In this document: positions 1-64,000 of the stretch, piece by piece
Position numbering within the stretch: position 1 is the first letter of the stretch
How the letters are laid out: each line of letters opens with the position of its first letter
Assembly (NCBI GenBank): GCA_021613535.1
Contig: CP075492.1
Span: forward strand, 496,001-560,000
DNA: 64,000 bases
Direction: 5' to 3'
DNA from: Adineta vaga
Taxonomy: Eukaryota; Animalia; Rotifera
Program-made: the position numbers and the translations under genes
Notes under the pieces: model-generated
The model's input: only the letters and a program-made list of their open reading frames with translations
The model's database searches: none
Told to the model about the DNA's origin: nothing

Positions 1-13761: not shown

Positions 13762-14724
13762 TTAAGGAAAGATAATGTCTTCTATCTGAGACTGAACATT
13801 ATTCATATCTCTTGGATATTGATATTTAATGTATTTAAGTATATAAATGAAGATCATGGCAAATATGGAACAAAGAGCTGATAAGATAGTTAGTCCGATA
13901 TCATGAATAGTGTCTTTAAATTTTGATTGTATTAATGGGGAAGTTAACATGAAACTTTTTATTAATTTCTCTAATTGTATATGATAAGCTGATACAAGTG
14001 TTTGATTCATGTTCTGAATTGGCACGATAAAGTGAGGTAAATGATGATTAACAGAAGTAAAGCAAGGTGTAATAATGACTTGATTTGCTTTACATGATGC
14101 GGCAGATAATTGAAAATTCAGATATGTAACTGTCTTATCACATGGAACACGGATAAGCACTGCTTCATTAGTTGAAGTGGTTTCAATAAGTTCATTTAAA
14201 CTTGAATTAACTTGACAGTAATAAGTAAGATGTGTATTATAAAAAAGCCAAAGTCCATCACCAATGTACATTATACCTTGTCCAGTATTCGGTGAAGGAT
14301 TAACTTGACACTTATCTGTAACAGATTGATAATCGTCGAATAGCTGCGATAGACATGATGATTGCGACAATTGCAATAAAATAGGTTTGTTGTGACACCA
14401 AACAATAGGTGAGAATGTGCATTCATTATTTTCTAATTCATTATCCCACATAATCAATGTTTGTTCAATGTGATTTATTCCTAATTTTTCAATAATTCGA
14501 ACCCAGAGAGAATTTGACAATTTAGTTTGAGTAGATAATCGCCAAGTTTCTTTGTCGAGTCCCTTAATACGATTTCCAAGAGAAGCAATAGCAGTAGCCA
14601 ATTGTTCTACAGTAATAAGAGACCAGATATTATTTTTAGCTTCTTTACCTGCCTTTTTCCCAGTCATGATCTGATTATACCGATACAGTTGAAATGTAAT
14701 AAAAAAAGTAGTGTGATTAAACAT
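13762..14724 (-). CDS. Chimeric ORF with envelope/fusion-protein-like C-terminal part
   Basis: Spaced Cys pattern (C...WC...CLSQL...C...GLWLFY...C...LIRVPC) followed by one C-terminal TM helix (LTILSALCSIFAMIFIYIL); N-terminal ~90 aa look unrelated. Confidence 0.5.
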   Translation of the reverse strand: MFNHTTFFITFQLYRYNQIMTGKKAGKEAKNNIWSLITVEQLATAIASLGNRIKGLDKETWRLSTQTKLSNSLWVRIIEKLGINHIEQTLIMWDNELENNECTFSPIVWCHNKPILLQLSQSSCLSQLFDDYQSVTDKCQVNPSPNTGQGIMYIGDGLWLFYNTHLTYYCQVNSSLNELIETTSTNEAVLIRVPCDKTVTYLNFQLSAASCKANQVIITPCFTSVNHHLPHFIVPIQNMNQTLVSAYHIQLEKLIKSFMLTSPLIQSKFKDTIHDIGLTILSALCSIFAMIFIYILKYIKYQYPRDMNNVQSQIEDIIFP

Positions 14725-15835
14725 AAAAGAAGAAGTTATGATAAAACAAATATATATTTCCGACTGATTTTGTCAACTAAGAATAAATTAATGATATTTT
14801 TTCCTCGCTATTCAAAATTAATTCTAGTTGACCAATAGAAGTGCAATATTCTCAAACGAAAAATTCATTTGACGAAATTCAGAGAGAAAAAAATTCTTTC
14901 GTCAACTATCAATAAACAAACAAAATCAGTCATTCACTTTTGATCATCAAGAGACAGCGATGATATTATCTTTTAATCATAAGTGTCAAAGAAGAGGAGG
15001 TATTATGTTTGCCATCATCAATTCCACTTTTCGGTATCAAATATATTTCTTCAAGCCGCCGATCCATTTATGAGATAAAAATAAATATTATCGGCTTCTT
15101 TCGAGTCACTGAACAAAAACTGAGAAGGCTAAAGAATAAAACTCAATCAAACTTCTTATCAAAACGAACCAAAAAAATTATTTTTTTTTTCAAATTTATG
15201 AATACAATCTTCAAGATATTTAGTCTTTGGATATCGAACAGATCAAATCAAAACATTCTGCTAATTTCCAAAACGAAAGCTTTGTAATTTTATTTTAATT
15301 CTCAAAAATAAATTTTAAATGTTATTTTCATTGCAATATTTTTTTCCATATTATTTCTTCAATAATTTGCTTTTACACAATATATTTCGCTATCTTGCTT
15401 TTCTCGTAAATTCAGTCGTTATAAAAAATCGACCAATAGAAGATTTTCCAGAATGTCACTGCTAGTTGAGAACAATGATTGATTGTTTCGAAATTAATCA
15501 AATAAATAAACACATATATTGTTCTCATAGTCCTAATAAATAAATAAATAAAAATAAAATACTTTTTTTCTCAGTAATTATAATTTTAATGATTTGTAAC
15601 AATAAATTTTTTGGAAAAATCAATCATCTTTGATTCCTCTATTTCTATTGGTCAATACAAACAAGCCAATGAATGATGGAGCTGAATATGTTTGTAACTA
15701 AGATAACACTAAATAGCCTTTTTCTCGATGATAACTCGTTCGAGATTAAAAAATAAGATCTGAAATCAATATTGCTAATCAAGATCTATCTGTAAACAAT
15801 GTTTGTTTCATTGGAGGAAGCTCTTGAGCGAATCG

Positions 15836-16350
15836 GTCCAGGAAAAACTCACGTTTTCATGGATTTCGGGTCGTTTCTGGCACTTTTGGGCAGGAAGGAG
15901 GGGTCTGACTGAAAAAGTGTCAATAACGAAATTGTAGAGCTCATCAAGTTCTACTTGGAAAGTTGGTCAGTATAGTTGGAAACGTTTCATGGGCGAATCG
16001 GCCCAGGAAAAACTCACGTTTTCATGGATTTCGGGTCGTTTCTGGCACTTTTGGGCAGGAAGGAGGGGTCTGACTGAAAAAGTGTCAATTACGAAATTGT
16101 AGAGCTCATCAAGTTCTACTTGGAAAGTTAGTCAATATAGTTGGAAACGTTTCATGGGCGAATCGGCCCAGGAAATGCCATGAAATTCACATTTTTTCCA
16201 TGATTTTTTGCGGTATTTCGCATTTTTTGGGGGGAAGGAGTGGTCTGACGGAAAAAGTTCCAATTATAAAAATGTACAGCTCACCGAGTTCTACTTGGAA
16301 AGCTGGTCAGCATAGTTGGAAACCTTTCATGAGCGAATCGGCCCAGGAAA
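15836..16350 (-). repeat. Tandem array, 3 inverted units (right arm)
   Basis: Reverse complement of the 164/175-bp unit. Confidence 0.95.
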
Positions 16351-16818
16351 TACTCGAATCGGGAGCTAGGATATCCTACGTGCTAAGAACTTTATCTGAA
16401 AAGTAACAAAAAGAAATAAATGACGAAAAGTGAGAAAAGTTCGATCGTTATTTGAAATTATCCAATGCAAATTATGACATACTAGCGACACTCTCGAGAA
16501 GAAAAATTGACTTTCGAGTTAAAATTCTTAAGAATAATGTAATAAAATAATATAGAAAAATAAATTCATGCAAAATTTATCAGAATAAGAATGTTTATTA
16601 ATTAATTAATGATTTATGAGTTCATTATCAAAATCGGCGATTGAACGCCGATAAATCGTTACGATTTATCACCAATATTTTAGATAGGCATTATCCTGTT
16701 CTATTATCGTTAGAGAATCCTGATTAATCGGTAATATCTCCTCTATATCTGATTAATCGCGATTCTACATTCATTTTTTTGACAATCGGCAAAATCGTAC
16801 CGATTTTCACGACATGGG

Positions 16819-19800
16819 TAACCTCTTGTTGTTTTCATACAACCGGATACGAACGAAATAGCAAGTCGAGGTGAAGCTAATAGAATTAGAATAGCTGGAC
16901 TAATTAATAGATGCTTTAGTTCATACAATTGTCGTCGTAATTGCTGAGTGTTCGACTGTTGTCTTTGTGCTTGAGATCGTTGACGAGCAGTATGTGTAAT
17001 AATATATAGAGCGGAAAGAACATTCAAAAGAAACGGCAAAAAGAAATGAAATACTGAAACCATTGAATTAAATAATTGTAGAGATGAACTGAACTGTACA
17101 TGGCACCATGTTCGACGTTCGTCTTCTTCATCTCCATTATCATCGACTAGTCGATGATAAATTGGATCGTGTATATAAGTTACAGTAGTCAATATATAAG
17201 TACTGATGATCATCCATTTAGCCACTCTTTTTGTTTGCATTTTATCAAACCTGACACCTTTCTGCACAGTACTGGCTCGTTCGATCCCAACAAAACCATT
17301 GAGCCAATCACTGACACTCAAGAGAACTTTCAGCATATATTCAATTGATATACAATTGAATGACATATATGGACGACTGGTAATTATACCCATTTGTGAA
17401 ACAAGAAGAAAATAGAATTTTAGAGAAAACATAAGAAGCGTCATTGCTGATGTGATCGAGGACACAAGAAGATAATAACCACAACCTACTTCGAGTGTTT
17501 TCTTTGTATGAAAAGTCATCACACACAATAAACTACCAATCACACCAACTATCAACATAATTGTAACAATGATGGTCGTCAGATGAATGATAAAACGTTG
17601 ATTTCGAAATGATCCATTCGATTGAATATGATAACCAAGAATAGCATCTAATGAAAAACCAATACCTTTTGTCGAAAATTGACAACGCGAACCGTATGAA
17701 CATTCATTACAAACACACATGAATGATGTTGGACAATTAGGATCATCACGAAAACATTGACCATGATTTTCACATGGATTCTGTTCTTCACAATCATACG
17801 ATTTCGAATGATTAAATGTCAAACAATTTGCTTGCCGAATATCTTCATAACAGATACGTAGATGTATCTCATCATAGAAACATCGAAGTTCTCTTCGTTC
17901 TTGACACAGTAGATGATAGTATTTCATACGGCGAAGAAGATGCCATCTTGCCAATGTATCATTAAAGAGTTTTGTAATTGATAAACAACGATCTGAGACT
18001 TTGATTGTGGCTGAGATATTCGAATCTGGAATGAATTCTTGTTGAAATACAGTGAAATAATAGATTTTCACTTGTATCATCTCAATAAAAACAAGATGAA
18101 ATCGTAAAGATGTGAGAAAAGATATTGCTTCTTGATTGATTTCAATTTTTTTTAAACTTGTCGATCGAATAGGAGATTGATGTTTGCCAAATACTTCGAT
18201 GAAATGTATCAGTATTGACGATGGTATAGGTATCTCAGATGCAAATGATAATGTAATTCGTGTATCACGTTTTTCACATTTCATCCCGGAAAAACCTTTC
18301 GGACATAGACATACGCTTTCTTCTTTTCGTACATGTTCATCGTTTGGTATACATGTTCCACCATTTTGACATAAACATCTCAAATGTTGAAGATAACAAC
18401 GAGGACCAAACTTATTCAATGGACAAACACATATATTTGAAGCAACACAAAGTGAATCCGATGAACAATGACATGTATGCGGAACATCGCAGTACGTACC
18501 AGACCATCCTTTGTTACAAAAACAATAAACACTTGGTGTATTTACATATTGCAAACACTGACCATGAAGACCACAACTCAATTTGGTGCACTTGAATACA
18601 GCAACTTTTTTCGGTGGAATTTGCAATTGAATAGCCATACGATAAACTGGTAAAAACGGAAACAGAATTGGAAATAACCAACTCGCATGATGTCGAAGTG
18701 TTTGCTTGTTGAAGATATCAATTCGTACACTATGATTTGTTGAGATATTTTTTGGACGTGTTGCATACAAAAGATAGATATTAAACTTAGTATGACAATC
18801 ACGCTCGTAATAATAATAAACCTGATCGAATGATTCGATACGATTGTCTTGGTTATCACGCAGTCTAATCACAATAGCAAACAAAGTACGAAACTCGAAT
18901 GCTGCGCGCACTTTCAATGTCAAACTAACACACTGATTTTGATATTGACACCATTGTCCGTAGTACGCTGGTGGACAAAGACAAACTAGCTGAATATTGT
19001 TGCTGGTGGCGATTGTGACGCTGTGACTATTTTTACGATGATGAACCACGAGACCTCGATTGCAAAACCACGCCAGATATGCTTCTTTCCGAAATGAATC
19101 ACGACTTCTTTTCTGATTCACGTGTGGAACTACGGGATAAGGATATTCTAGAGGTGAAAAAAAAAACATCACATCATGATTATTTGTCTAATATACTACT
19201 AATTTCATTCTTGAACGAATGTGTTTTCCTCACTCAACAAGAAAACAACTGCTGAAATCATCGATGTTTAAAGTTTACAACCAATGTATCATTAGACTTG
19301 TACCTAAGTTAGTGTACGCAGTCGAAAATCTAAATCATCATTCAGTTTTGAGATAATCAAATAGATTTAGCCCCATGAACGAATGTTTTTATGTTATTTC
19401 TAAACGCGAATCAAAAACGAAATCGTCTGTTTGAATGATGATGTCTTCTGTAATTGTTGTGCCTTCAAATCGAAAGGGGAAGGAAGTTTAACAAGCGCTC
19501 GGCATCTATCGTTTGCATAAGACGTTGAACCAACAAGTGTAAAATGTATTGTCATTAAATACTTCAAATCTGTTATTGTACATAAATGTTGTTCTATATG
19601 GCTAAGATTTGTTCCGGAACTACAACGCAGATCTAATACTCCTTTTATCTCGTGGCAGAAACGCATCGAGTTGTTATTATAAACAGGACAACGATACGGT
19701 TTCATACATACTATTCGACTACTGTTACAACTATCTGTACGCAAACAACGATAACGAGCAGCGGGAGCAGATGTACTTTGTTGTCGACAGAAATACCGTT

Positions 19801-22094
19801 CATCAGATGCACCCAAACAATCATCTACACCATCATTGATAGAACTCATAGGTAAACCAATGAGATGACCAGACAAAGGCGAAAGACATAAATGATGAAA
19901 TAAAGGACACAATGGTGGCCATTCACAATTCACTTCATCAGCACCATCACGACAATTCCAAAAGCCATCACATCGAGTATAAGTATTATTACATGGAAAA
20001 TGCATACATTCATTTTCATCTGTTTCGTTACGACCATCGATTATTATTGGTTGAACATGAATATAACCGTCACACAAAATTTGAAATGAAAGTGATGTTG
20101 ATTGTTTATTAACGAATTGATCTTTTTCATCGGATTTATCTTCACAATTCGGTTGACCATTCATTACTAGTAATTGAGATACACATTTCATATTCTTATC
20201 ATGATCACATTGAAGACGATGATTAAAATGTTTCAATGAACAACTTTCTTCATATGATTCATCATCTCCATGTAAACAATCTTCAATTCCATCGATGAGA
20301 CGATATGACGAAATGACTTTGGATGTATTCATACACCGATATGAATGAGAATAATCGATTAATGGCCACGACTGATGATAGGTAGAACATTTATAAAATA
20401 TTTTATATAGTGCAGTCCATACTTGCTCCCACACCCAGAGTATGTTATGAAAAAGTTGAAATGCGCGGAATGGTCGACAAATACTATTGTCGCCAAAGAG
20501 ATCGATCGAAGAATATGATGAACTGGAGAACAGATACTGATCACAGAGATAATCTGCATAACAAATATAGTCTGGTTCAACAAAACTTTCTATGGAACGG
20601 TTTGATAACTTGTTCTAAATAGAAAAATATCTTTCATAGACTTAAAGAATATCGATAATCATTTTTTTCTCGACCTTATTTAAGACAAAACCTGCAGATT
20701 AATCAATTTGATATGCGAGATTACCTCCAGACTTCTAGTTCAAAACATATCGATTTAAAAGTTCATCTTACTATTTTCCTCAAAAATATATGTCAGTTTC
20801 ACAAAATCTAACATCATTTTTAGATTTTCTCAGCAGTTTCTTCGATTAGGATGTTCATTATCTCTGCCATAGATTATATCCATAGTTATTATTCAAAATG
20901 ACATACTAAAGTTCGATTATTGGTGTAGATCATTCGCACATGACCAAATAATATTGGTGGAAATTCAACAAATTGAGGACAATGTTGTTTGATCTCTTTA
21001 ATAAATACGTACGATAGTGATAGACAATGTTCATCTTCATAATAATCAAGAAACCATGGCATTTTGCTAAAACATGCAATAGCGATACGACACTCGTTTG
21101 AAACATTTCTTCTTGGCCAAAACGCATTGTACAAGACAAAATTACGTTTATTATGACAACTGGAAGAATATCGTGTACATGAACCATCACCACATTCAAG
21201 TATATACGTCTGATATAGTGATGTATGACACCTATGCTCTTCACATCGAAATGCTGGATCACGAGTACAAACAGCGGTTTGTTGGTCTGATTGGGAAATT
21301 TGCACTAAATTTTCATCCGTTCGATCTAAGCAGTCAGTATTCCGTTCATCATCATGAAGAAATACTAAAGGAATACACAAGCCATTATGACATCGATATT
21401 CTGTATTTTTATCACAATGATTCATGTCCAATTGTAAACAGAATTCTTCATCAGATCCACTATTAACACAGTCAACTTTTCCATCGCATATTTCGCGCCA
21501 ATCTAAACATGCACCTGGTGTTTGACGATGATTACCAACACGATCACATTGTAAATATTCATAACACGGTAAGATATTTAACTCTGTCGGACTATAAAAT
21601 ACTTTCTTATCAAATATTATCTTCGCTTGATCATCAAAATCCGATTGTGGTTCATCGAAATGATATTCGCAACGAGAACCAAACCATGGATATGTACAAT
21701 TATAAAACCGTATTTTATCCACCGAGATGTTCGTCTCGAGATAATGCTCATACTGTTCAATAATATCAATCGCTGCTGACCATTGATATAGTTGTTCACT
21801 ACTTACATTTCTTCGGCGTAATTCATCAAATGTGAACGTGTTCTCATTCTGATCATGATCATCATTATCGACAGGATCAAATATCATTTCATTAAATGAA
21901 GTACGTTGACAATATTGAATGAATTGAAAGGCAAGACCTTCTCTAGGAACATTATAATACAGACAATCATGATCATAACCATGCACAAATGTATGTGTAT
22001 AATATAGATGAAAACCTGATAACTCGACGCAGTAGTTGATTGATAAAATAGAACATAGACAAAGGAAACATAATTGTATTTACAATCGTGTCAT
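16819..22094 (-). pseudogene. LDLa/EGF-repeat 7TM GPCR, disrupted
   Basis: CLDWREICDGKVDC..GSDE LDLa repeats, EGF repeats, TM1-6 with IERA; stop at codon 5 (MTRL*), frame breaks near 20400-20900, TE insertion before TM7. Confidence 0.88.
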
Positions 22095-23707
22095 TGTTAT
22101 ATAATCGATATTTGTCGTCTCTGGACCGTTTATACGATCTTTAGAATATTGAGAAATGAATGTCATTGACTTTGTAGGAAGATAAAATAGAGCATGTCAC
22201 CAAAGAGAATAGATATTTTTCTCTGAATCATTTAATACAAAATTATCACACACATGTCCCAAGAATATTCTCATTTTTACAAATCTTTTACAGGAAAGTA
22301 ACTCTTTGAAACAAACGTTTGCTTTCTTATTCCATTAGTAAAACAAAGATAAAAACATCTCTCTCTCTCTCTGCATGATCTACATTAACACTTTTTTTCA
22401 GTAGTAAAAAATGTTTGCCATCTGCTCTTGGTTTTATCATTAATATTCTTTTTTAGCATATGGAATTGATCTTGCCTTTTGAATAACGTTTAACTATTTC
22501 TAGTTTTTGACGTCAAGAAGAAAGGTAATTATTTTACATGAATAAAATAATAAATCATGCAAATATGATTATCTGATATTTACAAGAGAAGTTTTTTCTC
22601 TTCTGTGGAGCAATTTATTCAACAAAATCGGTCTCAAATTCAGCCATCTGAAGTGATTAGACTAACGAAGAATGTTGTAAGGAATATTAGAATGTCAATA
22701 ATCGAATGGACATCGAAAATTGAAAACACTTGATACTATGTGGCTAAACGAAATAGTAGGATGAACTTTACTTGTAATAATAATCGCGCACATAAATTCT
22801 GATGTTAACAGATCAAATTCGAACTAATTGTCGATCTTTTAGGTTAGTTTTCGAAAAACTTTGATTTTTCATTGTACGGATGAATTGGAAACGAACTGAA
22901 GCGACTCTCATCGTCGTTCAATCATTTATCGTCATTGTTCAAAAGTTGAAAGTGCACATGACAGAAGGAATAAACACTACTTTGCATCTTTAAAGTATGT
23001 GAAATTCGTTTTAAGTTCAATTCAAACCGGAATCAGACATGTTCGATATACTTCAACGTTAACATCAGAGATTTCAAATGGAACGTGATTTTACTTTACT
23101 TGAAAATTCAATATATGGAGAAAATAGCAGCAGCGAAGTACAAAGCGAGGATATTTAAATGATCGCGATTAACTGTGATCCTTGCATTTTCATTGACGTC
23201 GGTGTCAGTTTTTAGAACACATGTTGCTTTGAATAAAACTGATTTGGAGTCGCAAGTGTTGAATCTCTCATCAATCGGTTGTGTTTAATGACAAGCTACT
23301 CTCGCATTGAAGTAAATTTTATAACTTCTGAAGAACACTTCGATGAAGGTCAGAACTTACAGATAATCTATTGAATATTAATAAAGAATAAAGCAAATGA
23401 AGATTGACCGACTTTTCGACGCTTCAGCTGTAGTTATAGGTACAAAATGCAATTAATCATATTGAATTTTTTGCAGAGTCATTTTGCTCGATGAAATCCG
23501 AGGTTGTTAACCTTAACTCACATAATCCTTTAGGTAAAATGCATGTAATATTGACAAATGAAATGTCTTTTATTTTAGAAATTGATCTCATACAAATGTC
23601 AATGATTCATTTAACAGAAACTGACATAACTGTGCAGTTTTTCAGGTACATCTAGTAAACTATATAAATCATTTCAATTTGGTCATTGTTCAACAAACTA
23701 CTTCAAA

Positions 23708-25195
23708 ATGAATTTCTATATAATTTATATCGTAGCGTTTCACGTCGTCGATTCGGGTCATTTTCAACAGCGTGTAAGTCATTTTCTCTACATAATGAAA
23801 CAAAACGAACTGTTTATTATTGATTTAGATCGATATGCCAAGAAAAACAACACCAATTGTTAATAATGTGATAAATCGAGTGTTGATTATTGGCGCTGGT
23901 TTGTCTGGTCTCGAAGCTGCTCGAATCTTAGAACAAAAACGGATTCCATATGTCTTATTAGAAGCACGAAATCGTTCCGGTGGTCGTGTTTGGTCTTATC
24001 GTTCTCAGTCAGGTCATATGCTTGATATGGGCGCGACTTGGATTCATGGTATTCACGGTTCAATTCCGAGTGGTTTATTAACAAATCCTTTGTGGGATCT
24101 TGCACGAGAAGCAAAACTTCCAACACGAGCAAACTTGATGATGTTCTTCAAATATTTCCTGCGAATGACAATGTATCCGATGTTCATCAATGGTTTAATG
24201 ATTATATTGATTTTGTACGAGAACAAACACGAGGAAATTCAACAAATCGTTCGCTTGGTCATTACGCGAATCTATTTGTTAAGAAAATGAATTTGAACAG
24301 GAAAGAACAATATGCTTTTTGCAGTTATTTAAATCATGTTGTTGAAAATACGGAAGGAGCAGAATTGAATGAAATTGGTGCCAAAAGTTTTCTTGATCTC
24401 ACATCGGTTTATTACGGTGATGAAATGATTTTTCGCGATAATGGTTTTATGTCTTTAACAAATTATCTATTGAAGAAGATTTCAAATATTCGATTTAATC
24501 AAATCGTTTCGAAAATCATTTTTCATGATCAATCGGTTGAAGTCAGAACAAACACTGGACAAGCTTATCACGCCGAGTATGTTCTTCTCACGGTTCCATT
24601 AGGAGTTTTAAAGAGAAAACTGATTGAATTCTCTCCACCATTGCCCAAACGGAAAACTGATGCAATTGATCGAATAGGATTTAACATTTTTGAAAAAGTT
24701 TTTCTCGTCTGGAACTCGGCTTGGTGGAATTCAAGTCAATTCTATTTCACACGTATTTCATCAACTCCAACACGAATGAATTATTGGGTTAATGAAAATA
24801 AATGGAATGATAAACCTGCTCTCATTTGTTTCTTCTCGGGAAATACAACACCACAGTATTTATCAATACAAAATCGAAGCATCTTAGTCAAAGAACTTCT
24901 AGAAACTTTACAAGAGATGTTTCCAGGTTCTACAATTCCTCAACCCACTGAAGTTCATGTCACAAATTGGTACAATGATCCATTTACTTATGGTTCATAT
25001 TCATATATTTCAACACAACAAACTTATGATGATCCAATTTCTTTGCCTGAACCAGTTCATAATCGACTTCTTTTTGCAGGAGAAGCAACAAATATTGACA
25101 CATATGGTTATGCACATGGTGCATTATCAAGTGCACGAAGAGAAGTTGCGCGTCTTTTATATATTTATAATCTATTTTCAAAGAAAAATCAATAA
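23708..25195 (+). pseudogene. Flavin-containing amine oxidase (polyamine oxidase-like) with a frameshift near 24130
   Basis: IIGAGLSGL, LEARNRSGGRV, DMGATWIHG, VLLTVPLGVLK, WYNDPFTYGSYS, FAGEAT...AHGA; short signal-type first exon with a GTAAGT intron. Confidence 0.85.
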
Positions 25196-25947
25196 AAATT
25201 GTTTCGCACCTAAAATAGTTTTACACAGATGAAAGTTCTCAATGTATGTCTTTGTCAGATTTAATGACGCCATTATATTTTATTTCTTAGGTCATATTTC
25301 GAGTAGTATACAACAAACTATGTTCCTCACTTCGATAGTTTAGTACTTGAGAACCAATTCCAGTCACCTAATGTGCCTATATATGTTTGACGTTCTAACC
25401 TTACCACGAACAGATAAACGGACAAACTACTTTTCTTTCGCATAACCCTCTCTGCAGTTTCTTATCTTAAATTTTCTTCTACTAATGGATTGTGTAGCAA
25501 TATTTGAAACGAGTGTTCTAACGACATCTATATAACTCGTCCAAATTCTGATAGAGAGAGCACATTATTTAGTGTATTTAAGAAGAAAACAAAAAAAAAC
25601 TATCAAAATCGAAACTTGACCCACCTTTGACAACAATATTCGAGCATGCAGAGAAAAGAAATCATAATGTTTTCATCTTCTTCCTTGACTACTTGGCATA
25701 TAGCAAGTCATAAAAGTGTGCACGTTGTGAAGAAATACATTGTTGTTTTTTCCTCTTTTGCTTGATATCTCACATGTATATAAAATGGAAATTTCCAACC
25801 AACGTTTTTTATAAGACAACAGAAATGAAGTGATTATATACATAGTTTTTTCAGAGTTCTTTTACTTAATATCTCACGCAAAAATTCTTTGTCATCGAAA
25901 ACGTTCAGTTTGTTGTTGGATTTTGGTTAAGTAATTTTTCCAATAAG

Positions 25948-28900
25948 ATGCAATCTTTGTCGGCTGAAGCGGAAGAATTTATACCTGGTGTCACATATCT
26001 TCCTGGTAAACCAATGACAAACTCAACATATCAACTTTATCCATATTCTCAACCTGGTCTGTATCATCTTCCTCAACAATATATGCTTAGAACAACTGAA
26101 TGCATCACACCTCAGACTATATGTGTACCTACACATATTCCGTATCAGTTTAAATACGTCAAAATCTATACTCCTACTTATTATTATTCTCCAGTACCTG
26201 TAAAATACATAAATAATTATTCGAATAGTCAAATGTATCAAAGTCAGTCTACAAATTTTCATAATTTACCAAACAACTATATGCCAGTGGTAGATAATAC
26301 AAAGACATATCATGGATTTCAACATGCGCAAACATTAGTAAAACAACAATCTGATAGTGACTTAGTGAATGATGATTATGTTTTTACCCTATATTTTGAA
26401 GGAACAGAATGTTATGTGGAGAATGAATCTTCGTCAAACGAATTTCTCTACAAATTAATTGTAGAGCGTCTTAGCAGCATTTGGTCACCTCCTGAATGGA
26501 TAAAACATCTGACAACATATCTTAGCACTACAGTAGAATTGACTGTTGATGAAAATGGTTATTATCGTAATGCTCAAATGATCGATCATTCTACAAATGT
26601 AGCCTTTGATGAGATAGTGAATTATTCTTTATCGAAATATATCACTATGTTTTCCATACAAAATATCCGTTCAAGTACATTAACAAGTGGAGAAGTTAAT
26701 TCGGCTGTAAGTAATATCTCTGAAAACAAGGAAGCTATTACATTAATCTGGTATGGTGAGAAGATAGATGATATTTATAAAAAATTACGAAGTATTAATA
26801 ATTATATCTTAGTGTACTCTGAATTCGAAAAGGCGAAATGTATTGGACAAATTCGATCTGTTTTGAAAGAAAAAATTTTCTTAATAGTCTCAAGCGTCAA
26901 TGAAAGTGACATTTTGTTTGGAATAGAACCGGACGCGAGTAAATCTTTACCCAGACAAATCGACAGTATATTCATATATCGTCCTAATGGTAACAAAGAC
27001 CTCTCAACAATGTCATTACAACATCAACGAAAGTTAGTCGATGTATTTCAATCAATAGATGAGTTATTGAATAGTGTAATCGAAAATAAAAAATGCGTAG
27101 AAAAACAAACAGCCGTGTTTAGCCTCTACAATACTAGTAGAAAGTATGTTCATGATGTTGAATCGGCCGACTATCAATGGAAACAACTAATTAGTGACAT
27201 TTTAGTAAAGATTCCATTGAGTGATGGTGCAAAAAAGCAAATGTTGGAGAAATGCCAAGACTATTATCGTGATAATAAAACAATGCTACGCAATATTGAA
27301 GATTTCAGAATTAATTACATACCGCAGAAAACAATCAATTGGTATACAAAACAGGATTTTGTGTATAAATTAGTAAACAAAGCACTTCTTACAGAAGATC
27401 CCGATGGATTGATTTTATTCAGATTTCTTATATCCGAATTATGTCGACAAATCAAAGCTAAACACGAATTGTTTATCAAGACACCAGTATGTCCAATTTT
27501 ACGAGTGTATCGAGGTGTCATCGTACCAGAAGAGATCATCGATGAAATGGCAAAATTATCGGGTAAATTAGTTTCAACGCCAAGTTTTCTGTCTACTTCA
27601 AGAAACAAAAAGGTGGCAGAAATGTTTGCTGATGTTGGAAATTCATCTAAGAAGACAAACGAAAAAGTATCGGTCATTTACGCTATTCAAGTGAACATCC
27701 GAATAGAATCGATTGTATTCGCTGATATATCAGAGGACAGTGATAAACAAGATGAAGAAGGAGTACTTTTCAATCCAGGAGCTGTATTCAAAATCGAAAG
27801 CGTTATTTATGTTAAATCATCTAATTATTGGTTGGTACGAATGACAGCTTTTGATAAGGATGAAATTATCGTAAGTGATTATATCAATGAATGTGTAGAA
27901 GATGTGAATACACAAAATCAAAAACTAATTTCAATTGCATCTGTTCTGATTGATATGAATGAAGGAAAAAAAGCCCATACATATTTGGAAAACCTCTTAC
28001 GAGATCATCAATTTGATAAGAAGGACGAAGCTCATATTTATAATCTATTGGGATGTTCGTTAGATACACAACTCCGATATAATGAGTCTTTCTCAGAAGT
28101 ACAAAAAGAACATTTACAATCTGAAATGTTAAAGTGTTTCCTAATATCATATCGGTTATATATGGAACTTAACGACAAACATGAGTCAGATATACTATTG
28201 AAAAATATTGTTCTCTATCATTTGGATCATGGTGATTTCGATCGAGCAATGTGTTACGCTTTAATGGCGTTAAGTTTAAAGAGAAAATTATATCGTTATA
28301 AACCACAGATGTATATTAATGAATTAGAACAAATAGCAAACATTTATCATCGTAAAAATGATCTTGATCAAGCACTGCATTGTTATGAACATATATTACG
28401 ACTACGGAGGAATTATTTACTAAAAAATAAGTATGCATGTGTGAATACTTTAATAGCAATAGGTGATTTACATTGTTTTCATACTGGTTATGTCTATCAA
28501 GCATTAGATTATTATACACATGCATTGAAAATCAGCACATCATTAAATGATTCGGAGTTTAAAATTCAATTATTTTCAAAAATAAGTCATTTACATTTAG
28601 CTTATTTCAACAAAACAGATTTAGCACTTAAGTATAAGATGGAACAACTGAACGAAGAGAAAAAGATTCGATGTTCAGGAGATCCACATATGGTTAACTG
28701 TTTGATCGAGATCAGCGCTATTATGCTTAAACAGAACCACGAGCGACCGTCTTTTGACGAAAACGATGTTGATTCAGCAATGAAATATGCTATTGAAGGA
28801 CTCAATGCAGCGAAAAAATCTTACAAGGCAGATATTGCTCAAATTGCACGCTACCTACAACATATTGGAAGTCTCTACAATCACGAGCATAAATGGACAA

Positions 28901-30609
28901 AGGCTGAAATGTATCTATTAGAAGCATTTCATTTGTGCAAAAATAGTCAATTACATGACAAACTTTGTGATGAAATAGCCAATTTATTAATGGAAGTGAG
29001 TGAACACACTGGTAATAAACTGGAAGAAGTCTTTGTGGCGATCGCCGAAGGTTTAAGACAGAAACAAATAGAAATTCCAAGTAAGAAGTGTTTAAAGTCG
29101 ACAGATCCTGTGGAATCAGAAAAATTAAACACGAATTCGAACAATTTGAATAAAAATGATGTATCAATGCTTCTCATGTTGAGTCAAAATGTAGATAATA
29201 ACAAGAAAAACAAAACAATATACAACAAACATAAATTTATACGCAATCAACTGCAAAATACACAGTTAGACGGCGAGTGTCTATCAGGTTATGCAGAACG
29301 ACAATTAGAAGATTATAGATATTACACAAAACATCCATTTGAACAATCACATACATCAAAGTATGGATATCAACAAGGATATAACAGAGGTATTCGAGAT
29401 CGTGCTCCATTACGTCCATCAAAGCCAAAAACATTAGAATCTTCACTGTTGACTGTTATGTGTCTTTGTAATCCAGCTCTTTCAACTAATGTGTCACAAT
29501 ATGATTTAAAAGAACTTCCTACGATAAATGATATTTGGTGTAAATTATCAGATAATCTGCAATATTTACCACGACAGGAAGAGATTTCATATTTTGATGA
29601 TGTTTTTGAATATGACGAAGATTACATATACGACGATGTCGCTGATACACGAGGAATATTCCGTCGTCATCATATGGAGAGAGTCAAGCGAAGACGATCC
29701 CAAAAGATTGGGAATCGACCGTTACCAACCCAACAAATACAGAGCGTCGGGTCGTTTATTGTGACGCAATACAATGGTTCCCATTTACCCAAAAAGAATA
29801 AAAATCTATACTCGATTAATGACTTTTTACGAGCTGTTTCTGAAACACCAGTGAACCGAAGAAAGTCTGAGCGCAAAAAGAATCAGACAGATCTTCATCG
29901 AAACAAAGACGACTATATGTATGAAACAGAATCTGTGTACGACTGTCTAGCCCTTTTATTCACGGAAACGGCACAATTAGAAGCGGATACAAATGTTTTG
30001 CCGACAAGATATCAATATAATCATAGTCAGTTCAAACAACTGACAAATTCATCAACAAAATCATGGGAATTTTTTTCGCGATATTCTTCAAATTTATCGC
30101 ATTCTATCAACACGGTGGAAGATTCTTTTGGTTACGCAATTCCATACAGCAATTACTCATTCAATTTGACTGCCTACCTTAGGAGTGAAAGACGATTCAA
30201 GAGTTATTTAACTCAAGAATCTAGAAGTAGACTGCCGAATATAGATGAAAACAAGACATTTTTTCCTTTATCACTATGCAGATGGACAAACTACTCAGAG
30301 AAGATCTTTTGCTTGGGAAAAGAAATTCATCGTTTCACACTTAATGATGAGAATGAACGGCAACCGATTCAAAGTTGGAGAACCGAAGGTTTTGCCCATG
30401 AAACGACGAGATTTCGTACAGCTTCATCAGGATATCAAGCTATCAACACAATACCATTTGTACAGTGGGAAAACATTGGAAAAAAACAATATTTTCCAAA
30501 AAAATGCAAAAAATCAAGAGAAACAGCTATTAAGAACCGTAATCTGCCTATGCGTCGACCGAATATAAAGAAAAACTTTAATTATTTTCGATCACGTCGT
30601 CTATGTTAG
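25948..30609 (+). CDS. PAM2 - ADP-ribosyltransferase (R-S-E type) - TPR protein
   Basis: 1553-aa intronless ORF; LSAEAEEFIP; INWYT..FVYKLVNKAL, VYRG, FLSTS, DEEGVLF; TPR repeats. Confidence 0.9.
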   Translation: MQSLSAEAEEFIPGVTYLPGKPMTNSTYQLYPYSQPGLYHLPQQYMLRTTECITPQTICVPTHIPYQFKYVKIYTPTYYYSPVPVKYINNYSNSQMYQSQSTNFHNLPNNYMPVVDNTKTYHGFQHAQTLVKQQSDSDLVNDDYVFTLYFEGTECYVENESSSNEFLYKLIVERLSSIWSPPEWIKHLTTYLSTTVELTVDENGYYRNAQMIDHSTNVAFDEIVNYSLSKYITMFSIQNIRSSTLTSGEVNSAVSNISENKEAITLIWYGEKIDDIYKKLRSINNYILVYSEFEKAKCIGQIRSVLKEKIFLIVSSVNESDILFGIEPDASKSLPRQIDSIFIYRPNGNKDLSTMSLQHQRKLVDVFQSIDELLNSVIENKKCVEKQTAVFSLYNTSRKYVHDVESADYQWKQLISDILVKIPLSDGAKKQMLEKCQDYYRDNKTMLRNIEDFRINYIPQKTINWYTKQDFVYKLVNKALLTEDPDGLILFRFLISELCRQIKAKHELFIKTPVCPILRVYRGVIVPEEIIDEMAKLSGKLVSTPSFLSTSRNKKVAEMFADVGNSSKKTNEKVSVIYAIQVNIRIESIVFADISEDSDKQDEEGVLFNPGAVFKIESVIYVKSSNYWLVRMTAFDKDEIIVSDYINECVEDVNTQNQKLISIASVLIDMNEGKKAHTYLENLLRDHQFDKKDEAHIYNLLGCSLDTQLRYNESFSEVQKEHLQSEMLKCFLISYRLYMELNDKHESDILLKNIVLYHLDHGDFDRAMCYALMALSLKRKLYRYKPQMYINELEQIANIYHRKNDLDQALHCYEHILRLRRNYLLKNKYACVNTLIAIGDLHCFHTGYVYQALDYYTHALKISTSLNDSEFKIQLFSKISHLHLAYFNKTDLALKYKMEQLNEEKKIRCSGDPHMVNCLIEISAIMLKQNHERPSFDENDVDSAMKYAIEGLNAAKKSYKADIAQIARYLQHIGSLYNHEHKWTKAEMYLLEAFHLCKNSQLHDKLCDEIANLLMEVSEHTGNKLEEVFVAIAEGLRQKQIEIPSKKCLKSTDPVESEKLNTNSNNLNKNDVSMLLMLSQNVDNNKKNKTIYNKHKFIRNQLQNTQLDGECLSGYAERQLEDYRYYTKHPFEQSHTSKYGYQQGYNRGIRDRAPLRPSKPKTLESSLLTVMCLCNPALSTNVSQYDLKELPTINDIWCKLSDNLQYLPRQEEISYFDDVFEYDEDYIYDDVADTRGIFRRHHMERVKRRRSQKIGNRPLPTQQIQSVGSFIVTQYNGSHLPKKNKNLYSINDFLRAVSETPVNRRKSERKKNQTDLHRNKDDYMYETESVYDCLALLFTETAQLEADTNVLPTRYQYNHSQFKQLTNSSTKSWEFFSRYSSNLSHSINTVEDSFGYAIPYSNYSFNLTAYLRSERRFKSYLTQESRSRLPNIDENKTFFPLSLCRWTNYSEKIFCLGKEIHRFTLNDENERQPIQSWRTEGFAHETTRFRTASSGYQAINTIPFVQWENIGKKQYFPKKCKKSRETAIKNRNLPMRRPNIKKNFNYFRSRRLC

Positions 30610-31132
30610 CCATATGAACGTATATGGTCTTGATGAATATGTTATCCAGGGAAAATGATGTTTTGTATCACTTTCTTTGTCACAGTTTCGGGACTATATC
30701 TGAATGTATGTTCTTTTTAGATTTAATCAAGTCATTACATTTTTTTCTGAGTTCATATTTTGAGTAGTGTATAGCTAATTGATGTTTCTATTTGATATTC
30801 TTCAAAAGTTAATTTTGCAATATCATACAACACGGAAATTGTTTTTTTAACGTGATAAAATGATTTCTTTCTTTCCTATTCTGACGAATAAATTTTTACA
30901 CAGCATTCTTTCTTGTCTATTTCAATATTACGTGATATTCATCATGATTGGTAATAAAATACAAGTTTGGGAAATGATTTTTGCCAAGAGAACACGCATC
31001 TTCATTTTTTTCTATTATTTAAGCCGCATACTGTAGTCGTTACGCAGATTCGAAAAGAATGATATCAACATCTGCAGTCAACAGATCATCAACAGGTCAA
31101 GCCGAATTTGTCCATTTTAAAAAAGAAAGAAA

Positions 31133-31411
31133 ATGAAAAATGCAAATTTCTTCTTAGATGCTTGTTCGGTTTTTACTCGAAGAAGTCAATGGGATTATGT
31201 GTTAAATGACATTGAAGATGCTATTATAAGTACAAATACTACAGATGAATGTTGTTTATATTATGCGACTATAAATAATTGTCAAGCTTTTACTTTCAAC
31301 ATAGTTTATTATCTATGTGTTCCAAAAGCAAGTATTGGTACTGGTGGTAACTATGATGTACAAGGAGAAACTGATTATCGACCAATTATAAGTACAATGA
31401 TGCAGAGTTAA
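31133..31411 (+). CDS. PAN/apple-like domain exon of a small protein
   Basis: DY..NDI...ECCLY...NCQAFTFN...C..K; probably spliced to an upstream exon. Confidence 0.55.
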   Translation: MKNANFFLDACSVFTRRSQWDYVLNDIEDAIISTNTTDECCLYYATINNCQAFTFNIVYYLCVPKASIGTGGNYDVQGETDYRPIISTMMQS

Positions 31412-31497
31412 ATTATAATGAAAAATATTTTCTTGAAAATTCATTGTGTGTCAATAAAATTGAAACATATTGAATCGAAATGAGTTTCTTTTAAAGA

Positions 31498-32016
31498 TCA
31501 GCTTGTGATTCTTGATGGTGCACAGAAAATATATTTCACAATAACAATGGCAATTAATCGATAGATAATAACTAATCCACCATAAAGACCAATGAGTGTT
31601 GTGATTCCTTCAATGACATGATTATTATCGATAATTCTTTGAATTTGTTCGTTAAGTAAAGTTGATGATAACAGTTGAGTATTGATGAAATCACTTCCAC
31701 CTAATTGGTCCAATGAATTATCAACTGTTTCTTTCGATAAATGACAAAACGATGCGAGAAGTTGAAATTGTGCAGCAGCTGAAGAGAGAAAATCGGTCGA
31801 ACGAACACGACCAAGAAAAATATAAGTATAATAAAAATAAGCGATAGTTTCCTTTGAAAGCAAATCATTTGAACAAACTTCATAGAAAGAAGGTGTCAAT
31901 GTGAGAAATGTTCGGTATTTGATGGAAGTTTTCGAACAAGGACATTCTAGGGAATGTGAAGATCGTCTCAGCAATTCGTCGTACATCGTTAATGAATGCA
32001 TTAGAAATCCAAACAA
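31498..32016 (-). pseudogene. Internally deleted fragment of the Cys-rich TM repeat family
   Basis: LECPCS, EVCSNDL, FQLLASFC, ITTLIGLYGGL, as in 34614-38616; cut at the element starting 32026. Confidence 0.75.
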
Positions 32017-32025
32017 CTAATAGTC

Positions 32026-33640
32026 ACAAGTAACGCTCGTCGAGGCTGACTCGCATTGCCCTCGACTTCATTCGTAACTCGAAATACGATAATCTTTACG
32101 TTCATTCTACACAAAAAAAACAGGAATACGCACCTTATAATGGTCTCTCGAGACTGGTCCCCATCCATCTTACAGTTTTGAAAGCAAACCTAAGGGTTGA
32201 TCTTATTTATCGGATCTTCCTTTTCCGAAGTCACTGTTCACATGGAGCGTTAGTTCGCTATAAATGACTACTATGACCTTGCATTTGTAAGCATGCCTAC
32301 TTTTTTCTAAAAGAAAGACGCATGCAGTGATATCACATGGGATTCTATACAAATTTAGAATCTAAACGTGCCTGAATGTTGTAATGTCTGTAGCAGAATA
32401 GGCTCACTGGGGCAGCTCCAAAGCCTTTCCTATCTCACATACAACCGAAAACATTGCTACATCAAAGATACAAGAGTAATTAGTCTGTTTCTCTAAACGT
32501 ACGGTTTTAATCATAATTTGTCCTTACTTCGCATGCTCTCCTTATAATATATTGTCCTACTCCTTTTTGGAGGGGTATATAAATGCCTCAATTTTATATT
32601 ACCACTGCAATATGCAATAAGAAGAAAGAAAAGATGACGCAATACAATAAGCACTAGGATCACTTCAATCGAACAGCATCACAACCATACGCAACATATC
32701 AAATGCACCACGAAGCATACACAAAAGTCCAAAGTATACAACGTCACTCACCAATCTCAGTATCCTCTCGGCCAGTATCTTTTTCCCGACACCAACACCC
32801 AAATCTACACAATTCAACCCATCAACTTCACTACGACGAGACCACTCCTTATTCCATCCACAAATAGGCCACTCCCGAGCAAGCAACTCCACTCCAACTC
32901 CGATTTATCAATCCAACTGGAGTAAACACTCAACTTCGAAAGAATATTTTTAACATTAACCTAAATTTACTCCACTACGAGCACCAATAATAATCATATG
33001 CTACTTGCCGACGTTCTATTTCTTTGTCTTTGCAAAATTTCCAATAGATTTAATACGTTTAACTAAATGGATTAGGATTACATTTGACCCAAGTAAATTT
33101 AGCTAATGTATTCCTTGACATCTCTATTTTCCGCTTACACTGCATTTAGCTACGGCAATACATAAATTATTTGTAGTTCTTCTATTGCTCCTAAGATCAG
33201 CTACAGTTGAATCAAAGTTGGAACATCCTAGCCACTCCAACTGCGTTCTAACGCCACTCCTAGCCATCCGAACCCCACATCAACTTCATATTCCATTACA
33301 AACAACTCAACACCAACTAAAACGAAATTTAACTAAAATCCTGAAACTCAGGGACTAGAGCCGCCGATCATCGTTTCCATTCGCCCACACCTATACCCAC
33401 CAATCGCTTCGCCCAACATCGCCACCCACGCCTATACACCCACCAATGGCTTCACCCCACACCCACACCCAGCTTCACCACCCTTCATCCCCACTCGTTC
33501 TAGCTCCACTATATTAGAAGTTTTCAAAGTGTGGGATGATTTTAGATTCAAATGTTTTTTTGACCTTTGGCCCTGACACAAACAGACAGACAGACAAACT
33601 ATTTTTTTTCATATGACCCTTCTTACAGTCGAGGGACCTT
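32026..33640 (+). mobile_element. Helentron-associated / DINE-1-like non-autonomous element
   Basis: 5' ACAAGTAACGCTCGTCGAGG..CCCTCGACT (32059-32067) and its inverse AGTCGAGGG (33627-33635) in a 3' stem-loop; (CAGA)n microsatellite near 33583. Confidence 0.6.
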
Positions 33641-34613
33641 TGTGAGTTGAATTTATGTATTTAGGTATGGTGTATCGAATGGTTGAACTACGCAGGTGAT
33701 TTGGTTTATTTACATTCTGCATAAAATATTTCTAACGTTTTTGACGGTGAGAACAGTTGGTAAAGTATACGAGAAAATTTTGTTGCAGGGAATATCTACA
33801 GAGCATTTCGAAAATCGTTTTGGAAGAAAAATGTTGACAGATACACTTATGTATAAAAACGGAGTTTGAACGCTTCTATTTATACTTCGGGTATGGATGG
33901 CAAATGCGGTCCCCGACTGATAGAAACACACGGCAAGAAAAATGAGAGATATTATGCTGCGAAAAAGTCATGGAATATTCAGAGAAAAATATTTCAGTAA
34001 CTTTTTTTTTGCGTTTTCTCGGACTTTTATTTCTGACGTTTCTAGCTAACAATCGAGGACCGCGATTGATAGAGAAACACGGCGAAAATTTTTATAGAGT
34101 TTTCACGCGTTTTTAACGATTCTTGTCTGCTCGGGTATATTGAGGTTGTGGGTGATATTGAAATTAAGCATTAACGATGATATCAACATTCACAGGCTCT
34201 CTCTTCTGTGATAAAACAGGAAGTATTTGTTTCATTCCCGATATCAGAGGAAAATATACAGAAACAAAAATCTTTATTGATAAAGTTCCAATAATATTTA
34301 GGTAGCAAATGGTAACCATTATTATTCTTGTTATTCTACACGTCAGCAATGTTTTTTTTAGATTGCATTATGTTTCTTTCACAAGAAAGTTGATCCATTG
34401 ATAAAATAAGAGAATAAAATAACTGAACAGTTGGTATAATTTATTTTGAAAAATGCATTACGAGGATTAAATAATTCTGTTCATAAGCATTAGTAAAAAA
34501 CGTGATCAGCTTTTCATTAATTCATCATTCTTATACGATGTAAGTGGTGATGAAAAATCTGTTTTCTTATAAAAATATACACAGGTATTAAAGAAAATCT
34601 CCACGAAAAGTCT

Positions 34614-37600
34614 ATGGCATTTCAAACGGTATCCAACTTAGTCAAAAAGTTTTGGCGATCATTTCTTCAATTAAACCTTTTTAAAAATTCTTTAAGTACC
34701 GATGGAACACTTTTGAAAGAACAAATTGCAACTCGTATTTACGTATATTCATTAATAATATCTTTAATATCAATCACAACTATTACCTTATTTATGTTCC
34801 GAACGATCGAGCAAACTGAAAGCAAACCTTCCCATACAAGATTTTTACAATTAGCCAATGCATATTCAAATACTTTGAATTGTCCATGTTCAAAATATGC
34901 CATAAATTATCAAACATTTGTGACAACACAAGTTCGATTTCATGAAGTTTGTTCAAGTCAATTTATTGAACAAAATTGGTTTGATATGATATTTACAAAT
35001 ACAAACATTTCAATTCATTCAATCGATGATTTTCGTGTTACTTTAATCTTTTTTTGGCAAACAATCGCAGGATTATGTAATGCAAGTCGAAAAAGTTGGG
35101 ATGATACTCTCGCAAATTTTAATGCATCACGTATTCTTAGTTCAACTGCATTTAATGAAGAAACTCTTCAATTTCACGTTCAAACAACTCTTAAAAATCA
35201 AAAAGAATTATCGCAAATGACAATGAATCGTAATTTACTTATTATTCATCGAATGATAAGTGGAAATCAAATTCTTTCTGGTTTACAAACAAATTATTAT
35301 TTTTTTTCTCATCCATCTGGTTCTGTTCAAACAGCACCTCGAATATTTGACAATTGTTCTTGTTTAAATATCGAAGGTTGTCCACGTTCTGCTACATTTA
35401 TTAATGATGATGATGATTCGATTGCAATACCTGGAATGATCATCGATTGTTTAATAATTGATGCAACACTTTCTTCAACACTTGAATGTTATTATAATCA
35501 AACATGTTTTTCTCTCTTACATTCATCATTACCGAGAAATATTCAACTATTATCAAACACGTCATTCAAATATTTTTCATTAAATTCAACAATTAAAATG
35601 CTTTTAAATGAATTAATGATTGAAGAACTGATTATTAATACTTACTTTGATTTATATTATTCTCAATGTAATCCGAAACATTGTTCATATTCATATACAC
35701 GTCGTTTTCATATTATTTTTGTTTTTACAACAATAATTGGTGTTTTTGGTGGTTTATCATTTGGAACCAAATTATTAGCACCTTTAATTGCAGTAATTAT
35801 CTTACGTAGAAAAAATCATGTCTTACCTACTACGATCGCATCACAAATAGAACCACAACGTCAGACTCGAGGTATGTTGTATTTCATTCTCTTAATGACA
35901 TATCATTCCAAGATCTGAATACATTTGTAGGTCGCATTGTATGGCTCCGTATTCGATCTTTACCTCCATATATCAAAGTACAAGTGCTATCTTTGAATCT
36001 TTTTGAAAGTTCAGCACCACGTAATCCGCATCATATCTATCGTGAACGATTATTCACGAGAATATTTATTCTTCTTATGATTATTTCTTCGATTGCTGTT
36101 GGACTTTATATTTTTGTTAGTGAAGAAAATCAGTTAATAATCGTTGAACATCCATCTCTTCCTATTTATTTACAATTATATGATGATCATTCAATAACGT
36201 TACAATGTCCTTGTTCACAAATATCTATTCCATATAAATCATTTCTTAATGTAACATTTATTTTACATCAAGTATGTTCAAGTGATTTAATTTCAGCTGA
36301 ATGGTTAAACTACTTGACAAGATTAGATTCAAAATTCATGCCAGAAATAGACAATGACCTTGAGGGTACTCGTGACTTTCGAATAATAGGTTCTTCTTAT
36401 TTTCAACTTTTATCAACTTTTTGTTCAATGGCTCGAATGAATATTGATGATGCACAACATAATTTTATTAATACTCAATTTATCAATGCTGATGTTCTTC
36501 CTCCATCAGTTTTTCTTCAGAAAACCCAAGCAATAATCGATTTATTTATCAATACAACACGAGATAATTTTGCACGTACGATTGATTGGGTTAATATCAT
36601 GTTCCATACCAGTCAATTTTTAAATGGAGCAAATGTCATTTTGGAGATTACTGAAACGAATGATAACCAACTTGATATTATATTCCCTACATATCCAACG
36701 TATTCGAGTTTTTCTGAGAACGAAATCACTGCTGAAGGTGCGTGCTCATGTATATCTGCTGATAGACAGTGTCATCTTATACCTTTGTTGTACTTAAATG
36801 AATCATACTTGGGTCAATTTCCACCAAAAATACTTTTCGAAATCATCAAAATCGGTTGTACACCCTTAGATGGTTTTCGAAAATCGAAGATTGGATGGTG
36901 GTATAACATTACATATTTTCAATATATTAAAGAAACTTATTCAATCGCTATTAAATCTCAATCTACACCAAATATAAAAGCACTTAATACATCAATCCTC
37001 AGTCGATTTAATGATGTTATAACAGATAATTTAATTCAAGAAATGCTTTCAGAAATAACAATAAATAATGATACTAATTTTGAACAATTTTATAATAAAT
37101 GTGCACCTATAACTTGTACATATTTAAAACTACAACGACGAAATCTTTTAGCATCATTATTTCTACTTATTGCCATATGTGGTGGTTTAAACAAAGGTTT
37201 TCGATTAATTCTACCATTGTTTGGTAAACTTTTCTTTTCCTGTATTAATTGGTGGAAAGAACGTCATCGTCGACGTGATAATTCTATTTTCCTTAACATT
37301 TATCAATCAATAAAAACTCTGAATTTATTTACAACTGAATCAACTGATGAGCGATCAATTCATCAACAACTAATCTATACTCGAACTTATTTAATTCTTT
37401 ATTTCACTTCTCTTAGTATTTTATTGTTTTACACAGCTGTTGTTGAACGTAGTATAACTAAAATGCATCCTATATCTTCGACGATGGATTATGAACAGTT
37501 ATTGGTAGATCTTCAAGCAGATGATATTAGTTGTCCTTGTACACGGATTTCCACTCCATATAGCGAATTTATTAGTGAATTACGAGTGGATAAATTTCAT

Positions 37601-38616
37601 GAAGTTTGTACAACAGATAAAATTTGGATAATTCTCAATTCTAGTAATAAAATTTTTGATTAGAAAATGTGAGACATATCTTCTTTGCCGTTTTAGATTT
37701 GGACGACGATAAAGTTACCGAGTTTTATACTGGAAGAAGTTTCCAGTTATGGAAACCATTCTTTACCGAGTTTTTAGCATCACTATGCTCATTATCAAAA
37801 GATACTATTAATAATAGCATTAAAAGTTTCCTTTCATCAACTTTATTGACTAATCAATTACAGCCTTCTGTACAATTTATCAATGAAATAAATCAAACGA
37901 TAAATCAATTTCAACAAAGAGTATCAATTAGTTTTACACAAACATTAGATCTTATACGTATGATTATACAAGGAAATTCTCTATTAGGAACATTTTCATC
38001 TAATTGGGATATAATCAAAACTGAAGATGATATAGAATCAAATAGTTTATTTATCACTAAATCTGTTATTTATGATGATATAAAACAAAATATAAGTTGT
38101 TCATGTTCTACTCTACGAACATGTTCGACACCAGCCGAAATAATCGATGAAAACGATCAATCAACTATTGTTCAAGGTTTGATATTTAGTTGTCATTTAT
38201 TAGAAACAATTTTACTTTCATCATTATCATGTTTCTATTCTTCAACATGTGTTTCTGATGTTCGAGATGCATTAGATGCAATAACTTCTGAACATTTGAG
38301 AAATGAATTATTAAATGATTCATTGACACGATTCAATGTCAATGATACAATTGAAAAGTTAGCATATGAAATGTTTATTGAATCATGGATAAGTAATATA
38401 TCTTATGACAAATTTTACAATAGTTGTTCTTCGAATTATTGTACGTACACGTATTATTATCAATTTAATGCACTGGAATTATTAACGACATTTTTGAGTA
38501 TATTTGCTGGTTTATCAACTGTAATTCGATTTCTTGTTCCTTATCTTATCACTATCTTACAATATTTTAAGCATCGCTTTTGTTTTCGTAACGTTCGCAT
38601 TTTATCGATTCATTGA
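34614..38616 (+). CDS. Multi-exon Cys-rich multi-pass membrane protein with three repeats
   Basis: Three units of LNLF...TR-TM-CPCS...VCSS...LC...C.C...C.P..C.Y-TM; introns near 35872-35930 and 37645-37698. Confidence 0.85.
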
Positions 38617-38898
38617 TTATTTGCTTTCAGCTTCTATCAAAAGAAATATATTTTAATACATAGTATCGCTTATCATTGGCTTATATTTCGTTTTGCCTTA
38701 AATCTATTGACATATAGTGATAAACAACTTATCTTTTCTATTACTATGGTATTACACTGGTCGATTTTTATCTCACTTTTTGCTTTTTTCCCACTCTATG
38801 TGTTTGATGTGAGTCAAGGTAAATAAAAGAATCAACATATCAAATAAAAGAAAAATAGAAACGTATTACTTGAGTTTTGGCTATTCTAATACCAAAAT

Positions 38899-38925
38899 AA
38901 CGCTCGTCGAGGCTGACTCGCTTGA
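38899..38925 (+). repeat. Second copy of the 5' end of the Helentron-like element
   Basis: TAACGCTCGTCGAGGCTGACTCGC is identical to 32031-32054. Confidence 0.7.
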
Positions 38926-38952
38926 CCATCGGCCGAATATCCAAGTCAGTAC

Positions 38953-39056
38953 CAGAGATGAGCAACTCGAACTCCGGAGTTGCTCCTTTTTAGTCGGAGT
39001 TAGAGTTGGAGTTGGAGTGAGCCTTTCGACTTTGTACACGGAGTTGCCCATCTCTG
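38953..39056. mobile_element. hAT-type MITE (104 bp)
   Basis: TIR CAGAGATGAGCAACTC / GAGTTGCCCATCTCTG; 8-bp TSD GTCAGTAC/GTCAATAC; internal GGAGTT repeats. Confidence 0.9.
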
Positions 39057-39421
39057 GTCAATACATAATAATCTCCACGAACATTTTCATTCAAAAAACA
39101 CAGTAACATATCCTGGGAAATGTTTTTTGAGGATGGGTCTTATTTTTCTCATAGGTTTGAAAACAAGGGACCCCGCGCGATAAGGCCCTAAATATGCCAC
39201 CTTACCAAAATAATGTTTTAATACCATTAATTTCTACACTGAGTCATCCTTCAGAGTGATGTCATAATCTCGTTACACCCGGTATTCATCCAAAAGCAAC
39301 CAATTCCCTGCGTTACGGAATGCAGTTGATTTGGCGTATCCAGCTCGATACCCATGTCTATGTGTCTTGGGGAGCTGAGGAATATATGTGGATTTGTTAT
39401 GTTCAGCCCTCACCTTCACCC

Positions 39422-41154
39422 TCAACTGAAGTGACTAGGATCGTGTATTCGGAAATCTGTAGGCTCTAAAGAAACTGCTTCGAATGCACTTGCTCGGATA
39501 TATTGAATCCAGTTCATTGAGCTCCATAAACTCGAACATATTTGGTGATATTGAACTTGAATTTGAGTAAATGTTAAATAAGGCATCGAAATTGAAGAAC
39601 ATGGACATGAAACTGTATGAAAATATTGTTGTTCAAGTTCAATGTATTCTGATTCAGCTGGATTGAGAAGAGTTTTCGATTGAATTGGTGTTTCGGTGAT
39701 ATGATAGAAAGCCATGGTGATCATTGAAATGAAAATTAAAATGAGATAAAGTTAAGTTCCATAACGTTGATTTCGTATTTGTCGATCAGTACTCGAATTC
39801 CGTTCGAACATATTGAATTTACTTAATAGTCTGTGACATGACGCTTCCAATCGAAGTAGATGACCACACACTGAAAAACATGCTGAATAACAAAAATCTT
39901 CAAAGAAAATCTTTTCGACTCATAAGATAGTTTTAGTCGTGGTGTTGTATTCAGTGATCGTCGAATTAGAAATGAAAATATCAAACGAAGAATAAGTACT
40001 AAAGTCGCCAATAAACTAATCAATTTAATTAAAACATCCAGAAAAGCTCGTCGAGACATTCCGAAATAAGTACACAACCAGGGTGAACATTCCGAATAAT
40101 ATTTCTCATAAGAAATCTTGCTAATCCAATCTTCAATCATCAGATTATCGATCATTGTTTGAACTGTCGTATTCGGTGTGTTTAATGTTGAATTGAGAAC
40201 TCGAAATGTTTCGTTCGTACGAAAAAAAGTAATGAGTTGGTTTAGACAAGTTTCATTGTAGAAACATTCAAGTATCAAAACAAGAATCGAATCGACTGGA
40301 AAGCAACCGGCTGAGATTCCGGGTAAATATAAATATTGTTCACCGATATCTCCGGCAGTTGCTTTATCGAATGCATCGTAAATACCAGAGGAAATGATTA
40401 GAGAAGTAGTAACATCGCAAGCACATGGTAAACCATCGATTTGACAATGAGGAATTGATGTCAACCAAATTTCCATATCATTTTCAGTAATATCATAATA
40501 AAAGTATGTATTCATTTGTAATGCAGAGAGTATTTTATTACCAGTGATCATTTGATTGACTATTCGCAGTTGAAAATTGAAAGTGTTTGGTATTCGGGAG
40601 CGACATTGATCAATTAATGATTGAGTTTGCGATTGAAGAGCTTTTTCTGATAAAACTTTGGGAGTTACCAGTGTGTTGGAATAAAACGATGAAATACTTT
40701 GTTCAACGTTTGATTTCGACAAACGACAAAAAGCAATCAGGGCTTAAAATTGCGCACTACCAAAGGTGCGAAGGTCAAGAGTGTAGAAATAAGTCGAATT
40801 TGTACCAGAATTGATTGTTCGGATCCAATGATCGGTGACCAAGTCACTCGAGCAAAGTTGATGGAAAGTTGCATCGAGTGTAACGAATTTTCCATATGAA
40901 ATCGATATTTGAGAACACGAACATTTAACATCGAGAGGAAGATCTCGAAATTGTTCTTTTGTTGGATTTTGAATTATAATTTGTGTTGTTCGAGTCATTA
41001 AGGAGAGAATAAGACCAATATCGAAGAGTATTATGATGATTGTTAAAATGTAAATTCGTGTACAGATGATGTTCAATCGATATGTTCGATCATTTGGATG
41101 TTGGGAGGATGAGAGAAGATTTAAATTTAGAAGATCGCTTTTCAAAGAAGACAT
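39422..41154 (-). pseudogene. Paralog of the Cys-rich TM repeat gene, frameshifted and 3'-truncated
   Basis: CSCS, QLCSSDL, CSPWLCTY, CPCSS; breaks at ~40740 and ~39750; runs into TGAGGGTGAAGGTGAGGG. Confidence 0.8.
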
Positions 41155-41637
41155 TTTCGATATCAGGTGTTTATTCAAGAATAAAAGCCTTTTCTTTGTA
41201 TTCACGCTCGATAAAAACATAAAGTATTCGTCGTGAAATGACTTCCTATTCTCAGATAAAAGCTCTTAACGTCAGAAGTTTTCAAGGGTTTTACGAACAC
41301 ATCTGAAAACCTCATTAATGTTTAAATAAAAAGAAAACTTTCAGGTAAGATTGATTTTGAAATCGAACATTTCTATATATTTCTGGTGTACATACACATT
41401 ATCTTTTTGATTTTCTTATGCAAGAAGATTTGCACGCTGTTCATATTTTATATTTAAAGACAAATAGAGTCTTGTCAAAAACACTCGGACAAAAAGTAAA
41501 ATAAGGAAAATCAAAATAAAGAAGGAAGAATCGTGATTACTTTTCAATTTTCAATAAAATGAAAAACAAAACAATTGAAGTTTTTCATGATACAGGAAAA
41601 AAAATTTCCTCAGACAGGCTGACAACTCTAGTTCAAA

Positions 41638-42496
41638 TTAGTTTGTCAATCGACGGAATATAACTTCGTAACGTAAAAAATCACACTCCAACACTAGTCC
41701 ACAAGCCACTAAACAACAATTAACCAGACAATGAATATATACACCAAAATCATATTGTTTTAATAATTCTTCGCCGGTAGCATGTTTTCGTATAGCTAGT
41801 CCGGCAAAAATCAGTGTTCTTATCAAAATAATCAATGCAAGAATATCATAAATACAGTGCATTATATACTGCCATATACAATAAATTTTTTCATCGTCTG
41901 ACTGATCATCATCATCATCATCATGAACGATATAATAGATGCAGTCCTCAAGTCTTATGTCTATAAAACTCACACCAAAAAAAATGTTAAGTGTAAGCAA
42001 GCATTCATAATAAGTATCTCGAAATTTCGAATTCAAATCGAGAAAATAAAAAGAATCGGTGATGAATAAATTAAGCCGTAACACAATATTCTAAGGATTA
42101 AAGAAGCATAATAGATCAAACATTTTTTTTAGTAATATTTTCTCCATCCGATTTCTTTGTAAAAAGATAGATGAAATGTAAAATAACTTCAATTCCGAAA
42201 GATACACTCGTCACGATAATGAGAGGAGTTGTACGCGGTAAAAGAATAAGATAAGCAATCAATTCGCCAGCTTCGATTAAGATACTGAAAATAGTTTTAA
42301 ATTTATTCCATAGGAATAAAGGTCGAATCAAAGTAGCACCACCGATTCCCAAGAGAATGAAAAAAAAGCGTTGCTCTGCACTTTCATCCAAAAAACTGCC
42401 TTTACAAATGAAATAAATCCCAAATTGTTCAGCCAAATTAATGACGTCAATCAAAATTATTGCAAAATTAGCAATAACAGCGGTTAATTTTGGCAT
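41638..42496 (-). CDS. Two-exon multi-pass membrane protein, unknown family
   Basis: Adjacent hydrophobic ORFs separated by a short intron-like gap. Confidence 0.55.
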
Positions 42497-43329
42497 TATT
42501 ATACTTTCAATAGAAAAGATATCAATAGACTTCTTACTCAATACGAATACAAATATGAGGCGTATAAATAAAAATCATTTTCTTCTTCCTCACCCACCTG
42601 TTGGTAGAGTTGCACAAATGCTTCGTTGAGATAAGCGAACTTCAAAGAAAAAAATTCCATTAGCTGTTAAAGTAAACATTTTTCTCAAAAACAAACGATT
42701 GTTCCTAATGTCCTATGACTCATAATGGATGAATAGAAGGTGAAGGATATTGATATGAAATTAACAATTTTTTTACACTCTAATTGATGATGTTTTTTAG
42801 ATATTAAAGACAAATATCTTTTAAATTATCTGTTAATAGTATATGTAAAAAACTGACATATAAAACATCACAAAAAAACTACGAAATCGAAACAGAAGTG
42901 TCATGGTGATGTTTTTATTTTTCGTATGTCTATAGATTGTTTGTATTTTTCTCGATGGCATTTCAACATGATTCAAATGTTGCTGATCAATGCCCACTTT
43001 CAATTGAAAATGTTTCTTGAATAAATTCAATTCATTTAGCTTATTCAAACGACATTAAACCACGTTTTTTCTCCTTCACTGTTATATCATTCTTATACAC
43101 ATTGTTCTTTCGATTGATAAGTTTAATTCTTTTTGTACTGTGTCCATCTACTAATATCATCTGTATGTAACCAACTTTTGTCATCTTTAAAATAACCTTT
43201 GAATAAAGTTCGCTTTTTTAAAACAAACTTCTTTGTTTGTACATCAGTAAGTCAGAAATTAGTAACTCGCGTTAAAATACCTGTTTCACCTGACTCGACA
43301 TCCTTCATTATTCGTCCATGAGATTTACA

Positions 43330-43425
43330 ATGAAAAGGTCGAAATGCAAAATGTCGAAAGACATAACGTCGAAAAAATAAACGCCGAAAGAAAAAATATT
43401 GAACGAAAAAAATCGAACTAAATAT
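43330..43425 (+). repeat. Short degenerate tandem (~15-bp period, GTCGAAA core), probably a TE subterminal repeat
   Basis: aggtcgaaa / atgtcgaaa / acgtcgaaa / acgccgaaa. Confidence 0.55.
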
Positions 43426-43613
43426 CAAACATTTTCCAATGTCATTGATGACCAATAACGGTTTGTTTCACTTATTTATATTTTGTTTTATGTAGATTTA
43501 GTTCCACCATGCCTCGTTATGCTACTTTTCGCACTCATTGATACCATAGTTCTTACCTATGCTCTAGTCTTGAACACCTCCACAGTTACAACTTCATCCG
43601 GACCCTCACCCAA

Positions 43614-44086
43614 ATGACGGCAGATTGTCTTGATACAACATTACTCTATCAAAAAGTCGTTTTAGAGGAAAAAGTGTATGTACTCCAGTATGGACAGTCG
43701 TCATTTCAAATTCTACTTGATTTTACGAACAACAGCTCAAAACATATGAAGACCAAGAATATAGTACTTTGTGATCAATATTTGCAATGGAAGAATCGAT
43801 GTCTAAGAGGATCGAAAGACAAGGAGGTTTGGAATATTTGCACAAAAGATGATCAAATTTTAACGACAACAGTGAAGCTGTCTGTGAGAGCGCTATTTCG
43901 ATTATGAAACAGCACATTCGTGCCAATCGAGTTCTGGATCATGAATTTCTAGACAAAGAAGTAATATTGCATTGGAACGCACCACCGCTTTATCTAGCAG
44001 ATCCATTTGTAAAATTTTGTCTCAACAACTACTTTTCTCAACTGAAGGATAAAAATTGGACAGTTTTCAAGAAAACAGCGGAATAG
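43614..44086 (+). pseudogene. hAT-like transposase C-terminal relic
   Basis: NSEAVCESAISIMKQHIRANRVL...ILHWNAPPL resembles the hAT dimerisation region. Confidence 0.5.
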
Positions 44087-44329
44087 CATTTATTCAAATT
44101 AGTTTCACCTGATTTGGTTGTTTTGAACCGTTTAAGAAATGAAGAAATAGAATGTATTACTATGTTGCACGAAGAGTGACAAACAGAACAATATGTTGCT
44201 GTGGTTTTTATTTATATTTCGTTTCAAATAAAGTTGGCTTGTAAATAATGAAGAAAGTACAGCTTGGGGAAATTTATGATTTTTTGGAAGATTCTGCTCA
44301 TGTGCTTCACTCCCAATTTTTGCGAATTG

Positions 44330-45118
44330 TCAAACCATTAACCAGAAATTGTCAATTTTCTTTTGCATTTTCATAAGTTTATCTTTGCCATTCTGAGACA
44401 AATTACAATTAAATAAAAATAATCTCTTCAATGTTTGACTATGTTTCATTAATTGAATAAGATCATCAACAACATCATCATCAACCGAACGATTTGTACA
44501 AAAATCCAATTCTTCCAGAGTTCTATTGTGATATTGGATTGCATTGATTATCATTTGAATACCTTGATTACCAATTTCATTTCCAGCTATATGAAGAGCA
44601 GTTAATCTTTCATTAGTTTGAATCATTTCAGCAAGATATTTTGCACCAACATTTGAAATTCTGTTTGTTGTTAGATCTAATACTTTTAAATTGTTCTCAT
44701 TTATGGAAAGTACTTTGGCTAAGTGAAGAACACCATCATCACCGATGCGATTATCCAATAACTGTAGTTCTTCGAGAATATTCTCAGTATTGTTTAATGC
44801 ATTAGCCAAGATAGAAGCACCAGTGAATGTCACTTTGCATCGCGTTAGTTGAAGAACTCGACATTGTTTTTTGATCACAGCCTCTTCGACAACATATTCA
44901 ATATCTCGATCATTTAAATCTTGAGATAAATATACTGTTGAATACGCTGGAGAACGAGCGATTTCTTGTCTTAAATAAACATTTTCTGGATCGATCAACA
45001 AAAACAAGAATAGTCAATTATTTATCAATCTGGAAAACATACCTGATGCTGCATTGTCATCTGTAACTTCGTTCGTATCTTCATGTGGAACTTTTTTTGA
45101 TTTCTTTTTTGATGTCAT
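44330..45118 (-). CDS. RI-type LRR protein
   Basis: Repeated L.L..N.IG..G...LA..L..N..L; short upstream exon with a GT donor near 45041. Confidence 0.85.
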
Positions 45119-46686
45119 GTCTATAGTGAATAACAAACAAGATTGCTAAACGTCAACCTTGGAATCAACAAACCAATTTTAATGATAAAACTACACCGTA
45201 TTGCGGTATTGTCAACCTTTTTATATGCAGTTGTTTTCTGATGCAATGAATCAAAACACGTGTATTCGGATGTACTTGTTTTTGGTTGAGTAATAACAAT
45301 ATGATATGAAAAAAAACCGTATGTAAATATTTATTGACACTCGATTATTCATACAGAGGATTTTATCAGGTATTTCGAATAGAAAATATCAGCCATTTGT
45401 TAGCTATCTGTTGTATAGCATACTATTTGATCCTATTGATTCACACTTTTGTTAACCAAAGTTTGGTATAATAATTTATATACTACAGATTCACTGACTC
45501 TCTGTAAAAAAATACCATTTGTCAAGAAAGTCTTGGTACGAAATAGGTTTTGAAGTGTTGATGTCAATCAATCATCAATACTTATTGTGACAATCTCTCT
45601 GACATACGCTGTACGCGTGATACAGTTTTTCTCATCTAATGGATTATCCTTATCTATGTACATTCTGATGTACTTTGATAGAATATTTTCCTGCGTTCTC
45701 TTCTGTAGGGACGAGTATATAAACGCGTGTCTTGTATCAGAACGATGCGATTTACGAGGAAGAAATAAACAAAGGCGTAGTTCCATCAGCGCATACATCT
45801 CTTCCATCAAAAATCGTCACACTTATAAAGTATTTTTTCATATATAATACGAAGGATTGTACTACAACAAACTATGAAGAGCACGTGATATGTGGTCTAT
45901 AGGGTCAACAACAGTTTTTCGCATACCGGATAATTGTTGATGAATGTCATTAGATACTTCACAGTACATTCAGATGAGGATGAAAGAAGAGAGTGCTTCC
46001 GTCACAGTATTCATATTCCGGAGTTAACTCGAATTATAGCGTGGATGGAATATTCCTCTGTCAGCCATATTCACATCTTTAAAATATATGAGAACCAATG
46101 TAAATGTTCTGCCGCTATTTCAATCGTATTCGCTTCACAAAATCTTCTTCTTCTTTTGACAATTATCATACTGATTTTTAGAAAAGAAAAGTGAAATTAA
46201 GTCTCAGAACCTTTGAATAGAAAATGACGTTGATCTGCAATTTTTATCCTTCAATAAAAGAACTGTTAGGACAAGCAGATAGTTCAAAATGTCCTCTTCA
46301 CATTAGTATCGAACGAATCTTGTCTATACGCTTACCGAAAATGTTAAATGAGACGTTTTCGGTGCTTGCTTACAAGATTCGATGACTTATTCGCTTTTGT
46401 CCGGCAGCTGAGATCTTCGACCTGGGTTTTGTTTATAACAATGACCAAGGATATTATTATTTATTGTTGAAAGATGCGAATCATAATATAACGAAATTTT
46501 CGTCCAGAAACATAATCTTATTCTTCAACAATCATCGCATTGATAAGAAAGAAATGCAAACTGAGGGTGTTTGTGACGTCAAATGTGGTGAAAGAACATG
46601 ATGTCATAATGCAACTAAATGATGTTCTCGTACTAGAAATAAACTATAAATATACTCAAAGATTAGTTGAGATCGAACATCGAACA

Positions 46687-47774
46687 ATGATATTCGAAAT
46701 TCTACCTGTTGAAATAATTCGAGAAATCTTTGAATATCTCAATGGTTTCGACATTTATCAATCTTTCTATGGATTGAACAAACGTTTAACATCAATCGCT
46801 CTCTCAACTATGGAATTACATATCGATCTGCGCGAAGTTACGTCAAACGAATGCATTCAAGTAAGTCAATCATCAAAGTATTTCATCTATCGTTAAAGAT
46901 GATCACATCTAAGTAGATGATAAACTTGGTGAATCCATCACACATCATTTCTCTCAAATTGACAAATAAATGGGATAGAAATCAAATTGAGTCAATCATT
47001 CGCATTTATCCAATCAGAATGTTCACCCAAATTCGATCGTTAACATTTGATCTGCTAAGTATAACTAATCTCGAAGAAATCGTAGATATTTTACCTTTAT
47101 TAACTTCTCTCGAATCTTTGACAATCACTTCGAACGAAAATCCATCATCGAACATTTATTCGAAATTATTCTATCGTCTCCGTCATATTAAACGACTTCG
47201 TTTCATTGCTCTCAAGGGAAAATTGGTTTGTTGGGGTAATATCGATATTCGTCAATGGCAACTCGACGCATCTTACAATTTTCGACATTTACAAATCAAT
47301 CCATTGAATTTTTCTCACTTTAGCCTTTTATTTCCTTATCTTCCATATCTTCGATCGATTGAGACGAGTCTCTGTTTTGGTAATGCACCAATTCCGCATT
47401 TGCCAAATGTGCGTTCGTGTATTCTCTATTTCGGTTTTTACGGATTTCCTGAACTAACTGATTTCCTTCAACAATGTCCCAATTTAAAAATACTCAAACT
47501 CGAAACGACAGGAATCGACGTCGTGGATGGTCATCAATGGGAAAATATCCTCACGCGTGTATTGCATCGTCTTCAACGTTTCAATCTTCTCGTGGAATTT
47601 ATGGGAGATCATGATGTTGAAAGTTGTAGAGCTTCTTTTCAAACATAATTTCGGATTCAACGTGCTACACAAGTGAATTTAGTTGAAAGTCATATGCACA
47701 TCGCACCAGATGACATTCGTACAGTTTATCAAATGACAATCGATTTCGATTATCTAAATCAACATCAATCTTAA
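46687..47774 (+). CDS. F-box/LRR protein, possibly with a premature stop at 47646
   Basis: FEILPVEIIREIFEYL...SFYGLNKRL; intron 46861-46916; the frame stays open for ~40 codons after the TAA. Confidence 0.8.
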
Positions 47775-47955
47775 AACTAAAATAGCTTCCGTGTTTTTTC
47801 TTTAATAAACTCTCTATTTTCTGCCGTTCATTTGATCACTTTATGAAAGAACATCGACTGTGTGAGATTTCCTGCTTAGCCTGAAAGACAAGTATCGTGA
47901 GTATGCGAACAGAAAGATAACATCCTCACCTACGTTTAATACTTATTGAATCACA

Positions 47956-48420
47956 TTATAAGACAGTCCGACTCGTTTGAACTGCCTTCTCGAAATACTC
48001 TACTGCGTTGGAATATTCACTCAGTCTTGCAAATGTTAAGCCTATCTTAAAGTAAGTCTTGGCTAGACTGGGATGAGTCGATGGCACAGTTTGTTTCTGT
48101 ATTTCAAGTGTCTGGTTGTAGTTTTCAAGAGCTTTTGAGTGTTCACCTATGTTAAAATACACATCTGCGATATTATTGTAGCTCGTTACGATATTCGGAT
48201 GAGTTAGTGGCAGAACTTTACGCCAGATTTCAAGTGCATTTTTGTAGTTTTCAAGAGCTCTCAGATATTCGCGCATTCGAGAATACATTGAACCGATGTT
48301 ATTGTAACAGGTGGCTATACTCAGATGAGTCGATGGAAGAGTTTTCTGTAGAATATACAGTGCTCGATTATAGTTTTCGAGAGCTCTAGTGTACTCACCC
48401 ATATCATAATATACCAAACC
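47956..48420 (-). pseudogene. TPR-repeat gene, 3' remnant
   Basis: 42-aa ATCYNNIG..Y..M.EY..AL repeats; cut mid-repeat at the telomeric tract. Confidence 0.85.
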
Positions 48421-48443
48421 TTGAGGGTGTGGGTGTGGGTGTG
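48421..48443 (+). repeat. Telomeric-repeat tract at the retroelement 3' junction
   Basis: TTGAGGG TGTGGG TGTGGG TGTG. Confidence 0.9.
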
Positions 48444-48454
48444 TAAACAGCCGC

Positions 48455-48496
48455 CATGACCGGTTTCATCTCCAGCTAAGAAGATTCTTCAGATGA
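48455..48496 (-). ncRNA. Minimal type I hammerhead ribozyme
   Basis: Minus strand ucau-CUGAAGA-aucuuc(uuagcu)ggagau-GAAA-CCG-GUC^aug; 6-bp stem II and the palindromic GAAACCGGUC stem III typical of PLE hammerheads. Confidence 0.88.
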
Positions 48497-48519
48497 TATG
48501 AGTTTGTTTATTATTCGAT

Positions 48520-49451
48520 AATCACAAGAATAGGCTACATCTAATGATACCGCATAATTTATGAAAATTTATAAAGTTAACATAGTGGTGTACACTTGAA
48601 AGTATTACTAATGAGAAGAAGGTTTCGTTGTTTTGTTGTAATGAGGATTCAAGTGAGGAAATCGTACAAGTTTCGGAAGGAGAAAGGTGAACGTTTCTCG
48701 GTGGAAAATTCATTAAGTGGATTTCTGTGGTATTGATTTGCAATTAATATCAACATGGTATATTTATTGGAATGGGTTGCGGTGCTGTGACGTTGGTTGG
48801 CATTTTCTGAGATGATTGTATTACATTCGTCTGATTATATAGAGACGGGTATATGTGTTACGGAAACTTTCACCTTGTACATTTGTTTAGGTATGCCAAT
48901 TTTTGATCTGATTTTGGGTGGTTTTTGAATTAGATCTATATTTCGAAGTTATTCACCAACTACATAATCACCGTTTACACAATGTAGTTTTTGTTTGAAA
49001 AATTTCATAAACTTGCTTTTATTAACGCAATCAATTAAAAATATTACGGGAATTTGATTATTTGGATTGATGATGATCCAATATTTGTTCCATAAAGTTT
49101 ATTATTATAACAATGACCAGTATCTAGAATGATCATACTATCATGAGCAAAATAGATTAAATAATTTTTTTATTCAGTGTTGATAAATAATACCAGACTT
49201 ATAAAGAAATTATTATTACTATTATTAAGAGTGTACTCAGCCGATGTTTGTTCTGAATCGCTATTATATGATTCGATGATATCATCCATATTTTCACTCA
49301 TCATTGTAATGAAAAAGAAATAGCATCGATCTGAACAATTAATAAAGTCGCTTTTTATTTCTAATTTGTCAGCTAATTCACCAAGTAATTCTCTTCCCTT
49401 AAAGATTACTTTTAATAGTTGATTCCATCCTGGTTTTTGATAAAATGCCAT
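48520..49451 (-). pseudogene. Terminon cargo ORF E, spliced or decayed, unknown function
   Basis: 93-aa ORF plus downstream broken frames, co-oriented with RT. Confidence 0.4.
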
Positions 49452-49974
49452 ATGTTAATAATGTATAGATAGAAAGATAAATATTTTTGAAATATCTGAA
49501 ACAGAAAAGTTTCATATTAGTAAATTATTAGAATGGTACTTGCTACAACTAAACACTATGAATTTTATGCAATTACAAAAAAAAAACAAAAGAGAAATCG
49601 AACAACGTCATTTAAATGTTTAATTGGATGATGTTAGTAGAGGCTTTGTGTATATTGTATTCGAATTATCTTGAAGGCCGCGACACGGTAATTGATCAAA
49701 ATGACATGGAAGATAATCGTAATCATATGATTTGATGATCTATGATTGTGATAAAGTAATTTTAAGTAAGAAGAAAAAACGAAAACATTTTGATTTGACT
49801 TACTTTTTCTTTCCATCTATTTTCTTGCTCGTTGAGCATGCTTATTTCATCCGAATACTGCGAGATACAATCAATGTAGTGCATAAATCTGGGATCATTT
49901 GCTATGGGTATATCTGTGTATACATCTATATAGGTATGTATGCATATAGTTTCATTCATTCTTTGGTATAGGCA

Positions 49975-50403
49975 TCAAAACCGAGAAACAAATTGAAGAA
50001 ACTTACTATGCAATAATGATGTTGGTGAAAAAGACTTGGTTTTGTTTGAGAGAAGTCTGCGTACGATAAAGGTAAGTAAGAGTAAAAGCATGAAAACCAA
50101 TATTAGACTAATGATAATAGTTTGTCGATATTGTTGTGCCAGATCTGTAAAATAGTTATTTGATAAAGAATGTGTAAACAATTGAGTTCGATTAAACATC
50201 GAAGTAGTTGTGTTTGCAAGAGGGCAACCTTCAGCGAATGGAGCTACCGTACAATTCACTCGAAGTGGTTTGATTTTCATTCGATGTAGATATAATTGCG
50301 CTAGATGTTCGTCCATATCGTTGTTAAATATATCAGAATAGTTGAGTGGTCGATGAAATCCATAGGAATGACTGCTGTTGCGAAATATATAGTAATTAGT
50401 CAT
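49975..50403 (-). CDS. Terminon cargo ORF D, small single-TM protein
   Basis: IIISLILVFMLLLLLTFIVRR TM segment; several N-x-S/T sites upstream. Confidence 0.65.
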   Translation of the reverse strand: MTNYYIFRNSSHSYGFHRPLNYSDIFNNDMDEHLAQLYLHRMKIKPLRVNCTVAPFAEGCPLANTTTSMFNRTQLFTHSLSNNYFTDLAQQYRQTIIISLILVFMLLLLLTFIVRRLLSNKTKSFSPTSLLHSKFLQFVSRF

Positions 50404-50986
50404 GTTGTTTTCAAAACAATAAAAGTAAAAGATTAGACCAAAAAATCTGAAGAAAAAACGAAAACAAAATTCAGGATAAAGTTGATCGATAAAGATAAGT
50501 CAAAAATAAACTGATCTTTAGGATTCGAGTCTGTCTTGGGTATCATAATTAGTTTTATTTCAGCTACGACGATTTGCGGATGATATTAATTGCTACATGC
50601 AAGTGATATAAAATTTGAAAAAAAAACTACTTGAGCGAAAATCTATTTTAAAATTATTAAAACTTTTGAGTATTAGCGAAGATTTATTCGAAAACTTTTC
50701 GTGGTGTTTTTTATCAGTTACATATAGTTTTCGTGTTTTGACAAAGTTTGTTTAAAATGATTTATAAATTGAACTGGATTAGAATAAGGTGAATATTGTT
50801 TCAGAACATTGATAAACTGATATGATATTGATTGGATTAATCTTGGGTGAGTGAATATTTATGAGAAATATGAGATTAGAAATGAATTATACGATGGAGT
50901 AAACCGTATGTCTAGTGTCGATTTGATTAATTAGTCAAGATTATTAGATGTTCCCATTACTGCAACTGTATAAATTGTTCCGTATT

Positions 50987-51715
50987 TCATTGATGCTCTT
51001 CTTCTTCTTTTTGGTGTATGGCATGTGTCATATTAATTTGGTCCATTTGTTCGATTTCGTTTTCTAATATTTCTGTATGTTGTGGAATAGTGATTCCACG
51101 ATGTTCGTTCAATTGATCTTGTTCCAAATCGTCACGTCGAAATTGTTCTTGTTTTTGTTGTTCGTTTTCGAACGTTTGAGTTTGATTTATTTGCTCAATT
51201 TCGTCCTGTATCATTGGTAATTGTTCTTGAGCAGCAGATGCTTCGAGCTCATTTATTTGTTTTTGTTTATATTCATCTCCTGCATCGTCATTCTTCTTTG
51301 CTTGTAAATGTGTTCTGTAAGTCATTCGATCTGTTCGATCGACGAATAACTGGTGATATTGAATGCTACCATTGTGTTGCGGTGATCGATCTCTATTTGG
51401 ACATTGGTGTTCAATAGATCGTTCATGTCTTTGTCTACTGGTATACTGCATTTGAAGCCATCGCTGTTCTTGTCGAGAGTGATATGGTCTACCTCGTCGT
51501 GCGTGTCGTGGCCTGAGTGTACTATCGTATCGTTGAGGAGCTTGAATTGTTGATAGTCGACTCGAAATTCTATCAGTTGTTGTAGGTTGTGTGAATGGTC
51601 GGTTTACAGTTCCATTCTCAACAGATATCAGTAGATCAATATTGGATTGGTTTTCATTCTTTGAAATTAATGGTTCTGATGGAGTACATCCGAGCTGACT
51701 GTTATTTGTATCCAT
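50987..51715 (-). CDS. Terminon cargo ORF C, Arg-rich then Q/E-rich coiled coil
   Basis: Starts MDTNNSQLG; RPRHARRGRP; acidic helical C-terminus. Confidence 0.7.
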   Translation of the reverse strand: MDTNNSQLGCTPSEPLISKNENQSNIDLLISVENGTVNRPFTQPTTTDRISSRLSTIQAPQRYDSTLRPRHARRGRPYHSRQEQRWLQMQYTSRQRHERSIEHQCPNRDRSPQHNGSIQYHQLFVDRTDRMTYRTHLQAKKNDDAGDEYKQKQINELEASAAQEQLPMIQDEIEQINQTQTFENEQQKQEQFRRDDLEQDQLNEHRGITIPQHTEILENEIEQMDQINMTHAIHQKEEEEHQ

Positions 51716-52374
51716 ATTCTAAAATAAACGTTTGAACATAAGAAAGAACAACTTCGACCTTTACATGCTTTTTTTAAATATTGAAGCGGAGTTTATGTTA
51801 AAGAATATGATATCTTTTTCAGACGAAACTGAATTAAATCGTATATATCTATAACATATAACAGAAGCTAAATACATTAAGGATATAAACAGTTACCAGA
51901 ATGATGGTTCTATTTATTTTTTGGAATAATAATTAATGGTCTACGATTTACGTCGAACAGTTGAAAATTGAAATAAAAATATAAGTGATTCGTATGTTGA
52001 GAGTTGCTTAGATGTAGATATAATATTGAGGTAAAGTAATTCAATATCCTTTGTAGAAAATTAAATGGAATCGTACATGTATCTAGAATATAAAATGTAA
52101 ATTAAACAATTTTAAATGGTGAATATGGAGTGAATTTGAAGAATATTAATAAACATTAAGAGAACACTTTACTCTATTCAAATGGTTTCAGTTTATAGAG
52201 AATAGAATTGAAACGGTGATCACAATAGGAATGTTGAATTATAGATATCGAAGATGAAATATATAGTTGTAAAAGAAGTCTATATAGAACGATGATAATT
52301 GCAAGATAAAAGTTGGGTTTAAAAGTAGCTTGGATTGTATTGAATTATTGAAATAAAAATGTGATATCTTCTCA

Positions 52375-52914
52375 TTACTCTAGTGTTGATCTTCCCTTAT
52401 CACATTGTTGCACTTCATTTTGTTCTTTCTCCTCTTTTCATCTTTCAGCGGCATCAATTTCATCAAGTTGTTGGACTTCCTCTTGCATTCCTGCAAGTTC
52501 ATTGATTTATTCTTGTTCCCAACGGTCCATTGTTGTTTGTAGTTGCCGTTGCCGATTTTGTTCGCGTCCTAGTTGCCGTTGATATTAATCTTCATACCAT
52601 TGCTCATATTGTTCTTGTCTTCTTTGTGCACTTCGACGTTAACAATAGCTTCGTCGATGTAGTTGTTGGTAGTATCGGTGTTGTAAACTTCGTGGTCCTT
52701 CTTGTCTTCGGGTTAGGGAATTCTGTCCGGAGGTGTTCGTAATTGCTGGTAGTTGACCTGTAGCCATATTTACAGGATTAAATATAACTGATAATGATTG
52801 ACTTGTAGTTATCATTTCATTAGCGAAGAATTGATTGAAGGTGGATTCGTTTCCATTATTTTCAAATGATGCTTCGTTTGGATCATGACCAATTTGACTG
52901 TTGGTTGTATTCAT
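52375..52914 (-). pseudogene. Terminon cargo ORF B, paralog of ORF C with in-frame stops
   Basis: Starts MNTTNSQIGHDPNE; the frame continues past stops through ...WEQE*INELAGMQEEVQQ (compare QKQINELEA in ORF C). Confidence 0.65.
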
Positions 52915-53752
52915 TCCGAAATGGGTGTTCAGGAATAATAGTAATAATAAACATTCCCATGAATTACATAATTAATAATTTTTAGATATTGAAGAGGAAA
53001 TGCTCACATGAAAAGGTTGAATATTTGTCTTGTATCCTGTTCTGAAGTAAACGCAGGTGTAGATATGTCTAGAAAAAGTAAAATAATTGAGAGGTATTTG
53101 TGTTCTAATTGGATATTAATTGAAAAGTATTAATTAACCTAATTTTTCTATTAGGATGTGAATGTAAATTTGTTTACTCACTGCTTAGATGTTGAAATCA
53201 AATTATTTTTTAGTTTTCTGGTAAATGAGTTAGATTAAGATTGTTTACATATCGTTAACTACGTATTTGTTTGAATTGCTTGTAATTCGTACTGTTTCGT
53301 TGTTGAATTTCAAATAAAAAGTTACCGATGTTTTCATTGATCTGAAATAGGTGAAAGTTTTAGCTAGCTGTGACGACAGAGAGTAATGATCGCAAATTTA
53401 ACATCTATTTGAGTTTATTTACAGGTGTATTCATATATTACATAGTTCGATTAAGTGTTTAGTGATTAATGTACAAAAAAGATTTACAGTTATATAAAGT
53501 CATCATACAGTTTAAGTATGAAAAAGGGTTTGTTTCTTCTAAGATTCAGGTGCTATATTGATATATAAATGAAAATGCTTATATAGGATCGGGTAAAAAG
53601 GTAATGACTGTGCCAGCTAATGATATTTGATTGTAGGTCAATGAAGATTGATCACCATTTTGAATTTCAGTATGGTTTCGATAAATATCACTTTCGCTTG
53701 GTATTTTCGGATATTGTGAATATGTTGAACGGTCTAGAAGAAAAAAAGATTT

Positions 53753-54346
53753 TCAAATGCACATGTTTTGCCAAGAAAAATAAGGAGTTTTCGCTGAACA
53801 CGTACCATGTGTAGTAACGCGATAATTATAAGTACGAAAGTAAGTTCGATAAAAAGCATTAACATGACAAATTATTGTTCGAACGATAAGCAGCAAAACA
53901 CAGACGAATGTGAAATAGAGTACGTATTTCCATAGATGTGATTCTTGTAGTCGTATGAAAGAAACCAACGAATCAAAATATCTCTTCATTGAATGGTTAG
54001 TTGAATAATAATAATCATTCTTTGTTATATTTTGTGGAAGATTCGAATTTGAATCATTCTTATTAACAATGATCGATGGAAAAGTTGCATTAGTTTTGAT
54101 TAGATTAATAGCCGATGTATTGCTATGATTATTTGTCAGATTTGTTACTACGGATGAAGATAGATATTGTTTTTCACGTTGCAATAAAAATTCTGGTATT
54201 GTAAAATTGTACGGATTAATATTATATCTTCTAGGTTTAGTTGGTCGACGTTTATATGCCCTAGTTAGTACGGGAGGAGTTGATGAAGATGACATTTCGT
54301 TGAACAACTTGAGATATCTAGAATAGAGTGATTCAAATTCTTGCAT
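53753..54346 (-). CDS. Terminon cargo ORF A, single-TM protein
   Basis: YVLYFTFVCVLLLIVR TM segment preceded by an N/S/T-rich region with many N-x-S/T sites. Confidence 0.65.
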   Translation of the reverse strand: MQEFESLYSRYLKLFNEMSSSSTPPVLTRAYKRRPTKPRRYNINPYNFTIPEFLLQREKQYLSSSVVTNLTNNHSNTSAINLIKTNATFPSIIVNKNDSNSNLPQNITKNDYYYSTNHSMKRYFDSLVSFIRLQESHLWKYVLYFTFVCVLLLIVRTIICHVNAFYRTYFRTYNYRVTTHGTCSAKTPYFSWQNMCI

Positions 54347-54699
54347 ATAGTTGTTGTTTTGTTTTTTCGATGTTGCAAAATAATTGGATTTTTAAGTAGA
54401 GTAATCTAGAAAGACAAACATTATTATCATACATAAATAACTTACAGACGATTTTTGGAAAAAAAAAGATAAACATAATCATATAGTTGTTTCATTACTA
54501 TCAAGTCAAAAGTCTAAATATACATTTATAATAAATTATGTGCATATAGAGTATATTTTGAAAATGAAAAATAGGTTTTAGCAGGAAGTAAAGGAAACAA
54601 AGGGTATAGCTGTAGATAGTGTTGATTATTTTGTGAATAAAGTCGATTGTTGTGAAAGAGTGTGTCATAAAATATAACGAATGATGATATATTTTACAA

Positions 54700-57600
54700 T
54701 TATGTTTGAGCTGGATGATTGTGAGTCTTGTTTGTACTTGTACGTGATGATTGATCTAGTCGCCGTAGTCTCTCTGAATGATAGACAATTAATAATTAAT
54801 CTATAGAGTATGAAATATATAATAAATTTTGATATGACTTACTTTGACGTGGTTGATTTCGCAGTAAGACTCGTTTTGGACGCTTACGTATTAGTTCATG
54901 ATTGGCATTACGACGAATCTTATTGCCTACAATCATTTTGACATTTTGATTTGTTGATTGACTGAATATATCTTTATGAACGTCATGGAGACCTCGTTTC
55001 ATTCCTCGTAGACGATGTTCATATGTGTAATGAATGAATAATTTACTTTCATCTTTTTTCTCTTTCTTATTTGGTTCATTTGTTGATGATATTTGTGTAT
55101 GTTGTCCTACGTTAGCAGTATGATCGATGATATCATCGTCCCTTGACGGAATAATTTCAATTACTTCTGTTTCGCGATTTTGTAGTTCGAGGAATAGATT
55201 ATTACGCATAACAAAGAATTGATTTTCGCTAACTATAAAAGGTAATAATGAGGATGACGAAATATGCTCTTGGAAAAAATTTCGAAATACACTTTCAATG
55301 AATTTTGAAGGATAGCTAAACAAATAAATCAGCATTGTTTGTATGAATGACTAGTAGACAAAGCTTACCCGTTATATAATAACATTAATTTAATATAGCG
55401 TCGTTCTTGATTGAATAGTTCAAATGTCGACGAATATTTTAATGCGTATGCAAGACGATTCTGTATAATATTAATAAAAACATGTCGTGGATGATCAGAA
55501 ATAAATGGGACAACGTAAGGTTCAGCTGCTGGTTTATGATACACACATGTTGATAGAATACCATTATTATTTGTTAGAAGAATATCAAGAAATGGAAGAC
55601 TTTGACTGATTTTATAATCCAACTTTATGTTTGGGTGCCATGTATTAGCTTCATTTAATAGTTTAATTAGATTTTGTTCTGATCTATTCCATGTGATAAA
55701 TATATCATCAATATATCTGTAGAATGAGATTATCACAAACAAATATTATTACCAACTCTTCCAATTTTTCTACTTACCGACCATAAAATTCACCAGTCAT
55801 ATCTTGTTGACGAACAAATTCTTTTTCCCATTTCCACATAAATATATTCGCTAAAGTTAATGTAAATGATGAGCCCATTGCACCCCCAAGCGTTTGTCGA
55901 TAAGTTTTATTTCCGTAGACAAAAACATTTTCTTTGATAACAATAGAAGCTAGTTGTCTGATTGTATCAAGCGAAATTCGTTCGACATGTCTATATTCAT
56001 GTATTTGAAGAAATTCAATGAGAATATCAATGAGAATATCAAGTGCTTCGTCTTGTGGTAACATCGTATATAAATTATGAATATCAGATGTACAAAAAAG
56101 AGTTGAGGATTTTAAAAGACATTTAGTTGTATAATTGAATATTCTCTGAAGAAACGAAGTACCGTCAATAAGATTTGTTTCTTTACGTTCTTCATTAAAT
56201 ATAGGTCGTATAATACTATCCAAAAATTTTGATATATTTGTTGTTGGAGCAGTTATAGTATTTTCAATTGGTCTCACAGGTATATTATCCTAAATCATAT
56301 CGCATATAAAATATACTAGTTTACGTTGAAATGAATAAAGAAGGCATTTCTTTTACCTTGTGTGTTTTAGGATTAAAATATAAATGAGCTAATTCACATT
56401 TTGTACGATCAAACATCATTCTATTGTATTGTTCTTTGGAAATCAGTTTTTCTTGACGTAATCGATTGAGTAATGTAGTAATCTTATTTTGAATTTCATT
56501 GAATGGATTATCAGATAATTCTATGAAAGCTTTTGTATCTTGAAAGAATTTATCCACTTTGTTCTCGAATTCAATGGCTGAGCCAATATAAAAATTATGA
56601 CCTTTATCAGTTTGACGAATAATAAGGTTGTTTTGTTTAATTTTTTGTCGAATACTTGCAGCAATATGTTTTTGCTGTAGAGCTTGAATATGATCTTTAT
56701 AGGATGTTGGTGAAAAGTAACAACGATTGAGATACGTATGAAGTTGATGTGAATACAGTTTGAAATAGGGAGATTCGGATGCTATACGATGTGGATAGGA
56801 GATAAGATGTTTTTTAACTGTTTGAGAAATTTCTTTATATTCGGTTTCGATGACAACTTTTTGTTGATCTTTTGGACGAAGTGCAGTTTGATTCATTCTA
56901 ATAAAAGATGGACCTTCACAGCAATAGACAAAAAAAGAAAAGAAAAGAAAAGAAAAAGAAGATATTTATTTAATTACTTGTTCGGTATCATATCACTTAC
57001 CTTGCGAAAGTTGATTTCACTGACATTTATTGAATGGATTCGAATGTAGATCAAGATATGGTTCAGGAGAAACACCTACTGTCGTTTTTGCCAATGATGA
57101 ACGTTGTCGATTTTGTAATAATCTTCGCCGAAAAGATGATATTTTATCATATATCTCTCGTTGTAAACGACTTGTACGATAGTTCATATATTCTTTAACT
57201 CTATTGATTATCGAATTAGAAGAACAATCGTCCATAGTAGCAACGGTAGTAGTACTAGTACTAGTACTAGTAGAAGAAGTCGTATTAGTTGTTGCTTTTG
57301 TGACTGTATTATCTAATAACTGTAATCTTTCTTCGAATTCTAGAAATTCATTTTGATATTGTTGATCATATTCTTGTAATTTAATTTCGTAAGCATGAAG
57401 TAAAATATTTAGACACAGCCGTTTTCCATCTTGTATAAACTTATGATGAATATTGTTAAATTGAATTGACTTTTGTTGATAAAGGAAGGGTGTATACAAT
57501 ACAGGTGCAATAAAACGTTCTAATTGAATGAAATCTAATGATAAAAGTTTACATAAAATTCGTGTTTCAAACATTAGAAGTTGTTCGCAACATTTCATTG

Positions 57601-58838
57601 ATTGTTGGCGTATACTTGTTAGTCGTTGGAAAGATTCATTCTCAAATAAAGATTACATGTTTATAGTCATTCATGATCAAATATCTAGAGACAAAAAACA
57701 GACGGAGAGAAAGAAGAGATGCAACTTACTTGATCATTTGTCAAATGAAATGTGCATATCGATTGAAATAGCTCATTTTCAGTATTAAACTCTTTGAATT
57801 CCAATATTTGTCTATTATTTTGCATTGATATATATTTTCGTTGACAATCAACAAGTTATTTAAGGCAATGATCAATTTGATCACTTGTTAAGTTTGTCAT
57901 TGGACACGACTGCATTTGTCTGTTCAATTCAATTTCAAAAATATTTAATTGACTACTAATTGTTCCGATATAATTAAGCAAATATTGCTGACATAATTCG
58001 AAATCATTTGTCTTTGCCATCATCTGAAGTTGATTCTTTTGTTTATGAAAGAGATAGAGGGAATGAAAGAATATAGTTCATTTCTCAAGAAATAAACTTA
58101 CTGGCCATATATGCTTCTGTTGGCCAATTTCGAAATAGGATTGCCATAATTGTCGGTGAATTTCTAAACAATAATGTTCATCTAATAGACTTATTCGTGT
58201 ATAAATAAAATCTTTTTCAATTTTTGTTTTCAATGTATAATTTAATGTTCTATTTAACATTTGAAATAGTACTGCAGATGATCGATCCAAATACATTGGT
58301 CTTCTATAATACAGGAATGAAAAGGTATTTTATACATACTTCTATCCTGTTAAATTATATTGATAGAAACTAACCGATAGTTTATATGTAGGTTAGTATT
58401 ATCAATAATGGTTTTCTTCTTTTTCAATGATGGTTGTACAATAGATACTGAAGCTGTGGATTTAGGTATCATTGTTGAATTTGTTTTTAGTTCTGGCAAT
58501 GAAATATCTCGTTTACGTTTGTTTAAATTTGATAGTGGTATCGGTTTTGTTGTTGTTGTTGTTAACACCACTACTTGTGCATTTCTTTCAGTTACCAATT
58601 CTCGATTCGATAATACTGTTTGTAGATTCTTCTCATTAGTACTTGAATTTTTCTTCTTGACAAGATTTCGTTTCTGAAGTAACTTCTCTATTTTACCTGG
58701 TTTGATATTTTGTGCACGACATTTTCTTCGAAAACGTTGATTACGTCGATTGCCATGACATTTTTTTCTTTGCTGTTGCTGTTCCTCTTGTATTTCTTTG
58801 ACGTCTTGATAGTTCAGTGAACTATTATTTGTGTCCAT
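54700..58838 (-). pseudogene. Spliced coiled-coil + Athena/PLE reverse transcriptase gene with a few lesions
   Basis: KKCHGNRRNQRFRRKCR; RQTDKG, LYFNPKTHK, RPI, DIHNLYT, QTLGGAMGS..LANIFM, YGR/YIDDIF, LPFLD, VYHKP; several GT-AG introns; in-frame stops near 57860 and 57018; 12-bp duplication (ILIDILIE). Confidence 0.92.
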
Positions 58839-58951
58839 GGTAGGTTACAAACGAATATAAATAATTATAGTTTATTGCAGTTAAATGAATGAAATATATA
58901 TAATTATAAATCTGAAACGAATGAAAAAGAAACATTTATTGAATTATACTA

Positions 58952-61385
58952 TAGTCCTTTGGTCTCAAATTCAGACTGAAATTTTGATTTTTTTCACTTT
59001 TGACATTTTTTGATCTTTTCTATTTTTCATATGCAATAAAAGATATTTATTATATATTATGACTATTGTCGTATATAGGCGGTGACGCGCTACAATTAAC
59101 GCTATTTTAAAAAGCGACTGCTCCTAACATATATAAATAGTGACACATTTTATGCATAAGTGACACTTATAATGTTTTGATTTTTTTATATCACTGTTAC
59201 GTGTTTTTGATCTTTTTCTTGATTGAATATTTACTTATACACAGTAGCTATCATTTGTCAATAGCGATTTAATTCATTGTTGTTAATTGCTTAATTATAA
59301 TAAAAATGGACATTGACCTCGACAATCATGGTGATGATTCTGATCATGGTGGTGACTCTCGTCGTGGTGGCTTTCGTCCTGGTGCTGGCCGTAAAAGAAA
59401 AACATTATCATCATCAATTCAGATGATGGCAAATGAAAGAAAACAACGAGCTGCACGTCGACAAGAAATATCGAGATATAAAGCTCAATTAAGAGAATGG
59501 ATAAATGATATAAAATGGTCACATCAAGGTGTTCCATCAACTTTTCATGATAATGCAACTGCTTTATTACTTATATTTAATCTCATGTTAGAAAATGTTG
59601 ATTTAACACAAACAGAAGCTGTTACTAAAGCTGCTCTGTATTTGGGTCGTGGTCCTTCTGCATTACGTGCATTGGTTGCACATTGGAATAAATATGAAGA
59701 GATATATGTTGAACCAGGTACAAGAGGTGGTTCATTAGGACAACAATCAACGAAATTATTTATATCTTTACCTCATTTCATTATAACTACTATTATGGAT
59801 CGTTATGCTGAAGGTAAAACTACTTCAGTTAAAGATATACAACAAGCTATCGTTGATATACATGATAAACATATAAGTTATTGGCCAATATATTATATCA
59901 TGCATGATAAAATGAAATTATCATATGGCTTGCTAAAAGGTTCAATGAAGTTAACACAAGATGCTAATTGAATCAAACGTATTGGTCAATTTCTAGTCAA
60001 ATACAGCTCTGCTCTCAATTTGGAGAAGAATAAAGAAGCAGTAGTCTGTTATATGGATGAATCATATGTGAATACAGGTCACCATGTTCATTATGGATGG
60101 TACACAGACAGTACAAACAGAAATATTCTTAGTGGTACTGGAGCTGGTAAAAGACTTATAATAGTGCATGCTATTACTAGTGATGGTCTTCTCTACAACG
60201 TTGATTCATTAACAAATAAAATTATTTCTGCTGAATTGCTTTATGAAGCTAAAAATCCTTTCGGTGATTATCATTGTAACATGAATGGTCACAATTTTCG
60301 TTTATGGGTGAACCAATATTTATTTCCTGCATTTGAAGCTAAATATGGTTGTGATAAGAGAATGATTCTCGTATTGGATAATGCTCCGTATCATAAAGAA
60401 CAAGGTGAAGGTTATGTCAATCTAAAATCAATGTCAAAGATGGATATGATTGATATTCTTCTTTCCAAAAAAGTACGCAATGTAGTAGTCATTCGAAATG
60501 GACAACCAAAAACGTTCAACCAGAATGAATGGAAAATGAATGGTCCATCAGGTCCTTATAAAAAAGAATTACAAGTATTTATGGAAAGTTGGATCAAACA
60601 ATATCCTGATCTTCAGAAAACGTTATTGGAGAAATTATTCGAACATAAATCATTAGCTGCAAAAACCGGTGTACCTGACTTTCATTATTTGATATTTACT
60701 CCACCATATAGTCCTCAACTTCAACCTATCGAATTAGTGTGGGCTTATGTTAAAGGTTATGTTGCTAAACAATTTACATCTTCTAGAACTGTTCAACAAT
60801 TAATTGAACAAACGAAGAAAGGGTTCTACGGTGATGGAGGTGATCATGAAGCAATATCAGCAGAAATGGTCAGAAAAATGATTGTACATGCTCATAAATA
60901 TTGTGATATGCTTATTAACGACAATCCTCTGTTAAAAGGATCTATAAATAACATAAAGAATGTAAAAGATTACGAAGAAGTCGACGAAAAAGAAGAAGAT
61001 GAAGATGAGGATGATGATATCAATATAGAAGCCGATGATATTATTGAATAACTTTCATTAAAAAGTATTATCGTGCACAGCACTTCTGGACTTGATGGTT
61101 AGAATGCTTGATCGACATTAAAAATGTTATTTTTCTGTATAAATCAGTTGTCATTTATATAAAATTAAAATTGAAAAATTTATGTCACACTTTTTTTCTA
61201 ACATATTTTCTTTTAATCTTTTTATAACTACTGTTCAATCATCTGTTACTAGTATCACACCATTATATAGCTTATAGTGTCCTCTAGCAAACATTCAAGT
61301 ACGGTAATAAAAATAATGGAAAATAGTTTCAGGAGAAGTAATCAAACAAACTCACCATTAATCTGAATTTGAGACCAAAGGACTA
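58952..61385 (+). mobile_element. IS630/Tc1-superfamily (Sailor-like) DNA transposon
   Basis: TIR TAGTCCTTTGGTCTCAAATTCAGA and its inverse; TA duplication; reconstructed empty site ACTAGT. Confidence 0.92.
59306..61051 (+). pseudogene. DD117E transposase with one in-frame TGA (59969-59971)
   Basis: The two ORFs are in the same frame; RGGFRPGAGRK AT-hook-like motif; YMDESY, GKRLIIVHAI, DYHCNMN, LDNAPYH, PPYSPQLQPIELVW. Confidence 0.9.
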
Positions 61386-63137
61386 TAGTTTTTTTTCCTT
61401 CGCTTGGTATAGAAATACGTTGTATTACGATTTTGTAGAGAATTTGACGGAGAATCTTTCTATAAAACATATTTTTTACTATGTTGAATTATAAATGAAA
61501 AGTGCGCAAAATACTGAGGGGCTCATTATTTCTGACTCATCCAGTACAATCATCAACTAATGTTCGCTTTGTTCAAAACTTGGCTGTAGTTGGTTTCCTA
61601 CCAGCCAATAGAATCTCAAGATTGATATGCCTCGATTTTGAACTTAATCTTTCCTCAAAAACCGTGTAATCATTTCTAAACTGACTATCCGTCGAAAAAA
61701 GATTGCTTCTTTAAAACTACGTACGGATGTCACAGAACAAAACTGGAAATATTTCATGCTATTCTATCTTTATTAAGATGGAGGTAAATGCATAATAATA
61801 GACGGCATGGATGGAGTAAAAATTTTTCTTCTGTTCTGTTATAAATATCGGAAGAAACAGAACGTGTCTTTTTTTGTTGGAAAGATATGCGTATATTTTT
61901 CTTATCATATACTTAATATGTTGAATTGCAGCTGAAAAGTTGATAGATTTAGCACATCCATATACTCATAAACAACGGATTGTTATTTTCCAATGCCATT
62001 GCATAATGAAGCTAACAACATAAAATATTTTTCAACAACAAGTAACGTTCGGCGTTTCGACTCACTCGGCTCTCGACTGTGAGAAAGACATAAGTATTTT
62101 TTTGCATCTACTCATGCTCGAAGACTTGGTCTAGCAGCTGTATCGAAATAAGCAATATAAATCTTTTTATTTAAATTGAATCGTTCAAAAATAGTGTTTG
62201 GTCTTTTTTGTGAAATAATTTGAGACAAAAAAAGATTTTTTTATTAAAAGCTTATAATATAATTATAAGTACATATAAAGTTTTACAGACGAGAGATAGA
62301 ACGTAATTGTGTTTCTTTATATAATTTATCTAGTCTTTCTATTTCAGCGAGTTGAGATTAGCTTTTTTTTCCCGTTAATAACACTTTGCAGTCGAAATGT
62401 CTTCAAATAGCTATATCATTGAAACGTTGCTAAGTAACAGCGGTACATAAATTGCGGCAATATCATCAGTTCGATTTCGTCGTTTTAACCCAAACAGTAA
62501 TCGATCGATCCCTTATACTCCATCGGATCCCACAGAAATTCATCGGAAGCAGTCGGAATCTAACAACTTTCGATGAAAGTTGATCATTTTTCCCACTGTA
62601 GATCCGATGGTCGGATTGTTCGTCATGGAATAGTAATAGATGACTATACACACTGTAGACACACACCGTTTGAAATATAACTCAATCACATCCATACCCC
62701 TACTCATGATTTCACATAACTCCCAGGTGTATATTCCCATTCACACTCTCATCCATATCCACACTCCTCACAAGACATTAGTGTTTTACTATTTATCATT
62801 ATCGTCAATTTTAACACAAATTTTATTTGTATGACTTTGATATTATTCATCGATTTTATAATAAAACTGTGATTACTCTAAAAAGAAGACATTTAACTTT
62901 AGCAAATTAAGCTCTCAACACAAAAAGAATTACATGTATACTTTATAGACAATGTGCACACTCAGGAACCGAACTTAGCATGGTGTATAGTTATGTACCT
63001 TTTGATCTTGAATACTCCATTGAATTCTATAATTCCATCTTTTTATTGTTTTAAGTTTTATAGTTTTAGATAATGATATCATAAATATGGAAAACATCTT
63101 AACAACAACTTCTAACCAGCTTTAGACAAGCAAAGAT

Positions 63138-63509
63138 ATGTCATACAAACACGTCACTATTGTCTGGCTAGGAAAGGATTCAAATAATGAGCCAGAAAAA
63201 TCAATAATTAGTAGAATCAAAGAACAAGTGCAAGAATTGGAAGTGTTTGATGATGCAGATGTGTGTATCGATTATCTCTCATCATTAGAAAATGAAACAG
63301 TGCTTATGATTACATCACACATATTCAGTGAAACAATCATACCACTGATTTCTGAAATACCATCAATTGCTGTAATCTATTTATACTGCGAAATCTGTTT
63401 AGTCTATGAAAATGTGAATAATGAAAGTTCTAACAAAGTGGCTGGTATTTTCGATAATGAAGACCAACTATTATCAGCTGTTCGTTGTTATACAAACGAT
63501 AATGAGTAA
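63138..63509 (+). CDS. Stand-alone N-terminal (receiver-like) domain of the ART-TPR family
   Basis: IVWL...CIDYL...E.V.MI.S...I..IYLYC...KV.GIF; same pattern as aa ~265-380 of the 25948 ORF. Confidence 0.65.
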   Translation: MSYKHVTIVWLGKDSNNEPEKSIISRIKEQVQELEVFDDADVCIDYLSSLENETVLMITSHIFSETIIPLISEIPSIAVIYLYCEICLVYENVNNESSNKVAGIFDNEDQLLSAVRCYTNDNE

Positions 63510-64000
63510 GTTCACTATGACTGTGTGAAAAGACTTTCTATTGTAACATCACACATTCACTATTACGTACGGTTTTATTCGCGATGTCTCTGGTAGAGTT
63601 TGGAGTTCTGGATAGTCTTCCATATTTTTCTAACTTTTAGACAGTTCTAAAAATATATGAATCCTCGTCGTCGAAATCCAGATCGCCGATATGCATTTCG
63701 AGGATACGACTTTCGATTGACTAATCATTGATGACATATATTTTCGATTATTTACTTTTTAACAGAACAAACGATTGATACACATCTTTAATAACGTACT
63801 TTCTCTATATCTGTTTATATATTCATGTGTGGATACAAATGAGAGCAAGCATACTGATAGCTAAAAAGAACGGTTAATGAAAAGGGTATTCAATGTGTCT
63901 ATAATTAAAAAAAGTTTGATGATATTCATTTCGACAATCTGTGATTTCGACGCAGTTTTCGACCATAACAATTTTCTATCAGGGTTATAATCCATCCTCA

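What the first reader, a model, noticed from the sequence alone, without database searches (positions are those of the whole stretch)
48421..58949. Giant Athena/Terminon retroelement attached through telomeric repeats to a broken gene, now chromosome-internal
Seen: a TPR gene is cut mid-repeat at 48420. It is followed by TTGAGGG(TGTGGG)2TGTG, a hammerhead about 12 bp later, five cargo ORFs and a spliced CC-RT gene, all on the minus strand, with no GIY-YIG domain. Known: bdelloid Athena/Terminon elements lack an endonuclease, end in a hammerhead plus reverse-complement telomeric repeats and prime on G-rich 3' ends; the polarity here fits. Inference: a break in the TPR gene exposed or acquired telomeric repeats and was extended by the retroelement. 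The end was later rejoined to ordinary DNA, since a host gene follows at 63 kb.
Basis: partly seen in the sequence, partly recalled or inferred. Interest (0 to 1): 0.8.

Follow-up and report, generated by a model that had tools for sequence, protein, structure and literature searches.

The report
Fossil Athena retroelement joint in rotifer subtelomere
This is a 10.5 kb copy of a known telomere-attaching jumping gene of bdelloid rotifers, joined by its ribozyme-and-telomere-repeat tail to a broken host gene; it is a real scar of an old DNA break, but one of dozens like it in this genome.

Summary
A TPR_12 gene remnant on the minus strand (47956-48420) is cut inside a repeat. It abuts (C)TTGAGGG(TGTGGG)2TGTG at 48421-48443. 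A minimal hammerhead follows at 48446-48500, then 10.5 kb of an endonuclease-less Penelope-like element on the minus strand.

- **Element content:** four small ORFs that are intact in sister copies, and a spliced RT gene with the DKG motif. No GIY-YIG domain was found.
- **Junction support:** contigs from three independent DNA studies bridge the TPR/repeat/hammerhead joint.
- **Hammerhead support:** a covariance model built only from other families' hammerheads finds this site alone in the 64 kb window (E 4e-8). Rfam finds nothing.

- The end at 58949 is not the element's own 5' end. It is the edge of a 2.44 kb Tc1/mariner-type transposon, and sister copies continue at least 1.3 kb further.
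- "ORF 5" (58350-58838) is probably exon 1 of the RT gene.
- The copy points the wrong way for a terminal addition at the nearest chromosome end (0.54 Mb away), as do 13 of 33 such ends. Later rearrangement is therefore needed, or it was never a stable end.

This kind of element and scar is already published for the likely host, Adineta vaga. The scan noted similar ends elsewhere in this genome (s1-494380, s1-508363). Interest is low to moderate.

The parts
47956..48420 (-). Remnant (C-terminal 153-154 codons and stop) of a TPR_12-repeat host gene, cut inside a repeat. The breakpoint is ambiguous by 1-2 nt, because the C at 48420 may belong to the CTTGAGGG motif.
   Evidence: Pfam TPR_12 E 5e-46. 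Sequence. The flank 46400-48420 is single-copy in the genome.
48421..48443 (+). Short G-strand telomeric tract TTGAGGG(TGTGGG)2TGTG. On the element's sense strand this is its tail (ACACCC)3TCAA.
   Evidence: The same arrangement with other flanks occurs at sister copies and other families.
48446..48500 (-). Minimal type-I hammerhead motif with a palindromic two-pair helix III (ACCGGU). Predicted cleavage is after the C at 48458.
   Evidence: CM R1 from other families: single window hit, 35.7 bits, E 4e-8. Covariation in A2. Hand parse. Rfam is negative.
48421..58948 (-). Athena/Terminon-type endonuclease-less Penelope-like retroelement copy, 10.5 kb, incomplete at its 5' side.
   Evidence: 92-99% identical to C1:342324-352753. 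Further copies lie on C5, C3 and C4, all subtelomeric.
49975..50403 (-). Accessory ORF, 142 aa, with a hydrophobic C-terminal segment. No Pfam family.
   Evidence: Intact in four sister copies at 92-99% aa identity.
50987..51715 (-). Accessory ORF, 242 aa, Q/E/R-rich. No Pfam family. It contains a 79-bp stretch (51225-51303) that the C1 and C5 copies lack.
52639..52914 (-). Short conserved ORF (91 aa), possibly the first exon of a longer gene. Its N-terminus (MNTTNSQ) resembles those of ORFs 50987 and 58350.
53753..54346 (-). Accessory ORF, 197 aa, with a hydrophobic segment. No Pfam family.
   Evidence: 98% identical and intact in the C1 copy.
54796..58838 (-). Multi-exon gene for the N-terminally extended PLE reverse transcriptase. 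Pieces: 58838-58350, 57598-57017, 56896-56357 (DKG motif), 56289-55778, 55716-55369 (YIDD) and 55315-54796. It ends without an endonuclease domain.
   Evidence: GT..AG introns. The pieces are collinear with single Adineta/Rotaria proteins that end 1-30 aa after the last piece. phmmer top hits. RVT_1 is only weak, E 0.043.
58949..61389 (+). Tc1/mariner-type DNA transposon (DDE_3) with 28-bp terminal inverted repeats. It bounds the retroelement.
   Evidence: Pfam DDE_3 E 4e-16. Three other copies at about 99% identity, and the inverted repeats.
61390..64000 (.). DNA unrelated to the element. It is a paralogue (80-83%) of C1:16286310-16289225 and includes ORF 63138-63509. An ART-family gene follows 5 kb further on.

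Best explanation
Window 48421-58948 (minus strand) is a 5'-incomplete copy of a recently active Athena/Terminon-type Penelope-like retroelement that lacks an endonuclease.

**How such elements attach (established knowledge).** Their RNA ends in a hammerhead fold followed by reverse-complement telomeric repeats. That tail pairs with, or is copied onto, a free G-rich or broken 3' end. The element's own RT then extends that end.

**What is shown here.** The end that was extended lay inside a TPR-repeat gene. The strand carrying the gene remnant continues as CTTGAGGG(TGTGGG)2TGTG and then as the antisense copy of the element.

**What is inferred.**
- A double-strand break in the TPR gene was capped in this way, forming a neotelomere.
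- The part of the gene on the other side of the break was lost.
- Later the capped end became internal. A mariner-type transposon entered the element's 5' region, and a rearrangement at that transposon joined it to unrelated subtelomeric DNA.
- The whole block now lies 0.54 Mb from the end of chromosome 3, inverted relative to that end.

It is a scar, not a working system.
For: **Junction and tail.**
- Sequence of the joint.
- Independent sister copies end at the same hammerhead plus tail but have different flanks.
- The genome-wide pattern 'hammerhead core ... ACACCCACACCC' gives 40 hits against 2 in the control. These are 23 distinct ends, all within about 4 Mb of chromosome ends. Most are joined to unique DNA through tracts of only 12-44 nt.

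**Hammerhead.**
- Covariation in the alignment of other families' hammerheads.
- Model R1 hits only 48446-48500 in the window, E 4e-8.

**Reverse transcriptase.**
- DKG and YIDD motifs and three GT..AG introns.
- The best 150 and 120 relatives that were looked up are all from bdelloid rotifers, and none carries GIY-YIG.
- The relatives' proteins stop right after the last exon.
- A genome-wide six-frame GIY-YIG search gives only four places, all on another chromosome.

**Junction in reads.** One contig in each of three DNA runs from three studies covers 46200-48466/48475 with at most 1 difference.

**5' side.**
- Homology to the C1 and C5 copies stops exactly at the transposon edge.
- Those copies continue for 1.3 kb that is absent from the window.

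**Literature.**
- Terminon/Athena properties (PMC6431247, PMC8557442).
- Dynamic subtelomeres in the AV20 assembly (PMC8494291).
- Telomeric repeats and Athena fragments at deletion breakpoints, with neotelomeres 'formed and removed ... leaving only scars' (PMC13564844).
Against: - No intact allele or orthologue of the TPR gene was found, so the break itself is inferred from a truncated repeat array. The assembly is haploid, and the nearest paralogues are about 70% identical.
- The 5' end carries no telomeric cap, which is the usual mark of a copy that once formed a chromosome end.
- The orientation is opposite to that expected for the nearest chromosome end.
- The tract is only 23 nt and starts with CTTGAGGG. 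That template-like start is found about 1,500 times genome-wide, including far from chromosome ends. The joint therefore may never have been a stable telomere.
- The transposon junctions at 58949 and 61389 were not checked against reads.
- No formal RT phylogeny with endonuclease-bearing PLEs was made.
Confidence: 0.8

Rival explanations
1. The joint never was a chromosome end. An internal double-strand break in the TPR gene was repaired by reverse transcription primed on one broken end (endonuclease-independent insertion). The cDNA's far end was joined to the other side or to other DNA by end joining, with loss of the rest of the gene.
For: - The tract is very short and begins with the template-defined CTTGAGGG. 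That start marks about 1,500 short telomere-like tracts along whole chromosomes, against about 21 in the control.
- 13 of 33 hammerhead-tailed ends, this one included, are inverted relative to the nearest chromosome end.
- There is no telomeric cap at the 5' side.
Against: - The other half of the TPR gene is not found within 19 kb beyond the element.
- The 5' boundary coincides with a transposon edge rather than a clean joint to host DNA.
- All copies cluster in the outer few Mb of chromosomes. That fits terminal addition followed by subtelomeric shuffling.
Confidence: 0.15
2. It is an ordinary intrachromosomal insertion of an endonuclease-bearing Penelope-like element into the TPR gene.
For: The RT is PLE-like (DKG motif), and hammerheads also occur in endonuclease-bearing PLEs (PMC6431247).
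Against: - No GIY-YIG in any ORF, in relatives, or in a six-frame genome search of this chromosome.
- No second half of the gene and no target-site duplication.
- A telomeric tail follows directly after the hammerhead.
Confidence: 0.02
3. It is an assembly artefact: a chimeric join of a TPR locus to a repeated element.
For: The element is multi-copy, and the right-hand junctions at 58949 and 61389 were not checked with reads.
Against: Contigs from runs of 2013, 2015 and 2021, from three studies, each cross 48420/48421 by 46-55 nt with at most 1 mismatch. That stretch includes a copy-specific base in the hammerhead region.
Confidence: 0.03

Closest known systems
Athena / Terminon elements of Adineta vaga (Gladyshev & Arkhipova 2007; Arkhipova et al. 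2017; reviewed in PMC6431247 and PMC8557442)
   Same: - An endonuclease-less PLE RT with the DKG motif and introns.
- A 3' hammerhead directly followed by (ACACCC)n with a TCACCC-type variant.
- Attachment to G-strand repeats.
- Small accessory ORFs with hydrophobic or charged, low-complexity stretches.
- Subtelomeric clustering, with host gene fragments between elements.
   Different: - This copy is only 10.5 kb and carries none of the enzymatic cargo listed for giant Terminons (DEDDy, GDSL, Rep, stand-alone GIY-YIG).
- Its 5' side is bounded by a DNA transposon instead of a telomeric cap.
- It is inverted relative to the nearest chromosome end.
- The primary papers were not available to me, so I could not check whether this family is one of the named ones.
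Neotelomere scars at breakpoints in A. vaga lines (PMC13564844, 2026)
   Same: Telomeric repeats and Athena sequence sit exactly at a breakpoint that removes part of the chromosome. That paper proposes that such caps form and are later removed or internalised, leaving scars.
   Different: Those are fresh events in experimental lines. This one is fixed in the reference assembly, present in data sets from 2013 to 2021, and old enough to have acquired a transposon and a rearrangement.
Endonuclease-independent LINE-1 insertion at DNA breaks, and HeT-A/TART additions at Drosophila chromosome ends
   Same: A retroelement RT uses a free chromosomal 3' end as primer, without its own nuclease.
   Different: - The RT clade is different (non-LTR elements against PLE/TERT-related).
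- Those elements have no hammerhead and no telomere-repeat tail.
- Drosophila has no telomerase repeats.
Type I hammerhead ribozymes of Penelope-like elements (Cervera & De la Pena 2014, cited in PMC6431247)
   Same: The conserved core CUGANGA...GAAA...H, and a very short palindromic helix III of the kind thought to act as a dimer.
   Different: - It is not recognised by any Rfam model, even at E 10.
- Helix I has only four pairs here, one of them a wobble.
- Cleavage was not tested.

Membership tests
Athena/Terminon (endonuclease-deficient Penelope-like elements) | PLE-type RT with the N-terminal DKG motif and the core motifs | tested here: met
   - IRQTDKGHNFYIG lies in exon 56896-56357, and YIDD and FLD in exon 55716-55369.
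- phmmer of exon 55774-56277 gives 2561 hits.
- The pieces are collinear with those proteins.
Athena/Terminon (endonuclease-deficient Penelope-like elements) | RT branches in the Athena clade in a tree with endonuclease-bearing PLEs and TERT | not tested
   No endonuclease-bearing reference RTs could be obtained. There is only a proxy: none of 28 long relatives and none of 120 word-search relatives has PF01541.
Athena/Terminon (endonuclease-deficient Penelope-like elements) | No GIY-YIG endonuclease fused to the RT | tested here: met
   - Pfam on all ORFs at E up to 10 for the RT exons.
- The six-frame PF01541 search of the genome gives four places, all on C2.
- Relatives' proteins end 1-30 aa after the last RT exon.
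Athena/Terminon (endonuclease-deficient Penelope-like elements) | Hammerhead motif at the 3' end | tested here: met
   CM R1, trained without this family, gives 35.7 bits and E 4e-8 at 48446-48500, the only hit in 64 kb. Covariation supports the fold.
Athena/Terminon (endonuclease-deficient Penelope-like elements) | [quoted passage not shown] | tested here: met
   (ACACCC)3TCAA lies on the sense strand at 48443-48421, 3 nt after the motif. The same is seen in 23 distinct ends genome-wide.
Athena/Terminon (endonuclease-deficient Penelope-like elements) | Introns in the RT gene | tested here: met
   Three GT..AG introns of 53-67 nt keep the frame. The exon joints are contiguous in relatives' proteins.
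Athena/Terminon (endonuclease-deficient Penelope-like elements) | 5' truncation capped by telomeric repeats | tested here: not met
   No repeats lie at 58900-59000 or 61390-61450. The boundary is a mariner-type transposon.
Terminon in the strict sense (giant composite unit up to 40 kb with enzymatic cargo) | Large size and accessory enzymatic ORFs (DEDDy, GDSL, Rep, stand-alone GIY-YIG) | tested here: not met
   10.5 kb is present. Sister copies add 1.3 kb with two further ORFs. The four accessory ORFs have no Pfam family.
Endonuclease-bearing Penelope/Poseidon/Neptune/Nematis elements | C-terminal GIY-YIG endonuclease and insertion with both target flanks present | tested here: not met
   No GIY-YIG. 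No TPR remainder beyond the element.
Rfam hammerhead families (RF00163 and relatives) | Score over the family's gathering threshold | tested here: not met
   No hammerhead match at E up to 1 over 20 kb, or up to 10 over 141 nt. The minimal helix III of the PLE type is probably outside those models.

The most novel reading that the evidence does not exclude
The joint starts with CTTGAGGG. This template-defined start also begins about 1,500 short telomere-like tracts and 'hairpin' units spread along whole chromosomes, and it ends 6-7 of the 23 hammerhead-tailed elements.

Suppose that start is the copied 3' terminus of an Athena-type RNA, or the first register of telomerase on a bare end. Then this scar is one instance of a general repair route in bdelloids, in which an RT seals non-telomeric double-strand breaks anywhere in the genome and the cap is later built over.

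The second joint seen only in the older read sets (46312 joined to 48421) would then be a sign that such caps are re-made at nearby positions within laboratory time.
Probability: 0.2. Interest if true: 0.6.

Novelty: already known. Interest (0 to 1): 0.25.

Why it matters
It gives a clean, read-supported example of a broken gene capped by a telomere-attaching retroelement and later buried inside a chromosome arm. Such scars date and map past chromosome breaks in an animal known for surviving genome shattering.

The example adds two details:
- A DNA transposon sits at the rejoining point.
- The scar is inverted relative to the chromosome end.

It does not reveal a new kind of element or mechanism. 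The one wider lead is the CTTGAGGG start shared with about 1,500 sites genome-wide, which deserves its own study.

Tried and rejected
- **Rfam:** searched over 20 kb at E up to 1 and over 141 nt at E up to 10. No hammerhead was found, so I built my own model.
- **Pfam on RT pieces:** only RVT_1 at E 0.043.
- **Primary papers:** the Terminon and Athena papers (10.1093/molbev/msx159, PMC5850863, PMC1890498) are not held.
- **Allelic or homoeologous copy of the TPR flank:** none in the haploid assembly, only paralogous TPR arrays at about 70% identity.
- **Rest of the TPR gene beyond the element:** none in window 58949-64000 or C3:558001-578000.
- **Reciprocal product of a mariner-mediated exchange:** the three other transposon copies have unrelated flanks. 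A target-site duplication for the transposon could not be defined.
- **RNA evidence:** the one putative RNA run laid showed only 18-19 nt chance-size matches. This says nothing about expression.
- **Fetching the GIY-YIG-bearing loci on C2 for an RT outgroup:** No formal tree was made.
- **First search for the 46312|48421 joined form:** one search used a pattern that was off by two bases. The corrected pattern also finds nothing in the assembly.
- **Literature search for TGAGGG/TGTGGG in rotifers:** nothing relevant.
- **Joined RT model:** the spliced RT model was never joined.


Full report
**Where this is.** The window is G000:C3:496001-560000 of a 100.8 Mb assembly in six contigs. The evidence for the host is:
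- the telomeric hexamer is TGTGGG;
- the nearest proteins that carry a name are all from Adineta and Rotaria;
- a haploid six-chromosome assembly fits the AV20 assembly of Adineta vaga (PMC8494291).

I infer that host; it was not given. The finding lies 0.54 Mb from the left end of a 20.35 Mb chromosome.

**The joint.**
- On the plus strand the sequence reads ...ataccaaacc | TTGAGGG TGTGGG TGTGGG TGTG | taaacagccgccatgaccggtttcatc....
- Left of the bar is a minus-strand ORF (47956-48417) that matches TPR_12 at E 5e-46.
- Its frame stays open up to the joint. It begins within helix A of a repeat (G-L-VYYDMGEY). The full unit...NNIG-xVY..., recurs twice downstream. The array is therefore cut mid-repeat and its N-terminal part is missing.
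- The flank 46400-48420 is single-copy. Only paralogous TPR arrays at about 70% identity exist elsewhere.
- Telomeric dodecamers are far above chance in the window: 37 matches against 0.03 expected.

**The hammerhead.**
- Rfam finds nothing.
- By hand, the minus strand reads CAU-CUGAAGA-AUCUUC UUAGCU GGAGAU-GAAA-CCGG-UC | AUGG.
- That is the conserved core, a six-pair helix II, a two-pair palindromic helix III (ACCGGU) and a short helix I.

I tested this in three steps.
1. I scanned the genome for 'CTGANGA, 12-30 nt, GAAA, 14-40 nt, ACACCCACACCC'. This gave 40 matches against 2 for the reversed control.
2. The 23 distinct ends belong to several families. Helix III is always a short palindrome (ACCGGT, ACGCGT, ATCTAGAT, ACTATAGT or ATCATGAT), and helices I and II covary.
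3. I aligned 19 ends, leaving out this element's own family. In that alignment 90% of cells pair, against 19-49% when partners are slid, and 9 of 11 pairs change on both sides.

The covariance model built from that alignment finds one site in the 64 kb window, on either strand. It is 48446-48500 (minus), 35.7 bits, E 4e-8. The motif is real and of the kind described for telomere-attaching PLEs (PMC6431247).

**The element.**
- Window 48437-58951 is 92-99% identical to C1:342324-352753. There are further copies or fragments on C5, C3 and C4, all near chromosome ends.
- Each copy ends at the same hammerhead and tail but has a different flank and a different number of repeats. These are independent attachments.
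- The RT gene is on the minus strand. Its introns at 56356-56290, 55777-55717 and 55368-55316 have GT..AG ends and keep the frame.
- It has the DKG motif, YIDD and FLD.
- Pfam hardly sees it: RVT_1 at E 0.043.
- I therefore searched one exon against 1.84 billion representatives. This gave 2561 hits. Eight of the ten long hits I looked up carry a bdelloid name, and the other two carry no name.
- None of 28 long relatives has GIY-YIG. None of 120 relatives from a word search has it either.
- Six window pieces, from 58838 down to 54796, are collinear with single predicted proteins of A. ricciae, A. steineri and Rotaria. Those proteins stop 1-30 residues after the last piece. There is no room for a C-terminal endonuclease.
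- ORF 58350-58838 is best read as the first exon of the RT gene rather than as cargo.
- A six-frame genome search for PF01541 gives four places, none on this chromosome.
- Exons were searched one at a time by reference. I made no joined model and no tree, because endonuclease-bearing reference RTs could not be fetched.
- Downstream of the RT, four ORFs (49975, 50987, 52639, 53753) are intact in sister copies. ORF 49170 is not. None has a Pfam family.

**The other end.**
- Homology to the sister copies stops at 58948-58951.
- From 58949 to 61389 lies a DDE_3 transposon with 28-bp inverted repeats. It has three other copies at about 99% identity.
- In the C1 copy, and in a 79% identical C5 copy, the retroelement runs on for 1.3 kb with two more sense ORFs.
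- In the window the DNA right of the transposon is unrelated. It is a paralogue of C1:16.29 Mb, followed by ART-family genes.
- So the transposon is not a simple insertion. One of its ends marks a rearrangement or deletion.
- No telomeric cap is present there.
- No TPR-like coding sequence lies in the next 19 kb.

**Reads.**
- In three DNA runs from three studies (2013, 2015, 2021), one contig each covers 46200 to 48466/48475 with at most one difference. Each therefore crosses the joint by 46-55 nt.
- The element itself has three- to five-fold depth, as expected for a small family.
- One oddity: in the 2013 and 2015 runs, but not the 2021 run, a contig at single-copy depth joins 46312 directly to 48421.
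- That form is absent from the assembly. Its 23-nt left side is unique in the genome.
- It may be the other haplotype, or a lost variant. Subtelomeric allelic deletions and loss of heterozygosity between samples of this strain are published (PMC8494291).
- I could not resolve it.

**Context and polarity.**
- The local polarity fits the published model: G-strand repeats, then the antisense element.
- Relative to the chromosome it does not. The retained 'proximal' side faces the near chromosome end.
- Of 33 hammerhead-tailed ends, 20 point the way a terminal addition at the nearest end predicts, and 13 do not.
- They lie from 2.7 kb to about 4 Mb from chromosome ends.
- The window holds other interstitial tracts at 3.9, 7.1 and 33.5 kb, and there are more at C3:568.6-569.3 kb.
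- This copy is therefore an ordinary member of a shuffled subtelomere.

**The CTTGAGGG start.**
- The tract begins (C)TTGAGGG. The same start is seen at other junctions.
- Genome-wide, CTTGAGGGTG occurs 1,494 times against 21 in the control, including far from chromosome ends. It often heads short units of G-strand repeats, a spacer and the C-strand repeats ending CCCTCAAG.
- It is thus a template-defined start, from either telomerase or an Athena-type RNA tail.
- This weakens the idea that the joint was ever a long-lived telomere, and it keeps open repair of an internal break.

**What is known.**
- Endonuclease-less Athena/Terminon elements, their hammerhead plus (ACACCC)n/(TCACCC)n tails, their introns and the host genes caught between them are described for this species (PMC6431247, PMC8557442).
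- A 2026 paper reports telomeric repeats and Athena fragments at deletion breakpoints. It proposes neotelomeres that form and are removed, leaving scars (PMC13564844).
- The scan itself noted similar ends elsewhere in this genome.

**Verdict.** The kind is already known, and interest is low to moderate.

Noticed in passing
G000 genome-wide; window 48420-48429 and 4083-4092: The 10-mer CTTGAGGGTG occurs 745+749 times in the genome against 13+8 for the reversed control, along whole chromosomes. Many sites head short units of G-strand repeats, a 10-20 nt spacer, and C-strand repeats ending CCCTCAAG.
   Followed up: partly
window 3899-4092 and 7126-7280: Two head-to-head telomeric-repeat 'hairpin' units share the spacer TTGAGAGAAGAGTTTTAAC. 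The first abuts the start of a fungal-type MACPF ORF (1764-3989, minus).
   Followed up: partly
window 46312 | 48421 (read contigs only): In the runs of 2013 and 2015, but not 2021, a contig at single-copy depth joins 46312 directly to the start of the tract at 48421. It skips 2,108 bases that hold the LRR-like ORF and the TPR remnant. The form is absent from the assembly.
   Followed up: partly
window 58949-61389; also C5:1139359, C3:651690, C6:13762115: A 2.44 kb DDE_3 (Tc1/mariner-type) transposon is present in four copies at about 99% identity, so it was recently mobile. Its two ORFs (221 and 343 aa) may be one split transposase. Its target-site duplication could not be defined.
   Followed up: partly
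L036:900-1300 (C3:568,900-569,300): A cluster of several very short tracts, each restarting with (C)TTGAGGG and separated by 10-11 nt of other sequence. It lies next to two hammerhead-tailed ends and another hairpin unit.
   Followed up: no
G000:C1:5474248-5588145: At least eleven sites with the identical 80-nt string starting CTTGAGGGTGTATAC, most spaced about 10.36 kb apart. This is a large tandem array of unknown content.
   Followed up: no
window 50987-51715, 52639-52914, 58350-58838: Three ORFs of the element start with nearly the same residues (MDTNNSQ / MNTTNSQ / MDTNNSS). This suggests duplicated 5' modules.
   Followed up: no
L025:3013-4325 (C1:341012-342324): Sister copies carry 1.3 kb more 5' sequence with two sense ORFs (243 and 146 aa, no clear Pfam family). 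This stretch is shared at 81% with the C5:898 kb copy. A 7tm_1 ORF lies just upstream in C1 only.
   Followed up: partly
window 5544-6605: A second, unrelated Mos1-type mariner transposase ORF (HTH_48 and Transposase_1) lies between the two hairpin units.
   Followed up: no
window 48437-49620 against the rest of the element: The 3'-most 1.2 kb is only 92% identical to the C1 copy, while the rest is 97-99% identical. Two alternative hammerhead/tail modules (ACCGGT type and ATCTAGAT type) are found on otherwise similar copies. This suggests recombination between families.
   Followed up: no
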